The notes below the pieces were generated by a model. That model searched no databases. It worked only from the letters and a program-made list of their open reading frames with translations, and was not told the origin of the DNA. Below are positions 1-64,000 of a DNA stretch of 64,000 nt, piece by piece. Position 1 is the stretch's first letter; the number at the start of each line of letters is the position of its first letter. Source of the DNA: Alphaproteobacteria bacterium. GTDB taxonomy: Bacteria; Pseudomonadota; Alphaproteobacteria; Bin95. Location: positions 4,032,001-4,096,000 of the forward strand of contig CBDBGH010000003.1 in NCBI GenBank assembly GCA_965205265.1, given 5' to 3'. The translations under genes were made by a program, and so were the position numbers.

Positions 1-2
1 GA

Positions 3-287
3 ACGCTACTGCCGGCGTTCGCGGAAATTGGCGATTGCGTCGGCCTCGACACGACCGTGGACCCAGACTGGGCGGCGCGCAGCATTCAGAATGCCGCGGC
101 GGTGCAGGGCAATCTCGACCCCGCGCTGCTGGTTGTGGGCGGGGAAGCCATGGAACGGGCCGCCGGCGGGATCCTGTCGGCACTCCGGCAGGGCCCGCAT
201 GTCTTCAATCTCGGTCACGGCGTCCTGCCGGTCACGCCGCCGGAGCATGTTGCCGCCTTGCGCCGGTTCGTGCGGGAGACGCCGTGA
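3..287 (+). CDS. hemE: uroporphyrinogen decarboxylase, C-terminal part (runs off window start)
   Basis: VQGNLDP and HVFNLGHG..P.TP.EHV motifs; directly upstream of hemH. Confidence 0.92.
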   Translation, partial: TLLPAFAEIGDCVGLDTTVDPDWAARSIQNAAAVQGNLDPALLVVGGEAMERAAGGILSALRQGPHVFNLGHGVLPVTPPEHVAALRRFVRETP

Positions 288-1300
288 GCCGGCTCGCCAT
301 CATCCTCTTCAACCTGGGCGGGCCCGACAGCCCGGAGGCCGTCAGGCCGTTCCTGCGCAACCTGTTTTCCGATCCCGCCATCCTGACGGTCCCGGCTCCC
401 GTCCGCTTTTTCCTGTCGCGCTTTATCGCCGGGCGGCGGGAAGCCCCGGCGCGCGCGGCCTATGAGCGGCTGGGCGGGGCCTCGCCGCTGCTGGCGCAGA
501 CCGAGGCGCAGGCCCGGGCGCTCGAAGCCGCATTGGAGGTGCGGGGACAGGAGGCGCGCTGCTTCATCGCGATGCGCTACTGGCATCCGCGCGCAGCGGC
601 GGCGCTTCCGGCGGTTCGCGACTACCGGCCGGACGAGATCGTGGCGCTGCCGCTCTATCCGCAGTTCTCGACCACCACTTCGGGCTCGTCGCTTGCCGAA
701 TGGCGGAAACTGGCCGGCGCGGACGAGACGTTGCGGGTCCTCTGCTGCCATCCCCTGCTGGAGGGCCTGGTGGAAGCCTGGGCGGGTCCTCTGGCCGAAG
801 CGATCCGCCGCGCGCGCGCCGCCGGCCCGGTCCGCGTGCTGTTCACCGCGCACGGCCTGCCGGAGCGGGTGATTGCGAAGGGCGACCCCTATGCGTGGCA
901 GGTGGAGCGGACGGCCGAAGCGATTCGCGCTGCGGCCGAGGCAAGGCTGGACTCCCTCGACGGCGTAGACTGGCGCGTGACCTGGCAGAGCCGGGCCACG
1001 CCGGAGAAATGGCTCGAGCCCGACACGGAGGCCGAGGTCGAGGCGGGCGCAAGGGAGGGTCTGGCGCTGGTGCTGGCGCCGATCGCATTCGTCTCCGAAC
1101 ACTCCGAGACGCTGGTGGAACTCGACATCGAATACAAGACCGTGGCGGAGCGCGCCGGCGCTGCCGCCTGGGAGCGTGTGGCGACGCCGGGCGCGGCCCC
1201 CTCCTATATCGAGGGCCTCGCAGATCTGGTACTCGACCGCCGGCCGCGAAAGCGCCTCTGTCCCGCGTCCTGCACAGGCTGCCCGGTCGCTGCCCGATGA
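284..1300 (+). CDS. hemH: ferrochelatase
   Basis: GTG at 284 overlaps hemE stop; LFNLGGP, LPLYPQFS.TT, LFTAHGLP, FVSEHSETL.ELDIEY motifs. Confidence 0.95.
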   Translation: MSRLAIILFNLGGPDSPEAVRPFLRNLFSDPAILTVPAPVRFFLSRFIAGRREAPARAAYERLGGASPLLAQTEAQARALEAALEVRGQEARCFIAMRYWHPRAAAALPAVRDYRPDEIVALPLYPQFSTTTSGSSLAEWRKLAGADETLRVLCCHPLLEGLVEAWAGPLAEAIRRARAAGPVRVLFTAHGLPERVIAKGDPYAWQVERTAEAIRAAAEARLDSLDGVDWRVTWQSRATPEKWLEPDTEAEVEAGAREGLALVLAPIAFVSEHSETLVELDIEYKTVAERAGAAAWERVATPGAAPSYIEGLADLVLDRRPRKRLCPASCTGCPVAAR

Positions 1301-1743
1301 GTTGGCTCTTCGCGCTCTACCCCTGGATCAAGGCGCTGCATATCGCGGCTGTCGTCTTCTGGATGGCCGGAATGCTCTATCTGCCGCGCCTCTTCGTCTA
1401 TCATCTGGAGACCGAGCCGGGCGCGGCGGACAGCGAGCGCTTCAAGGTGATGGAACGGCGCCTGCTCAGGGTCATCGTCAACCCGGCGATGATCGCGGCC
1501 TTCCTGTTCGGCGGTCTCCTGCTCTGGGTCTCGCCGAACATGGAGTGGGACTCCGGCTGGCTCTGGGGCAAGCTCGCCGGCGTGGCCGTATTGTCCTGGC
1601 TGCACCACGTCTTCGCACGCTGGCGCAAGCATCTCGACGAGGATGGCCGGAGCCTTTCCGCGCGCCGCTGCCGCCTCGCCAACGAAGCCCCGGCGCTGCT
1701 GACGCTCGCCATCGTCATCCTGGTCGTCGTCAAGCCGTTCTGA
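1297..1743 (+). CDS. hemJ: protoporphyrinogen oxidase HemJ
   Basis: WIKALHI..V.FWMAGMLYLPRLFVYH, MERRL, NE.P, VVVKPF C-terminus. Confidence 0.93.
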   Translation: MSWLFALYPWIKALHIAAVVFWMAGMLYLPRLFVYHLETEPGAADSERFKVMERRLLRVIVNPAMIAAFLFGGLLLWVSPNMEWDSGWLWGKLAGVAVLSWLHHVFARWRKHLDEDGRSLSARRCRLANEAPALLTLAIVILVVVKPF

Positions 1744-1786
1744 ATGTGGAAATCGGCAGTAGTATGGAGCCGCAGGAGGGTTCCGC

Positions 1787-3232
1787 ATGGCCGCTGACGA
1801 ACCGCGTTTCCTGATCGTGGCGATGGACGGGCTCCGGCCCGACATGATCTCGGAGGAAGCCTGCCCGGCGGTGGCGCGCTTCATCGCGGAGGGCTGCGTG
1901 TGGCCGCGGGCGCGGACCGTCTTCCCGAGCGAAACCCGCGTCGTCACGCCGACCGTCGCCACGGGCGCCTGGCCCGCCCGGCACGGACAGATCGCCAACA
2001 CCTTCCCGACGCCCGGCAACGGGCCGCTCATCAATACCGCACCGGTCGAGGGTCTGCTGGCGGCGGTCGAGCATTTCGGCGATGCGCTGATCGCCGCGCC
2101 CTCGCTCGGCGACCGGCTGGCAGCGGCGGGCAGGCGCTATGCCGTGGTCTCGTCCGGCACGGCCGGCAACGCCTATTGCCTCAACCCCCGCGCGCGGGGG
2201 CGGGAGCAGGCGGTCTTCTCGGTGCAGGGGCCCGAGATCAGCACGCCCGCGGCCGACCATGCCGGGATCGAGGAGCGACTGGGTCCGGTGCCCGCGCAGG
2301 CGCTTCCGAACAGCGAACGCTGCCGCTATGCGACCCGCGTGCTTCTGGAGGAAATGCTGCCGAAGCACGACCCGCATGTCGCCGTCATCTGGTATTCCGA
2401 GCCCGACATCGCCATGCACTATGCCGGCATCGGTTCGGACGCCTGCCGGGATGCGCTCGCCTGCGTGGATGCGGAATTCGCGCAATTGCTGGCGGTGCTG
2501 GAAGCCAGGCCCGACGCCGCCGATTGGAATGTCGTCCTGCTCTCCGACCACGGCCAGGTCACAATCCGCGAGAAGATCGACGTGGCGGCGGAAATGCGCG
2601 CCGCGGGCTTCCGCGCCGGGCCCCGCATCGACGCCGACACCGACTATGCGGTGGTCTCGTCCTCCTGCGGCAATGTCATGAGCCGCGACGGCCGGATCGC
2701 GAAGCTGGCGGACTGGATGCGCGAGCAGCCCTGGGCGGGGCTGCTGTTCGCGCGCGGCATGAACGAGGTCGAGGGCCATGTCGCCGGCAGCTTCTCGCTG
2801 GGGCTGGTGGGCCTCGACCATGAGCGCACGCCGCATCTCGTCTATACGCTCGGCCAGGACGACGAGCCCAACCGGTGGGGGTTCGCCGGCGGCGCGATCG
2901 CGGGGACGGGCGACTCGCCGCCGGTTGCCTTCGGCGGCATCCATGGCGGGCTGCATACGAAGGAGCTGTCCTGCTTGCTGGCGGCGCAGGGCCCGCATTT
3001 TCCCGCGGCCGCATGCGCGGAGGCCCCGGTGGGCCCCATCGACATTGCGCCGACCGTGCTCGCGGCCTTCGGCATCGCGCCGGCGGAGACGGTCGCCGGC
3101 GGGCCGCTGGTCCGGCCCGGCCTGCCGCAAAGCCGCGTCTTCGAGGCCGTCGCGGGCGGCTATGCGGCGCGCATCGAGATGCTGGAGATCGGCGCCCGGC
3201 GCTATCTGGACTCGGGCCGGCGGGCGAGCTGA
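1787..3232 (+). CDS. alkaline phosphatase superfamily / nucleotide pyrophosphatase-phosphodiesterase
   Basis: DGLRPD, VFPSET, EPD..MH, LSDHG, GGIHGG, DIAPT motifs. Confidence 0.85.
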   Translation: MAADEPRFLIVAMDGLRPDMISEEACPAVARFIAEGCVWPRARTVFPSETRVVTPTVATGAWPARHGQIANTFPTPGNGPLINTAPVEGLLAAVEHFGDALIAAPSLGDRLAAAGRRYAVVSSGTAGNAYCLNPRARGREQAVFSVQGPEISTPAADHAGIEERLGPVPAQALPNSERCRYATRVLLEEMLPKHDPHVAVIWYSEPDIAMHYAGIGSDACRDALACVDAEFAQLLAVLEARPDAADWNVVLLSDHGQVTIREKIDVAAEMRAAGFRAGPRIDADTDYAVVSSSCGNVMSRDGRIAKLADWMREQPWAGLLFARGMNEVEGHVAGSFSLGLVGLDHERTPHLVYTLGQDDEPNRWGFAGGAIAGTGDSPPVAFGGIHGGLHTKELSCLLAAQGPHFPAAACAEAPVGPIDIAPTVLAAFGIAPAETVAGGPLVRPGLPQSRVFEAVAGGYAARIEMLEIGARRYLDSGRRAS

Positions 3233-4044
3233 GCCTCGCGCCGGACGATGTAGAAGGTGGAGGCGAAAATCACCGCGCCGCCCGCCAGCGCCCAGACCGA
3301 GGGCGCCTCGTCGAAGATCAGCATGGCGACCAACACCATCATCGGCAGCCGGGTGAACTCCCAGGGCATCACCACGGTAAGGTCGGCGAGGGAAAGCGCG
3401 CGGACGAACGCCATGTGCCCGAGCGAGGCGACGCCGGCGAGCGCGAACAGCACGATCCAGGTCTCCCAGCCGGGCCACCGCCAGACGAACAGCGCCGGCG
3501 GCAGCGACAGCACGGCGATGATGGCGGAGGCCAGGAAAACGATGCGCTCCACCGGCTCCCGGTGCGCCAGCCGCTTGATGACCAGCGTCGAGGCGGCGAT
3601 CATCAAGGCGTTGGCGAAGGCGAGGCCGGCGCCGGCATTGAGGCCCGAGAAATCCGGGCGCAGCACCAGCATGGAGCCGAGGAAGCCGACCACGATGGCG
3701 GTCCAGCGCCGTGCGCGCACGGTCTCCCCCAGCACGAGCGCCGCGCCCGCAGTCGCGAAGAGCGGCATGGTGAAGGAGAGCGCGGTGACATCGGCGAGCG
3801 GCATGACGATGACCGCCCAGAAGCCGCAGATCATGCCGACCGTGCCGAAGGCGCCGCGCATCGCGTAGAGGCGCCAGGGGAAGCCCGGCCGCCGGAGCGC
3901 CGAGAGGTTCAGCCGGCGGAAGAACGGGGCCATGAAGGCCAGCACCAGCAGGTTGCGGAAGAAGACGATCTGGAACGGGTGCAGCTCGGTCGAAGCGAAG
4001 CGGATGCACACGCTCATGGCCGTAAACGCGGCCATCGCCGCCAT
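3202..4044 (-). CDS. DMT/EamA family transporter
   Basis: About 10 hydrophobic segments; FFRN, LGE.V..RRW, VLRP motifs; start uncertain. Confidence 0.85.
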   Translation of the reverse strand: MAAMAAFTAMSVCIRFASTELHPFQIVFFRNLLVLAFMAPFFRRLNLSALRRPGFPWRLYAMRGAFGTVGMICGFWAVIVMPLADVTALSFTMPLFATAGAALVLGETVRARRWTAIVVGFLGSMLVLRPDFSGLNAGAGLAFANALMIAASTLVIKRLAHREPVERIVFLASAIIAVLSLPPALFVWRWPGWETWIVLFALAGVASLGHMAFVRALSLADLTVVMPWEFTRLPMMVLVAMLIFDEAPSVWALAGGAVIFASTFYIVRREAQLARRPESR

Positions 4045-4094
4045 GGCCAGAATGCCGGCCCTGGCGATGGCCGGCAGATGGTTCCAGGCCGGGA

Positions 4095-4706
4095 TCAGCC
4101 GAATAGCGGGGACTCGTCCTCGACGGGTTCGGGGTCGAACTGGGGCCGCTCCGCAGCTTCGAGCGCCTCGCGCTCCTCGGCCGGCAGCTTGGCGCGCGCC
4201 TTGGCCGTTTCCTCGGCCAGGTCGATATAGGTGCAGAGCCCGAGATCGACCGGGTGCTGCGGTCGGATATTGCTGGTGTTCCAGTGCGTGCGCTCGCGCA
4301 CGGCCGTGATCGTGTTCTTGGTGGTGCCGATCAGCTTGCCGATCTGGGCGTCCGAGAGTTCCGCCCGGTTGCGGAGCAGCCAGGCGATCCCGTCCGGCTT
4401 GTCCTGGCGCTTGGAGACGGGCGTGTAGCGCGGGCCGCCGCTCCGCGCCGTGGCGCGCGGCGAATCCCGTTTCGCCATGACGAGCCGGCTGTCGGGCAGG
4501 GCTTCGCAGCGGGCGATCTCCTCGCGGGTGAGTTCATCGTGCGCAATCGGGTCGCGGCCGTTGATGCCGGCCCCGATATCGCCGTCCGCCAGCGCCTGCA
4601 CTTCCAGCGTGTGGAGGCTGCAAAACGCGCCGATCTGCTCGAAGGTCAGGCGCGTATTGTCGATCAGCCAGACCGCTGTCGCCTTCGGCATAAGGGGCAT
4701 GTCCAT
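4095..4706 (-). CDS. trcR: DUF1013 protein, alphaproteobacterial cell-cycle regulator TrcR
   Basis: PLMPKATAVWLIDNT.LTF.QI, RYTPVSKRQDKPD.IAWL, HWN..NI.P motifs. Confidence 0.85.
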   Translation of the reverse strand: MDMPLMPKATAVWLIDNTRLTFEQIGAFCSLHTLEVQALADGDIGAGINGRDPIAHDELTREEIARCEALPDSRLVMAKRDSPRATARSGGPRYTPVSKRQDKPDGIAWLLRNRAELSDAQIGKLIGTTKNTITAVRERTHWNTSNIRPQHPVDLGLCTYIDLAEETAKARAKLPAEEREALEAAERPQFDPEPVEDESPLFG

Positions 4707-4758
4707 GGGAGAGGCGCTTTCGGTTTCAGGGAAGATAACGAGTCAGAAATAGGATGTT

Positions 4759-5631
4759 TTACTTCGGTTGCAAAGGCCGGGACGGCAGGATCGGGCCGGG
4801 CGCCGCCTCGTCGAATTGCGGCAGATCGTCGGTAATCCTGTGCCAGGGGGCCATGGAGCCGGTGTAGATATGGCGGTCCACATCCCGCCCCGGATCGTCG
4901 TCCAGCGCCGCCATCGGCGTGACGGCGAGGCCGCGCTCCGGGGAACGCCGGGGAACGCCGGAGCCGCAGACGCGGCAGAAGGACACCGCGAAATGCCGGG
5001 CTTCCGGCAGTTTCCATTCCACCGCGAGTTCCTCGCCCCGGACAAAACGCAGGCCGTCGATCGGGGTGAAGCCGTTGGTGGCATGGGCCGCGGCGCGCGC
5101 CCTCTGGCAGCGCGAGCAATGGCAGTTGTGGACGCGCCCGAAGGGCTCCAGCACCTCCCAGACGATACCGCCGCAAAGGCAGCTTCCGGCCAGCCCCTCC
5201 ATGCCCTCCGGCCGGGCGCGCTCGATCTCGGGCAGCCCCTTGTTCGGCGGCCAGCCGTCGAAGCGGATGAGGTCGTCGGAAATCCTGTCCCAGGCCGGCG
5301 CCGAAGCGGCGAAGATATGGGCGTTCGGGCGCTTTCCGGGATCGTCGGCGAAGAGGCCGGCCGGCACGAACCAGCCCTCGGCCGGCGAGCGCCCCGGCAG
5401 GGAAGACCCGCAGGCGGCGCAGAAGGAGCGGTGGAAGCCCGGCGAGGACTCGTAGCGCCGGACCGCGCCTTCCCCGGCGGTCCAGCGGAAAGCCTCCTCG
5501 CGGACCCGCGCCATGGTCGCGAAGGCGGCGCCGTGATGCTTGCGGCACATCGAGCAGTGGCAATGGGAGAGGTCGCGCACAACGTCCACGGCGAAGCGCA
5601 CGGTCCCGCAAAGGCAGCGTCCCTCGATCAT
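4759..5631 (-). CDS. GFA family protein with two tandem Zn-binding domains
   Basis: Two copies of G.CLCG..., CHCS.C, FC..CGS. Confidence 0.85.
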   Translation of the reverse strand: MIEGRCLCGTVRFAVDVVRDLSHCHCSMCRKHHGAAFATMARVREEAFRWTAGEGAVRRYESSPGFHRSFCAACGSSLPGRSPAEGWFVPAGLFADDPGKRPNAHIFAASAPAWDRISDDLIRFDGWPPNKGLPEIERARPEGMEGLAGSCLCGGIVWEVLEPFGRVHNCHCSRCQRARAAAHATNGFTPIDGLRFVRGEELAVEWKLPEARHFAVSFCRVCGSGVPRRSPERGLAVTPMAALDDDPGRDVDRHIYTGSMAPWHRITDDLPQFDEAAPGPILPSRPLQPK

Positions 5632-5688
5632 ATCGGCCCTCCCGGCAAATCGGCGGCGAGCATAGCGCAAAACCGGGCGGGATTATTC

Positions 5689-5714
5689 CTTGCCAATACT
5701 TGCCAATTGGCGAT
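5689..5714. promoter_or_regulatory. probable parDE autoregulatory operator
   Basis: Tandem CTTGCCAAT copies and GCCAATTGGC palindrome just upstream of parD. Confidence 0.35.
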
Positions 5715-5725
5715 AGCATTGGGTC

Positions 5726-5965
5726 ATGACAACGATGAACATATCGCTTCCGGACACTCTGAAGGCGTTCGTGGACGATCAGGTCGGCGTGCGCGGCTAC
5801 AGCAGTTCGAGCGAATATGTCCGCGAATTGATCCGCAGGGAACAAGATCGCCAGAGCCTGCGTAACATGCTCCTCGAAGGAGCGACATCGCCGCTGGCGG
5901 TTACGGCCGATGCGGACTACTTCGACGGGGTGCGTCAGCGGATTCGCCGAGCAGCCCCCAGGTGA
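5726..5965 (+). CDS. parD: ParD-family (RHH) antitoxin
   Basis: MNISLP..LK.FVD.QV...GYSSSSEYVRELIR. Confidence 0.88.
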   Translation: MTTMNISLPDTLKAFVDDQVGVRGYSSSSEYVRELIRREQDRQSLRNMLLEGATSPLAVTADADYFDGVRQRIRRAAPR

Positions 5966-6291
5966 GCGTCAGGCCGGTCGTCCTGCGCGGGCGTGCACGG
6001 CGCGATTTCGACGATGCCGTAGAGTACTATCTAGAAGAGGCGGGGCCCGCGCTTGCGGAGGATTTCACAGACGCAGTCGAGCAAACGCTACGCCATATTG
6101 GCGAATCGCCGGCGACTGGTTCTCCTCGCTATGCGCACGAACTCGATATTCCCGGCTTGCGCTTCAGAATGGCTGGGAAGTTTCCGCATCTGGTGTTTTA
6201 CGTCGATAGAGATTCGGTCGTTGAAGTCTGGCGCATCCTGCATGGCTCAAGGGATATTCCGGCGCGGATGCAGGAGCCGGGCGAAGACTGA
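5962..6291 (+). CDS. parE: ParE/RelE-family toxin
   Basis: GTGA overlap with parD; A.RD...YY, P.TGS.RY, FPHLVFY, RILHG.RDI. Confidence 0.88.
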   Translation: MSVRPVVLRGRARRDFDDAVEYYLEEAGPALAEDFTDAVEQTLRHIGESPATGSPRYAHELDIPGLRFRMAGKFPHLVFYVDRDSVVEVWRILHGSRDIPARMQEPGED

Positions 6292-6341
6292 TTCGCAGTT
6301 CCCGCCATGCACAGCATGAGCGCGGCCCGGAGGGCGAGAGC

Positions 6342-7772
6342 ATGAGCAGCGAGACCACCGTCATCCGCAATGCGGCCTGGATCGCCGCCTGGGACGGCAG
6401 CGGGCACCGCTATCTGCGGGACGGGGACATCGCCTTTGCGGGCGACAGCATCGTCCAGGTGGGCGGGCGCTACGAAGGCGCGGCCGACCGGGTCGTGGAC
6501 GGTTCGCGCCGCTTCGCCATGCCGGGCCTCGTCAACCTGCATTCGCACCCCCACACCGAGCCCGCCTACAAGGGCGTGCGCGAGGACCACGGCGTGCCCG
6601 AGATGTACGACACCGGGCTCTATGAGCGCATGTGCGCCTTCACCCTCGATGCGGCCGGCCGCCGGGCGGGGATGGAGATGGCCTATGCCGAACTGCTGCT
6701 CTCCGGCGTCACCACCGCGGTCGATCTTTCGGGCCCGGTGGAAGGGTGGCTCGATTGCGCGGGACGGAGCGGGCTGCGGTTCTATATCGGCCCCTATTTC
6801 GCCGACGCCCGCTGGAAGATAGACGACCGCCGCCGCCTTCGCTTCGAGTGGGACGAGGCCGCGGGGCGGCGGTCCTTCGAGGCGGCGGTCCGCGTCATGG
6901 AGGAGGCGGAGCGGCATCCGGGCGGCCGGCTTCGCGGCATGGTCTTCCCGGGCCAGATCGAGACCTGCACCGAATCGACCCTGCGCGACGCGGCCGCCTT
7001 TGCGCGCCAGACCGGGCGTCCGCTCACCACCCACATTTCGCAGTCGAAGGTGGAGTTCCACGAGATCGTGCGCCGGCACGGCAAGACGCCGCTCGAATAT
7101 GCCGCCGACATCGGCTTCCTCGGCCCCGACGCCATTCTGGGACACGCCATCTTCATCGACGAGCATCCGGACATCCGCTGGCGCGGCGGTGCCGATCTCG
7201 GCCGCCTCGCCGATTCAGGGGCGTCGGTGGCGCATTGCCCCTCGCCCTTCGCGCGCTACGGCCAGGCGATGGACCATTTCGGGCGCTACCGGGCGTGCGG
7301 GGTCAATGTCGGGCTCGGCACCGACGTCGCCCCGCACAATCTCGCCGAGGAGATGCGGCTCGCCATCCTGCTGGCCCGCGTGATGGCGGCCGACTACCGC
7401 GCGGTGGATACGGCGGAGATGTTCCGCGCCGCCACGGTGGGCGGGGCGGATGCGCTCGGGCGCGCCGATCTCGGCAGGCTCGCGCCGGGTGCGAAGGCGG
7501 ACATCGTGCTGCTCGATCTCGACCATCCCGCCATGCGCCCGGCGCGCGACCCGCTGCGCACCTTCCTGTTCGAGGCGGCGGACCGGGCGGTCCGCGAGGT
7601 CTTCGTGGACGGCCGGCCCGCGGTCGAGGACGGCAAGCCGCTCCATCTCGACCCGGAAGGCGCCGCGGCGCAGCTCGAGGAGTCGCAGGCGCGGATGCTC
7701 GCGGAGGCGCCCGCGCGCGACTTCCTGGGCCGCGCGGGTGACGACATCGCGCCCCATTCGCTTCCCCTCTGA
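6342..7772 (+). CDS. amidohydrolase (cytosine/adenosine deaminase-like)
   Basis: PGLVNLHSH, GHA, GLGTD, G.LAPGAKAD motifs. Confidence 0.88.
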   Translation: MSSETTVIRNAAWIAAWDGSGHRYLRDGDIAFAGDSIVQVGGRYEGAADRVVDGSRRFAMPGLVNLHSHPHTEPAYKGVREDHGVPEMYDTGLYERMCAFTLDAAGRRAGMEMAYAELLLSGVTTAVDLSGPVEGWLDCAGRSGLRFYIGPYFADARWKIDDRRRLRFEWDEAAGRRSFEAAVRVMEEAERHPGGRLRGMVFPGQIETCTESTLRDAAAFARQTGRPLTTHISQSKVEFHEIVRRHGKTPLEYAADIGFLGPDAILGHAIFIDEHPDIRWRGGADLGRLADSGASVAHCPSPFARYGQAMDHFGRYRACGVNVGLGTDVAPHNLAEEMRLAILLARVMAADYRAVDTAEMFRAATVGGADALGRADLGRLAPGAKADIVLLDLDHPAMRPARDPLRTFLFEAADRAVREVFVDGRPAVEDGKPLHLDPEGAAAQLEESQARMLAEAPARDFLGRAGDDIAPHSLPL

Positions 7773-7796
7773 GCCGCTAGCAGCAGGACCGCCGCC

Positions 7797-8894
7797 ATGC
7801 CGACACCGCGCCCCAACCTCTCCATCGACGCCGAACGCCTCCGGGCCGCGCTCGACCGCTCCTCCGAGATCGGCGCCGGTCCCCGGGGCGGGCTGCGGCG
7901 CCTCGCGCTCTCCGACAGCGACGGGGAGATGCGCGACCAATTCGTGGATTGGTGCAAGGCCGCCGGCTGCCGGGTGACGGTGGACGCCGCGGGCAGCATC
8001 TTCGCCCGGCGCGCGGGCCGGGAGGACGGCCTGCCGCCGGTCATGATCGGCAGCCATCTCGACAGCCAGGCGTCGGGCGGACGCTTCGACGGGGTGCTGG
8101 GCGTGCTCGCCGGGCTGGAGGTCCTGCGCACGCTCGAGGACAACGGCATCGTCACGAAGCGGCCCGTCGAGGTCGTCAACTGGACCAATGAGGAGGGCGC
8201 GCGCTTCGCCCCGCCCATGGCCGCATCGCGGGTCTTCGCGGGCCTCGCGACCGTGGAGTGGCTGCACGACCTGACCGACGATGACGGCATGCGCTATGGC
8301 GACGAGCTCCGGCGGATCGGCTATCTGGGCGAAGCGCCGGTCGGGGGCCGCGAACTCGATTCCTATTTCGAGCTGCATATCGAGCAGGACTCCCTGCTGG
8401 AGGAAGCGGGCGTGTCGGTCGGCGTGGTGACTGGCGGCTATGCGAGCCATGCGCTCAACTGCGTCTTCCGCGGCGAGTGCGCCCATACCGGGCCGACAGA
8501 GATGAAGAAACGCCGGAATGCGATGATGGGCGCGGCCTATTTCCTCGCCGCCGTCAACGACATCGGCTGGGAGTACGAACCCGTGGGGCGCACCTCCGCC
8601 TCGCGGATGCAGATCTGGCCGAACCGCTTCGGCATCCTGCCGGAATACGCCGAGGTGACCGTGGACATGCGCCACACGGACCGCGCGGTGACCGACGAGA
8701 TGGTGGAGAAGACGCGCGCGGCGCTGGCGCGAGCCGCCGGGAGGGCGCAGGTCGAGGCTGAGGTCACCGCCGAGTGGACCTTCGGCGACGAGGCGTTCGA
8801 CCCCGAATGCACCGGCCTCGTGCGGCGGGCGGCCGAAGCGCGCGGCACCGCCTGCATGGACATGCGCAGCATCGCCGGCCACGACGCCTATTAC
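7797..8894 (+). pseudogene. M20 Zn-dependent hydrolase (N-carbamoylase / allantoate amidohydrolase type), 5' part, interrupted by insertion
   Basis: GSHLDSQ..GG.FDG, NEEGARF, FELHIEQ, AGHDAYY; then breaks off; remainder at 19839-19985. Confidence 0.9.
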
Positions 8895-9286
8895 CCGAAA
8901 TACGACAGAAGCTGGTTGCGGAGGTAGCACCGGTTCACATTGAGCGTTCCGGGTTTCCAGACATGCGCGTATCGCTCGAACACGGCCTCGGCTACGACCT
9001 CGAAGAGCATCTCCTCCGGCCGCACGGGTGCAGTCTCGCCCTTTCGGATTGCAGCGAGCGTCTCGATTGCATGGGACTTCGCCTCGGCGACGTTCGTGTT
9101 GGCGGCGTTGCCGATGAGTTTCCAGATGCGCTCGCCGCGATGCTGGCTCTGGATGAAAAAGCGTTTCCCGCCTGCGGGCAGGATGCGCACACCGAAGCCC
9201 CTGAGCCTGGCGTCCCGAACGTCATAGGCGGTCTTGCGCGGCCGCAACGCCTTGACGAGCGCGTCGGTTAGAGCGATCTTGGGCAT
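8895..9286 (-). pseudogene. tyrosine integrase N-terminal fragment (Arm DNA-binding domain), truncated at unit boundary
   Basis: LTDALVKAL, YDVRD..LRGFGVRI.P.G.K.F, IG......AEA; no catalytic domain. Confidence 0.8.
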
Positions 9287-9457
9287 GGTCTTCTCCCGGT
9301 TCCAGTGGCAATCGGGGAGCCGGAAGCTTCAACTCTGGCTCCGTGATCGCTACGTTTTCGGGAGATAAAACGACGCTATTTCAAATAGTTAGCACCGAAG
9401 GTGCGCTGTTGCGGTGTGACGATTTGGAATAGAGTCTCCCCAATCTACGGAGAGAAT

Positions 9458-11716
9458 TTGCCCCACTACGCACATAGCAGCGATCGGGACGAGTCGGAGT
9501 GGCATTCGCTGCGCGAGCATCTGATCGAAACCGGCGCACGAGCGTCCGGATTTCTCGAACCTGTGGGCTGTGGAGAGCTGGCGCAAACAGCCGGGCTCTT
9601 GCACGACCTCGGGAAATACAGCCGAGAATTTCAAGCACGACTGCGCGGCGGCCCTCCTTGCGACCATTCGACCGCGGGCGCCAGGGTTGCAATCGAAAGA
9701 TACGGAAATAGCGACGCGCGCAGAGCATCGCCCGGAAAGATGCTCGCCTTTGCAATTGCGGGTCACCATGCAGGCTTAGCCGATGGCGTAAACGGAACGG
9801 AGCCTCGGGCGCTGGCCGACCGACTGCAAGCCGTCATTCCGGAAATAGCCCCGGTATGGCAGCAGGACCTGAGCCTTCCCCAGCTTGCGCCGCCTCCGTT
9901 GAAACCGCGCGACAGGGAAATGGCCGGTTTCTGTGCGGCTTTCGCGACCCGCATGCTCTTCTCGGCGCTCGTGGACGCCGACTTTCTCGACACCGAAGCC
10001 TGGTATGCCGGTTGCGAAGGCCATCCGGCTTTACGTGGACATCATCCTCCGCTTGCCGGGCTTCTGGATCGTCTGGATGCCTATCTCAATGCGTTGATGG
10101 CGAGTGCTGACGATACCGAAGTTAACCGGGTGCGCTGTAGGGTTCTGGAGCGGGCCCGTGCGAAGGCGGCCGAAGCGCCGGGACTGTTCACCTTCACTGT
10201 GCCCACGGGCGGAGGAAAGACGCTTTCGTCGCTGGCCTTCGCCCTTGAGCATGCTGTGCGCCATGATCTGGCGCGTGTGATCTACGTCATTCCCTATACG
10301 AGCATCATCGACCAGACAACCCGCGTGTTCCGAGAAGCACTCGGAGCGGGAGACGGGGACCTGGCCGATTTTGTCGTCGAACATCACAGTGCTTTCGACG
10401 AAGAACGGGCCCGGAACCGGGAGGCCCGGGACAAGCTGCGGCTCGCCATGGAAAATTGGGATGCGCCGATAGTTGTCACCACCGCAGTCCAGTTCTTCGA
10501 GAGCCTGTTCTCCAACAGACCTTCCCGCTGCCGCAAGCTGCACAACATTGCGAACAGCATCGTCATCCTCGACGAAGCGCAGACTCTGCCCTTGGCATTG
10601 CTGCGGCCTTGCGTTGCCGCGCTCGATGAGCTTGTCCGGAACTGGAAGGCGAGCATCGTGCTGTGTACGGCCACCCAGCCGGCGCTCGCGGCGACGGACG
10701 GTTTCGTTGGTGGATTGACGGGATTGAGGGAGATTGCACCTGAACCGGCCGATCTGCATCGGCGTCTGCAACGCACCCGGATACGCCAGGAGGGAATGGT
10801 AACGGACGTGGAACTGGGCGAAAGGTTGTGCGCCGTGCCGCAATCGCTTTGCATCCTGAACACGCGCCGGCATGCGCGCGAACTCTTCGAAATGATCCGT
10901 CAGGCAACCGGAAGTGTTCATCTGAGCACCTTGATGTGCGCGGCGCACCGGGGCGAGGTGCTGCAAACAGTCCGCCACCGCCTTGCCGAAGGCGAAGCGG
11001 TGCGCCTGGTCGCCACGTCCCTGATCGAGGCGGGCGTCGATGTGGATTTTCCGGTTGTCTGGCGTGCAGAAGCCGGCCTCGAATCGATCGTGCAGGCTGC
11101 GGGTCGATGCAATCGGGAAGGCAAGGCGGCGCTGGGCGATGTCTTCGTGTTCGAGCCTGCAGAATCCGAGGGGCGGCGGCCTCCCGGCGACGTGTCCAAG
11201 CGAGCCGATGCCGCACGCCGTGTCATGCGGCATCGCGACGACCCGGCGATGCCGGAGGCGGTCCGCTCGTATTTTCAGGACGTGTACTGGATCGAAGGCG
11301 GTGGACTGGATCGGAAAGACATTCTCCGCGCTTTTCGTGAGCGCGCGAGGAGTTTCGATTTTCCCTTCGCAACCGTGGCCAGGGACTTCCGCATGATCGA
11401 AACGGGTATGGTCCCGATCATCGTTCCTTGCCGTTATGGCGCGCAATCACCGCCTAGGCTTCGAAGAGGAGACTGCCCCAGTGAGCCTGAATCCCGAGGA
11501 GAGAAACCCGGCCTACCGGCTCGGGCGCTTGTTTGCCGTTTACGAAGGGCTGCAGCGCTCAGCCCTCGGGAGCATCAACGCGACAATCAAGGATCGTTAT
11601 TTCGGGGCGGCATCGGCGACGCCGGCATCGGTTTTTCCCTTGCTGGAGCGGAATTCCGCTCATCATCTGTCCTCGTTGCGCAAGGGCGGCAAGGGCGGTC
11701 TTGCACATTGGTTTGA
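9458..11716 (+). CDS. cas3: type I-C Cas3 (HD nuclease + SF2 helicase); native C-terminus lost at about 11430 and replaced by an out-of-frame tail
   Basis: YAHS, LLHDLGK, LVDADFLDT, VPTGGGKT, DEAQ, TATQP, QAAGRCNREG; TTG start at 9458 after GGAGAG is inferred. Confidence 0.9.
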   Translation: MPHYAHSSDRDESEWHSLREHLIETGARASGFLEPVGCGELAQTAGLLHDLGKYSREFQARLRGGPPCDHSTAGARVAIERYGNSDARRASPGKMLAFAIAGHHAGLADGVNGTEPRALADRLQAVIPEIAPVWQQDLSLPQLAPPPLKPRDREMAGFCAAFATRMLFSALVDADFLDTEAWYAGCEGHPALRGHHPPLAGLLDRLDAYLNALMASADDTEVNRVRCRVLERARAKAAEAPGLFTFTVPTGGGKTLSSLAFALEHAVRHDLARVIYVIPYTSIIDQTTRVFREALGAGDGDLADFVVEHHSAFDEERARNREARDKLRLAMENWDAPIVVTTAVQFFESLFSNRPSRCRKLHNIANSIVILDEAQTLPLALLRPCVAALDELVRNWKASIVLCTATQPALAATDGFVGGLTGLREIAPEPADLHRRLQRTRIRQEGMVTDVELGERLCAVPQSLCILNTRRHARELFEMIRQATGSVHLSTLMCAAHRGEVLQTVRHRLAEGEAVRLVATSLIEAGVDVDFPVVWRAEAGLESIVQAAGRCNREGKAALGDVFVFEPAESEGRRPPGDVSKRADAARRVMRHRDDPAMPEAVRSYFQDVYWIEGGGLDRKDILRAFRERARSFDFPFATVARDFRMIETGMVPIIVPCRYGAQSPPRLRRGDCPSEPESRGEKPGLPARALVCRLRRAAALSPREHQRDNQGSLFRGGIGDAGIGFSLAGAEFRSSSVLVAQGRQGRSCTLV

Positions 11717-11891
11717 CGCCGAGATCGACGCCATTCTCTCGGGAGTCGATACGGCGTTCCCGCGCAGCTTCGGGATTGAAGACCAGGGACGGTTCGCTCT
11801 CGGCTACCACCATCAACGAGCGCAGAAGCAGCGCAATGCCGATCCTCAGGACGATTACCCCGAAAACCGCACCGAAGCGGAGGACCGATAA
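11481..11891 (+). CDS. cas11: Cas11c small subunit (3' remnant of cas8c)
   Basis: GAGGAG RBS then GTG AGC CTG; SL.P....PAYRLGRLFAV, INATIKDRYF..AS..P..VF..L, FP......QGRF.LGYHHQ = Cas8c C-terminal domain. Confidence 0.8.
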   Translation: MSLNPEERNPAYRLGRLFAVYEGLQRSALGSINATIKDRYFGAASATPASVFPLLERNSAHHLSSLRKGGKGGLAHWFDAEIDAILSGVDTAFPRSFGIEDQGRFALGYHHQRAQKQRNADPQDDYPENRTEAEDR

Positions 11892-12827
11892 GTGACTGCC
11901 ATCGAGAACCGTTACGATTTCGTCTATCTGTTCGACGTCGCCAACGGCAATCCGAACGGCGATCCGGATGCCGGCAATCTGCCTCGCCTCGATCCGGAGA
12001 CCAATCAGGGACTGGTCTCCGACGTTTCGCTGAAACGCAAGGTGCGCAACTACGTCGCTCTGGCGAAAGGGAACGAGGCAGGGCACGAAATTTTCGTCTC
12101 GGAGCGCGCCATCCTCGAACTCAAGCAAAAGCGCGCCTGGGACGCGGTGATTCCAGAAGCGACCGACAAGGACCGCGAGCGGCTGCCCAAGGACGAACGG
12201 AAGGCGCGCGAATTGACTCGCTGGATGTGCGCCAATTTCTTCGATATCCGGGCATTCGGGGCGGTCATGTCGACGAAGGGTGCCAATTGCGGCCAGGTCC
12301 GCGGCCCGGTGCAGTTCGCCTTTGCCCGTTCGATCGAACCGATCCTGCCCCTGGAGATATCCATCACCCGGATGGCGACCACCACGGCTGCCGATGCCGA
12401 CCGGCAAGGCGATATCCGCACGATGGGCCGCAAGCATATCGTGCCCTACGGCCTCTTTCGCGCTCATGGTTATGTTTCCGCCTGTCTGGCCGGAGACGGC
12501 GGCAAGGGTACCGGGTTCTCCGAGGACGATCTCGAACTGCTTTGGGAAGCGCTGGAGCGGATGTTCGACCACGACCGGTCGGCAGCCCGCGGCGAAATGG
12601 CGGCGCGGCGCCTGATTATCTTCCGCCACGAGAGCAAGCTCGGTAACGCGCCGGCTCACAGGCTGTTCGACCGGGTATCGGTGAAACGCGTTCATGACGG
12701 CGAAGAATACGAGCCGGGAGATCGGAGGACGCATAACCTGCCGCCCGCGCGGGCCTGGAGCGACTATGCCGTGCAGGTCGACGCTGGTGACATGCCTGCA
12801 GGAGTGGAGATCGTCGAGAGAATTTGA
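11892..12827 (+). CDS. cas7: type I-C Cas7 (Csd2)
   Basis: NRYDFV.LFDV.NGNPNGDPDAGNLPR.DPET, FFDIRAFGAVM, GQVRGPVQ, TMGRK.IVPYGL. Confidence 0.95.
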   Translation: MTAIENRYDFVYLFDVANGNPNGDPDAGNLPRLDPETNQGLVSDVSLKRKVRNYVALAKGNEAGHEIFVSERAILELKQKRAWDAVIPEATDKDRERLPKDERKARELTRWMCANFFDIRAFGAVMSTKGANCGQVRGPVQFAFARSIEPILPLEISITRMATTTAADADRQGDIRTMGRKHIVPYGLFRAHGYVSACLAGDGGKGTGFSEDDLELLWEALERMFDHDRSAARGEMAARRLIIFRHESKLGNAPAHRLFDRVSVKRVHDGEEYEPGDRRTHNLPPARAWSDYAVQVDAGDMPAGVEIVERI

Positions 12828-12830
12828 TCG

Positions 12831-13475
12831 ATGATGACGTCCCTCGATTTACCGATGGTTGCCGAGGACGACCTTGTTCCGATCTCGGCGCTCCAGCATA
12901 TGCTCTACTGTCCCAGGCAGTGCGCACTGATCCATGTCGAACGACATTGGCAAGAGAATGCCTATACAGCCGAAGGGCGCGTCCTGCATCGGCGGGTCGA
13001 TACCGGCGGCGGCGAGCAACGCAAGAGCATTCGGATAGAGCGCAGCGTGGCGCTGCGCTCGTTGCGCCTTGGCCTGTTCGGCATCGCCGATATTGTCGAG
13101 ATACATGCTGGTGGTACGCCTTATCCGATCGAATACAAGCGCGGGCGCCCGAAGGCGCACCGGGCCGACGAGGCGCAACTGTGCGCCCAGGCCCTCTGTC
13201 TGGAGGAGATGCTGGAAAGGTCGGTTGCGGAGGGCGCCCTGTTCTACGGCGCGGAGCGACGGCGAACGACAGTCTGCTTCAACGGCGAATTGCGGGCGCT
13301 TACCGAACGACTGGCCTCCGACACGCGCCGCATGATCGCGGCAAGCGAATTGCCCGATGCGGAATACAGTCTCAAGAAATGCACCGCATGTTCGCTGCAG
13401 GACGTGTGCCAGCCCCTACGCCCCCGCAAGCCGGGCAACGTGGATCTATGGCTGGCCCGGGCACTGGAAGAGTAG
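12831..13475 (+). CDS. cas4: Cas4
   Basis: ISALQH..YCPRQCAL, G.AD.VE, EYKRG, QLCAQALCLEEM, C..CSL...C.P; start could be 12855. Confidence 0.93.
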   Translation: MMTSLDLPMVAEDDLVPISALQHMLYCPRQCALIHVERHWQENAYTAEGRVLHRRVDTGGGEQRKSIRIERSVALRSLRLGLFGIADIVEIHAGGTPYPIEYKRGRPKAHRADEAQLCAQALCLEEMLERSVAEGALFYGAERRRTTVCFNGELRALTERLASDTRRMIAASELPDAEYSLKKCTACSLQDVCQPLRPRKPGNVDLWLARALEE

Positions 13476-13479
13476 TCCG

Positions 13480-14526
13480 CTGACCGTACGCCGTCACCTG
13501 AATACGCTCTACGTCTCTACCGAGAACGCCTGGCTCCGAAAGGACGGCGAGAATGTCGTCATCAGCATCGAAGACGCCGAACGCGGTCGTGCGCCCCTGC
13601 ACCTGTTGGGCGGCATCGTCTGCTTCGGAGCCGTCGGAGTGTCTCCGGCGTTGATGGGGCATTGCGCCGAACTGGGCGTGAAAATCTCGTTCATGGGCCG
13701 TAACGGCCGGTTCCTCGCCCGGGTCGAAGGACCCGTTTCCGGCAATGTGCTGTTGAGGCGGGCCCAGTATCGCATTGCGGACGACCCCGAAGCTGTCCTC
13801 GCCCTGGCGCGCAATCTGGTTGTCGGTAAGGTCTCGAACCAGCGCACCGTGCTTCACCGTGCGCTCCGGGACCATGCGGCGCGAATGACTCAAGAAGCGC
13901 AAAGCCGTCTGGAAGAGACCGCGCGCCGCCTGAAGGACGTTGTCCGCCGCGCCGTCCGCCCGGACTCGGCAGACGGTCTGCGCGGCCTCGAAGGAGAAGC
14001 TGCCCGTCTGTACTACGGGACTTTCGAATACCTCGTCAGGCGCGATGACACTGTGTTTGCTTTCCCGCGACGGTCCCGCCGTCCGCCGCTCGACCCCATG
14101 AACGCGCTGCTCTCGTTTCTGTATGCCCTTTTGGCGAACGACTGCCGCTCGACGCTGGAAACTACGGGATTGGACCCCGCGGTAGGATTTCTGCATCGGG
14201 AACGTCCCGGCCGTCCGAGCCTGGCTCTCGATCTCATGGAGGAGTTGCGTCCCGTCCTGGCGGACAGGGTAGCCCTGTCTCTGGTTAACCGTCGTCAACT
14301 GGGCTCGGCCGATTTCGAAACGGCGGTGAGTGGCGCTGTCTCCCTGTCGGATGACGCGCGCAAGGCTGTACTGACCGCCTACCAGGAGCGCAAGAGAACC
14401 GAACTGACGCACCCCTTCCTCAAGGAGAAGACAACCTTGGGTCTGACACCATTTATCCAGGCAACCCTGCTTGCCCGGCGATTGAGAGGCGATCTGGATG
14501 GCTATCCGCCGTTCGTCTGGAGGTAG
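13480..14526 (+). CDS. cas1: type I-C Cas1 (start codon non-canonical or uncertain)
   Basis: RRHLNTLYV, GNVLLRR.QY, LRG.EG.AA..Y, RRPPLDP.NALLSF.Y, GLDP.VGFLH..RPGRPSLALDLMEE. Confidence 0.93.
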   Translation: MTVRRHLNTLYVSTENAWLRKDGENVVISIEDAERGRAPLHLLGGIVCFGAVGVSPALMGHCAELGVKISFMGRNGRFLARVEGPVSGNVLLRRAQYRIADDPEAVLALARNLVVGKVSNQRTVLHRALRDHAARMTQEAQSRLEETARRLKDVVRRAVRPDSADGLRGLEGEAARLYYGTFEYLVRRDDTVFAFPRRSRRPPLDPMNALLSFLYALLANDCRSTLETTGLDPAVGFLHRERPGRPSLALDLMEELRPVLADRVALSLVNRRQLGSADFETAVSGAVSLSDDARKAVLTAYQERKRTELTHPFLKEKTTLGLTPFIQATLLARRLRGDLDGYPPFVWR

Positions 14527-14534
14527 GAACAGCA

Positions 14535-14825
14535 ATGCTGATGCTGGTCACCTATGATGTCGCGACCGGCGACGCGGCCGGCCGCCGCCGCCTCCGGCGT
14601 GTGGCGCGGCTCTGTCAGGACTTTGGACAACGGGTGCAGTATTCCGTGTTCGAGTGCCAGGTCGATGCCGCGCAGTGGACGGCGCTTCGGGCCCGGTTAC
14701 TCTCGGAGATAGACGAAAAAGCGGATAGTCTGCGCTTCTATCGGCTGGGCGCCAACTGGCGCGGGCGCGTCGAGCATATCGGCGCAAAGAACTCGTACGA
14801 TCCAGACGGCCCGATGATTTTCTGA
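14535..14825 (+). CDS. cas2: Cas2
   Basis: LVTYDV, RRLRRVA..C..FGQRVQYSVFEC, DSLRFY.LG. Confidence 0.95.
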   Translation: MLMLVTYDVATGDAAGRRRLRRVARLCQDFGQRVQYSVFECQVDAAQWTALRARLLSEIDEKADSLRFYRLGANWRGRVEHIGAKNSYDPDGPMIF

Positions 14826-15012
14826 CACCATGCAGCGCGAACCCCAAGCGAGCGTGAATTCCTCGGCGGGTTCGCGTTCGCCGCAACGTGTTGATTTCAT
14901 GCTACAGTTAGAAGCAGGCTTCAAGTGGAATCCAACCGTGCCCAGCCTTGGAACTCAGGTTCGCGGAAATGCTCGAATTCCGTGTTGTTTGACAACAGTA
15001 TAGATTGGCGAG
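14826..15012 (+). promoter_or_regulatory. CRISPR leader
   Basis: Between cas2 and repeat 1; AT-richer; GCGAACC...GGTTCGC inverted motifs. Confidence 0.75.
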
Positions 15013-15572
15013 GTCGCCCCCCGCGCGGGGGGCGCGGATTGAAACGGGTCCGACCCGCCCCTTGACCGGCGGGGCCTGGTCGCCCCCCGCGCGGGGGGCG
15101 CGGATTGAAACAGAAAACAGGACGGGCGGGACGCCCATCGCCGCCGTCGCCCCCCGCGCGGGGGGCGCGGATTGAAACGCGTAGCGCATGACATCGGCGG
15201 AAATCGTGCCGGTCGCCCCCCGCGCGGGGGGCGCGGATTGAAACCGTACACCGCTGAATTCGTGGCGAGCGCGATCTCGTCGCCCCCCGCGCGGGGGGCG
15301 CGGATTGAAACTCGCGGTATGACTCTCGAATTCGCGATGCAGATAGTCGCCCCCCGCGCGGGGGGCGCGGATTGAAACTGAAAGCATTCGGGATCGCTGA
15401 CGGCTTTGTGACGTCGCCCCCCGCGCGGGGGGCGCGGATTGAAACCCTTATTCAATCAGTGCGCACCGAGGGCGTCAAGTCGCCCCCCGCGCGGGGGTGC
15501 ACGTCCTGATTTTGCGAGGTTGAGAAATGCCATGGTTTCGCCACGATATCTGTTTCTTATATTTGGGGACAG

Positions 15573-16004
15573 ATGGAGGCGGACATGGCCAGGACCGATC
15601 ACGACGGCCTCGTCGAACAGCGTGGCGAGCTGCTGCGGGAGATTGCGGGCATCGGCGACCTCCGTCAGGGTTCGCTCAGGGCACAGTACCGCAAGTGCGG
15701 CAAACCGAACTGCCATTGCGCGGTCGAGGGGGCGCAGGGGCATGGCCCCTACTGGTTGTTGACTTGGCCGGACAGGGAGACAGGGAAGTCCCGCGGCCGC
15801 ACCGTTCCCGCCGACGCCATTGAGGGAACGCGGGCGCAGATCGCGGAATACCAGCGGCTTCGCGGTCTGGTGCGCGCGCTTGTCGAGGTCAGCGGCCGGA
15901 TATGCGATGCCAGGCTGGACGCGGACAAGCCGGCCGCGCCGGGAAAAAGGGGGGTCTCGACGCAGCGATCGCGGAGGAGGTCGAGGCCGAGGTCGAGTGG
16001 CTGA
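15573..16004 (+). CDS. IS ORF A, DUF6788-like Zn-ribbon protein
   Basis: GSL...YRKCGKPNCHC...GHGPYW motif. Confidence 0.75.
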   Translation: MEADMARTDHDGLVEQRGELLREIAGIGDLRQGSLRAQYRKCGKPNCHCAVEGAQGHGPYWLLTWPDRETGKSRGRTVPADAIEGTRAQIAEYQRLRGLVRALVEVSGRICDARLDADKPAAPGKRGVSTQRSRRRSRPRSSG

Positions 16005-17284
16005 TCGGCGCGGGCGTCGTCGATGACTTCCAGGCGATCGAGATCGAAGCGCGGCGGGTTGCGTTGCAGATCATGGGGCAGGCCGTCGCCCACAGGCTCA
16101 ATGCCGACCGTTCCGACAACCGGGGACCGTGGCTGTCGTGTGCGTGCGGCGGCGAGGCGCGCTTCGCCGGCCGCCGGCCCAAGACCTTCACCACCGCTCT
16201 CGGCCCTCTGACGCTGGAGCGCGCCTGGTATCACTGCGACCGTTGCCACCGCGGCTTCAGCCCGCGTGATCGAACCCTCGGCATGCAAGATACTTTCCTC
16301 TCACCGGCGGCGCTGCGCATGATCGGCGTTGCTGCTGCCCGTACCAGCTTCGAGGGCTCCAGCGCCCTGTTGCGCGAACTGGCAGGCCTGGCTGTCGCGC
16401 CGAAGACGGTCGAACGCCATGCCGAGGCGCTCGGGCGAGAGATCGCAGGCGACGAATGCCGCGTGATCGAACCCGAGCCGTCCGACGCCCCCACCCTCTA
16501 TCTCGGCCTCGACGGCACCGGCGTGCCGGCGCGCAAGACCGAGGTCGAGGGCCGCGCGGGCAAGCAGCCCGACGGCTCCGCCAGCACCCGCGAGGCCAAG
16601 CTCGCCGTCGTGTGGTCGGCGGAGACCGTCGACAGGGAGGGGCGTCCGGTGCGCGACCCCGGCTCCGCCACCTACAACGCCGCCATCGAATCCATCGCCA
16701 CCCGCGAGTTCGACCCCGAGCCCGCGCCCTTCGCCCGGCGTGTCATCCGCGAGGCCGAACGCCGCGGCTTCGACACGGCCGAGCGCCGGGTCATCCTCGG
16801 CGACGGCGCGCCGTGGATCTGGAACTTCGCCGATGAGCACTTCCCCGACGCCATCCAGATCGTCGACATCTTCCATGCCAAGGGCCACCTGTTCGACGCA
16901 GCCAAGGCGATCTACGGGACCGGCAGCGAGATCGGTGAGCGATGGGCCGGGAAGCGGCGCGAGGAACTCGACGAGGGCCGCGTCGACGAGGTGATCGCCG
17001 CCCTCAAGGGCCATGCCGAAACTTGCGAGAACGCCCGCAAGAACGCCGAGTATTTCACCAACAACCGCGAGCGCATGAACTACCCGAAGTTCCGCGCGAT
17101 GGGCTTGTGCGTGGCCAGCGGCGTGGTCGAGGGCGGCTGCAAGAACATCGTCGGCGCCCGCCTCAAGCAGGGAGGCATGCGCTGGACCGTCAACGGCGCC
17201 AACGCCATCATCGCCCTGCGCTGCGCCGTCGAGAGCAATCGCTTCGACGACTTCTGGGAACGACGAGCCGGCGCAATACCATGA
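15902..17284 (+). CDS. ISKra4-family DDE transposase
   Basis: C.CG...R.WYHC..C, LYLGLDGTGVP, REAKL, LGDGAPWIW, D.FHA..HL, SG.VEG.CK, RLK..GMRW. Confidence 0.88.
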   Translation: MRCQAGRGQAGRAGKKGGLDAAIAEEVEAEVEWLIGAGVVDDFQAIEIEARRVALQIMGQAVAHRLNADRSDNRGPWLSCACGGEARFAGRRPKTFTTALGPLTLERAWYHCDRCHRGFSPRDRTLGMQDTFLSPAALRMIGVAAARTSFEGSSALLRELAGLAVAPKTVERHAEALGREIAGDECRVIEPEPSDAPTLYLGLDGTGVPARKTEVEGRAGKQPDGSASTREAKLAVVWSAETVDREGRPVRDPGSATYNAAIESIATREFDPEPAPFARRVIREAERRGFDTAERRVILGDGAPWIWNFADEHFPDAIQIVDIFHAKGHLFDAAKAIYGTGSEIGERWAGKRREELDEGRVDEVIAALKGHAETCENARKNAEYFTNNRERMNYPKFRAMGLCVASGVVEGGCKNIVGARLKQGGMRWTVNGANAIIALRCAVESNRFDDFWERRAGAIP

Positions 17285-18138
17285 ATCTCACAAATGCGAC
17301 GTGCACCCCCCGCGCGGGGGGCGCGGATTGAAACGCCGATGACGATCACGGCGACATTGACGGCGGAAGGTCGCCCCCCGCGCGGGGGGCGCGGATTGAA
17401 ACGGGCGCGCCGCCCGGACAGCCGGTGCTGGCCATGTCGCCCCCCGCGCGGGGGGCGCGGATTGAAACCCCATGGCCAAGCGGCAGGAAACCCTCCTCAT
17501 GAGGTCGCCCCCCGCGCGGGGGGCGCGGATTGAAACATTTATACGCGCGATGGCGGGCGGTCGTGGAACCGGTCGCCCCCCGCGCGGGGGGCGCGGATTG
17601 AAACAGCCTCGATCAGCGCCGGGTGCTGGCGCAGGGGGTCGCCCCCCGCGCGGGGGGCGCGGATTGAAACATTGCCCAGCAGTGATCGGTGTGCGGAAAA
17701 CACCGGTCGCCCCCCGCGCGGGGGGCGCGGATTGAAACTGGTGCTGGAAACCGGCATCGATCCTGAGGCGCGTCGCCCCCCGCGCGGGGGGCGCGGATTG
17801 AAACGCTTTGCGTCCGGCGACGAATGCGGCGAATGGGAAAGTCGCCCCCCGCGCGGGGGGCGCGGATTGAAACGACACGACCATCTACGCCCGCCATCCG
17901 CTGTTTGGTCGCCCCCCGCGCGGGGGGCGCGGATTGAAACAGCCTCGATCAGCGCCGGGTGCTGGCGCAGGGGGTCGCCCCCCGCGCGGGGGGCGCGGAT
18001 TGAAACCTCCTTCCACGGGATATCCTCCCTGGAAGCTTTCGTCGCCCCCCGCGCGGGGGGCGCGGATTGAAACATGGGCCCCGGCGAGAAAATGGTGCTG
18101 CGGACTGGTCGCCCCCCGCGCGGGGGGCGCGGATTGAA

Positions 18139-19833
18139 CCTAAATCCGGCGGTTGGAGGGCGTGATCGCCCTCTCGGCGCGGTTGGAATGGTCGATTTCG
18201 GGTTCGATTTCAGCACGCTGGCGCGGCCCGAGGGGGCGGCAGCCAGGGCTGACGGCCCGGCTCGCGGCCGTGGAGGTATTTTTTGAGCGCTTCGGCGAGG
18301 ATCCGGCGCCAGCGATCCTCGGCGCTCAACTGCTCCGCACTTTGCCTCACGGTCCGGAAGAAGCCGGCGATCCGCCGCAGGGCAGCAGCCACCGCCTCGC
18401 GCCGCCCGTGGTGGGAGGTCACCGTCAGCCGGGGCTGGCCGGCGTGCCAGGTCTGGCGGGCGACGCCGTGCAGCAGCAGCGGCCGGCTGGTGATCGCCTC
18501 GCGGTGGCGCTCGGGACCGGCGAGGCGGACGAAGAGGCTCCACCAGTCGTAGATGAGCGCGATCAGCCGGGCCATGTGGCGGCAGCGCGTCAGGTCGTGC
18601 GTGGTGAAGCCTCCCCAGCCCCACTGGTTCTTCAACTCGTCGAAGCCGTTCTCCGCGTCGGCCCGGTCGCGGTAGAGCTGGGCCACAGAGCGCACCTCCA
18701 GATCGAGCGAGGTGGCCAGCACCGCGAACTCCCATACCCCGGTGCCGGGCTGCGCCTCGGTCCAGAACAGCTCGCCCTGGGCGGTGTCGCCGCGCGTCAG
18801 CGCCAGTGTCGCCGGAAGCCGGCGGCGCAGAACCACGGCCCGGCGCAACCGGCTCCAGCCCTGCAAGCGCAGATCGGCCCCGATCCCCTGCCAGCCCTGG
18901 CCCGCATCCTCCCAGCCGTCCCGCGCCATCTGCCGCTCGGCAAGCCGGCGCGCGCCCCTGGTCAGGCGCAGCTTGAACAGATAGTCCAGACCCGCCGCCT
19001 CGCACGACGCCATGTTGCCCTCGCTGCCCCAGTCCTTGTCCCCCCGCACCAGGCGCGGCCAGCGGTCCCGGCCGAGACGGTCCAGCAAAGCCCACAAGGA
19101 CGGCGCCGCCCGGTTCGAGCGGTGATGATTGCCCGGCGCAACCTCGACATCCAGAACCAGCCGCGTGCCCGCCATCAGGAACGCATGGCAGGCGTGCGAG
19201 GGACGGCCCGGCTTCTTCGGGTTGTAGCTCACCACCGCCCCCTCCTGGCGGCCGTAGAGCGGCTTGATCGTCGTGTCGCAGTCCAGAACCCAAGGCTCGC
19301 TCAGCAGCGGGCGGACCGTGTCGTCGAGATGGCCCTGAAGCCACGTTGTGCCCTCATCCGCCCCGGTCCGCTCCAGACCGCGCCGGACCGAATCCTCGCT
19401 CGCGACCTTGCCCATCCCCAACAGCGCCGGGTTCACCCCGTCCCCGCGCAGCGCCGTGATGTGCGCATGGCGAGACTGGCCCGCCAGAACCGAAAGCAGC
19501 ACCGTCCCCAGAACGTCCCGCTTCGAAGGCGCGTTCGGGCTCGTGTAGACGAGCGGGCAGTCCGCCACCAGCGCCTCGAAGCGACCGCTCACCTTCAGAT
19601 ATTCCGCGAAGAACGCCAGATGGCCAAGCGGCGTCACCGCCGCATCCGGGTCCCATTCGACGTGAACCGTGCCGCCGAAGGTGTCCACCTTCACAGCCTC
19701 GCAGGCGAGGTCCCGCACAGCGCCAGAACCCTCACCCGCAGGGTGACCCTCTCGGCCCCATCCAAATCCGCTCATACCCGCAGTCTACAAGGGCCACGGC
19801 GAATCCAGACCCCGATCAACTGCCGGATTTAGG
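18139..19833 (-). mobile_element. IS1380-family insertion sequence (1695 bp)
   Basis: IRs CCTAAATCCGGCGGTTG (18139-18155) and CAACTGCCGGATTTAGG (19817-19833), 16/17 match; single transposase. Confidence 0.88.
18210..19775 (-). CDS. IS1380-family DDE transposase
   Basis: LD.DTT..PLYG.QEG...YNP.K.GRPS, VRGD..WG, Y..RA.AEN.F.ELK. Confidence 0.88.
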   Translation of the reverse strand: MSGFGWGREGHPAGEGSGAVRDLACEAVKVDTFGGTVHVEWDPDAAVTPLGHLAFFAEYLKVSGRFEALVADCPLVYTSPNAPSKRDVLGTVLLSVLAGQSRHAHITALRGDGVNPALLGMGKVASEDSVRRGLERTGADEGTTWLQGHLDDTVRPLLSEPWVLDCDTTIKPLYGRQEGAVVSYNPKKPGRPSHACHAFLMAGTRLVLDVEVAPGNHHRSNRAAPSLWALLDRLGRDRWPRLVRGDKDWGSEGNMASCEAAGLDYLFKLRLTRGARRLAERQMARDGWEDAGQGWQGIGADLRLQGWSRLRRAVVLRRRLPATLALTRGDTAQGELFWTEAQPGTGVWEFAVLATSLDLEVRSVAQLYRDRADAENGFDELKNQWGWGGFTTHDLTRCRHMARLIALIYDWWSLFVRLAGPERHREAITSRPLLLHGVARQTWHAGQPRLTVTSHHGRREAVAAALRRIAGFFRTVRQSAEQLSAEDRWRRILAEALKKYLHGREPGRQPWLPPPRAAPAC

Positions 19834-19838
19834 ATTAC

Positions 19839-19985
19839 ATCTCGCGCATCGCGCCGACGGCGCTCATATTCAGCCCCTGCATCGGCGGCATCACCCACAA
19901 CGAGGCCGAAGACATCCCCTGGGAGCCGACCGTCGAGGCGGTCAATGTGCTGCTCGACGCCGTGCTTGCCCGCGCGGACCGGTAG
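19839..19985 (+). pseudogene. 3' part of the interrupted M20 hydrolase
   Basis: Reads ISRIAPTALIFSPCIGGITHNEAEDIPWEPTVEAVNVLLDAVLARADR*, the conserved C-terminus following AGHDA. Confidence 0.9.
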
Positions 19986-19996
19986 GGCGCCCGGGC

Positions 19997-20401
19997 CTAC
20001 AGGTAGTTCGAGACCTCGACGAGATTGCCGTCCGGGTCGCGGAAATAGACCGAGCGGATGGGGCCGAGCGCGCCGCTGCGCTCCGAGGGCGGGGTTTCGA
20101 TTTCGACGCCGCAGGCTTCCAGATGCGCGATGACCTCCTCCAGCGGCGTTTCCGCGATGAGGCAGAAATCCTCGCCGCCGCAGCGCGGATCGCGGGCGCG
20201 GTACCAGTCCGTATTGTCGGGATGCAGGTTGATCTTCTGCCGGCCGAAGCGGAGCGCCTTGCGCACGATGCCGTCTTGGCCGATGCCGTCCCGTCCGAAG
20301 CTGACGACCTCCATGCCGAGCGCCTTCGCGTAGAAGTCGCATGTGGCCTCGACATCCTTCACCCGCATCACGAAATGGTCCAGCCGCTCTATCCGTATCA
20401 T
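19997..20401 (-). CDS. VOC/glyoxalase family protein
   Basis: LDH.V..V.D.EATC.FY...LGM, QKINLH, GALGPIRSVYFRDPDGNL.E. Confidence 0.9.
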   Translation of the reverse strand: MIRIERLDHFVMRVKDVEATCDFYAKALGMEVVSFGRDGIGQDGIVRKALRFGRQKINLHPDNTDWYRARDPRCGGEDFCLIAETPLEEVIAHLEACGVEIETPPSERSGALGPIRSVYFRDPDGNLVEVSNYL

Positions 20402-20414
20402 CGCCGCCTCCGCT

Positions 20415-22049
20415 CTACTCCGGATTGCTTTCGAACCCGTCCAGCCGGTCGCGCTCGGCCAGTTCGGCGTTGCGCTCGGCGACCGGGCCGTAACCGCCCC
20501 CGCCGCCGGTGCGGACGATGAGCCGGTCGCCGCGGCTGAGCGGGAATTGCTGCTTCGAGCGGAGCGGAATCCGCTGTCCGCCGCGCTCGACGAGGGTTTC
20601 CGCCTTCGCGCCGGGGCCGCCGCCGAACAGGCCTTGCGCGGCGAAGCGGAACCGGTCTCCGTAAGTCGCGAAGGTCACGCCGTCGTCGAGAATCCGGTAG
20701 ATGCGCTGGAAGCCCATGCCGCCGCGCTGGCGCCCGCCGCCGCCCGAGGCAGCGCGCAGGCTGTAATCCTCGACCCGGAAGAACGGATAGTCGCTCTCCA
20801 TCGCCTCGATCGGGATATTCGAGCAGTTGGACAGCATCGAGTCCACCGCGTCGCAGCCGTCATTGCCGGGGCCCGCCCCGTAGCCGCCGCCGAAGATTTC
20901 CAGATAGATGTTGTAGCCGCGATCATGCTTGTGGCTGATGCAGCTCACCGTGGTCGTGTCGAAGCCGGGCGCGATCACCCTCTCCGGCACCGCGCCGGCA
21001 AGCGCATTCATCACCGCATTCACCACCCGGTAGCTCGGCAGCAGGCGGGCCCGCACCGGCGCGGGCGGGCGCGGATTGACGAGGCAGCCATAGGGCGCGG
21101 TCACCGAAATCGCGCGTTCCGCGCCCTCGTTGAACGGGATGTCGGGGTCCGTCAGCACCGCCTTGATGCAGGCGATGGCCGAGGAGACGGTGGAGGCGAA
21201 GGGGCTGTTCATGTTGGTGGCGACCTGCGGGGCGGTGCCCTCGAAATCCACCGCGATCGAATCCCCTTCGATGGTGAGCAGGGCCCGGACCGGCACGGGG
21301 TCCTCGCCCCGGCCGTCATCGTCGAGCCACGCCTCGCCCCGGTAGCTGCCGTCGGGCGCGGCCGCAATCGCGGCCCGGATGCGCCGCTCGGAATAGTCGA
21401 GCATTTCGTCCATGGCCGCGAACACCGTGTCCCGCCCGAATTTGCGGCAGAGGCCCTTCAGCCGTTCGCCGCCCACGGCATTGGCGGCGAATTGCGCGTT
21501 GATGTCGCCGATGGTGGCCTCCGGCATGCGCACATTGGCGCGCACCAGCCGCTCGAACGGGCCACCGTTCCAGTCCCGCTTGACCGACCAGCGGCTCGGC
21601 GGGAAGGTGATGCCCTCCTCGTGCACGTCGCCGGCATCCGGATTGAGGCCGGGCGCGCCGCCGCCGAGGTCTATGTGGTGGACCACCGTGGCCGTCACCC
21701 CGACCAGCGCGCCCTCCAGGAAGATCGGCGAGAACAGGAAGATGTCCGGCAGGTGCTGGCCGCCGGCATAGGGGTCGTTGTTGACGAGGAAATCCCCCTC
21801 CCGGAGCGTTTCCAGCGGGTGGTGCTCCAGGCAGGCGCGGAAGGTGTGCGTGACGGAGCCGAGCTGGATGGGGATGAGGTCGGCCTGGGCCACGACCCGC
21901 CCCTTGCGGTCGAGAATGGCGGCCGAGCAGTCCTGGGCCTCGCGCACCACCGGGGAATGGGCCGAGCGGATGAGCTTGATCCCCATCTCGTCGGCGGCCG
22001 CGACCAGCGCCTGGGTGATGACGGCCTGATCGACCGGCGAAACCTTCAT
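20415..22049 (-). CDS. hydantoinase B / oxoprolinase family subunit
   Basis: RSA.S.VVRE..D.S.A, NDPY.GG.HLPD, GG.G..RGG.G, T.GGGGYG. Confidence 0.9.
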   Translation of the reverse strand: MKVSPVDQAVITQALVAAADEMGIKLIRSAHSPVVREAQDCSAAILDRKGRVVAQADLIPIQLGSVTHTFRACLEHHPLETLREGDFLVNNDPYAGGQHLPDIFLFSPIFLEGALVGVTATVVHHIDLGGGAPGLNPDAGDVHEEGITFPPSRWSVKRDWNGGPFERLVRANVRMPEATIGDINAQFAANAVGGERLKGLCRKFGRDTVFAAMDEMLDYSERRIRAAIAAAPDGSYRGEAWLDDDGRGEDPVPVRALLTIEGDSIAVDFEGTAPQVATNMNSPFASTVSSAIACIKAVLTDPDIPFNEGAERAISVTAPYGCLVNPRPPAPVRARLLPSYRVVNAVMNALAGAVPERVIAPGFDTTTVSCISHKHDRGYNIYLEIFGGGYGAGPGNDGCDAVDSMLSNCSNIPIEAMESDYPFFRVEDYSLRAASGGGGRQRGGMGFQRIYRILDDGVTFATYGDRFRFAAQGLFGGGPGAKAETLVERGGQRIPLRSKQQFPLSRGDRLIVRTGGGGGYGPVAERNAELAERDRLDGFESNPE

Positions 22050-24067
22050 GGGCCTGCCCCTTTCCTCAGGATGGCATTGCCGTGCCCGTCCGCGGCGGCC
22101 GTCCAGCCCGGCGGCGCGTAGATCGTCGCGCTGCCGTCGTCGATCAGCAGCGGCCCCGTCATGGCGTCCGGGCCGAGTTCGGAGCGGGTGAGCAGCCCGG
22201 CCTCGAGCGCCGCGCCGCGTTCGGTCAGCGCGGCCGTGCGGAGCGCGGCGCGGCCGTTCGCCGGCGCCCGGCCCATCGCCGGCATGGGCGGCGGCGGCGC
22301 CCGCACGCCCACCCGGAAGGACACCACCTCGACCGGGTCCCCATGCGGCTTCGCGAACTCGAACACGCGCCTGTGCGCTTCGGCGAACGACGCGGCGAGC
22401 TCCTCGGCCAGCAAACAGCCGAGGTCCATGCCGGAGAGTGAAACCGGGACTTCGAAGGCCTGACCCAGATAGCGCATCTCCAGCACCCGGTCGAAATCCG
22501 CCGCCGCCTCGATCCCCAATCCGGCCAGATAGTCCCGCGCTTCCGCCTGCAGAGCCTCCACGGTCTCGCGGATGGCGCCCATATTGGCCTCCGAGACCGC
22601 GAGCCGCCGGGTCCGGGTGCGGTAATGCACATGGTCCGAGAGCAGCAGGCCGGAGGCGGAGAGCACGCCGGCATGGGGCGGCACGACGACGGTGCCGATG
22701 GCGAGGTCTTCGGCCACTCTTGCCGCATGCAGCGGCCCCGCGCCGCCATAGGGCACCAGCACATAGTCGCGCGGGTCGCGCCCGCGTTCGGTGGAGACCC
22801 GCTGGATGGCGCGCACGATACTCACTTCCGCGAGCCGGACCACGCTGTCGGCGACCTCCTCGACCGCGAGGCCGAACCGGGCGGCCAGCGGCTCCAGCGC
22901 CCGGCGGGCCGCCTCCGGGTCCACCGCCATGCGCCCGCCGAGAAAGGCGTCCGCCCGGAGCGTGCCGCGCACGAGATGGGCGTCCGTCACCGTCGGCCGG
23001 TCGCCGCCGCGCCCGTAGCAGGCCGGCCCCGGCGCCGCCCCGGCGGAGTGCGGGCCGACGCGCAGCAGGCCGCCGTCATCGACCCAGGCGATGGAGCCGC
23101 CGCCGGCCCCGACCGTCACGATGTCGATCACCGGCGTCTTCACCGGCAGGCCGTCGATCCGGGTCATGGAGGCAAGCTCGGGCCGGCCGTCGGCGATCAG
23201 CGCCACATCGGTGCTGGTGCCGCCCATGTCGAGCGTAATCAGGTCGCGGAAGCCTGCGCCGGCCACGCTGCGCACTGCGCCGACCGCGCCTGCCGCAGGA
23301 CCGGAGAACAGCGCGGAGATGGCGTTGCGCTCCATGGCCTCGGCCGGCATCCGCCCGCCATTGGACTGCATGATCGAAAACCGCCCGGCGAAGCCCCGCC
23401 CGGCGAGCGCGGCCGAGAACCGGCTGACATATCCCGCCATGACCGGCTGCACATAGGCAGCCAGCGCTGCCGTCGAGGCGCGCTCATATTCCCGGAATTC
23501 CCGCGTGACATCGCTCGAGCAGGTGACCGGCAGCGCCGGCGCCGCCTCGCGGACGATCGCCGCGACCGCCCGTTCGTGGTCCGGATTGGCGTAGGCATGC
23601 AGGAAGCAGACCGCCGCCGCTTCGTATCCGCCCCCCGCCAGCGCCTGCCGGACGAGGCGGGCCGTGGCGGCGCGGTCCGGCGCCTTGAGCACCTTGCCGT
23701 CGGCTGCAATGCGCTCGTCGATCTCGAACACGTCGCGCCGCGCCACGACAGGCTCGGGCTTGCGGTAGCGCAGGTCGTAGATCGCGTCCTTGTCGTGGCG
23801 CTGGAGCAGCAGCAGGTCGCGGGTTCCCCTGGTCACGAACAGGCAGACCGCGGCGCCCTTGCGTTCGAGCACGGCATTGGTCGCCACGGTCGAGCCGTGA
23901 ACGAGCTCTTCGATGTCCGCCGGGTCGAGGCCGGCCGCGTCGAGCGCGTGCATGGCGCCGAGATCGGGGCTGGCCGGCGTGCTCGGCACCTTCGCCGTCA
24001 GCACGGTCCCGCCCCCGACCGCCACCAGGTCGGTGAAGGTTCCGCCTGTTTCAATGCCGACGCGCAT
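22046..24067 (-). CDS. hydantoinase A / oxoprolinase family subunit
   Basis: GGTFTD, HGSTVATNA.LE.KG, SGPA.G, DMGGTSTD, GAGGGS, PGPACYG.GG. Confidence 0.9.
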   Translation of the reverse strand: MRVGIETGGTFTDLVAVGGGTVLTAKVPSTPASPDLGAMHALDAAGLDPADIEELVHGSTVATNAVLERKGAAVCLFVTRGTRDLLLLQRHDKDAIYDLRYRKPEPVVARRDVFEIDERIAADGKVLKAPDRAATARLVRQALAGGGYEAAAVCFLHAYANPDHERAVAAIVREAAPALPVTCSSDVTREFREYERASTAALAAYVQPVMAGYVSRFSAALAGRGFAGRFSIMQSNGGRMPAEAMERNAISALFSGPAAGAVGAVRSVAGAGFRDLITLDMGGTSTDVALIADGRPELASMTRIDGLPVKTPVIDIVTVGAGGGSIAWVDDGGLLRVGPHSAGAAPGPACYGRGGDRPTVTDAHLVRGTLRADAFLGGRMAVDPEAARRALEPLAARFGLAVEEVADSVVRLAEVSIVRAIQRVSTERGRDPRDYVLVPYGGAGPLHAARVAEDLAIGTVVVPPHAGVLSASGLLLSDHVHYRTRTRRLAVSEANMGAIRETVEALQAEARDYLAGLGIEAAADFDRVLEMRYLGQAFEVPVSLSGMDLGCLLAEELAASFAEAHRRVFEFAKPHGDPVEVVSFRVGVRAPPPPMPAMGRAPANGRAALRTAALTERGAALEAGLLTRSELGPDAMTGPLLIDDGSATIYAPPGWTAAADGHGNAILRKGAGP

Positions 24068-24141
24068 GCCCGCTCCCGGTTTTCGCCGTCCCCTCTGACG
24101 GGCTAGAGTGCATCCGCGCACGCGGGAAGGGAAGGCAGGGA

Positions 24142-25002
24142 GTGAAGGCGCCGCGCTTCTGCTATGTCCGGCCGGACAGCCTCGACGGCGTCCTGCAGCT
24201 TCTTGCGGAGCATGGGGACGAGGCCCGCATCCTCGCCGGCGGCCAGAGCCTGGTGCCGGCGCTGAACATGCGGCTCTCCGAGCCCGGCCTCCTGATCGAC
24301 ATCAACCGCATCGACGCGCTGAAGGGCATCTCGCTGGAGGACGGGACGGTGAGGATCGGCGCGCTGGCCCGCCATGCCGAGGTGCTGGCGTCGCCGCTTG
24401 TAGCCCGGCATCTGCCGCTGATTGCGAACGCCATGCCCCATGTCGCCCATGCCGCGGTCCGCAACCGCGGCACCTTCGGCGGCAGCATCGCGCTCGCCGA
24501 CCCCGCCGCCGAACTGCCGGCCTGCGCGGTGGCGCTCGACGCCGCTTTCGTGCTGGCGAGCCGGCGCGGGCGGCGGACGGTCCCCGCGCGGTCCTTCTTC
24601 CACGGGCTCTACGAGACCGCGCTCGCCGAGGACGAGCTTCTGGTGGAGGCCCGCATCCCGGTCCTCGCCCCCGGCTACCGGTCGTCGTTTCTGGAATTCG
24701 CCCGGCGCCACGGCGACTTTGCGCTCGCCGGCGTCTGCTGCCACGCCCGTGTCGAAGGCGGCGTGCTGAGCGATGTCAGCCTGGCCTGTTTCGGCGGCGA
24801 GGACCGGCCCCGGCTCGCCGCCGCCGCCTCGGCCGCCGCGGAAGGCAAGGCATGGTCGGAGGAGGTGAAGGACGCGGTGAAAGACGCGCTCGGCGGCGAG
24901 CTCGACCCCGCAGGCAGCTTCCATGCCTCGGCTGAAACCCGTGTACATCTGGCGCAGGTGCTGGCGGCGCGCGCGATGGACCGCATGGTCGCGGCAGGCT
25001 GA
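24142..25002 (+). CDS. xanthine/CO dehydrogenase family FAD subunit (CoxM-like)
   Basis: LAGGQSL.P.LNMRL, VRNRGTFGGS...ADPAAE, RRHGDFA. Confidence 0.9.
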   Translation: MKAPRFCYVRPDSLDGVLQLLAEHGDEARILAGGQSLVPALNMRLSEPGLLIDINRIDALKGISLEDGTVRIGALARHAEVLASPLVARHLPLIANAMPHVAHAAVRNRGTFGGSIALADPAAELPACAVALDAAFVLASRRGRRTVPARSFFHGLYETALAEDELLVEARIPVLAPGYRSSFLEFARRHGDFALAGVCCHARVEGGVLSDVSLACFGGEDRPRLAAAASAAAEGKAWSEEVKDAVKDALGGELDPAGSFHASAETRVHLAQVLAARAMDRMVAAG

Positions 25003-25055
25003 GAGGGCGTTCGATACTGGCGGTCGTCGGTCGGAACCGATAGCGACGGGGGCCC

Positions 25056-25439
25056 CTATTGTCGCCCCGGCCCTTCGCTCGTCGAGCCGCCGGAACCGCC
25101 GCCTCCGCCGTCGTTTTCCAGAAAAGCGAGTCGGTCCACCAAAAGCGGCAAATCGTTCTGGACGGTATCCCAAAGAATATCCAGGTCGATATTGAAGTAT
25201 CCATGGACCAACCGATGCCGCATGCCGGTAATGGCCTCGAAGTCCACAGGCAATTGCGCTTGTCGTCTCCTGCTTACGTTGTAGGCGGCCTCGCCGATAA
25301 TTTCGACGAGCTTCACCAGCGCCAGCTCCAGCTGACGATTCTCTTCGAGAGTCCGGCGCTCGACGCCCCGGCACATTTCCATGGCCTCAAGCGCGGCATC
25401 GCGCATATGCCTCAGTCTTGTCTCATCGTCGATATGCAA
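25056..25439 (-). CDS. HepT/DUF86 HEPN ribonuclease toxin
   Basis: L.HM.DA, EIIGEAA, RHRLVHGY (RX4H) motif intact. Confidence 0.85.
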   Translation of the reverse strand: MHIDDETRLRHMRDAALEAMEMCRGVERRTLEENRQLELALVKLVEIIGEAAYNVSRRRQAQLPVDFEAITGMRHRLVHGYFNIDLDILWDTVQNDLPLLVDRLAFLENDGGGGGSGGSTSEGPGRQ

Positions 25440-25464
25440 GAGCGAACAGGCCCCGTGTCCGCCG

Positions 25465-25818
25465 TCAATTCGGCGTGGGAGACGAAACCGCCTCGTCCTT
25501 CAGGTCGACCAGGAGGCGAGCTTCTCTCTCCACCCTGGCCCGGATATAGGGGCTAAGGTCGCCCCTGGTCCTCAGGTCCACCTTCCGGCCGCCGAAAAGC
25601 GGGGACAGGTCCAATTCGAGGCGGGCCACACCGATCAGGCCGATCCTGGTTTCCGGGCGAAACTCGACCAGCAGGTCGATGTCGCTGGCGGCATGGAAGT
25701 CGCTGCGCAGCGCCGACCCGAACAGCGCCAGCGTCGCGATTCCACGGTCCCGGCAAAAGGCGGAAAGATCGCCCGGGCCGGGGACATGCGGGTGCTGACG
25801 AGGCGGCGCCGGCTCCAT
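25465..25818 (-). CDS. MNT nucleotidyltransferase antitoxin
   Basis: LFGSALR.DF...SDIDLLVEF, G.KVDL; upstream of HepT. Confidence 0.85.
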   Translation of the reverse strand: MEPAPPRQHPHVPGPGDLSAFCRDRGIATLALFGSALRSDFHAASDIDLLVEFRPETRIGLIGVARLELDLSPLFGGRKVDLRTRGDLSPYIRARVEREARLLVDLKDEAVSSPTPN

Positions 25819-25983
25819 GGCTTTGTCCTGCCTCCTGCAAGAGTTCCCCATTATACCGTTGGGGAGCGGAAGCTGTGAAGGCCGTCCCCCCGACTGCCGG
25901 CGGACAATACAAGGGCCGTAATTGCGGAGCATCGGCCATGCCTCAATGCTATTCTCAAACGGAAGCTGAGAGGGGGCGGAGGG

Positions 25984-26463
25984 ATGGACGAGGCCGCCGA
26001 CATTGCGCTTACCGTCAACGGCGAAGCGGTTTCCGGGCGCGTCGAGGCGCGGCGGCACCTGGTGGACTTCCTGCGGCTCGATCTCGGCCTCACCGGGTCC
26101 CATCTCGGCTGCGAGCACGGCGTCTGTGGGGCTTGCACGGTCCGGGTGGACGGCGCCATCGTCCGCGGCTGCCTGATGCTGGCCGTCCAGGCCGACGGGG
26201 CGGATGTGTGGACGATCGAGGGCCTGTCGGACACGGGTGGGATCGCCGACCTCCAGGACGCCTTCGTGGCGCGCAATGCGCTCCAGTGCGGCTATTGCAC
26301 GCCCGGCATGCTGCTGACCGCGGCGGAGATGCTGAAGGCCGGCCGCAGGATGACGCGGCGGGAAATCCGGGAGTTCCTTTCCGGCAATTTCTGCCGCTGC
26401 ACCGGCTATCACGCCATTGTCGATGCCATAGAGGCGGTCATGGCGGAGCGTTTCCGTGACTGA
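25984..26463 (+). CDS. (2Fe-2S) subunit (CoxS-like)
   Basis: GCEHGVCGACTV, QCGYCTPG, GNFCRCTGY. Confidence 0.92.
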   Translation: MDEAADIALTVNGEAVSGRVEARRHLVDFLRLDLGLTGSHLGCEHGVCGACTVRVDGAIVRGCLMLAVQADGADVWTIEGLSDTGGIADLQDAFVARNALQCGYCTPGMLLTAAEMLKAGRRMTRREIREFLSGNFCRCTGYHAIVDAIEAVMAERFRD

Positions 26464-28812
26464 CCGGCCGGAAGCCGTCGGGCGGCCCCTGCCGCGCAGC
26501 GGCGCAAGGCGGCTTGCCGCCGGGCGCGGCAGATATGCCGACGACCTCCGCTTCCCCGGATTGCTCCACCTCGCCTTCGTCAGGAGCCCGCACGCGCATG
26601 CCCGGATCGTGAAGATCGATCCCGCGCCGGCGCTCGCCGCGGTGCCGGGCGCAAGGGTGTTCACCGGGGCCGACATCGCGGCGGTCTGCACGCCCTGGCA
26701 GGGGAAAATGGACCATCTGCCGACCCTGGTCTCGCCGCCGCAGCACGCCGTCGCGGTGGACCGCGCCGTGTGGCAGGGCGAGCCCGTCGCCGCGGTCGCC
26801 GCCGCCAGCCGCGCGCTCGCCGAAGACGCCGCAGCCGCCGTCGCGGTCGAGTGGGAGCCGCTGCCGGCTGCCGCAGTCCGCGACCGCACGCTGGACGAGG
26901 ACGCCGCGCCGGCCCATCCCGAGCTCGGCGGCAATCTCGCCTATGCCGCCGCGATCCGGGCCGGCGACCCGGAAGCCGCGCTTGCCGGGGCGGCGCATGT
27001 CGTAGAGGGCCGCTTCTCCTTCGCGCGCCATACCGGCGTGCCGCTCGAACCGAGGACCGTGATCGCCGACTACGACCCGGGCGAAGGCCGGCTCACCGTC
27101 CATGGCAGCCACCAGGCGCCCTGGCACCAGCAGGACACGCTGTCGCGCCATCTCGGCATCCCCGAACACCTCGTCCGCGTGGTGACGCCCGATATCGGCG
27201 GCGGGTTCGGCATCAAGCTGCATATCTACGGAGAGGAGATCGCGGTCTCGGCCGTCAGCCGGATCCTCGGCCGGCCGGTCAAATATGCCGCCGACCGGCT
27301 GGAATCCTTCGTCAGCGACATCCAGGCCCGCGACCAGAGGGTGGAGGCGCGGCTCGGCGTGGACGCGGACGGGGGCATCAAGGGGCTTACGGTGGATGCG
27401 CTCTCCTCCTTCGGCGCTTTCGCTTCCTACGGCCGGGCGCCCGTCAATGAAGGCATGATGACGATCTCGATGGCCGGCGGCCCCTATGCCAACGAACATT
27501 ATGAGGGCCGGCTGCGCATCGCCTTCCAGAACAAGCCGCCGTCCGGCATGTACCGCGCGGTCGGCCAGCCGATCGCCTGCGCGGTGACCGAGCAGCTTGT
27601 CGATTGGGCGGCCCACGCCGCCGGCATCGACCCGGTGGAGATGCGCCGGCGCAACTACTGGGCCGGGGACGCCTTTCCGCTGAGGACGCCCGGCGGCATC
27701 GCCATGGACCGCCTGAGCCTCGGGCAATGCCTCACAGGCTGGTCTCCATGATGCGCTACGACGCGCTGCGGGCCGAGCAGGCGGCGCTGCGCCGGAACGG
27801 GGTCTATCGCGGCATCGGAGTTGCCACCTTCCTCGAAATGACCGCCATCGGCGCGGAGCGCTACGGCCCGGCCGGCGCCCGCATCAGCACCCAGGACGGC
27901 GCGACGGTACGGCTCGAACCGTCGGGCCGGGTGCGCTGCGTCACCTCCGTCATCGAGATCGGGCAGGGAACCCTGAGCGCGCTCGCGCAGATCGTCGCCG
28001 ACCGGCTGGGCGTCGCCCCGGAGGATGTCGGCGTGGTGGGCGGCGACACGGCGCTCGCCCCCTATGGCGGCGGCGCCTGGGCTTCGCGCGGGCTGACCAT
28101 AGGCGGCGAGGCGGCCTGGCGCGCGGCGGAGGGCCTGCGCCGGAACGTCCTCGAACTCGCCGGCTCGATACTCCAGGCCGATCCGGCCACGCTCGACCTT
28201 GCCGGCGGCGCGGTCTCGGACCGGGCGACGGGAGAGGCCCGGATGACGCTCGCCGAAATCGGGCGCATCGGCCATTTCCGCCAGGACACCCTGCCGCCGG
28301 GCGTGCAGCCGGAGCTCGCCGTCACCCGCCACTACGCGCCCGACGACGTGCCCTTCGCGCTCGCCAACGGCGTGCAGGGCTCGTCGCTGGAGGTCGATAT
28401 CGAGACCGGCGCGGTCAGGCTGCTGGACCACTGGGTGGTCGAGGATTGCGGGCGGATCGTCAATCCGCTGCTGGTCGAGGAGCAGATCAGGGGCGGTGTC
28501 GTGCAGGGCATCGGCGGGGCGCTGTTCGAGGAATGCCGCTATGACGAGCACGGCCAGTTGCTGAACGGCAGCCTCGCCGACTACCTGGTTCCGATGGCGG
28601 CGGAACTGCCCGACATCCATGTCGGCCATGTCGAAACGCCGCTGAGCGGCACCCTGCTCGGCGCCAAGGGGGCGGGCGAGGCCGGGACGGTCGGCGCGCC
28701 GGCGGCCGTCCTGCTCGCGGTGAACGACGCTCTGAGGCCGCTCGGCGCGCAGGTCTCGAGCCTGCCGATCACGCCCGAGGCCGTGCTGAACGCCATCGCG
28801 GCGGCGGCCTGA
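26456..28812 (+). pseudogene. molybdopterin-binding subunit (CoxL-like) split by a frameshift near 27733
   Basis: GGGFG.K and YRAVG.P in 26456-27751; GQG, D.G...NP, Q..GG..QG.G, KGAGE in the next frame to 28812. Confidence 0.85.
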
Positions 28813-28832
28813 CGGGCGGGCGGGGCAATCGG

Positions 28833-29825
28833 GTGGCGGAAGAGGCCCGCAGGTCCGTTCGCTTCCTTTCCGGGTCCGACCTCGACAGGCTCGGCCTTGG
28901 CATGGGCGAACTGGTGGACATTCTGGAGGCGGCGTTCTGGGCGAAAGCGGCCGGCGGGGTTGCGATGCCGCCCAAGATCTTCTTCCACCGGGACGGGCCG
29001 CGCTTCTACAGCGCGATGGTCTCGGCCAGCCCGGCGCTCGGCTATGCCGGATGCAAGTGGCAGAGCGGCGACCCGGACAATCCGGCGAGCGGCCTGCCCT
29101 ATATCCAGGGCCTCTACATCCTGACCGAGGACGCCACGGGGCGCATGCGCGCCGTGATGGACGCGGAATGGATCACCGGCCGGCGCACAGCCGCCGCCTC
29201 CGCGCTGGTCATCCGGCATCTGGCGAAGGCGGGCGCCCGCACCCTCGGCATTCTCGGCTGCGGCCTGCAGGCGCGGGCCCATCTGGAGGCTGTCCATGCC
29301 GTCCGGCCCGGGATCGACCGCTGTGTGTGCTACGACACCGTCCCCGAACGCCGGCAACGCTTCGTCGCGGAGATGACGGGGCAGTTCGGCTTCGCCTCCG
29401 TCGAGGGCATGGACGGGCCCGAGGAGGTCGCACGCCGCGCCGATGTGCTGGTGACCGGCGGGCCGATCGAGAAGGACCGCCGGCCCGTCATCCGGCCGGA
29501 CTGGATCGGGGCCGGCGCGCTGGTCGTCACCATCGACTATGACAGCTATGTCACCGACGAGGCGATCCGGGCGATGGACCTGCTGCTGACCGACGATTTC
29601 GGCCAGATCGAGGATGCGCGGCGGCACGAGGGGAAGTTCCCGGCGGTGGACCGGGTGGATGCGACGCTCGCGGAACTGGTGGCGCATGGCAGGGGCGCGC
29701 GGGCCTCCGATACGCAGCGGATTCTCGTCTTCAATCTCGGCATCGCGCTGGAGGACCTGGCCGTGGCGGTCGAGCTCCTGAAGCGGGCCGAACGGAGCGG
29801 CGCCGGGACGATGCTGCCCCTTTAG
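28833..29825 (+). CDS. ornithine cyclodeaminase / mu-crystallin family protein
   Basis: IT..RTAAAS, GCG.QA..H, G.A.EDLA.A. Confidence 0.87.
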   Translation: MAEEARRSVRFLSGSDLDRLGLGMGELVDILEAAFWAKAAGGVAMPPKIFFHRDGPRFYSAMVSASPALGYAGCKWQSGDPDNPASGLPYIQGLYILTEDATGRMRAVMDAEWITGRRTAAASALVIRHLAKAGARTLGILGCGLQARAHLEAVHAVRPGIDRCVCYDTVPERRQRFVAEMTGQFGFASVEGMDGPEEVARRADVLVTGGPIEKDRRPVIRPDWIGAGALVVTIDYDSYVTDEAIRAMDLLLTDDFGQIEDARRHEGKFPAVDRVDATLAELVAHGRGARASDTQRILVFNLGIALEDLAVAVELLKRAERSGAGTMLPL

Positions 29826-29833
29826 CCGCCGTG

Positions 29834-30829
29834 TCAGGGCAGGAGCAGGATCTTGCCGATATGCGCGCTCGATTCCATCAGCCGGTGGGCCTCCGCGGCC
29901 TGCTCGAGCGGGAAGCGCGCATGGGTCACGGCGCGGAACTCGCCCGAGGCGAAACGCGGCCAGGCATAGTCCGAAACCTCCTTGCAGATGCGGCCCTTCT
30001 CCTCGACGGAGCGCGGCCGCAGCATCGAGCCGGTCACGACCAGCTGCTTGCGCTGGACGAGGCCGAAATTCACGAGCGCCTCCGAGCCCTGCATGAAAGC
30101 CACGAAGCAGAGCCGCCCGCCATGGTTCAGCAGTTCGAGCTGGCGCGCGATGTAGTCTCCGCCCACCATGTCGAGAATGACATCGGCCCCGCCCGCCGCC
30201 TCGCGCGCGGCCGCGACGAAATCCTCCTCGCGGTAGTCGATCGCCCGGTCGGCGCCGAGCGCCTCGCAGGCCGCCACCTTCTCCGCGCTGCCCGCGGTCG
30301 CCAGCACGGTGCAGCCCCAGGCCTTCGCGAGCTGGATCGCGGTCGTGCCGATGCCGCTGGAGCCGCCCTGCACCAGGAAGGTCTCGCCCGGCTTGAGGGC
30401 GCAGGCCTGGAAGACATTGGCCCAGACGGTGGCGTAGGTCTCCGGCAGGCCGCCCGCGTCGATGAGGTCCACGCCGTCGGGCACGGGCATGCACTGAACG
30501 GCCGGCACGGCGGTGTATTCGCAATAGCCGTCGCCGGAGAGCAGCGCGCAGACCGGCTCGCCCACCGCCCGGCCCTCGACGCCCTCGCCGATGCCGGCCA
30601 CGGTGCCCGAGCATTCGAGCCCGATGATGTCGGAGGCGCCCGGCGGCAGCGGGTAGCTGCCCGCGCGCTGCATGCAGTCCGCCCGGTTGACGCCGGCGGC
30701 CGCGATGCGGATGAGCACCTCCCCGGGGCCGGGCCGGGGCACCGGGCGGCGTCCGGGCACCAGCGCCTCCGGGCCGCCGGGGACGGGGGTTTCGACAACG
30801 GTCATTTCGGCGGGCAATGCGTTGGCCAT
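29834..30829 (-). CDS. NAD(P)H-quinone oxidoreductase (PIG3 type)
   Basis: AAGVNRAD..QR.G.YP, GGSSGIGTTAIQ, MESS.HIGKI. Confidence 0.9.
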   Translation of the reverse strand: MANALPAEMTVVETPVPGGPEALVPGRRPVPRPGPGEVLIRIAAAGVNRADCMQRAGSYPLPPGASDIIGLECSGTVAGIGEGVEGRAVGEPVCALLSGDGYCEYTAVPAVQCMPVPDGVDLIDAGGLPETYATVWANVFQACALKPGETFLVQGGSSGIGTTAIQLAKAWGCTVLATAGSAEKVAACEALGADRAIDYREEDFVAAAREAAGGADVILDMVGGDYIARQLELLNHGGRLCFVAFMQGSEALVNFGLVQRKQLVVTGSMLRPRSVEEKGRICKEVSDYAWPRFASGEFRAVTHARFPLEQAAEAHRLMESSAHIGKILLLP

Positions 30830-30887
30830 CTCGGTCCATTCCGGGTAAAGGGCAGGGGCCGGCGACATTCGCAAGCGGAGGCCCGCC

Positions 30888-31073
30888 ATGCAAGACGAAG
30901 ACGAGAAACCCCGCCCGCCGGACTACACCCTCGGCGACGACCTCTCCCGGCTCTCGGTGGGGGACCTGGAGGAACTCGCCGCCCGGCTCCGCGCCGAAGC
31001 CGACCGCGTCGATGAGGAGCGGGAGCGCAAGAAAAGCGCCATCGGCGGCGCTGCGGCCCTGTTCAGGAACTGA
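30888..31073 (+). CDS. DUF1192-like small protein
   Basis: G.DLS.LSV.DLEE....L.AE..R, AAALF C-terminus. Confidence 0.75.
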   Translation: MQDEDEKPRPPDYTLGDDLSRLSVGDLEELAARLRAEADRVDEERERKKSAIGGAAALFRN

Positions 31074-31087
31074 GGCGGGCCCCGCAT

Positions 31088-31192
31088 CGTCACCCCGGAC
31101 TACGATCCGGGGTCCATCCTGCACCGGTTCCGCCCGGCGTGACGGTCCGGAGATGGGTCCCGGCTCTCCGCTGCGCTCCGGCCGGGACGACG
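31088..31192. repeat. REP-like palindromic element
   Basis: CGTCACCCCGGAC..GATCCGGGGTCCA ... GGTCCCGGC..GCCGGGACGACG; related copy at 52877-52981. Confidence 0.6.
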
Positions 31193-31282
31193 AAGGGGGA
31201 AGGGCCGCAGCCTTGTTCAAGAAGCGGGCCGGGCGTGCTAGCATCGGCAGCGAAACCGAACGCAAGCGGAGGGCCGCGGGCC

Positions 31283-31483
31283 GTGAGAATCAAGGTCGAT
31301 CCCGATCTCTGCGAAGGGCACAACCGCTGTTTCGCGCTGGCGCCGGACCTGTTCGAGGTCGATGACTACGGGCTGTCCAGCGCGCTGAACGACGGCGCGG
31401 TGCCGCCCGGCCGCGAAGAGCAGGCCCGGCTCGCCATCGACAATTGTCCCGAATTCGCGATTTCGGTCGTGGACGAGGACTGA
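31283..31483 (+). CDS. ferredoxin, probable P450 redox partner
   Basis: VD.DLCEGHNRC...AP..F, NCPE.AI; upstream of two P450 genes. Confidence 0.87.
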   Translation: MRIKVDPDLCEGHNRCFALAPDLFEVDDYGLSSALNDGAVPPGREEQARLAIDNCPEFAISVVDED

Positions 31484-31497
31484 CGGGGGACAAGCTT

Positions 31498-32733
31498 ATG
31501 ACCGACGCGCCGGAAACCTGTCCGGTCCACGACTGGGCGACCGACTACGACATTTTCGACCCCGGCTATGTGCGCGACCCGGCGCCGGTCTGGGACGAGT
31601 TGCGCGAGCGCTGCCCGATTGCGCACACGACGCGCTGGGGCGGCTCCTGGCTGCCGACCCGCTACGAGGACCTGCAGGCGATGGTCAAGATGGTGCCGGC
31701 GCTCTCCTCGCGCTCGACCGTGGTGGTGCCGCCGCCGCCCGAGCTGCGCGAGGTGCTGGTGGCGGAGGCGAAGAAATACGGCAGCGAGAGCCCGCCGATC
31801 ACCGCCGATCCGCCGGAGCACAGGCCCTTCCGGCGGCTGGTCCTGCCCTTCTTCTCGCCGCGCGCGGTGGAGGCGCAGATCCCCTACACGCGCGAACTCT
31901 GCAACAGCCTGATCGACGGCTTCGCGGGCAGGGGCGAGGCGGATGCGGCCGCGGACTATGCGCAGCAGATCACGCCGCGCGTCATCGCGCACATCCTCGG
32001 CATCGACCCCGGCCGCGCGGACGAGTTCGTGGAGTGGGTGCGCGGCATCCTGGAGCTCGGCCAGACGCAGCCGGAAATGCGCATCAAATATCGCGGCGTC
32101 ATCCGCGACTTCTTCGAGGAGATGGTGGCCGAGCGGCGCGCGAACCCCGGCGACGACCCGATCTCGACCCTGATCGAGGCCGAGGTCGAGGGCGAGAAGC
32201 TGGAGGATTACAAGGTCGTCGGCGTCTGTTTCCTGCTGCTGGTGGCCGGCATCGACACCACATGGAGTTCGATTTCCTCCTCCCTGCTGCATTTCGCGAC
32301 GCATCCTGAGGACCGGGCGCGGATGCGGGCCGAACCGGAACTGTGGCCTGTGGCGGTGGAGGAGCTGCTGCGCTTCTACGCACCCGTGACCATGGCCCGC
32401 AAGGTGACGGAGCCGGTGGAGATCGGCGGCGTGGAAATGACGCCCGGCGACAAGGTGCTGCTGAACTTCCCCGGCGCCAACCGCGATCCGGCGGCGTTCG
32501 AGAAGCCCGACGAGGTGGTCCTCGACCGCAAGCGCAACCGGCATATCGCCTTCGGCCTCGGCATCCACCGCTGCGCCGGCTCCAACCTCGCGCGGATGGA
32601 GATGCAGGTGGCGCTGCGCACCTGGTTCGACCGCATCGGCGAGTTCGAGCTGGCGGACCCGGACGCGGTCACCTGGGCCGGCGGGCAGGTGCGCGGCCCC
32701 CGCACGGTGCCGGTCCGCTTCGCCGCCGCCTGA
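31498..32733 (+). CDS. cytochrome P450
   Basis: AGIDTT, EELLR, FGLGIHRCAG heme motif. Confidence 0.95.
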   Translation: MTDAPETCPVHDWATDYDIFDPGYVRDPAPVWDELRERCPIAHTTRWGGSWLPTRYEDLQAMVKMVPALSSRSTVVVPPPPELREVLVAEAKKYGSESPPITADPPEHRPFRRLVLPFFSPRAVEAQIPYTRELCNSLIDGFAGRGEADAAADYAQQITPRVIAHILGIDPGRADEFVEWVRGILELGQTQPEMRIKYRGVIRDFFEEMVAERRANPGDDPISTLIEAEVEGEKLEDYKVVGVCFLLLVAGIDTTWSSISSSLLHFATHPEDRARMRAEPELWPVAVEELLRFYAPVTMARKVTEPVEIGGVEMTPGDKVLLNFPGANRDPAAFEKPDEVVLDRKRNRHIAFGLGIHRCAGSNLARMEMQVALRTWFDRIGEFELADPDAVTWAGGQVRGPRTVPVRFAAA

Positions 32734-32767
32734 AACCGAACCGCCGCGCCCACGGGAGACAGCGCCC

Positions 32768-34009
32768 ATGACCGACAGCCCTGCACGTTGCCCGGTCGGG
32801 GACTGGGCCAGCGACTACGACATCTTCGACCCCGACTATGTGCGCGACCCGGCGCCCGTCTGGGAGGAGCTGCGCGGGCGCTGCCCGATCGCGCATACGG
32901 AGCGCTGGGGCGGCTCCTGGCTGCCGACGCGCTACGAGCACCTGCAGCAGATGGTGAAGATGGTGCCAGCGCTCTCCTCCGCCTCGCCGCTGGTGGTGCC
33001 GCCCTCGCCGGAGATGATGGAGATCCTGGAGGCGGAGACGGAGAAGCACGGCGAGACCAGCCGCACCCCGCCGATCACCTCCGACCCGCCGCGCCACCGG
33101 CCCTACCGGCGCCTCATCATGCCGCTGTTCAGCCCGCATGCGGTGGAGCGGCACATCCCCTATACGCGCGACCTCTGCAACCGGCTGATCGACGGCTTCA
33201 TCGCCGACGGCCGGGCCGACGCGGCGGCGGATTATGCGGAGCAGATCACGCCGCGCGTCATCGCACATATCCTCGGCATCGACCCGGCGCGGGCCGAGGA
33301 GTTCGTCGGCTGGGTGCGCGGCGTGCTGGAGATCGGGCTGACCGACCCGGACGAGGCGGTGCGCTCGCGGACCGCCATCCGGACCTTCTTCCAGGAGATG
33401 GTGGACGAGCGGCGCGAGCGGCCCTGCGGCGACGCGATCTCCATGCTGATCGAGTCCGAAGCCGAGGGCGAGAAGCTGACCGACTACCGGATTCTCGGCA
33501 TGTGCTCGCTGCTGCTGATCGCCGGCATCGACACGACCTGGAGCGCGATCTCGTCTTCGCTCTACCATTTCGCGACCCACCCGGAGGACCGGGCCAGGTT
33601 GCGCGCGGAACCCGAGCTGCTGCCGACGGCGGTGGAGGAGCTGCTGCGCTTCTATTCGCCCGTCACCATGGGCCGCATCGCGACCGAGCCGGTGGAGATC
33701 GACGGGGCCCGGATCGGGGAGGGCGACCGGGTGCTGCTCAACTTCCCCGGCGCCAACCGCGACCCGGAGGCGTTCGAGCGCGCCGACGAGGTGGTGCTGG
33801 ACCGCGAGCGCAACCGCCACATCGCCTTCGGCCTCGGCATCCACCGCTGCGCCGGCTCCAACCTCGCCCGGATGGAGATGCAGGTGGCGCTGCGCACCTG
33901 GTTCGACCGCATCGGCGAATTCGAACTGGAGGACGCGGGGGCGGTTACCTGGGCCGGCGGCCAGGTGCGCGGGCCGAGGAAAGTGCCGGTCAGGTTCGAG
34001 GCCGCCTGA
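32768..34009 (+). CDS. cytochrome P450 (tandem paralog)
   Basis: Same motifs; highly similar to 31498-32733. Confidence 0.95.
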   Translation: MTDSPARCPVGDWASDYDIFDPDYVRDPAPVWEELRGRCPIAHTERWGGSWLPTRYEHLQQMVKMVPALSSASPLVVPPSPEMMEILEAETEKHGETSRTPPITSDPPRHRPYRRLIMPLFSPHAVERHIPYTRDLCNRLIDGFIADGRADAAADYAEQITPRVIAHILGIDPARAEEFVGWVRGVLEIGLTDPDEAVRSRTAIRTFFQEMVDERRERPCGDAISMLIESEAEGEKLTDYRILGMCSLLLIAGIDTTWSAISSSLYHFATHPEDRARLRAEPELLPTAVEELLRFYSPVTMGRIATEPVEIDGARIGEGDRVLLNFPGANRDPEAFERADEVVLDRERNRHIAFGLGIHRCAGSNLARMEMQVALRTWFDRIGEFELEDAGAVTWAGGQVRGPRKVPVRFEAA

Positions 34010-34025
34010 GGCCGCCCGTCCCGCC

Positions 34026-34730
34026 TCAGCCGAGCGCCTTCAACGCCGCTTCGCGGGTTTCGAAATGGTCGATGACGGAGGTGAAGCCGCCCATGTCGAT
34101 GATCGAGCGGCATTCCGGCAGCAGGGCGGCAAGCACCATCCGGCCGCCCTTCTCCTGGCAGAGCTTGGCCGAGACCAGCAGGGCGCGCATCCCGCTGCTG
34201 TCCACATAGCCCATGCCCCCGCAGTCCAGCACGATGCGGGCGTTGCCGCGTCCGACGGCGGCGAAGATCCTCTCCGTCAGGATCGGCGCGTTCCTGCCCT
34301 CCAGCCGCCCGTCCACCGTGAGCAGCACCGTGCGTTCCAACTGCCGTTCCGCGATGGCGAACCCGTTGCCGTATTCCGGCTCCCGGGGGTCTTCGGCGGC
34401 GGGGGCGGCAAGCGCGGCCTCGACGGTCTCGGGGCAGTCGAGGACCATCAGCAGGCCGGTCGTGTCCAGGATCGACCGGCATTCGGGCCGGAGCCCCGCG
34501 ACGGAGAACTCGCAGCCGGTCTGGATGCATGCCCTGGCGCCGAGCAGCAGCGCCCTCAGCCCGGCGCTGCTGATATAGGCGACCTCGCGGCAATCCAGCA
34601 CCAGCCGGCCGGGGGCGGTCCTGGCGACGGCGGCGATCCTGGCTTCCAGCTCGGGCGCGCCGGCTGCGTCCAGCCGCCCGGCCGGGGAAACGATGACAGC
34701 CGGACCTTCGTTCCGCTCCTCGATCTTCAT
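34026..34730 (-). CDS. tandem STAS (anti-sigma factor antagonist) protein
   Basis: Two GRL(D/E)...VLDC....Y(I/V)(S/D)S.G.RALL units. Confidence 0.85.
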   Translation of the reverse strand: MKIEERNEGPAVIVSPAGRLDAAGAPELEARIAAVARTAPGRLVLDCREVAYISSAGLRALLLGARACIQTGCEFSVAGLRPECRSILDTTGLLMVLDCPETVEAALAAPAAEDPREPEYGNGFAIAERQLERTVLLTVDGRLEGRNAPILTERIFAAVGRGNARIVLDCGGMGYVDSSGMRALLVSAKLCQEKGGRMVLAALLPECRSIIDMGGFTSVIDHFETREAALKALG

Positions 34731-34954
34731 CGCGCCGCTTCCGTCATCGCCAACTCTTCGGTGCTTCCGGGACAGGCGCCGACTATACAGGGATATGCCG
34801 GAATTGACACGAGCGCCGCTGCGGGGAAGCTGCCGCGGAAACGGATTTGCGGGTTTTTCCGGAACCTGCCGCCCCGGATGGCGGGCGCATGTCTCGACCC
34901 GCGCGCGCCGCTGTTGTAGCAATGCGGGATGCAGGCGACGGGAGAGCCGACGAC

Positions 34955-35569
34955 ATGGCCCCAGATACAGGCGACAGCGCCCCCCTGATCCGACCGACCC
35001 GCGCGCAGGCCGAAGAGGCCGTGCGCACCCTGCTGCGCTGGGCGGGCGACGACCCCTCGCGCGAGGGCCTTGTCGGCACGCCGGACCGGGTGCTCCGGGC
35101 CTATGGCGAGTTCTTCGCGGGCTACGGCGAAGACCCGGTCAGCGTGCTGGAGCGCACCTTCGAGGAAACCGCCGACTATGACGAGATGATCGTGGTGCGC
35201 GACATCCGCCTGGAAAGCCATTGCGAGCACCACATCGTGCCGATCGTCGGCAAGGCCCATGTCGGCTACCTGCCGGCCGGGCGCGTGGTCGGCATCTCCA
35301 AGCTCGCGCGCGTGGTGGACATCTTCGCCAAGCGCCTGCAGATCCAGGAGAGGCTCACCACCGAGATCGCCGACGCCATCGACCATGTGCTGAGGCCGCG
35401 CGGCGTGGCGGTGGTCATCGAAGCCACGCATATGTGCATGTCCACGCGCGGCATCCACAAGACCGCGTCCTCCACCGTGACCAGCCGGATGCTCGGCGGC
35501 TTCCGCACCGACCCGACGACGCGGCGCGAGTTCCTGACCATGATCGGCAGAGGTGGCGATTCCGTCTGA
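34955..35569 (+). CDS. folE: GTP cyclohydrolase I
   Basis: [41 protein letters not shown]. Confidence 0.95.
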
Positions 35570-35613
35570 GCCGCGCTAACCTTTCCCGCGACAAACCGCC
35601 GGAGGGGAACGCG

Positions 35614-36138
35614 ATGACCTATACGCTTGAGCAATTCGCCGCCGAATGCCGCGAGGCGCTGGCCGCCGACAGCGGGAGGGCCGGCAGGGAGGGCGTGCTC
35701 GCCTGCGTGAAGAAGGCGCTGGCCAGCCCGGAGTTCCTGGAAACCCATCTCGGGCCGGACGCGACGGCGGAGCGCGAGATCATCTATGAGGACCCGGATT
35801 ACGGTTTCTGCATCTGCGCCCATGTCTATCGGGGCGCGCGCACCAGCGGGCCGCACGACCACGGGCCGACCTGGGCGATCTACGGCCTGGCGTCCGGCGA
35901 GACCGAAATGACCGACTGGCGCATCGTCGAGCCGCCCCGGGACGGCAAGCCGGGCAAGGTCGCGCTCTCCCGCGTCTATGAGATGAAGCCGGGCGACGCC
36001 TTTCTCTACGACATCGGCGATGTCCACGCGCCGCGCCGGATGTCGTCGAGCCGCCTCATCCGCATCGAAGGCTGCGACACCATGAAGGTCCAGCGCACGC
36101 CGCTGATGGCGGTGGAAGAAGCGGACGCCGCGGAATGA
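35614..36138 (+). CDS. cupin / cysteine dioxygenase-like protein
   Basis: PHDHG.TWAIYG...GE, GD.H.P. Confidence 0.7.
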   Translation: MTYTLEQFAAECREALAADSGRAGREGVLACVKKALASPEFLETHLGPDATAEREIIYEDPDYGFCICAHVYRGARTSGPHDHGPTWAIYGLASGETEMTDWRIVEPPRDGKPGKVALSRVYEMKPGDAFLYDIGDVHAPRRMSSSRLIRIEGCDTMKVQRTPLMAVEEADAAE

Positions 36139-37022
36139 GCCTTGAGATCCGCCGGCTGACGCCGGTGTTCGCGGGCGAGGTCTCGGGCGTCGATACCACG
36201 CGCCCGCTGCCGCCGGGGGTGGCGGCGGAGATCGACGCCGGCATGGCGGAACACGGTGTGCTGGTGTTCCCGGACCAGGCGCTGACGGACGAGCAGCAGG
36301 CGGCGTTCAGCCAGAATTTCGGCCGGCTCGAAATGCCGTCGGCGGTGTCCAACATCACCAAGGACCACGAGCGCCGCCTCGGCCCCGCCATGGCGGACGT
36401 CTCCAACCTCACCAGGGAGCACCGGCCCTTCGACCGCGAGGACCGGCGGCGCATGTTCAATCTCGGCAACCGCCTCTGGCACTCGGATTCCTCCTTCCGG
36501 GCGGTGCCGGCGAAATACTCGCTGCTTTCCGGGCGCGTCCTGCCGCCCTCCGGCGGCAATACCGAGTTCGCCGACATGGCGGCGGCTTACGATGCGCTCG
36601 ACGGGGCGATGAAGGCGCGGATCGAGGACCTTGTCTGCGAGCATTCCCTGCTCTACTCGCGGGGCCGGCTCGGCTTCGAGGGCCTGACGGAGGAGGAGCG
36701 CGCCAATTTCCGCCCCGTGCGCCAGGCGCTGGTGCGCGTCCACCCGGCCAGCGGGCGCAAGTCGCTCTACCTCTCCGCCCATGCCGGCAGGATCGTCGGC
36801 TGGCCGGTGCCCGAAGGACGCCTGCTGCTGGAGGAGCTGACCGAGCACGCAACGCAGCGCGGGTTCGTCTATGCCCATGAATGGCGGGTGAACGACCTTG
36901 TGGTGTGGGACAACCGGCGCACCATGCACCGCGCCCGGCCCTTCGACGATGTCAATGAGGTCCGCGACATGCGCCGCACCACCGTGGCCGGCGAGGAAAT
37001 GACGGCCGCCCAGGCGGCCTGA
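36135..37022 (+). CDS. TauD/TfdA Fe(II)/2-oxoglutarate dioxygenase
   Basis: WHSDSSF, GGNTEFAD, WDNR.TMHRA. Confidence 0.92.
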   Translation: MSLEIRRLTPVFAGEVSGVDTTRPLPPGVAAEIDAGMAEHGVLVFPDQALTDEQQAAFSQNFGRLEMPSAVSNITKDHERRLGPAMADVSNLTREHRPFDREDRRRMFNLGNRLWHSDSSFRAVPAKYSLLSGRVLPPSGGNTEFADMAAAYDALDGAMKARIEDLVCEHSLLYSRGRLGFEGLTEEERANFRPVRQALVRVHPASGRKSLYLSAHAGRIVGWPVPEGRLLLEELTEHATQRGFVYAHEWRVNDLVVWDNRRTMHRARPFDDVNEVRDMRRTTVAGEEMTAAQAA

Positions 37023-37027
37023 AGGCA

Positions 37028-38488
37028 ATGCCCGACAGCGGCGCACCGGCGCCCAACCCGGCGGCGCGGCTGGCGGCCTTCGCGGCCGGCCTGCGCGCCG
37101 GGGACGTGCCGGCGGCGGTCCGGGAGCGGGCGCGGCACCTGATTCTGGATGCGCTCGGGGTGGCGGCGGCCTCCAGCCGGCAGGAATTCGCGCGCGTCAT
37201 GCTGGACGGCTTCCGGGCGGCCGGCGGGGCGGGCGAAGCCGGTGTGGTGGCGATGGGCGCGCGGCTCTCGCTCCGCGATGCGGCGGCGCTCAACGCCGCG
37301 CTCGTCCACGGCCTCGATTTCGACGACACCCATCCGGGCGCGGTGGTGCATTGCACGGCGGTTTCGCTGCCCGCCGCGCTGGCGCTGGGCGAGGCCCGCG
37401 ATGCGCCGGGCGCCGAGATTCTGACGGCCTACATTGCAGCGATGGAATGCGCCGCGCGGATCGGCCTTGCCGCCGATTACGGCTTCCACCGGCGCGGCTT
37501 CCACGCCACCGGCATTGCCGGGCATTTCGCCTCGGCGCTCGCGGCCGGGCGGCTCATGGGCCTCGATGCGGCGGCGCTCGCCTCGGCGCAGGGCGTGTGC
37601 GTCTCGACGGCGGCGGCGAGCCGCGAGTTCTGGTCGGACGGCGCCTGGAACAAGCGCCTCCATCCCGGCTGGGCGGCGGCGGCCGGCATTACCGCCGCAG
37701 GCCTTGCCGGCGCCGGCTTCAAGGGCTGCGAGCGGCCCTATGACGGGCGTTTCGGCCTCTTCCGGATGCTGATGGGCGAGGAGGCCGAGACCGTCGATTT
37801 CCCGCTTCTGGCCGGCGGCCTCGGAGAGCGCTGGGAACTGCTCGAATCCGCCGTCAAGCCCTTCCCGACCTGCCACTACACCCATGCGATCGTCGACAGC
37901 GCCATCGCGCTCCGCCGGGAGCACGGCCTCGAGGTGGACGACATCGCCGCCGTCACCGTGCTGGTGCATGAGGACCTGATCGCGCCGCTGATGGAGCCGG
38001 AAGCCCTGAAGCGCCGCCCGCCGGAGGACTATGCCGCACGCTTCAGCGCGCCCTGGGCGGCGGCCTGCGGGCTTGCGCGCGGAAGGCTCGGCCTCGCCGA
38101 ACTGGAGCCGCCGGCGCTCTCGGACCCGCAGGTGCTGGCGCTGGCGGCCCGGGTCGGGTGCCGCCCCGACCCGGACTCGCTCTTCCCGCAATATTTCTCC
38201 GCCGGCGTCGAGGTCGAGACCCGCTCGGGGGCGCGCTTCCGGCATCACGAGCCGGTCAATCGCGGCGCCGGCGACCGGGCGCTCGCCAATGCCGAGATCG
38301 TGGAGAAATTCCACGCCAATGCCGCCCCGGCGCTGGGCGGGGCCCGGGCCGAGGCCATGGCCGCCCGTGTGCTGGATATGGAGCGCCTGTCCGGAAGGGA
38401 GCTGATGCGGGAGCTGACACCGGCGTCGGAGGGTTGCGACTTGCGATGGATACCGCCCGCCGACGCGCCGCCCGGCACTGTTGGATGA
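37028..38488 (+). CDS. MmgE/PrpD family protein
   Basis: AA..N...HGLDFDDTH, GFH.TG, K.LH.G, KPFP.CH..H. Confidence 0.88.
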   Translation: MPDSGAPAPNPAARLAAFAAGLRAGDVPAAVRERARHLILDALGVAAASSRQEFARVMLDGFRAAGGAGEAGVVAMGARLSLRDAAALNAALVHGLDFDDTHPGAVVHCTAVSLPAALALGEARDAPGAEILTAYIAAMECAARIGLAADYGFHRRGFHATGIAGHFASALAAGRLMGLDAAALASAQGVCVSTAAASREFWSDGAWNKRLHPGWAAAAGITAAGLAGAGFKGCERPYDGRFGLFRMLMGEEAETVDFPLLAGGLGERWELLESAVKPFPTCHYTHAIVDSAIALRREHGLEVDDIAAVTVLVHEDLIAPLMEPEALKRRPPEDYAARFSAPWAAACGLARGRLGLAELEPPALSDPQVLALAARVGCRPDPDSLFPQYFSAGVEVETRSGARFRHHEPVNRGAGDRALANAEIVEKFHANAAPALGGARAEAMAARVLDMERLSGRELMRELTPASEGCDLRWIPPADAPPGTVG

Positions 38489-38762
38489 CGGCGCCCTAGC
38501 CAATGCGGTTCCGCCATGTTTCAATCCGGTAACGCAAAGCTCCTGTGCAACCGAACGCGCGAAAGGAAACAGCGAAGCAGGCAAGCCGGGAACGACAAGC
38601 TCTACCGTTGTGTCCATGTACGCCCGATCGGCCCGGCCATTGGCGCGGCGATCGGCAATGTCGATGTATCGACACGGCGGACAAGCCGCTGGCGGTCGCT
38701 GCCCGAACGAACCGCAACACCTCGAACCGACAAGCAACAGGCGACCAGGGAGGAACAACGCC

Positions 38763-39944
38763 ATGACGCTTTCTCGACGCGATTTTCTGCGCATTTCTGC
38801 AGATTACGGGACCAAGGCGGCCGTCTTCGCCGCCGTTGCCGGAACGACGTCCGCCACGCTCATCAGCCAGTTCGCGGCCAAGGATGCGCAGGCTGCCAAG
38901 AAGGCCAAATACACGATCCGCCACGGTGTCAGCGTGGTAAATCCGAAGAACGAAGAGTTCCTGCAGACCCGCGTCTATGACTTTGCCAAATGGATCGAGG
39001 AAGGATCGGACGGCGAAATCGCCATGCAGGTCCTCGACAGCGGCCAGGCCTGCGCGGAAAACCAGTGCGTGGAGCGGGTCGGGGCCGGTGTGCTCGATAT
39101 GGGCGGCTCCTCGGCGCAGAACGCCGCCGCCGTCATCTACCACGCGCAGGCGCTCGACTGGCCGTTCCTGTGGCGGGATCCGCAATCGCTGCTCAACCTG
39201 CTGCACGATCCCGCCATGAACCCGGTCTACCGGGATGTCTGGCGGGAAAAATACGGCGTCGAGTTCCTCTATTGCACCAACGAGTTGCGCGACATCTTCA
39301 TGGGGCTGAAATACAGCGACCTGCCGGAGGTCCGTCACCCGGACGGCCTGAAAGGCCGCAAGCTCCGGATCACCAACTCCACCATGATCCAGAATTTTGC
39401 CGCTTCGCTCGGCATGAGCCCGGTGCCGCTTGCCTGGACCGAGACGCTGGAAGGCATGAAGTCGGGCGTTGTCGACGGCATGGAGACCTGGGGCGGCGCG
39501 GCCGCGAGCTTCGGCATGACCAAGGTCACGGCTCAGGTGCTCGAGCTGGACTTCTGCGCCGGAACGGCCTCGTGTTTCATGAATTTGCGGGCGATGGAGC
39601 GCATGCCCGGGCGCCTGCAGGACGTGGTCCGCGAAGCCGCCCGCAGGGCGAGCGAAGAATCGTATCGCAACCTTCAGGTTGCCCTGAACACCGTCACCGG
39701 CGCCGGGCCGAACCCGACGCCGGAGAGCAACTATGTGCAGCTGAAGGACACGATGCGCCATGTCCGCCTGAGCGAGGACGAGATGGACGCGTTCCGCGAG
39801 CGCGGCTCGGTCGAGCGCAACGGGCAGATCTACAGCGGGATCCGCAAGGAACTGGACGAGCTGGCGGGCCTCGACGTGTTCGGCGCCATTGCCGAGTTCG
39901 AGGAGAAAGTCCGCGGCCAACCGCTAAATCCCCAGAAGTGGTAG
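38763..39944 (+). CDS. TRAP substrate-binding protein (DctP) with twin-arginine signal
   Basis: SRRDFLR signal; LKG.KLR, G..PVP..W.E....GVVDG.E. Confidence 0.87.
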   Translation: MTLSRRDFLRISADYGTKAAVFAAVAGTTSATLISQFAAKDAQAAKKAKYTIRHGVSVVNPKNEEFLQTRVYDFAKWIEEGSDGEIAMQVLDSGQACAENQCVERVGAGVLDMGGSSAQNAAAVIYHAQALDWPFLWRDPQSLLNLLHDPAMNPVYRDVWREKYGVEFLYCTNELRDIFMGLKYSDLPEVRHPDGLKGRKLRITNSTMIQNFAASLGMSPVPLAWTETLEGMKSGVVDGMETWGGAAASFGMTKVTAQVLELDFCAGTASCFMNLRAMERMPGRLQDVVREAARRASEESYRNLQVALNTVTGAGPNPTPESNYVQLKDTMRHVRLSEDEMDAFRERGSVERNGQIYSGIRKELDELAGLDVFGAIAEFEEKVRGQPLNPQKW

Positions 39945-40053
39945 CCGCGTAGCCGGACCCCGGACGCCGCCAGGCTGTCCGGGGTCCCCTTCATTCTTTT
40001 CCGGACGGAAATCCCGGACCGCCTGGCGGCGTCCGGGAAAGCGGGTGTGTCTG

Positions 40054-40560
40054 ATGGGCCAGCGATTCGACAACCTGATTACCTGGATCGAAAAGGCGGT
40101 GATGCTGCTCGCCTATCTGACGATCATCCTGGTGGTGGGGCTGGAGACGATCCGGCGGATGATCACGGGCGAGCAGGCGGCCTGGGGGCCGGAGATCGCC
40201 ATGGGCGCGTTCGTCTGGCTCTCGTGGTTCGCCATGTCCAGCGGCGTGCGCACCGGCGCGCATCTCTCTTTCACCACCGTGCGCGAACGCATGCCCGACG
40301 GGATACGCCGGGGTGCGGAAGTATTCGACTGCCTGCTCTGGTTCGTGCTGGGCGCTGTCGTCATCGTCGCGTCGTGGGATGTCGTGATGCTGAATGAGCG
40401 CTTCAACATCAAGATCTTCGGCACCGACATCCCGATCGCCGCGATCTCCATCGCCGTGCCGCTCGGCTGGGGCTTCACCATGGTGCGGGTGTTCCAACAG
40501 CTGGTCCGGGTGTTGCAGGGCAGGACCGGCCCGCATATTGCGGCGGAGGAAATCCGATGA
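40054..40560 (+). CDS. TRAP small permease (DctQ)
   Basis: 4 TM segments, W..EI...FVW, G.HL; position in operon. Confidence 0.82.
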   Translation: MGQRFDNLITWIEKAVMLLAYLTIILVVGLETIRRMITGEQAAWGPEIAMGAFVWLSWFAMSSGVRTGAHLSFTTVRERMPDGIRRGAEVFDCLLWFVLGAVVIVASWDVVMLNERFNIKIFGTDIPIAAISIAVPLGWGFTMVRVFQQLVRVLQGRTGPHIAAEEIR

Positions 40561-41900
40561 GCGAAGGCGATCTTTCGACCCTGCAACTCCTCGTGGATTG
40601 GCTCCGCGAGGTTCTGAACGTCTGGAACATCACCGCCATCGCCGTCCTGCTGTTCTTTCTCGGAACCCCCGTCGTGCTGGTGCTGGCCGCCTGGGTGGTG
40701 GCGTCGTCCTATTTCATCGTGGAGTTCCCGCTGACCAATGTCGGCATTGCAGCGAACGACTCGATCAAGAACTTCATCTTCCTGGCCGTGCCCCTGTTCG
40801 TCATAACCGGCGACTTCCTGACGGAGGGCGGCATCAGCCGGAGGCTGATCGCGTTCTCGCGCTCCTGCGTCGGCTTCATGCATGGCGCGACGGCGGCGAC
40901 GGCGATGTTCTCCTGCGGCCTGTTTGCGGCGATTTCCGGCTCCAATGCCGCGACGGCGGCGACCATGGGGCGGCTGCTCGGGCCGGAGATGGTCGAGCGC
41001 GGCGTCAGTCCGGGCCTGTCCGGCGCGATCATTGCGGCGGGCGGCACGGTCGGCGTCATCATCCCGCCGAGCGTGATCTTCCTGATCTACGGCGTCACGA
41101 TGGAGGTGCCGAGCGTCGACCTGTTTATCGGCGGCATGATTCCGGGCCTGCTGATGGTCATAGCGTTGATCGGCAGTGCGGTGGTGCTGACCGGCAAGGT
41201 GGAGCGCGGGGTCGGCCTGCGTAACCTGAGCCCCCGGGAAATCGCCAGATCGGCGTTGACCGCCTGGGCGGGCTTCATCGCGATCGGGGTGATTTTCTTC
41301 GGCATTTACTGGGGCTATTTCAGCCCGACGGAGGCAGCCGGGGTCGTCGCCATCTACTGCTTCATCGTCGGCTCCGTGCCGGCTCTCGGCGGCCGGCTCC
41401 ACCTGCGCCAGATTCCGGGCATCATGCTGAACAGCGCACGGCTGGCCGGTCTGCTGGTGCCGCTGGTGGTATTTTCCATCCAGTTTCAACAGGTCTCCAG
41501 CGTTATGGGCCTGCCGGTGGCGATCCAGGAGTTTCTGGGCGACCTCGGCGAGAATTACGGCTCGACGGTGCTGATCGCCGTTATGATGGTGCTGATCCTG
41601 CTCGTGGGCGCGATCACGGAATCGGTTGCCGTGGTCCTCATTCTCGGTCCCATCCTCGCGCCGGTGGCGGAGAGTATCGGCATCGATCCGGTCCATTGGG
41701 GCGTGGTCTTCGTCGTCGGCACCACGATCGGGTTCATCACGCCGCCCTACGGCCTGAATCTGTTCGTGGTTTCGGGCGTGCTGAGGATCAACTACGACCT
41801 GATCATCCGGCAGATCTTCAAACTGCTGATCCCGCTGATGATCGTGTGGACCATCGTGACGGCGGTGCCCTGGCTGTCTCTGGTGCTGCTCGGCGGCTAG
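40557..41900 (+). CDS. TRAP large permease (DctM)
   Basis: LAVPLF, FAAISGS, IIPPS, PTEAA, ITPPYG.NLFV. Confidence 0.9.
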   Translation: MSEGDLSTLQLLVDWLREVLNVWNITAIAVLLFFLGTPVVLVLAAWVVASSYFIVEFPLTNVGIAANDSIKNFIFLAVPLFVITGDFLTEGGISRRLIAFSRSCVGFMHGATAATAMFSCGLFAAISGSNAATAATMGRLLGPEMVERGVSPGLSGAIIAAGGTVGVIIPPSVIFLIYGVTMEVPSVDLFIGGMIPGLLMVIALIGSAVVLTGKVERGVGLRNLSPREIARSALTAWAGFIAIGVIFFGIYWGYFSPTEAAGVVAIYCFIVGSVPALGGRLHLRQIPGIMLNSARLAGLLVPLVVFSIQFQQVSSVMGLPVAIQEFLGDLGENYGSTVLIAVMMVLILLVGAITESVAVVLILGPILAPVAESIGIDPVHWGVVFVVGTTIGFITPPYGLNLFVVSGVLRINYDLIIRQIFKLLIPLMIVWTIVTAVPWLSLVLLGG

Positions 41901-41912
41901 GAGCAATGAGGG

Positions 41913-42281
41913 ATGAGCAAGCGCAAGGAAGCGATCGAAACGCTGTTCAAGGCGTTCGCGAAAGGCTTCGCGAAGAAGGACACGGCGCTGGTTGCGCCGA
42001 CGCTGGCCGACGATTTCGTCTGGAGCCAGCCGACAGGCGAGGACTTTGTCGGCAAGGAAGCCGCCTTGCAGGCCATGGCCGAGCGCTGGTCCGCGCCCGG
42101 CGGCGGGCCGGTGTTCGGCAATGGCGGTTTCGAGGTGGTCGGCGACACCGTCATCCAGACCTACGAGGTGACGACCGCCGCGCCGGACGGCGGCGAAAGG
42201 ACCGTGCGCGGCATGGACATTTACAAGGTCCGCGACGGCCTGCTCACCCGAAAGGACGCCTTCTGGAAGCAGCTGGGTTAG
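41913..42281 (+). CDS. NTF2/SnoaL-like protein
   Basis: GMD.Y.VRDGL...KD.FWK C-terminus; 122 aa. Confidence 0.72.
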   Translation: MSKRKEAIETLFKAFAKGFAKKDTALVAPTLADDFVWSQPTGEDFVGKEAALQAMAERWSAPGGGPVFGNGGFEVVGDTVIQTYEVTTAAPDGGERTVRGMDIYKVRDGLLTRKDAFWKQLG

Positions 42282-42339
42282 CCTTGCCGGTGCCCGTTAT
42301 CCTCTCCGCCCGATCCGGAACTCCTGCGAGGCGAACCTC

Positions 42340-43128
42340 ATGACCCGCGAGACAGCCCTCTATGAACGCGACGGCGCGATCGTGACGATCACGCTCAACC
42401 GGCCCGAAAAGCTGAATGCCTTCGACGATGCCGCGGTGGAGGCGCTGTCGGAGGCGCTGGCCCGTTTCGACACCGACCCGAAGGCCAATGTCGCGATCCT
42501 GCACGGGGCGGGACGCGCCTTCTCCACCGGGGCGGATGTGCTGCGCCGGCAGCTGCGCCCGCGCGAGGAACTGGAGCGGTTCGGCGGCCCGCAGGGGCGC
42601 GGGGCGGATTCCGGGCGGCTGTTCGTCCATGCGGTCAACTGGAAGCCGATGGTCGCCGCCGTGCATGGCTATGTCATGGGGCTTGCGGTCGGCATTGCGC
42701 TCGACTGCGACCTGCTGGTGGCCGAGGCCGGCACGCGCTTCCAGATCACCGAGACCTCGCGCGGCCTCGGCGGCTCCGTCTATTGGGGGCTGATGCGGCT
42801 GAGGGGGGCGGGCGCCTTCGGCGACGAGGTGGCGCTCACCGGGCGGTGGTTCACGGCCGAGGAGGCCGCCGCGGCCGGCGTCATCAACCGCCTCGCGCCC
42901 GCCGGCGGCCATCTCGAAGCCGCCCGCGAGCTTGCGGGGACGCTGAACGCCAACCCGCCGCTCAGCGTGCGCTCCACGGTGCGGGCGCGCCGGCGCGAGA
43001 TCGCGCGCGTGCGCTCGGAACTCTCCGCGGCCGCGCAGCCGGAACGGCTCTATCTGACCGAGGATTTCCACGAGGCGGCGCTTGCCTTCAAGGAGAAGCG
43101 CCCGCCCCGCCCGTTCAGGGGCCGCTGA
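42340..43128 (+). CDS. enoyl-CoA hydratase/isomerase family
   Basis: ITLNRPEKLNA, G.GRAFS.G.D, KP.VAAVHG, AF.EKR.P. Confidence 0.9.
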   Translation: MTRETALYERDGAIVTITLNRPEKLNAFDDAAVEALSEALARFDTDPKANVAILHGAGRAFSTGADVLRRQLRPREELERFGGPQGRGADSGRLFVHAVNWKPMVAAVHGYVMGLAVGIALDCDLLVAEAGTRFQITETSRGLGGSVYWGLMRLRGAGAFGDEVALTGRWFTAEEAAAAGVINRLAPAGGHLEAARELAGTLNANPPLSVRSTVRARRREIARVRSELSAAAQPERLYLTEDFHEAALAFKEKRPPRPFRGR

Positions 43129-43972
43129 GCGGGTCGAGCCCTTCCAGTACCGGGCGGAAGCCGACCAGGATGTGCTTCAGCCCGGCCGGGCGGCTGTGGC
43201 GGGCGGCCGGGCGGCAGACGCCGCAGCCGCTGTCGTCCCAGGACCCGCCCTTGACCAGGAAACGCCCGGCCCGGGCCTCGGTCGCGGTCCACTCGAAAAC
43301 CTGGCCGGCAGCGTCCAGCAGGCCGAAAGGCGAGGCGCCCCCGGGAAACCGGCCGACCGGCAGCGTGTCGAACGGCCCGCCGTCATGGCTGTTGAGCCGT
43401 TCCGGCGCATAGTCGCCGCCCCAGGGGAACCGGCGCCCGTCCGGGCCGCGCGCCGCCTTCTCCCATTCGAGCTCGGTCGGCAGCCGCCAGACGCGCCCGG
43501 TGCGCGCCGAGAGCCACGCCGTATAGGCCTGCGCGTCCTCATGCGAGACCAGCACGACGGGATGTTGCGCCCGGCCTTCCGGCGGCCGGCCCCCGGCCCA
43601 GGCATGGCGGCGCGTGCGGGGATAGGGGTGGATCAGGCCGTAGCCCTTCCAGGTTTCGGCATCGACATCGGGAGCCCGGTGTCCGGTTTCGGCGATGAAG
43701 GCCGCATATTGCGCATTGGTGACGGGCGTGCGGGCGATCCGGAAGCCCGGCAGGCTGAGCGTCCGGCGGTCGCGCTCGCCGTCGTACCAGCCCTGGCGGC
43801 GGGTGACGGAATGGCCGTAGGCGGCTTCGTCCAGCCGGTAGGCGGCCTCGCGCTCCGCGGCATCGGACCCGGCGATGAAGGCGCCCGCCGGCACCGGCAC
43901 CGTTTCCGGCAGGTCTGCGGCCGCCGCCCCGAAGGCCGCCAGAATCGATGCTCCCGCCAGCGCAACGCGCAT
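43115..43972 (-). CDS. formylglycine-generating enzyme (SUMF1-like) domain protein with probable signal peptide
   Basis: VTNAQY..F, HPVV.VS, RLPTE.EWEKAARG, G.SPFGL.D.AG.V.EW, KGGSW, GFR. Confidence 0.85.
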   Translation of the reverse strand: MRVALAGASILAAFGAAAADLPETVPVPAGAFIAGSDAAEREAAYRLDEAAYGHSVTRRQGWYDGERDRRTLSLPGFRIARTPVTNAQYAAFIAETGHRAPDVDAETWKGYGLIHPYPRTRRHAWAGGRPPEGRAQHPVVLVSHEDAQAYTAWLSARTGRVWRLPTELEWEKAARGPDGRRFPWGGDYAPERLNSHDGGPFDTLPVGRFPGGASPFGLLDAAGQVFEWTATEARAGRFLVKGGSWDDSGCGVCRPAARHSRPAGLKHILVGFRPVLEGLDPLSGP

Positions 43973-44153
43973 CTCTTCGCTCCCTTTTCGACGGTCAGGT
44001 GAGCCTTTCCGAAGGCCGCGCGCAAGGCCCGCTCACGCAGTTGTGACCGGCTTCCTCCGTTTTTACGGGCCGCCATATCGGTTAGCATAACGGCAGGCGA
44101 TTTCCGGATCGTCCGGTGCATTATCGGGAAAACCACCGAACGGGAGAACTGTT

Positions 44154-44489
44154 ATGAAGAGCTACAAGGCACGCCTTCTTTCCACGGCGGTCGTCAGTGT
44201 GGGCATGGCCGTCGGCGCCGTCGGCGCGGCCAGCCTCGCCGGCACCGCCTATGCCGCCTGCAAGCCCGCGGCCGCGGCCTGCAAGGCGTGCGGCGCCTGC
44301 AATCCCTGCAAGCCGAAAAAGGCCTGCGGCGCGTGCAACCCCTGCAAACCGGCCTGCGGTGCGTGCAATCCCTGCAAGCCCGCCTGCGGTGCCTGCAACC
44401 CCTGTAAGCCCGCCTGTGGCGCTTGCAATCCGTGCAAGCCCAAGAATGCCTGCGGCGCGTGCAATCCCTGCAAGCCCAAGAGCAACTGA
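44154..44489 (+). CDS. secreted-type cysteine-rich repeat peptide, ([10 protein letters not shown])x6
   Basis: GGGAGA RBS, signal-like N-terminus ending AYA-A, 20 Cys, synonymous variation between repeats, downstream hairpin. Confidence 0.8.
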
Positions 44490-44502
44490 CGCCCGACGGG
44501 CA

Positions 44503-44532
44503 GCGGCCGGCCTTCGGGCCGGCCGCGCTTTT
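44503..44532 (+). terminator. probable intrinsic terminator
   Basis: GCGGCCGGCC-TTCG-GGCCGGCCGC followed by GCTTTT. Confidence 0.6.
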
Positions 44533-44567
44533 CCGGGACCGCGGCGCCGCAAGGCGCCGCGCCCGTT

Positions 44568-45122
44568 TCAGGCGGCGTCGAGAGCCGCCTCGGCTTCCGG
44601 CTCCAGATCGAGCTGCAGGGCGTCGTTGAAGCGGTTGAAGGCGCCGCAGAGCGCGATCCGCCAGGTCAGTTCGACGATCTGCTCCTCGCTGAAATGCGCT
44701 TTCAGCCGCTCGAAGATGCCGTCCCGCATTCTCCCCGCATTGTCGTTGACCTGGACGGCGTAATCGACCACCAGGCGGTCGATCTCGTCCAGTTCCGGAT
44801 GGTTTTCCGGGTCGTCCAGCAGGCTGGCGACGCCGGCGGCGCTCATGCCCTCCACGGTCAGCATCGGCCCGTGATGGGCCACGCAATAGTCGCAGGCATT
44901 GCGCTGCGAGACCGCGACCAGCGCCAGTTCCAGATAGCGCCGCGGCAGCACCGCCTCCCGCCTCAGCGCGGTCAGCAGGCCGAATGTGTGTTCCAGGATC
45001 GGCGGCCGCCGGCCGAGCGCCCCGACAAGGCTGGCGAACGGGCCGTAGGATGCCGCGTCGTCCATGAGAGGATGCAGGGCGGGCGGCAGGTCTTCGCGGG
45101 CAGCATAGGCGATGCGGGCCAT
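44568..45122 (-). CDS. AhpD / carboxymuconolactone decarboxylase family
   Basis: EL....VS..N.C.YC..HH, FNRFN.AL. Confidence 0.85.
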   Translation of the reverse strand: MARIAYAAREDLPPALHPLMDDAASYGPFASLVGALGRRPPILEHTFGLLTALRREAVLPRRYLELALVAVSQRNACDYCVAHHGPMLTVEGMSAAGVASLLDDPENHPELDEIDRLVVDYAVQVNDNAGRMRDGIFERLKAHFSEEQIVELTWRIALCGAFNRFNDALQLDLEPEAEAALDAA

Positions 45123-45134
45123 GGGGGGTCTCCG

Positions 45135-47228
45135 TCAGCCGATTTCGACGATGATGTTGCCGTAGCCGTCCAGCCGCGCCGAATCCTGCGGCGGGACGAG
45201 GCAGGTGGCGTCGTATTCCTCGACGATCAGCGGGCCCGGCAGCGGGTCCGGGCCGAGGTCGCCGCGCGCGAGCACCGCGGCGTCCCGCCATCCGTGCTCG
45301 CGGCCGAACCAGGCGCGGCGGCTGCCGGCCGCGCCCGACGGCCGGGGCGGCGGCGGGGGCGGCGCGCTGTCGTTCGAGAGCCCGCGTCCGACCACCTGGA
45401 CGGTCATCAGCTCCACAGGCTCCTCCGGCCCGGCGCGGTGGCCGTAGGTGCGCTCATGCTCGACGCCGAAGGCCTCCTCCAGCGCGGCGACCCACGCCGC
45501 GTCCACCGGCCCCGGCGGCGCCGCGACCTGCAGCTCGAAAATCTGGCCGTGATAGTGGAGCTGCGCGCTGCGCGCGAGCGTGCGCCGGTCGGGCGGGATG
45601 CCGTCGGCCTCCAGCTGCGCGTTCGCCTCCGCTTCCAGCGCGGCCCATGCCGCTTCGAGCTCCGCCGGGTCGGCCCCGCCGAGGATGCGCCTGTGCGCAT
45701 GGGAGTAATGGTGCTCGACCTCGGCATGCAGCAGGCCGAAGGAGGAGAACAGGCCGGGCGAGGGCGGCACCAGCACCGTCCGGATCGCCAGTTCGCGCGC
45801 CATGCCGGCGGCGAAGAGCGGCCCGTTGCCGCCGAAGGCGAACAGGGCGTAGTCGCGCGGGTCGCGGCCCCGCTCGGAAGACACGGCGCGAATGGCGCGG
45901 ATCATGTTCGAGGCGGCGATGCGGTGGGCGCCGAGCGCGGCCTCTTCCGGCGCCAGGCCCATCGGCTGCGCCACGGAGCGCTCGAAGGCCTCGCGCGCCG
46001 CCTCGAAATCGAGCTTCAGTGCGCCGCCGATCAGATGGCCCGGATTGAGGTATCCGAGCAGCAGGTTGGCGTCGGTGAGCGTAGGCTCCGTGCCGCCGGC
46101 GCCGTAGCAGACGGGGCCCGGATCGGCGCCGGCGCTCTCCGGCCCCACCTGCAGGCCGCCGGCGGCGTCGAGGCGGAGCAGCGAGCCGCCGCCGGCGCCG
46201 ACCTCCGCCAGGTCGATGGCCGGCGTCTTGACCACGTAGCCTGCGCCGGTCATCAGCCGGGATCCGGCGATCACGCCGGCGCCGACGCTGAATTCGAGCG
46301 CGCGCGAAACCGTGCCGCCCTCGACGATGGACGCCTTCGCGGTCGTGCCGCCCATGTCGAAGGTGAGGACATTGTCGAGACCGGCGGATCTGGCCAGGGC
46401 CTGCGCGCCGATGACCCCGCCCGCCGGACCGGATTCGACGATGTGCATGGGCAGGTTGCGCGCCGCCTGGGACGGCATCAGCCCGCCGCTCGACTGCATC
46501 AGCAACAGCGGCGCGCGGGTGCCGATATCGGCGAAGCCCTCCTCCAGCCCGGCCAGGTAGCGTGACACGACCGGCTTCAGGCAGGCGTTCACGACTGTGG
46601 TGGAGGTGCGCTCGTATTCCTTCGCCTCGGGCAGCACGCGGTGGCTGATGCTGGTCTCGACATCCGGCGCGAGGCGCTCGACGATCCCGGCTACGATGTC
46701 CTCATGCGCGGGGTTGGCGTAGCTGTGCAGCAGCGCCACGGCGATGGCCTCCACGCCTTCGTCGAGCAGCCGCCGGACGGCCGCCTCCGCCTCTTCCGGA
46801 TCGAGCGGCGTCTGCGTCCCGCCGTCATGCGTCACGCGCTCGGCGACCGTGCGGCGCAGATAGCGCGGCACCAGCGGCGGCGGCTTCTGCCAGGCGATGT
46901 CGTAGAGGCGCGGCATGCGGAGATTGCGGATCTCCAGTATGTCGCGGAAGCCTTCGGTGGCGATCAGCCCGGTCCTGGCGCCCTTGCCTTCCAGGATGGC
47001 GTTCGAGGCGACCGTGGTGCCGTGGCGCAACTCGGCGATGTCCCCGCCCGCGAACGCGCCCTCGGCGATCAGGCCGGCGAGCGCCTCGACGATCGCGCGG
47101 GCGTAATTGTCCACCGAGGAGGAAACCTTGCGGGTGAGCAGCCGGCCGTCCCCGTCGAGGCAGACGATGTCGGTAAAGGTGCCGCCGATGTCGATCCCGA
47201 GGCGCCAGCGGGCTTCAGCATGTTCCAT
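45135..47228 (-). CDS. hydantoinase A / oxoprolinase family subunit (second paralog)
   Basis: GIDIGGTFTD, HGTTVA.NA.LE.KG, ESGPAGG, DMGGTT, GAGGGS. Confidence 0.9.
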   Translation of the reverse strand: MEHAEARWRLGIDIGGTFTDIVCLDGDGRLLTRKVSSSVDNYARAIVEALAGLIAEGAFAGGDIAELRHGTTVASNAILEGKGARTGLIATEGFRDILEIRNLRMPRLYDIAWQKPPPLVPRYLRRTVAERVTHDGGTQTPLDPEEAEAAVRRLLDEGVEAIAVALLHSYANPAHEDIVAGIVERLAPDVETSISHRVLPEAKEYERTSTTVVNACLKPVVSRYLAGLEEGFADIGTRAPLLLMQSSGGLMPSQAARNLPMHIVESGPAGGVIGAQALARSAGLDNVLTFDMGGTTAKASIVEGGTVSRALEFSVGAGVIAGSRLMTGAGYVVKTPAIDLAEVGAGGGSLLRLDAAGGLQVGPESAGADPGPVCYGAGGTEPTLTDANLLLGYLNPGHLIGGALKLDFEAAREAFERSVAQPMGLAPEEAALGAHRIAASNMIRAIRAVSSERGRDPRDYALFAFGGNGPLFAAGMARELAIRTVLVPPSPGLFSSFGLLHAEVEHHYSHAHRRILGGADPAELEAAWAALEAEANAQLEADGIPPDRRTLARSAQLHYHGQIFELQVAAPPGPVDAAWVAALEEAFGVEHERTYGHRAGPEEPVELMTVQVVGRGLSNDSAPPPPPPRPSGAAGSRRAWFGREHGWRDAAVLARGDLGPDPLPGPLIVEEYDATCLVPPQDSARLDGYGNIIVEIG

Positions 47229-47349
47229 ATGTCGTCGCTCTTGTCCGGATCGGGCGGCGATCCGCCCATGGCGCACGAAAGTTAGCAACGGATAGGGAAA
47301 CCGTCACCATGACCGGCGGCCGGAGCCGGGCTCTGCTGGGAGCGGCGCG

Positions 47350-48249
47350 TTATCCGCTTCGTTCGAGAGCCGTCTCGCGCACGATCTGCAGCAGGCGGCG
47401 GAACGGGGGCAGCTCCTCGGCGGAGCGGCGCACGACACAACCCGACCGGTAGCGGGAAAGCCCGATCGGTGCCGGCAACGGCCGAATGAACTGTTCCGGA
47501 AGCCGTTCCAGAAAGGAAAACGGCAGCAGGGCGAGATAGGGGCCGCCGTTCAGGACCGACAGGCAGGCGCTGCCGGTCTGGACGACGGTTTTCGCGCGGA
47601 CATTCGTGGCCTCGTAGAGCCGGTCCAGAAGGACGGCCAGCGAGGGCTCGCGGCAAAAGTCGATCCAGGGATATCGAACGAGGTCTTCGTTGGAGACATC
47701 GCGGGAGAAGAGCGGATGGTCGCGCCAGGCGACGATGCCCGCGGTCACATCCAGAAAGCGCTCGCGCCTGAGCGATGCGTGCAGGCCTTCGCTGGCGTCG
47801 ATGCCGCCGCAATGCAGGTCGCTTTCGCCGTCGGCTAGCAGCCGCAGCCCTTCCTGGCGGCCGGCCATGTCGACCCTGACCTCGATCCCCGGACAGTCCT
47901 CGTGGAAGCGGGCCAGCGCTGCCGGCACGACCGTTTCGACCCATGTCGGGCTGGCGGTGATGCGGAAGCTGCCGGTTCGCCCCGACCGGGCCGCGTCCAG
48001 AACCTCTTCCGCAGCCTCGATCTCCCGCAGAATGCGCCTTGCGAGGCCGCTGACGGTACTGCCCAGCGCCGTCAGGCGCACGCCGTGGGGCAGGCGTTCG
48101 AACAGCCGGCCCCCGAATTGGCGCTCGAGCCGGGCGACGACGCGGGTGAGCGCCGGCTGGGTGATCGCCAGCCTGTCGGCCGCCGTGGCAATCCTGCCCG
48201 CTTCGACCACCGCAAGGAACCGGACGAGATCGCTGCGTTTCTCGAACAT
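47350..48249 (-). CDS. LysR family transcriptional regulator
   Basis: FLAVVE.G....AA..L.ITQPALT.....LE...G..LFER....V.LT..G. Confidence 0.9.
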   Translation of the reverse strand: MFEKRSDLVRFLAVVEAGRIATAADRLAITQPALTRVVARLERQFGGRLFERLPHGVRLTALGSTVSGLARRILREIEAAEEVLDAARSGRTGSFRITASPTWVETVVPAALARFHEDCPGIEVRVDMAGRQEGLRLLADGESDLHCGGIDASEGLHASLRRERFLDVTAGIVAWRDHPLFSRDVSNEDLVRYPWIDFCREPSLAVLLDRLYEATNVRAKTVVQTGSACLSVLNGGPYLALLPFSFLERLPEQFIRPLPAPIGLSRYRSGCVVRRSAEELPPFRRLLQIVRETALERSG

Positions 48250-48688
48250 GTCGCGATTCAGCAAGTAACCGGGACCGAACAAATTCGTAGAATGCGGAAC
48301 ATGTATTGCCTGACCGTCCAGCGTCGAACCCATGCGCCGGCAGCCGGACTATGGAGCTGGCTTGTCGCCAGGAGCCCGATACGGCGCGCCCTCGAAGCGG
48401 ATTGAGTAAAGGACTGAAAACCGAAATGAAAATGCCGGGGCGGTGAAAATCCATGCCGGAAGTGCATAGCCTGCCATGCGCCTCCTCCATGCTCCCGGAT
48501 TCGGTTGTTCTTGACCTAAATCAAGTATTTTTGTCCGCCCTTGGGGACGGCGAAGGGCCGGCATGCGCTCAAATGCCGCTGTTCGAACTGCGCCCGCGGC
48601 AGGCCCGAAAAGCGGATAGAGGCAGACTCCCCGTCTTCGCGCCGCCCCGTCCGGAGGGCATTCGCCGCCGGGGCGCGGCTTCCCGGGG

Positions 48689-49450
48689 TCAGGCGCGCAT
48701 GGAGGCGAAGCCCGCCCTGGCCGCCTGGAGGAGCAGGCTCGCATCGGTGCCGTAGCAGATGAAATCCACGCCCTCGCCGATCAGGCGCCGGCCGTCTTCC
48801 GGCGATCCGACCAGGCGGCCGATGCTCTTGCCGGCGGCGCGGGCGGCCGCGGCGATGCGCCTGTGGGCGGCGATGAAGTCCGGATGGTCGAACGCGCCCG
48901 GCGCGCCCAGGCTGCAGCTCAGGTCGAAATGGCCGATCCAGAGCAGATCGACCTCGGGCAGGGCGGCGATGGCCTCGACATTCTCGACGCCTTCGGCCGT
49001 CTCGATCAGGGGAATGCAGACGGTGCGGGCATTGGCGGCGGCCAGCGCCTCTTCGGGCCGGCCTGCGGCATAACGGTCGTGCGCCACCCCCAGCGCGACG
49101 CCGCGCACGCCGTCGGGCGGATATTTCATGTATCCCGCAAGCTCCCGCACTTCCTCGGCGGAGCCGGCCATCGGCAGCAGCAGCCCCTCGGCGCCGGCGT
49201 CCAGCGCGGTCGCGATATCGGGATAGGTCTTGCCTGCCCGGCGGACGAAATGCGGCATGCCGGCGGCTTCCAGATAACGGAGAATGCGCTTCAGCCCTTC
49301 GATGCCGATGCCGCTGTGCTCGCAATCGACGAAGACGAAGTCGGCCCCGGCCGCCCGGTAGATATGGCCGATGCCGGGGCTTTCGAATTCCATGATGCAG
49401 GCTCCGAGCTTGACGTCCCGGTGTCCGGCCATTTCTTTCAGGCTCGCCAT
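48689..49450 (-). CDS. HpcH/HpaI aldolase family
   Basis: DFVFVD.EHS, LDAGA.G, KYPP.G.RG, IET.EGVEN, G..DLS. Confidence 0.88.
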   Translation of the reverse strand: MASLKEMAGHRDVKLGACIMEFESPGIGHIYRAAGADFVFVDCEHSGIGIEGLKRILRYLEAAGMPHFVRRAGKTYPDIATALDAGAEGLLLPMAGSAEEVRELAGYMKYPPDGVRGVALGVAHDRYAAGRPEEALAAANARTVCIPLIETAEGVENVEAIAALPEVDLLWIGHFDLSCSLGAPGAFDHPDFIAAHRRIAAAARAAGKSIGRLVGSPEDGRRLIGEGVDFICYGTDASLLLQAARAGFASMRA

Positions 49451-49524
49451 AACGGCTCCCCATGTTGCAGGCTTGGGCGATACGCTATCCCGGAAGGCGG
49501 GACAGGGGAAAGGCAGGAGAAGCC

Positions 49525-50274
49525 ATGACGGCGCGATACGACTTCACGAACCAGGTTGCCATAGTCACGGGCGGCGCGCGGGGCATCGGCCTCGCCATAG
49601 CGCGGCGCCTCCACCGCGACGGCGCCGCGATTGCGGTCTGGGACCGCGATGCGGAGGCGGGCGAAGCCGCCGCGGCGGAACTCGGCGGGCGCGCGGCCGC
49701 CTTCGCCGTCGATGTGACGGACTACGCCGCCGTCGAGGCGGCGCTCGCGGCCACGGAGGCCCGGCTCGGGCCCGTTTCGATCCTCTGCAACAATGCCGGC
49801 ATCGCGGGCCCGGCCGGGCCCGCCTGGGACTATGCGCTCGAGGACTGGCACGCCGTCATCGACCTCGACCTCAACGGCGTCTATTACGGCTGCCGCGCCG
49901 CCCTGCCGGGCATGATGGCGCGCGGCTACGGGCGCATCGTCAACACGGCCTCCATCGCCGGCAAGGAGGGCAACGCCAATGCGGCCGCCTACAGTGCGGC
50001 CAAGGCGGCCGTCATCGGGCTCACCAAGTCGCTCGGCAAGGAGGCGGTCGGCACCGGCGTGCTGGTCAACTGCGTCGCGCCGGCGGCCGTCGAGACGGAC
50101 ATCTTCAAGCAGATCACCGAAGCGCATATCGAGATGATGCGCTCCAAGATCCCGATGGGCCGCTTCGGCACGGTCGAGGAAGTCGCCAATATCATCGCCT
50201 GGCTCAGCTCGTCGGAGTGCAGCTTCCAGACCGGCGCCGTCTTCGACGTGTCCGGCGGCCGCGCGACCTATTAG
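49525..50274 (+). CDS. short-chain dehydrogenase/reductase
   Basis: TGGARGIG, NNAGI, YSAAK, FD.SGGRA. Confidence 0.92.
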   Translation: MTARYDFTNQVAIVTGGARGIGLAIARRLHRDGAAIAVWDRDAEAGEAAAAELGGRAAAFAVDVTDYAAVEAALAATEARLGPVSILCNNAGIAGPAGPAWDYALEDWHAVIDLDLNGVYYGCRAALPGMMARGYGRIVNTASIAGKEGNANAAAYSAAKAAVIGLTKSLGKEAVGTGVLVNCVAPAAVETDIFKQITEAHIEMMRSKIPMGRFGTVEEVANIIAWLSSSECSFQTGAVFDVSGGRATY

Positions 50275-50372
50275 AGCGCGCCCCGTCCGGCCTCATTTAC
50301 CGTCGCCCCGGCCCCCGAGCCTTGCCGCATGCACACATCTGTCGGAGTTGGCCGAGCATCGCATTCCCCGCC

Positions 50373-50772
50373 GTCATGCCCGGACTTGTTCCACTGCTGT
50401 CCGGTTCAGCCGTCGGGCGAAGCCGGGCGGGCCTCGGTCGGGTTTTCGGGGGCGCGCGGCGTCCCCGGTCGGCCTCCTGTCCGTCATGCCCGAACGCCCC
50501 CCTTCGACAGGCTCAGGGCAGGCTCTTTCGTCATACCCGGACTTGTTCCGGGTATCTCTCTCAAGCGGCTCTGCCGGGCGGCCGTATGGATGCCCGGAAC
50601 AAGTCCGGGCATGACGATATGGGGGGCGGGTATGACGATGTGAGGGCCGGGCCGCCGGGCGTCGATCCGAGTCCCGATCCCGCCGAACCCCTCGAAACCC
50701 GGTTGAATCCAGGCCATGCGCCCTGCCCGCAAATCCTAAACCGGACAGCAATGGACTTGTTCCGGGCATGAC
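50373..50772. repeat. cluster of REP-like palindromes (GTCAT(G/A)CCCGGACTTGTTCCGGG family)
   Basis: Split outer palindrome plus inner inverted pair at about 50529-50616; related copy at 56157-56244. Confidence 0.75.
50392..50753. mobile_element. MITE-like non-autonomous element inserted in a REP palindrome
   Basis: IRs CACTGCTGTCCGGTTCAG / CTAAACCGGACAGCAATG (16/18); direct repeat GACTTGTTC at 50383-50391 and 50754-50762. Confidence 0.7.
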
Positions 50773-50987
50773 GGGAAGAGGGTCCGACCTTCTCTCCACT
50801 GGCTGCGGCGGCATCGGGAATCGGGGATGGGCTCCCGCTTTCGCGGGGGCGACGAATGGGGGGGACGGAGCGCGACGTTACTCGCCCGGCAGGCGCACCG
50901 CAGGCAAACAGAAATGTGCGAATCCGGTAGGCTCGGGGGCCGGGGCGACGCCGGTCGGGAGCCGTTTCAACCCGAACGGAGCGTGCG

Positions 50988-51767
50988 CTAGCGGTGCTGC
51001 CAGACGGGCTCGCGCTTGGCGATGAAGGCATCGACGCCTTCCTCGGCGTCGCGCATCTCCATGTTCGCCGCGATGACGCCGCTGGTATAGTCGTAGGCTT
51101 CGTCCAGCCCCATTTCGAGCTGGCGGTAGAAGGCTTCCTTGCCGATCTTCACCACCGCGCCCGACTTGCCGGCGATCTTCGCGGCAAGCGCCTGCGTCTC
51201 GGCCCTGAGCCCGGCCGCGGGCACGACCCGGTTGACGAGGCCGAAACGCCGCGCCGTCTCCGCGTCCATGAGCTCGCCCGTCAGCAGCATCTCCATGGCG
51301 TGCTTGCGCGACACCGCGCGCGACAGCGCCACCATCGGCGTGGAGCAGAACAGCCCGATATTGACGCCGGGCGTGGCGAAGCGGGCGTCCTCGCTCGCCA
51401 CGGCAAGGTCGCAGCTTGCGACGAGCTGGCAGCCGGCGGCGGTCGCGATGCCGTGGACGCAGGCGATCACGGGCTGGGGCTGGCGCACGATGCGCGTCAT
51501 CAATGCGCTGCATTCGGCGAACAGCAGGTCGTAGAAGGCGCGGTCGGGCGTGCCGCGGATTTCCTTCAGGTCGTGCCCGGCGCAATAGCCGGGGCCGTTG
51601 GCGGCGATCACCACGGCGCGCACCGAGCGGTCCTGGCCGATCTCCTCCAGCGCCGAGGACAGCGCCGCGATCATCGGGCGGGACAGCGCATTGCGCTGCG
51701 CCGGCCGGTTCAGGGTCAGCGTGGCGACGGCGTCCGCATCGTCGCGCAACAGGATCGGTTCGCCCAT
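50988..51767 (-). CDS. enoyl-CoA hydratase
   Basis: LTLNRP..RNALS, CAGHDLKE, ATAAGCQLVA.CDL, FATPGVNIGLFCSTP. Confidence 0.92.
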   Translation of the reverse strand: MGEPILLRDDADAVATLTLNRPAQRNALSRPMIAALSSALEEIGQDRSVRAVVIAANGPGYCAGHDLKEIRGTPDRAFYDLLFAECSALMTRIVRQPQPVIACVHGIATAAGCQLVASCDLAVASEDARFATPGVNIGLFCSTPMVALSRAVSRKHAMEMLLTGELMDAETARRFGLVNRVVPAAGLRAETQALAAKIAGKSGAVVKIGKEAFYRQLEMGLDEAYDYTSGVIAANMEMRDAEEGVDAFIAKREPVWQHR

Positions 51768-51805
51768 CGGTTCGGTCTCCCGTGCTGCAAACGGGCCGCG
51801 GCTCG

Positions 51806-51833
51806 TTGACAGGCGCGCGCATGCCGCTATGTT
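51806..51833 (+). promoter_or_regulatory. sigma70-like promoter of rplM-rpsI
   Basis: TTGACA-N16-TATGTT upstream of rplM. Confidence 0.5.
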
Positions 51834-51867
51834 GCGCCGCCCAAGCCGCTCCAGGGAAGAGTGACGG

Positions 51868-52329
51868 ATGAACACATACTCCGCCAAGCCGGCCGAGGTC
51901 GAGCGGAATTGGTGGCTGATCGACGCCGACGGTCTGGTGCTCGGCCGGCTCGCCTCCATCGTCGCCATGCGGCTGCGCGGCAAGCACAAGGCGCTTTACA
52001 CGCCTCACATCGATTGCGGCGACCATGTCGTCGTCGTCAATGCGGACAAGGTGGCGCTGACCGGCGCGAAGGAAGACGACAAGGTCTATTACCGGCACAC
52101 CGGCTATCCGGGCGGCATCCGCTCGCGGACGGTGCGCGAGCAGCGCGCCCGGCGCCCGGAGCAGATTGTCGTCAAGGCCGTCGAGCGGATGCTGCCCAAG
52201 ACGAAGCTCGGCCGGCAGGTCATCACGAAATTGCATGTCTATGCAGGCCCCGAGCACCGCCACGCCGGCCAGAAGCCCGCGCCGCTCGACATCGCCGCCA
52301 TGAACCCCAAGAACGCCAGGAGGGCCTGA
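51868..52329 (+). CDS. rplM: 50S ribosomal protein L13
   Basis: W.LIDA....LGRLAS, LRGKHK..YTPH.DCGD, HTGYPGG. Confidence 0.97.
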
Positions 52330-52334
52330 AGGCC

Positions 52335-52829
52335 ATGGCCGAGGACACCCGCACGCTTGCCGACCTGAAGCAGGTCCTCGAAGGCGAGGAGGCGCCCGAG
52401 CGCCCGGCCCCGGCCGCCCCGGCGGCGCCGGAGATCGACAATTTCGGGCGGGCCTATGCCACAGGCAAGCGCAAGGAGTCGGTGGCGCGCGTCTGGATCC
52501 GCCCCGGCGCCGGCCGGGTGACGGTGAACGGCAGGCCGGAGGACACCTATTTCCCGCGGCCGACCCACCGGATGCTGATCGCCCAGCCCTTCGCAGCGGT
52601 CAACCGCACGAACCAGTACGATGTCATCTGCACGGTGCGCGGCGGCGGCCAGTCCGGCCAGGCCGGCGCGGTGCGCCACGGCATCGCCAAGGCGCTCACC
52701 TGCTTCGAGCCGGGCCTGCGCCCGGCGCTCAAGCAGGGCGGGTTCCTGACCCGCGATGCGCGCCGCGTCGAGCGCAAGAAATACGGCAAGCCGAAAGCGC
52801 GGCGCAGCTTCCAGTTCTCGAAGCGCTAG
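52335..52829 (+). CDS. rpsI: 30S ribosomal protein S9
   Basis: ATGKRK..VARV, GGG.SGQAGA.RHG, ERKKYG..KAR..FQFSKR. Confidence 0.97.
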
Positions 52830-52876
52830 CGCGCGGCCCGTTCGGGTTGCAGCGAGGCCGAGTGCGCAACCCCGAA

Positions 52877-52981
52877 TGTCACCCCGGACGGAGCGAAGCG
52901 GAGATCCGGGGTCCAGGTGATCGAGGTCTCCGCCGGGTTGCGCCGGCGGCGCTGGGCCCCGGCTCGGGGGCCGGGGCGACA
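52877..52981. repeat. REP-like palindromic element
   Basis: TGTCACCCCGGAC..GATCCGGGGTCCA ... GCCCCGGC..GCCGGGGCGACA; same family as 31088-31192. Confidence 0.6.
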
Positions 52982-53031
52982 ATAAACGAGGCCGGCGCGG
53001 GGGGCCGCGCCGAAGGCAAGGGAGAGCTCCC

Positions 53032-54081
53032 ATGCCCCAGATGGGAAACCGGGCCCGGGCGGCGATCCTGGGCGCGAGCGGCTATACCGGCGCGGAGCTG
53101 ATCCGCCTGCTGGCCCGCCATCCGCATATCGAGATCCGCACGCTGACCGCCGACCGGCGCGCGGGCGAGCCCTTCGGCCGGGTGTTCCCGCATCTGGCCG
53201 CGCTCGGCCTGCCGGACCTGGTGCGCATCGAGGATGTGGATTTCGGCGCCCATGACATCGTGTTCTGCTGCCTGCCGCACGGCACGACGCAGGAAACGGT
53301 GGCGGCGCTGCCGGAGCATCTGAAGGTGGTGGACCTGTCGGCGGATTTCCGCCTGGCCGACATCGGGACCTATGCGGAATGGTACGGCCATGCCCACCGG
53401 GCGCCGGAGCTGCAGAAGAGCGCGGTTTACGGGCTGACCGAGATCAAGCGCGGGCAGGTGGCGCGCGCGCGGCTGGTCGCCAATCCGGGCTGCTACCCGA
53501 CAAGCGCGCAGCTGCCGCTGGTCCCGCTCATCGAGGCGGGCGCGGTCGAGGCCCGCAACATCATCGTGGACGCGAAGTCGGGCGTCACCGGCGCCGGGCG
53601 GTCGCTCCGCGAGGACATCCTGTTTCCCGAGGTGCAGGACGGCATCCACGCCTATGGCATCGGCAGGCACCGCCATGCGCCGGAGATCGAGCAGGGGCTC
53701 GGCGAGGCGGCCGGCGCGCCCGTCACGGTCAGCTTCACGCCGCATCTGGCGCCGATGAACCGGGGCATCCTCTCCACCATCTATGTCGAGCTTGCCAATG
53801 GCGAGACGGCGGACGGGCTGAGGGACCGGCTCCGGGCGCGCTATGCGGATGAGCCCTTCGTGCATGTGCTGCCCTCCGGCGCGCCGGCGACCCGCCATGT
53901 GCGCGGCACCAACCGCTGCGATATCGGCGTGGCGGCGGACCGCGCGCCGGGCCGGGCGATCCTGGTTTCGGCCATCGACAACCTCGTCAAGGGCGCATCC
54001 GGCCAGGCCGTGCAGAACATGAACGCCATGCAGGGCTGGGAGGAGACGACGGGGCTCGAGCTGGAAGCCATGTATCCGTGA
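53032..54081 (+). CDS. argC: N-acetyl-gamma-glutamyl-phosphate reductase
   Basis: GASGYTG.EL, DLSADFR, ANPGCYPT, SGVTGAGR, HRH.PEI, DNLVKGASGQA. Confidence 0.96.
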   Translation: MPQMGNRARAAILGASGYTGAELIRLLARHPHIEIRTLTADRRAGEPFGRVFPHLAALGLPDLVRIEDVDFGAHDIVFCCLPHGTTQETVAALPEHLKVVDLSADFRLADIGTYAEWYGHAHRAPELQKSAVYGLTEIKRGQVARARLVANPGCYPTSAQLPLVPLIEAGAVEARNIIVDAKSGVTGAGRSLREDILFPEVQDGIHAYGIGRHRHAPEIEQGLGEAAGAPVTVSFTPHLAPMNRGILSTIYVELANGETADGLRDRLRARYADEPFVHVLPSGAPATRHVRGTNRCDIGVAADRAPGRAILVSAIDNLVKGASGQAVQNMNAMQGWEETTGLELEAMYP

Positions 54082-54608
54082 GGGGCAGGGTTCTGCCCTA
54101 TCGGGGCATCTGGCCGAAGCTCGGCGAGGATGTTTTCGTGGCGCCGGGCGCGGTGGTGGTCGGCGATGTCGAGATCGGGGCGGGCGCCAGCATCTGGTAC
54201 AACGCCGTGGTGCGCGGCGATGTCGGCCGCATCCGCATCGGCGCGGGCACGAATATCCAGGACGGGACGGTGGTGCATGTCACCGGCGGCGCCTTCGACA
54301 CGGTAATCGGCGAGGAGGTGCTGGTCGGCCACCGCTGCATGATCCATGGCTGCCGGCTGGAGGACCGCGCCTTCATCGGCATGAGCGCGACGGTGCTGGA
54401 CGGCTGCGTGGTGGAAGGCGATGCGATGCTCGCGGCCGGCTCCCTGCTCGCGCCCGGCAAGCGCATTCCGGCCGGCGAGCTCTGGGCCGGCATGCCCGCG
54501 AAGAAGATGCGCGACCTCGACCCCGCGGCGCTGGAAGGCTTCCGCCGCCAGGTCGCCCACTACGCCCGCAACGCCCAGCTCCACCGCGAGTCGCTGAAGG
54601 ACCTGTAA
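54078..54608 (+). CDS. gamma carbonic anhydrase family protein
   Basis: Hexapeptide repeats; VRGD, NIQD..VVH, GH...IHGC. Confidence 0.92.
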   Translation: MRGRVLPYRGIWPKLGEDVFVAPGAVVVGDVEIGAGASIWYNAVVRGDVGRIRIGAGTNIQDGTVVHVTGGAFDTVIGEEVLVGHRCMIHGCRLEDRAFIGMSATVLDGCVVEGDAMLAAGSLLAPGKRIPAGELWAGMPAKKMRDLDPAALEGFRRQVAHYARNAQLHRESLKDL

Positions 54609-54730
54609 ACAGCGTCCCGCCTCATGGCGTCGGCGAGGAACGCCTCCTCGTCCAGGCCCGCGGTGTAGCTCGCGATCGCCTCAGCCGATTCCGCTATATC
54701 CTGCAGCGCGAACAGCGGGTCACGCGGCAT
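54609..54730 (-). pseudogene. truncated HepT/DUF86 toxin (N-terminal about 40 aa only)
   Basis: MPRDP...L.DI.ES..AI..Y..G...E.F..D....DAV; ends at the gamma-CA stop; no RX4H motif. Confidence 0.7.
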
Positions 54731-55031
54731 ACACGGTCTCCCGCGACAGGTCGATATAGGCCTGCATGCGCGGACGCCGGACCGTCCCCATCCGGACCAG
54801 ATCGACCCTGCGCCCAAGGGTTTCGGCCAGGTCGGCCCGGAGACCCATGAAACGGTCGAACAGACCCGGCTGGAGCGGCGGCTGGAACTCGACGAGGAAG
54901 TCGGCGTCGCTTGTTTCCGGGTCGAAATCCGTCCCTCTGGCGGCCGAGCCGAACAGGTCGAGCCGCTGCACGCCGTAGCGGCGGCAGATGCGCGCGATCT
55001 CGTCTTTCCTGTCTGCGATCTCGGCGTGCAT
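54720..55031 (-). CDS. MNT nucleotidyltransferase antitoxin
   Basis: CRRYGV.RL.LFGSAARG.DF...SD.DFLVEF, LGR.VDLV. Confidence 0.87.
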   Translation of the reverse strand: MHAEIADRKDEIARICRRYGVQRLDLFGSAARGTDFDPETSDADFLVEFQPPLQPGLFDRFMGLRADLAETLGRRVDLVRMGTVRRPRMQAYIDLSRETVYAA

Positions 55032-55141
55032 GGTCCCAGCTTTTCGGTTGCCTGCGCCGCCCCGGGGTGGAGCCGTCAGCTTAACACGGATGGCAGGCCC
55101 GCAGCACGCATTTCCCCGGGAAGACCGCATGTCCAAAGCCA

Positions 55142-55315
55142 GCCGACTCCCTGTCCGTGCCCGGCAGGCACATCCCGAAAGGCGAGCTCCGGGCCGGCAT
55201 GCCCGCGAAGAAAATGCGCGACCTCGACGCGGCCGCGCTGGAAGGCTTCCGCCGCCAGGTCGCCCACTACGCCCGCAACGCCCAGGTCCACCGCCAGTCG
55301 CTGAAGGACCTGTAG
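55142..55315 (+). repeat. 174-bp imperfect direct repeat of the gamma-CA gene 3' end (copy of 54435-54608)
   Basis: Colinear match including GGGCCGGCATGCCCGCGAAGAA and GCGCTGGAAGGCTTCCGCCGCCAGGTCGCCCACTACGCCCGCAACGCCCAG through the stop codon. Confidence 0.92.
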
Positions 55316-55392
55316 GCGGCCATTGCCTTCCGGCCGGCGCTGATTCATGCTGCCGCGGTCCCGACAGACGAGGCGGTGCGGCGGTGGCGGAC

Positions 55393-56064
55393 ATGCTGAG
55401 ACCGGAGGATATCAGAGACCGGCCGGCCTATACGGTTCCGGAAGCGGCGGGCTATCTGAAAATGCCTGCGCCGACACTCCGGTCGTGGGTGCAGGTTGTC
55501 GACCGCCCCGATGTGCGCCGAAACACTGGCCCGGACCTGCTGATCGAGCCCGCTTGCGACAGCCCCTTGCGCCTTTCCTTCAACAATCTTGTCGAGTGCT
55601 ATACGCTTCGCGCACTTAGAACAAAGCACGGAGTATCGATACGGTCTGCAGTTATCGCCAAGGAAACGGCAAAAAAAGCGTGCAGGGAGGAAAGGCTGTT
55701 TCTGAGCGATCGATTGACGACAGACGCTGGCGAAATCTTTCTTGAAAAATATGGAGAACTTACCAATGTCACCAAGTCCGGCCAGCTTGCCATGAAGGCG
55801 ATATTGCAGGAATTGTTGAAATCGATCGATCGGGATGAGTTTCGCCTTCCCAAAAGATTGTATCCCGTCGATGGAGAAAACAGGATCATTGCTATCGATC
55901 CATACGTAGCGTTCGGCCGACCGGTTATTTCCTGCCGTGGAATTTCAACCGGCACAATTGTTGCGCGTTTGGATACAAATGAGACGGAAGAGGAAATTGC
56001 CGATGATTACGATTTGACATTGGAGGATGTCAGGCAAGCGGCAATTTACGAAAGAGCCGCCTGA
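55393..56064 (+). CDS. HTH + DUF433 antitoxin (VapB45-like)
   Basis: PAYT..EAA.YL..P..TLR.W, LSF.NLVE, IDP.V.FGRP, G......IA.DY.L....V..A; AT-richer codon usage. Confidence 0.8.
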   Translation: MLRPEDIRDRPAYTVPEAAGYLKMPAPTLRSWVQVVDRPDVRRNTGPDLLIEPACDSPLRLSFNNLVECYTLRALRTKHGVSIRSAVIAKETAKKACREERLFLSDRLTTDAGEIFLEKYGELTNVTKSGQLAMKAILQELLKSIDRDEFRLPKRLYPVDGENRIIAIDPYVAFGRPVISCRGISTGTIVARLDTNETEEEIADDYDLTLEDVRQAAIYERAA

Positions 56065-56156
56065 GTGTGATATTCTTTGGGACTTATGTGGACAGATGGA
56101 CGATAGGCTTGCGAGGCTTTGCGTTTTCTCTCCAGCTTCATGCCCGGCCCCCATAT

Positions 56157-56244
56157 CGTCATACCCGGACTTGTTCCGGGTATCTCCTGCCACCGCGGCC
56201 GCCGGACGGCCGCATGGATACCCGGAACAAGTCCGGGTATGACG
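56157..56244. repeat. REP-like inverted pair
   Basis: CGTCATACCCGGACTTGTTCCGGGTATC ... GATACCCGGAACAAGTCCGGGTATGACG. Confidence 0.8.
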
Positions 56245-56411
56245 GAAGGGGTGAGGTGCGACGGAAGAAATGTCGTTGATTCCCCGTCAACTATCTTTGT
56301 AATCCCCTATCCGGACAGCAGGTGATCGCCTCCTGCGTCTTTGACCGCGGCGGATGACGCGCCTTATCGTGTGCGGACCGAAATCCCCCGAACCGGAGGA
56401 AGGGACGCCCC

Positions 56412-57107
56412 ATGCCCGCCACCACGCCCGAAGTGAAGGCCGCCCTGGAGACCATTTTCGCAACGGACTCCGAGATCTACCGGGAGCGCGGCTTCCAGCG
56501 CCGCATCGGCTACGGCACGCGCCCCGCGCTGCTGGTCATCGACATGGCCAATGCCTGGACCCGGCCGGGCTATCCCTTCACCTGCGACAACATGGAGGAG
56601 ATCGTCCCCGCCAACCGGGCGCTGCTGGCCGCGGCGCGGGAGAAGCGGATTCCCGTCGTCTTCACCTCCACCGCCTACCGCAACCCGGCCGGGCCGCACC
56701 CGGACACGGGCCTCTGGCACCTGAAGATCCCGACCGAAACCCTGCTCGAAGGCTCGGAGGCCGCCGCCATCGACGACCGCCTTGCGCCCGAACCCGGCGA
56801 GCAGGTGATCCTGAAGAAGCGGGCGAGCGCCTTCCACGGCACCTGGCTCGCCGGCTATCTGCGCGCGCAGCGGGTGGACACGGTCATCGTCACGGGCGTC
56901 ACCATGGCGGGCTGCGTGCGCCACAGCGTCGAGGACGCCATCGCCGACGGCTTCCGCCCCATCGTGGTGCGCGAGGCGGTGGGCGACCGGGTGCCGGGCG
57001 CGGTGGAGTGGAACCTCTTCGACATCGACGCCAAATTCGGGGATGTGGAGCCGCTGGAAGCCGTGCTCGCCTATCTGAACGACCTGCCGGCGCTCGCCAA
57101 CGACTGA
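56412..57107 (+). CDS. isochorismatase family cysteine hydrolase (maleamate / N-carbamoylsarcosine amidase-like)
   Basis: PALLVID, K...SAF.GT, G....GCVR....DA...GF. Confidence 0.88.
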   Translation: MPATTPEVKAALETIFATDSEIYRERGFQRRIGYGTRPALLVIDMANAWTRPGYPFTCDNMEEIVPANRALLAAAREKRIPVVFTSTAYRNPAGPHPDTGLWHLKIPTETLLEGSEAAAIDDRLAPEPGEQVILKKRASAFHGTWLAGYLRAQRVDTVIVTGVTMAGCVRHSVEDAIADGFRPIVVREAVGDRVPGAVEWNLFDIDAKFGDVEPLEAVLAYLNDLPALAND

Positions 57108-57119
57108 GCCCGGCGCGGC

Positions 57120-57518
57120 ATGGGCGCGGGGGCTGCGATGACCGGCGTGCGCTGGGCCGGCTTCCTTCCGGCAGCGCTGCTGTGGCTGCCCCTCGGCGTT
57201 GCGGCGTTGCTGCTGGCGCGGATATTCCCGCTGCCGGTCGATGCCGGGCAATGGTGGGTGCCGGTCGCCGCCATGCCCTGCGGCCTGCCGCTGGCCGGGG
57301 CGTGGCTGGCGCTCCGCCGCGCCGGGTGGCGGGGCACGGCATGGGCGGTCGCAATACCGCTCGGCGCGCTCACCGCCCCGGCCGCGCTCGCCGGCAGCGT
57401 GTCGGGGCCCTGGAGCATGGCCTGCTACGCCGTCCTGCTCAGCCTGCCGGCCTGGTCGGCCTACGGCGCGCTCCGCCGCCTGGACGCGGTCCGGCAGGCC
57501 GCCCCTCATCCCGAGTAG
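57120..57518 (+). CDS. hypothetical membrane protein
   Basis: About 4 hydrophobic segments; follows the isochorismatase gene. Confidence 0.5.
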   Translation: MGAGAAMTGVRWAGFLPAALLWLPLGVAALLLARIFPLPVDAGQWWVPVAAMPCGLPLAGAWLALRRAGWRGTAWAVAIPLGALTAPAALAGSVSGPWSMACYAVLLSLPAWSAYGALRRLDAVRQAAPHPE

Positions 57519-57964
57519 CGGCGCCTGCCCTGGCCCCTGGCGTGGAGGCGGGCGAGGCGGCGGTCGCGTTCCAGGCCGTGGCGCTTCAGGAAGCGTTGCA
57601 CGGTGACGGCGTGGAACGGGACCCCCTCCGCGGCGAGCGCATCGCGCAACTCGTACATGGTCAACAGCGGGCGCGCCTCGAGGATGCGGAAGATGCGCTC
57701 CCGCTCGCGCTCGATCCGCGAGGCGCTGTCGCCCTGCCTGCCGGGCCGCACATGGCCGCGCTCGCGGAACTGCTGCACCCAGCGGCGGACGCTGACCGGC
57801 CCCAGTCCGAAATGCCGGGCCGCGGCGGCGGCGCTCCAACCGCGCTCGACCACGGCCGCCACCGCCATGCCCCGCAGGTGCTCGCCGACCGCGCGGCCCT
57901 GCTTCAGTTCCGGCAGCCCGCCCGCCGGGCCGCGCTGCGTTCCGCCTGCCGACCGTTTCGTCAT
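57506..57964 (-). CDS. IS630 transposase-like N-terminal HTH protein without catalytic domain
   Basis: LR..AV.AV...G.S...AA..FG....SV.RW...FRE.G, P.LT..EL...L...G......V.RFL.R.G. Confidence 0.65.
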   Translation of the reverse strand: MTKRSAGGTQRGPAGGLPELKQGRAVGEHLRGMAVAAVVERGWSAAAAARHFGLGPVSVRRWVQQFRERGHVRPGRQGDSASRIERERERIFRILEARPLLTMYELRDALAAEGVPFHAVTVQRFLKRHGLERDRRLARLHARGQGRRRYSG

Positions 57965-58444
57965 CGTTCCTCCTTGCCGCCGCGCCGACGCGGCTTTCGT
58001 AAACACCCGCGCCGACGCCGCAACGCCGAAGCCGAATGCAACCGTCCGGCCCGCCCGCCCCCGCGCCGCGCTCTCCGCAGGGAACAGGCCGGATGCAACC
58101 TGCCGCCCTGTCCGCCACCGCCGCGCCGCCCTTCCAGCGCAGAAGCCGTACGCCGCAAAACGCCGCGCGGGCGCACTTCCCCCGTTCGCTGCCCGGAGGA
58201 CAGCCGGCCCGCATTCGCCAGGGCGCGACCGGTGCGGGGGCTTGCGCGCGCCGCAGCGGTCCGCCGGATTGTCAGGTCCAGATCATGCCTTCCCTGGTTT
58301 CCCCGAAGAGAGAATGGAAACATATATAGAACAATCGCGGACAATGTCAAGCCCGGAACGGGGCCGTCTTCCAGGCGATTGACCGCCCGTGAAACGCCGC
58401 TACGCTGATCCCGGCCCAAGAGCATCATGGGGAGGACGCCGCTC

Positions 58445-59554
58445 ATGCAGACCCGCGCCGCCGTAGCCCTGGAAGCCGGCAAGCCGCTCAGCATCGAAAC
58501 CGTGGAACTCGACGGCCCGCGCGAGGGCGAGATCCTGGTGGAGATCAGGGCGACCGGCGTTTGCCACACCGACGCCTACACGCTCTCCGGCGCCGACCCG
58601 GAGGGGCTGTTCCCCGCCATTCTCGGCCATGAGGGGGCGGGCGTGGTCGTCGATACCGGACCCGGCGTCACCTCGCTCAAGCCGGGCGACCATGTGATCC
58701 CGCTCTACACGCCGGAATGCCGCCAGTGCAAATTCTGCCTCTCCGGCAAGACCAATCTCTGCGTCGCGATCCGCGAGACCCAGGGCCAGGGCCTGATGCC
58801 GGACGGCACCAGCCGCTTCTCCATCGGCGGGGAGAAGCTGTTCCACTATATGGGCACCTCGACCTTCTCCAACCACACCGTCATGCCGGAGATCGCGGCG
58901 GCGAAGATCCGCGGGGACGCGCCCTTCGACAAGGTGTGCCTGATCGGCTGCGGCGTCACCACGGGCCTGGGTGCGGTGCTGAACACGGCGAAGGTGGAGC
59001 CGGGCGCCAATGTCGTCGTGTTCGGGCTCGGCGGCGTCGGGCTTTCCGTCATCCAGGGGGCGAGGCTCGCCGGCGCCAACATGATCGTCGGCGTCGACAT
59101 CAACCCTGCCAAGGCCCCGCGCGCCGAGCGTTTCGGCATGACCCATTTCGTCAACCCGAAGGAGGTCGAGGGCGACCTCGTGCCCTATCTGGTGGACCTC
59201 ACCGGCGGCGGCGCGGACTATTCCTTCGAGTGCATCGGCCTGGTCGAGACCATGCGCCAGGCGCTGGAATGCGCCCATCGAGGCTGGGGCGAAAGCATCA
59301 TCATCGGCGTGGCGGGCGCGGGCCAGGAAATCTCCACCCGCCCGTTCCAGCTCGTGACCGGGCGGGTCTGGCGCGGCACCGCCTTCGGCGGCTTCAAGGG
59401 CCGGCGCGACGTGCCGAAGATCGTGGACTGGTACATGGACGGCAAGGTCGAGATCGACGACATGGTGACCCACACCATGGGCCTCGACGCGATCAACGAC
59501 GCCTTCGACCTCATGCATGAAGGCAAGTCGATCCGCAGCGTCATCCATTTCTGA
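58445..59554 (+). CDS. frmA: S-(hydroxymethyl)glutathione dehydrogenase / class III alcohol dehydrogenase
   Basis: [31 protein letters not shown]......[22 protein letters not shown]. Confidence 0.95.
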
Positions 59555-59582
59555 GGCGCGGGCGGGCGGAGGGCGGAATGCG

Positions 59583-60089
59583 ATGAAGACGCTGCTGCTG
59601 CTCCGCCATTCCAAGGCGGGCGTCGGCGCGCCGGACCGGGACCGGGGGCTGACCGGACGGGGCCGCCGCCAGGCCGCCGCCGCCGGGCGCTATCTCGCCG
59701 CCGAGGACCTCCTGCCCGATCTGGTGATCTGCTCGGACGCAAGGCGCACGCGCGAAACGCTGGACGGCCTCGCGCTAAGGCACGGCCCGGCGGTGCAGTT
59801 CGCGCCGGAGCTCTATGACGGCCATGTGCCGCAATTGCTGGACCTCGTTCGCGGGATCGAAGACGCCGGCGTCGCGCGGGTGCTGGTGGTCGGCCACAAC
59901 CCGACGATCTCCGATGCCGGCCGCTGGCTCGCGCGCGAGGGCGATCCGGCGGCGCTCTCCCGGCTCGGGCTCGGCATGCCGACTTCCGGGCTCGCCGTGC
60001 TGAAATTCGCGGCCGCGGACTGGCGCGCGGTCGGCGCGGGCACGCTCGCCCGGCTGCTGCGCCCGGCGGATTATCCTGAGGCCGGCTGA
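59583..60089 (+). CDS. SixA-like histidine phosphatase
   Basis: LLRHSK, D..R.L..RG, S.A.RT.ET, VGHNP. Confidence 0.85.
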   Translation: MKTLLLLRHSKAGVGAPDRDRGLTGRGRRQAAAAGRYLAAEDLLPDLVICSDARRTRETLDGLALRHGPAVQFAPELYDGHVPQLLDLVRGIEDAGVARVLVVGHNPTISDAGRWLAREGDPAALSRLGLGMPTSGLAVLKFAAADWRAVGAGTLARLLRPADYPEAG

Positions 60090-60190
60090 AGGCGGCGGGG
60101 GGCGGGCGGTCGCCGCCTATCGCACAGGTCTTTCGCCGGCGCCGCAAAGCCTCTAAGGTCCCGGCAGCTGTAAACCGAGGGAGGCTCTAC

Positions 60191-61315
60191 ATGCTCATCC
60201 GCACTGCACTCGCCGGCCTGACGGTCGCAGCGGTCGCCGTCGCAGGCGCCCTGCCCGCCGCGTCGGCCCCGGACCCCGTCAAGATTCGCATCGCGTCCGA
60301 CCACACCCCGCCGCCGCATCCGGCCGCGCTCGCGGAAATCCTGTTCCAGGAGCGCCTCGCGGAGGAAATCCCGGGCTCCGAGGTGCTGCTCTTCCCGGCC
60401 AAGGCGCTCTATTCGGTGCCGGAGGCCGTCGAGGCGATGACCGAAGGCAATCTGGAGATGACCTGGGGCCAGTTCGGCAAGACCGCCCAGATCGATCCCT
60501 TCATGGCCGTGGTGGTGGGCCCGATGCTGCTGACCACGCCCGGGGCCATTGACGCCATCGAGGGCTTCGACACCTACAAGATGCTGGTGAAGCGCTTCGA
60601 GGAGCTGCACGACATCAAGATCTTCGGCCACGCCCATCTCAGCTTCTACATGGGCGCGGGCTCGGGCTCCCGCCTGCTGAAGCCGGAGGATTTCGCCGGG
60701 CGCAAGATCCGCTCCATGAGCCCGGTCGAGAACGCGGCGCTGTCGGCCTGGGGCGCGAACCCCACCACCATGGCCTTCGGCGACGTGCCGCCGGCGCTCG
60801 AAACCGGCGTCATCGACGGCCTGCTGACCAGCCTCGGCGGCTTCAACGTCGTCAAGGACCAGGCGCCCTTCTTCACCGTCGCCGGCATCAACGGCATCGT
60901 CGGCGACTATTACTGGATCGGGGCCAGCATGAGCTGGTGGAACTCGCTCGATTCGGAGCAGCAGGCGATCATCGAGAGGCTGATCGTCGAGGAGATGCTG
61001 CCGTTCGCGAAGAAGGCCAACTGGTGCAACGACAAGCGCATGATCGACAAATACGGCACCGAGGACCCCTCCAAGCCCGGCATCTACATCATGACCGCCG
61101 ATGAAGCGGGCGTGCTGGCCGATGCGCTGGGCTCCGGCACGGCCGACCATATCAAGAAGAGCACGCCGGGCGGCGCCGACGAGTGGGTGGACCGGTTCGC
61201 CGAGGAAGCGAAGATGGCGGTCGCCGCCAACCCGATGGGCTCGCACTGGCTCGAGGAGACCGACTGCTCCGAGATCGAGCCCTGGTTCGAGCGCTTCGCC
61301 AAGAAGAAGAAATAG
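60191..61315 (+). CDS. TRAP substrate-binding protein (DctP)
   Basis: Signal peptide; PED..G.KIR, GA.P..M.F.DV..ALETGVIDG. Confidence 0.87.
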   Translation: MLIRTALAGLTVAAVAVAGALPAASAPDPVKIRIASDHTPPPHPAALAEILFQERLAEEIPGSEVLLFPAKALYSVPEAVEAMTEGNLEMTWGQFGKTAQIDPFMAVVVGPMLLTTPGAIDAIEGFDTYKMLVKRFEELHDIKIFGHAHLSFYMGAGSGSRLLKPEDFAGRKIRSMSPVENAALSAWGANPTTMAFGDVPPALETGVIDGLLTSLGGFNVVKDQAPFFTVAGINGIVGDYYWIGASMSWWNSLDSEQQAIIERLIVEEMLPFAKKANWCNDKRMIDKYGTEDPSKPGIYIMTADEAGVLADALGSGTADHIKKSTPGGADEWVDRFAEEAKMAVAANPMGSHWLEETDCSEIEPWFERFAKKKK

Positions 61316-61388
61316 CCGGCCCGTTGCTGCGGGGGGCCGGAAGGCTCCCCGCAGTCCCTTTCCCCGCGTGAGCCGGAGGGCGGCCCGG

Positions 61389-61985
61389 ATGAACGGGAGT
61401 TCCCCAGAGGCGACCGAACCGGTCGGCGTCGAGCTGGCGCTAGACCGCGCCTACCGCGCGCTGCATTTCCTGCTCGACAGGGTCGTGGCCCGCATCGCCG
61501 CCGTCATCCTGCTCTCCGGCACGCTGCTCGCCTGCATCGAGATCGTGCGCCGCTACATACTGGGCGTGGTGTTCGACTGGGGGCAGGACGCGGTCACCTA
61601 TGTGTCCATCGCGGCGGTCTTCATCTATTTCGCCGTCACGCAGGCCTCGCGCTCGCATCTGGCCGTGCTGGCGCTGCTTGACCTGCTGCGCCGCCGGGGT
61701 TTTGTCCGCACCGTGCTGGCCATCCGGGTGCTCGTGTCCTCCATCTCGCTCACCCTGTTCACGGCGCTTGCATATTGGGGCATCCCGGCCGTGGAGCGCG
61801 CGGAGAAGCTCGGCCGCACCACCCAGAGCATGGTGATCTATATCTGGCCGTTCCAGGCCTGCCTCGTCATCGCGTTCGGGCTGATGGCGCTCGTCACGCT
61901 CTTCCACCTCTACCAGGACGTGCAGGCGGTGCGCGGCCGGACCGTGTTCCCCTGGGCCCCGGTCGAGGAAGGGATCGAGATCTGA
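61389..61985 (+). CDS. TRAP small permease (DctQ)
   Basis: 4 TM segments; EIV.RY, HL.V; operon position. Confidence 0.82.
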   Translation: MNGSSPEATEPVGVELALDRAYRALHFLLDRVVARIAAVILLSGTLLACIEIVRRYILGVVFDWGQDAVTYVSIAAVFIYFAVTQASRSHLAVLALLDLLRRRGFVRTVLAIRVLVSSISLTLFTALAYWGIPAVERAEKLGRTTQSMVIYIWPFQACLVIAFGLMALVTLFHLYQDVQAVRGRTVFPWAPVEEGIEI

Positions 61986-61986
61986 C

Positions 61987-63270
61987 ATGGGCGCGCTCGG
62001 CACAGGCCTGATCGCCCTTCTCGCCCTCGGCGCGCCCATCGGCGTGGCGCTCGGCGGGGCGGCGGTCGCCTTCATCCTCTACGACCCGGTGCTGTCGGCG
62101 AACACCGCGTTTCGCGCCTTCTTCAGCTTCGTCAACAAATACACGCTCATGGCGATCCCGTTCTTCATCTATGCGGGCTTCCTCATGGAGCGTACGGGGC
62201 TGATCTCCAAGCTGTTCAAATTCGCCGACGCCATCATCGGCTGGCTGCCGGGCGGCTTCGCCTACGCCACCCTGATCGCGGCCGTGCTGTTCGGCGCCAT
62301 TTCCGGCTCCAGCACCGCCATGGCGGCGGCGATGGGCGTCATCGCCTATCCGGAGATGATCCGGCGCGGCTATCCGGTCTGGATGGCGGCGGGCGTCATC
62401 GCCTGCGGCGGCGGCATCGCCATCCTGATCCCGCCCTCGATCACGCTCATCCTGTTCGGCATCATCACCGAGGAGTCCATCGTCAAGCTGTTCTTCGCGG
62501 GCTTCGTGCCCGGCATCCTGCTGGCGATCTCGGATGCGGTCATCATCGTCTTCATCGCCTGGAGGCTGAAGCTGCCCGCCGGCGAGTTCAGCTTCGGAAA
62601 CCTCTGGCATTCCACCGTCGAGGCGCTGCCGGCGATCCTGATGCCGGTCTTCGTGCTGGGCGGTCTATACGGCGGCGTGTTCACGCCGACGGAGGCGGGC
62701 GCGGCCTCCTGCGCCTATGCGCTGATCTACGGCCTGGCGGCCCGGCGCGGGGCGTTCCTGCGCGAGCTGCTGCCGACGACCATGCGCGCGGCCAACCTCA
62801 CCGCCATCGTCTTCTTCCTGCTCGGCTGCGTCGGCGTCTTCCAGTTCCTGCTCGCCAACAAGGGCTGGCCGCAGGATGTCGCCAACTGGGTGGGGATGCA
62901 GGGCCTCTCCGCCATGGGCTTCCTCATCGTGCTGCTGGCCGTGCTGCTGGTCCTGTCCATGTTCCTGACCGGCGTGGCGATCCTGGCGCTGACGGTGCCG
63001 ATCATCTACCCGGTCTCGCTGACGCTCGGCATCGACCCGATCCATCTCGGCATATTGTTCGCGCTCGCGGTCGAGATGGGCGGCGTAATCCCGCCGGTCG
63101 GGCTCAACCTGTTCGCTGTGAGCGGCACCACCGGGGTGCCGGTGACGAGGGTGATGAAGGGCGCGATCCCGTTCCTGTGTACGGACGGCATCGTGCTCGT
63201 CCTCGTGCTGCTCTTCCCCATCCTCGCCCTCTGGCTGCCCAACTCTATCGTCCAGTCGGTGTTCAACTAG
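61987..63270 (+). CDS. TRAP large permease (DctM)
   Basis: L.AIPFF, FGAISGSS, LIPPS, FTPTEA, PPVGLNLF. Confidence 0.9.
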   Translation: MGALGTGLIALLALGAPIGVALGGAAVAFILYDPVLSANTAFRAFFSFVNKYTLMAIPFFIYAGFLMERTGLISKLFKFADAIIGWLPGGFAYATLIAAVLFGAISGSSTAMAAAMGVIAYPEMIRRGYPVWMAAGVIACGGGIAILIPPSITLILFGIITEESIVKLFFAGFVPGILLAISDAVIIVFIAWRLKLPAGEFSFGNLWHSTVEALPAILMPVFVLGGLYGGVFTPTEAGAASCAYALIYGLAARRGAFLRELLPTTMRAANLTAIVFFLLGCVGVFQFLLANKGWPQDVANWVGMQGLSAMGFLIVLLAVLLVLSMFLTGVAILALTVPIIYPVSLTLGIDPIHLGILFALAVEMGGVIPPVGLNLFAVSGTTGVPVTRVMKGAIPFLCTDGIVLVLVLLFPILALWLPNSIVQSVFN

Positions 63271-63304
63271 CGCGCATCGCCGGCTGCAAAGGGAGGACCG
63301 CCGG

Positions 63305-63745
63305 ATGTCCAAGTCCAGGACCGAAGCCGCCGCCACCCACCACGCGCCCGTTGTCCGGCGGCCGGCGGACCATCCGGGGCACCGGGGCCGGTTCGCGAAT
63401 GTGACGCGGATGGTTTTCCACCCGACGCCGGAGCGCCCGAACACGCCCAATGCCGGCCTCGTCACCTACGAGCCGGGCGCGGGCTTTCCGCTGCACCGGC
63501 ACGAATTCGCCCAGCTCTGGTATGTGGCGGAAGGCGAATGCCGCTTCGGCGATCGGACGCTGAGCGCCGGCGACATGGTCTATATGGAAGACCCGCATTT
63601 CGAGCACGAGATGCACACCGAGACGGGCTGCACCATCGTCTTCATGCAATATCCCGGCCCGACGACGGGCGCGCGGCCGATCTACGAAGGCCGCTTCGAC
63701 GGCAGGGAAGCGGCGGAGGGCAGGGAGCCGGACCTGGAGCGGTGA
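63305..63745 (+). CDS. cupin domain protein
   Basis: YEPGA.FPLH.H...Q..YV.EG, H.EH.M. Confidence 0.78.
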   Translation: MSKSRTEAAATHHAPVVRRPADHPGHRGRFANVTRMVFHPTPERPNTPNAGLVTYEPGAGFPLHRHEFAQLWYVAEGECRFGDRTLSAGDMVYMEDPHFEHEMHTETGCTIVFMQYPGPTTGARPIYEGRFDGREAAEGREPDLER

Positions 63746-63814
63746 GAATCGGGCCGGAGGCCGGTCGGTGGCGGAAATTCGTTCGCATTTCATGAAATAT
63801 TTCTGGTTTGATAC

Positions 63815-63841
63815 TTGACATCTGGCGGAGTGTGCTACAAT
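63815..63841 (+). promoter_or_regulatory. candidate sigma70 promoter
   Basis: TTGACA-N15-TACAAT with TG extension and AT-rich upstream tract; spacer is short. Confidence 0.4.
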
Positions 63842-64000
63842 GCCCCCAAGGGAAGCGGACTCCGGAGCCGCCTCCCCGGGTGCTGCGCGGCCGGGCGGCA
63901 CCAGTTTTTTGAAAACCCGTGAGAAGCCGACAGGAGAGGTGCGCCCTCCGCCTCGCGCGCGCAATCAGGCGCGCGAACCGCGCCGCCGCGAAACGCGCGC

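Follow-up and report, generated by a model that had tools for sequence, protein, structure and literature searches.

A degraded type I-C CRISPR-Cas locus as the probable cargo of a single IS1380-family insertion sequence in an alphaproteobacterial genome

The stretch of alphaproteobacterial DNA analyzed here (64,000 nucleotides, referred to as the window) carries at 8895-19833 a block of 10,939 bp, which splits an amidohydrolase gene into two parts (Table 1). In the window sequence, the pentamer ATTAC lies directly outside both ends of the block. The interrupted gene belongs to the hydantoinase/carbamoylase family and is allantoate-amidohydrolase-like. From left to right, the block contains the 5' part of an integrase gene, a defective type I-C cas operon, a CRISPR array interrupted by an ISKra4-family element, and an IS1380-family IS, whose IRL forms the right end of the block. 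A previous interpretation made without database searches (the sequence-only reading) had located the block, and every one of its coordinates proved correct against the window sequence.

Table 1 Features of the insertion block and the interrupted gene (window coordinates)
Feature	Position	Strand	Evidence or remark
Amidohydrolase gene, 5' part, 366 codons	7797-8894	+	TIGR01879, 285 bits (cut-off 204); orthologues of relatives uninterrupted
Target-site duplication ATTAC, left copy	8890-8894	.	Single pentamer at this point in relatives
Alternative IR, imperfect unit end	8895-8911	+	11/14 and 12/17 to IR; inside integrase coding sequence
Integrase gene fragment, residues 1-131 of about 374	8895-9286	-	Pfam Arm-DNA-bind_3; cut by the unit's end
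cas3, first 657 of 751 codons, then out of frame into cas8c DNA	9458-11430	+	Pfam HD, DEAD and Cas3 C-terminal domains
Deletion junction, 2,342 bp lost (cas3 3' end, cas5, cas8c 5' part)	11430-11431	.	Comparison with C3
cas8c (Csd1) C-terminal fragment, 151 aa	11436-11891	+	Pfam Cas_Csd1 positions 433-557 of 559; TIGR01863 453-580 of 588
cas7	11892-12827	+	Pfam Cas_Cas7, 334.6 bits; sole copy in genome
cas4	12831-13475	+	Pfam Cas_Cas4
cas1	13357-14526 (ORF as listed)	+	Pfam Cas_Cas1, 343.3 bits; domain starts at residue 51
cas2	14535-14825	+	Pfam CRISPR_Cas2
Presumed leader, cas2 to first repeat	14826-15012	+	Position only; no match in locus A
CRISPR array, leader-proximal: 7 repeats and left part of repeat 8	15013-15492	+	None of its spacers in locus A
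ISKra4-family IS splitting repeat 8	15493-17308	+	ORFs 15573-16004 and 15902-17284; NF033572, 294.6 bits (cut-off 205)
CRISPR array, distal: remainder of repeat 8, followed by 11 complete repeats and by repeat 20, cut after ...GGATTGAA	17309-18138	+	
IS1380-family IS, 1,695 bp	18139-19833	-	IRR 18139-18155; transposase 18210-19775; IRL 19817-19833
Target-site duplication ATTAC, right copy	19834-19838	.	Single pentamer in relatives
Amidohydrolase gene, 3' part, 48 codons and stop	19839-19985	+	Uninterrupted in relatives; restored ORF

Removal of the block together with one ATTAC yields an ORF of 414 aa. Three of the four orthologues tested align with this restored ORF end to end without gaps at 90-94% identity, and the fourth aligns with 34 gap positions. 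The gene is uninterrupted in all seven relatives examined at sequence level, with a single A(T/C)TAC where the two flanks meet, within the empty site ...GACGCCTA(T/C)TACAT(C/T/A)TCGCG.... Judged by coordinates, the left and right flanks are directly adjacent in 12 of 16 same-genus genomes. The empty site with a single ATTAC-type pentamer had been predicted in the sequence-only reading, and 8895-19833 is confirmed as a genuine insertion.

Both junctions, on which that reading had staked its case, were found in contigs of public runs. The left junction (8894/8895) is bridged with 0 mismatches in all four runs (X19, X21, X22, and X23, from three studies) by contigs of 1-12 kb, and it joins two unique sequences. 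The right junction (19833/19834) is bridged by X22, and the contigs of X19, X21, and X23 begin 23-30 nt inside the IRL. At a second I-C locus of this genome (locus A, see below), the junction is a loose end in the contigs of X19, X21, and X23; short contigs do not separate the IRR/array junction of the window from its counterpart in locus A, as both have one and the same repeat as flank. Misjoining of IS copies, CRISPR repeats, and the duplicated cas3 during assembly is conceivable, as multi-copy sequences are involved, namely the IS, the repeats, and a cas3 segment of 2 kb, and contigs break at these repeats. Such an artefact would, however, not account for the bridged right junction in X22 or for a mismatch-free join of unique sequences on the left in every run, and swapping the two array-IS joins would leave both ATTAC junctions in place. 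We regard it as extremely unlikely.

The IS at the right end has a sole ORF, which encodes a transposase of 521 aa, and its IRL and IRR agree in 16 of 17 positions (13 within the first 14). The transposase matches Pfam PF13701 (DDE_Tnp_1_4) with 60.6 bits (cut-off 34.7), a domain present in 120 of its 120 listed relatives, and NCBIfam NF033539 (IS1380) over model positions 8-418 of 419 with 142.6 bits (E 1.3e-41). The latter is by far the best transposase match, with the next family at 39.5 bits, yet it remains under the curated cut-off of 180. In tblastn, the protein is about 25% identical to plasmid transposases annotated as IS1380 family. The DDE transposase homology, the single ORF, a length of about 1.65-1.7 kb, the short terminal IRs, and a 5-bp duplication agree with the IS1380 family, so that the assignment made in the sequence-only reading holds. 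ISEcp1 is common in Escherichia and Klebsiella; neither genus was represented among the 142 plasmid records matched by the transposase at E 1e-5. The transposase is a distant member of the family, and the lack of such matches places it on a branch different from that of ISEcp1.

Five copies of this IS, each of 1,695 bp, are present in the genome. When the other copies were inspected for target duplications, as had been proposed earlier, all four showed one of 5 bp (TTGAA, TTCAC, TTGAT, and TTTAT), as did six of seven copies of an 88%-identical IS in another genome (G005). Position 4 is occupied by A in every duplicated pentamer and position 2 by T in most of them; ATTAC conforms to this pattern. 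The 5-bp duplication is a signature of this IS. Among the five, unlike flanks (TTGAA/ATTAC) are seen in the window copy only. Its IRR directly follows the 20th CRISPR repeat, ATTAC is absent there, and this internal IRR has no duplication partner; the IRR flank, TTGAA, is identical to that of the copy in locus A. The cargo is located on the IRR side, which is 3' of the transposase gene.

At the exact left boundary, CCGAAATACGACAG matches the IR CCTAAATCCGGCAG at 11 of 14 positions. It has the orientation expected for an IRR and is situated 3' of the transposase gene, 9,244 bp beyond the IRR; the earlier description of this end was accurate. IR-like sites with up to 3 mismatches occur 8 times on both strands of the window (5.33 expected from shuffles), which corresponds to a chance of about 4e-5 per position and strand, and an IR-like sequence exactly at the boundary is beyond chance. 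When the IRR version of the repeat is taken as the reference, the cargo itself contains a further site with 3 mismatches (11486-11499, + strand) that remained unused. As this site was passed over, the used end is not simply the first candidate. In none of 40 other genomes searched did the left boundary occur without the IS; a boundary of this kind would have spoken against the sequence-only reading.

The left end itself is native integrase coding sequence (...NQLLSYFG). A 374-aa integrase of a further genome (G006), which reads GCGAAATACGGCAG at the boundary point, shares 78% identity with the fragment over its residues 1-130. The coding sequence continues through this point in three homologues of full length (373-374 aa) and in one disrupted paralogue from the genome of the window. 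Because the sequence is native integrase coding and the homologues are collinear through the point, the left end is not the remnant of a second IS. This bears on a composite transposon made by two ISs, with a left copy of which only the terminal repeat survived a later deletion, a notion encouraged by an 8.7-kb segment in G005 that lies between two inverted copies of a related IS and is present twice. In the window, however, the left 14-17 bases belong to the integrase, no other IS sequence is found at this end, and genome sequence comparison revealed no second copy of the IS1380-family IS in or beside the block, where a composite transposon has two. We give such an origin very little chance.

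Integrase-borne genomic islands have a whole integrase gene and att repeats and are usually located at a tRNA gene. The integrase gene fragment at the block end might recall an island that was inserted by its own integrase through site-specific recombination. Against this, the fragment stops at residue 131, cut by the block end, and neither a tRNA gene nor an Rfam family was found in 8000-20500. Moreover, the other end is an IS terminal repeat, and the duplication has the 5 bp of the IS. This explanation can practically be dismissed.

A further alternative involves two events: a plain insertion of the IS into the amidohydrolase gene at ATTAC, followed by homologous recombination with the IS copy of the CRISPR array that swapped the IRR flank, with the left junction arising independently by illegitimate recombination. 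The genome is rich in identical ISs and in rearrangements (5 copies of this IS, 11 of an ISKra4-family, and more than 50 of an IS1634-family element), and an IS-IS exchange would yield exactly the flanks TTGAA and ATTAC. Such an exchange cannot, however, place a second ATTAC beside non-IS DNA 10.9 kb away, nor would the IR-like sequence be expected to follow the left pentamer directly (about 4e-5 per position), and removing the block with one pentamer restores the gene exactly. We therefore consider the two-event scenario improbable to a high degree.

The cargo is a type I-C locus by descent, its genes being of I-C type by TIGR01863 and Pfam, and no complete system. In the window, cas5 is absent, cas8c is reduced to a fragment, and cas3 stops prematurely (its ORF is listed as 9401-11716; the start at 9458 is inferred). 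In its present state, the cargo is not a working CRISPR-Cas system. The deletion in the operon was recognized by comparison with contig C3, as window 11430-11565 equals C3:3248990-3249125 and directly follows a match that ends at C3:3246647. The array consists of 20 direct repeats, each 33 nt long, with a spacing of 66-69 and unique spacers between them, as is typical for CRISPR; a script listed 17 spacers, and two more beside the ISKra4-family IS were read by eye. Ten other copies of that element occur in the genome. Three features go beyond the earlier note, namely the second IS in repeat 8, the 2.3-kb deletion in the cas operon, and a sister locus elsewhere in the genome.

This sister locus, locus A (C3:3.244-3.255 Mb), lies 0.8 Mb away and has a second I-C array with a copy of the IS (C3:3252560-3254254) that is 100% identical to the window IS. 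The copy is placed inside a CRISPR repeat and has its own TTGAA duplication. Window 9413-11430 (cas3) is 100% identical to C3:3244630-3246647, and the identical cas DNA amounts to 2,154 bp (2,018 + 136 bp, cas3 and cas8c). Nine spacers of the distal window array (8 distinct) also occur in locus A; all are IS-proximal, i.e., older, in both arrays, and the leader-proximal spacers differ. Locus A preserves the donor-type state with the IS in a repeat, and it provides a same-genome example of the first step of the sequence-only reading, the landing of the IS in an array repeat. It is not the exact donor because its upstream DNA differs (a cut polysaccharide-deacetylase-like gene precedes cas3) and because cas7-cas2 and the leader are missing, with cas8c ending at about residue 492. 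Of the donor proposed earlier, the IS-in-repeat arrangement was found; the missing 3' part of the integrase gene was not found beside a cas3 anywhere searched. Among 115 loci of other genomes with this IR beside ATTGAA, none adjoins a repeated CRISPR-like unit, and the case stands alone so far.

Taken together, 8895-19833 is very probably a transposable module, or transposition unit, made by one copy of the IS1380-family IS. A single IS has its IRL outermost, an imperfect far IR is inverted relative to it, and the 5-bp duplication surrounds the whole unit only. The one-ended transposition of a CRISPR-Cas locus (about 9.2 kb carried) put forward in the sequence-only reading is supported; the junctions, the empty site, the transposase family, and the search for the left boundary without the IS, the four points at which it could have failed, all came out in its favor. 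The mechanism, as read from its product, would have comprised three steps. In the first, of which locus A is a surviving example, the IS inserted into a type I-C array repeat at TTGAA with the IRR toward the cas genes. In the second, the transposase would have paired the IRL with the IR-like CCGAAATACGACAG, bypassing the IRR, and the integrase 5' fragment, cas3 to cas2, leader, array, and IS would have entered the amidohydrolase gene with duplication of ATTAC. The donor state was kept as locus A or its ancestor. Because it survived, the event would have been like copy-and-paste or have proceeded via a sister chromosome. In the third, the two copies likely decayed in complementary ways. The 3' end of cas3, cas5, and the 5' part of cas8c would have disappeared from the window copy, which also gained the ISKra4-family IS. 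In locus A, everything from the 3' end of cas8c to cas2 would have been removed at a copy of the IS1634-family element, together with the leader and part of the spacers. At present, neither locus has the genes for a complete interference complex.

A bolder view would see here the first example of a general route, by which IS1380-family elements enter I-C arrays and, bypassing their IRR, carry whole CRISPR-Cas loci or other defence islands as transposable modules to new replicons, including plasmids, and would even have the two half-decayed loci still cooperate in trans. We consider this view unlikely. If the general route were true, CRISPR-Cas could spread horizontally and be duplicated by means of a transposase. 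The preferred target in this view would be NTNAN (here TTGAA) within the conserved ...ATTGAAAC end of I-C repeats. Among 115 loci of other genomes with this IR beside ATTGAA, none adjoins a repeated CRISPR-like unit, and the case stands alone so far.

CRISPR-Cas loci are known to move between genomes, but the element that carries them is rarely pinned down to the base. In the present case, starting state and product are both found in one genome; therefore, the mechanism can be read directly. In addition to genes for resistance and catabolism, gene capture by IS1380-family elements now includes an immune locus, and the case shows that a CRISPR repeat can serve as an IS entry point, which offers a simple means of moving a bacterial immune locus. 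It is also a worked example of the reciprocal decay of a duplicated defence locus in an IS-rich genome. Its scope is a single event with a defective cargo, relocated or duplicated within this genome lineage only; transfer between organisms is not shown.

CRISPR-Cas loci are known inside mobile elements such as Tn7-like CASTs, plasmids, and ICEs. In CASTs, the CRISPR system guides transposition, whereas in the window unit, CRISPR-Cas is carried along passively by an unrelated DDE transposase, and the array provided only the landing site. In the literature searched, no case of CRISPR-Cas as cargo of such single-IS modules was found. Insertions that disrupt CRISPR-Cas are described for IS6110 in the DR locus of M. 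tuberculosis, IS1 and IS10 in cas genes, and IS1380 in the cas locus of M. heckeshornense (PMC7820667; PMC10359306; PMC10333696). They resemble the window in that an IS lies in a CRISPR repeat, and here, too, ISKra4- and IS1634-family elements break the array and the cas operon. As far as described, those cases are inactivations or deletions, whereas here an IS in addition transported the locus elsewhere.

ISEcp1 units (with blaCTX-M, blaCMY, and others) use the IRL and an imperfect 14-bp alternative IRR, 5-bp repeats flank the unit, and its removal restores the interrupted target gene (PMC4508618). They differ from the window unit in cargo and host. The 5-bp target duplication is given as the value for the IS1380 family (PMC3281130; PMC4508618), and ISPme1 modules and ISEcp1 share with the window unit the position of the cargo, beyond the IRR and 3' of the transposase gene (PMC9330008; PMC4508618). 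In the alphaproteobacterial transposable modules (TMos) of the IS1380-family elements ISPme1 (Paracoccus methylutens) and IS1247a (P. marcusii), one IS copy is located at one end and a downstream IR-like sequence is taken as the true end (PMC9330008; PMC3281130). By its described features, IS1247 (1,672 bp, IR 16/13, 5-bp DR; PMC3281130) is similar to the IS studied here (1,695 bp, IR 16/17, 5-bp duplication). The TMos were captured on trap plasmids, whereas the window unit is chromosomal with an empty site in relatives, and its cargo is a CRISPR-Cas locus reached by IS insertion into a CRISPR repeat. For this mechanism, the TMos of ISPme1 and IS1247a are a closer precedent than ISEcp1.

The 10,939-bp block at window positions 8895-19833 interrupts an amidohydrolase gene; the window itself spans C3:4032001-4096000. 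Read directly, the left junction (8880-8910) runs ...GACGCCT ATTAC then CCGAAATACGACAG..., and the right junction (19810-19845) runs ...CAACTGCCGGATTTAGG then ATTAC ATCTCGCGC.... Excision of 8895-19838 gives an ORF of 414 aa, which can be aligned gap-free over its full length with three of four orthologues tested (90-94% identity); the alignment to the remaining one has 34 gap positions. We searched 41 genomes (the source genome and 40 relatives) for the empty site, with 7800-20400 as the query. The left flank is present in 12 of the 16 same-genus genomes, and in each the right flank overlaps the end of the left match by 3-5 bases. Thus, the two flanks are contiguous in these 12 genomes. The single ATTAC that the sequence-only reading had placed at the join of an empty site is matched by a single pentamer in all seven relatives checked by sequence (L004, L006-L011; ATTAC in four, ACTAC in three), and none of the 40 other genomes searched carries the block at the same place. 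Hence, the block is a 10,939-bp insertion with a 5-bp target duplication.

Five public runs contain 0.95-0.99 of the words of 8500-9500, and four of them, from three studies, were compared contig by contig. In each of the four, a contig crosses 8894/8895 with 0 mismatches (contigs of 1,127-12,140 bp, with 949-1,043 bp of each on the compared stretch). The right junction lies within an X22 contig over 18243-19964, which has 16 mismatches, all within the IS. In X19, X21 and X23, the contig with the 3' part of the gene begins 23, 30 and 28 nt inside IRL, short of the 31 nt needed to count a junction as bridged; such starts are expected where a repeat breaks contigs. In place of the long reads that had been proposed, assembled contigs support the left junction in every run compared and the right junction in one. 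In X19, X21 and X23, the junction upstream of cas3 at locus A, the sister type I-C CRISPR locus of this genome, is a loose end at 9413. Within the block, contig cover in X22 is low or zero over several stretches, and one contig diverges from the window sequence near 10754. The assembly may itself derive from one of these runs.

The transposase of the IS is hit by two Pfam models, PF13701 (60.6 bits, cut-off 34.7) and PF01609. Its best NCBIfam model is IS1380, matched over positions 8-418 of 419 (E 1.3e-41) with 142.6 bits, which is below the curated cut-off of 180 and far above the 39.5 bits of the second-best family; the assignment to IS1380 made from sequence alone is upheld on this basis. 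Among 142 plasmid records, the transposase shows 49% identity to one transposase without annotation and about 25% to those annotated as IS1380 family, and no record reaches 60%. Its clade is very large, with 7,960 of 8,000 scored candidates at E <= 1e-20, and PF13701 is carried by all 120 relatives among the matches listed. The genome holds five copies of the IS, all of 1,695 bp and 95.5-100% identical. A perfect 5-bp duplication flanks each of the four others (TTGAA, TTCAC, TTGAT and TTTAT), a check that the earlier reading had proposed. The flanks of the window copy differ, with TTGAA at the IRR side and ATTAC at the IRL side. In the relative G005, an 88%-identical IS has perfect 5-bp duplications in six of seven copies read.

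At the left end of the block, CCGAAATACGACAG agrees with the IR in 11 of 14 positions, as had been claimed, and is located in native integrase coding sequence. Eight sites this good occur in the window, both strands counted (5.33 expected), which puts the probability at a given base and strand at about 4e-5. The complementary strand of the left end reads ...CAG CTT CTG TCG TAT TTC GG and encodes ...QLLSYFG of the integrase, whose first 131 residues are inside the block. The integrase gene continues through this point in three full-length homologues (373-374 aa; from G006, G010 and the source genome) and in a disrupted paralogue of the source genome (open over 164 aa), and the G006 gene carries GCGAAATACGGCAG there. 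As the homologues continue past the boundary, a relic of a second IS is ruled out, and the left end is native gene sequence that resembles the IR by chance. Compared with the IRL version, it is the sole site with <=3 mismatches on its strand between IRR and the boundary; compared with the IRR version, there is one further such site (11486-11499), which is unused.

Features of the block, the sister locus and related sequences (unprefixed coordinates are window positions; C, contig; L, sequence locus)
Feature	Coordinates	Description
Amidohydrolase ORF	7797-8927	Hydantoinase/carbamoylase family; TIGR01879, 285 bits (cut-off 204); native reading ends at 8894
Cargo	8895-18138	9,244 bp; integrase fragment, cas3, cas8c C-terminal fragment, cas7, cas4, cas1, cas2, leader, array
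82 bp between integrase start and cas3	9291-9372	90% identical to C3:2788287-2788368, ~200 bp from another ISKra4-family copy
cas8c piece	11436-11891	ATG start six bases past deletion junction; C-terminal part of Cas8c only
Presumed leader		187 bp, between cas2 and array
CRISPR array		20 repeats of 33 nt
ISKra4-family IS	15493-17308	Splits repeat 8; 294.6 bits (cut-off 205); ten further copies in genome
100-nt repeat-spacer unit	17571-17670, 17907-18006	Twice in window array
IS1380-family IS	18139-19833	1,695 bp; minus-strand ORF, 521 aa, sole ORF
Locus A	L001 = C3:3238001-3257000	Cut host gene, full cas3, cas5, cas8c (to ~residue 492), IS1634-family element, 23 repeats, IS, 10 repeats
Left junction of locus A	C3:3244634 (L001:6634)	Cuts conserved polysaccharide-deacetylase-like gene
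Other half of deacetylase-like gene	C3:3188253 (L027:2254)	56 kb off, inverted, fused to AIPR (abortive-infection) fragment
IS1634-family copy in locus A	L001:11126-13043 (C3:3249126-3251043)	Without duplication
Repeated spacer, locus A array	L001:14192-14537	Three times
Integrase C-terminal fragment	C3:4324648-4325334	Residues 146-374; 76% identical to G006 integrase
1.9-kb element starting GTGCGCC	C3:4322700-4325334, C3:2550166-2552108	At least five copies; one inside integrase gene
Second cas4-cas1 pair	C3:3407837-3409516	Unrelated; ~34% identical to the window's
Two identical Cas1-like genes	C3:5450841-5451500, C3:3787012-3787671	27% identical to window cas1
8.7-kb segment copies in G005	L019 (C1:832200-852199), L020 (C1:572250-592249)	Outer pentamers swapped

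The cargo has 64.5% G+C (genome, 68.1%), and no tRNA gene or Rfam family was found within the block. Repeat 20 is cut by IRR after GGATTGAA. The window cas3 is identical to its second copy over 2,018 bp, followed by a 2,342-bp jump to the final part of cas8c. Therefore, the window lacks the 3' end of cas3, cas5 and the greater part of cas8c, and the cargo is defective at present. By analogy with type I-C systems, in which the small subunit is reportedly translated from inside cas8c, the cas8c piece might still give this subunit. Repeat-spacer units are duplicated in both arrays, which indicates recombination between repeats. In a check for self-targeting, none of the spacers of either array matched another place in the genome at close to full length.

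The donor state that had been postulated, an IS landed in an array repeat, exists at locus A. Its IS has TTGAA on both flanks, and excising the IS and one TTGAA restores the repeat. Window and locus A have in common the identical IS, eight distinct spacers and cas DNA that is identical over 2,018 + 136 bp. The shared spacers are all IS-proximal in both arrays, the leader-proximal spacers differ, and repeat-mediated duplications and losses have shuffled the order of the shared ones. Overlaps aside, each I-C cas gene is present once only across the two loci. At locus A, an IS1634-family copy connects the middle of cas8c with a position immediately ahead of a repeat. This 1.9-kb element (transposase of 551 aa, 341 bits on NF033559; IR CTGACTTCGACGGTTG) has more than 50 copies in C3, nearly all 100% identical. 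Given these copies and the missing duplication, a deletion between two of them likely explains the loss of the cas8c 3' part through cas2 and the leader. IS activity appears to have rearranged the genome extensively. At both joins of the split deacetylase-like gene, TGGAAGGTGT is found; for this left junction of locus A, neither a simple inversion nor a second module nor an IS-mediated event fits.

The window IS has the junction repeat...GATTGAA/IRR without a matching TTGAAAC on the other side. Because such a junction requires that the IS inserted into a repeat, the window block must, judging by the two junctions, descend from a locus A-type state, and not the reverse. Locus A itself is a reasonably probable donor; its identity is less certain because the DNA upstream of its cas3 differs and neither a whole integrase nor its remnant was found. 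The proposed donor hunt yielded the repeat-inserted IS with array on both sides, and not the whole integrase. No copy of the cargo's left 518 bp (8895-9412) above ~72% identity was found elsewhere in the genome, and two of its 30-mers, searched as exact matches, had 0 matches in metagenome contigs. The integrase C-terminal fragment could not be tied to the donor, as a putative group II intron-like element and unrelated DNA lie upstream of it; it may represent the half of the integrase that is absent from the module. The 1.9-kb GTGCGCC element is putatively group II intron-like, to judge from its start.

We infer mobilisation from a single event within one genome. In G005, two copies of the 88%-related IS have the same IRR flank, and a second one-ended module was considered. 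It was rejected, as a further IS copy, inverted, terminates the shared 8.7 kb; the segment, present twice between inverted copies, is a composite element that was duplicated and then recombined. We also scanned 596 Gb with a 17-mer of ATTGAA and the IR start, for which about 70 chance matches are expected by our own arithmetic. It occurs at 115 loci at least (L028-L142), many of them true IS ends, and a repeated 28-nt, CRISPR-like flank was found at 0 of the 115 among the matches listed. The IR CCTAAATCCGG(C/T)AGTTG is found repeatedly at the ends of ISs from many Proteobacteria, with several occurrences per genome in Nitrosospira and Nitrosovibrio; hence, the IS clade is widespread.

Excerpts of PMC3281130 give IS1247 as 1,672 bp with IR 16/13 and DR 5, in agreement with our IS in size, IRs and 5-bp duplication; the 5-bp DR in an excerpt on ISEcp1 (PMC4508618) is likewise common to both. 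The same excerpt describes gene capture by a single ISEcp1 that misrecognises a downstream IR-like site, and excerpts on ISPme1 and IS1247a of Paracoccus describe this capture route as leading to "transposable modules" (TMo) (PMC9330008; PMC3281130). IS insertions breaking arrays or cas genes are already described, again in excerpts (PMC7820667; PMC10359306; PMC10333696). No report of an IS1380-family element, ISEcp1 or TMo carrying CRISPR-Cas was found in the literature searched. Thus, the capture mechanism is known and ordinary for the IS1380 family, and its CRISPR-Cas cargo and entry point in a repeat are, within the reach of our searches, new.
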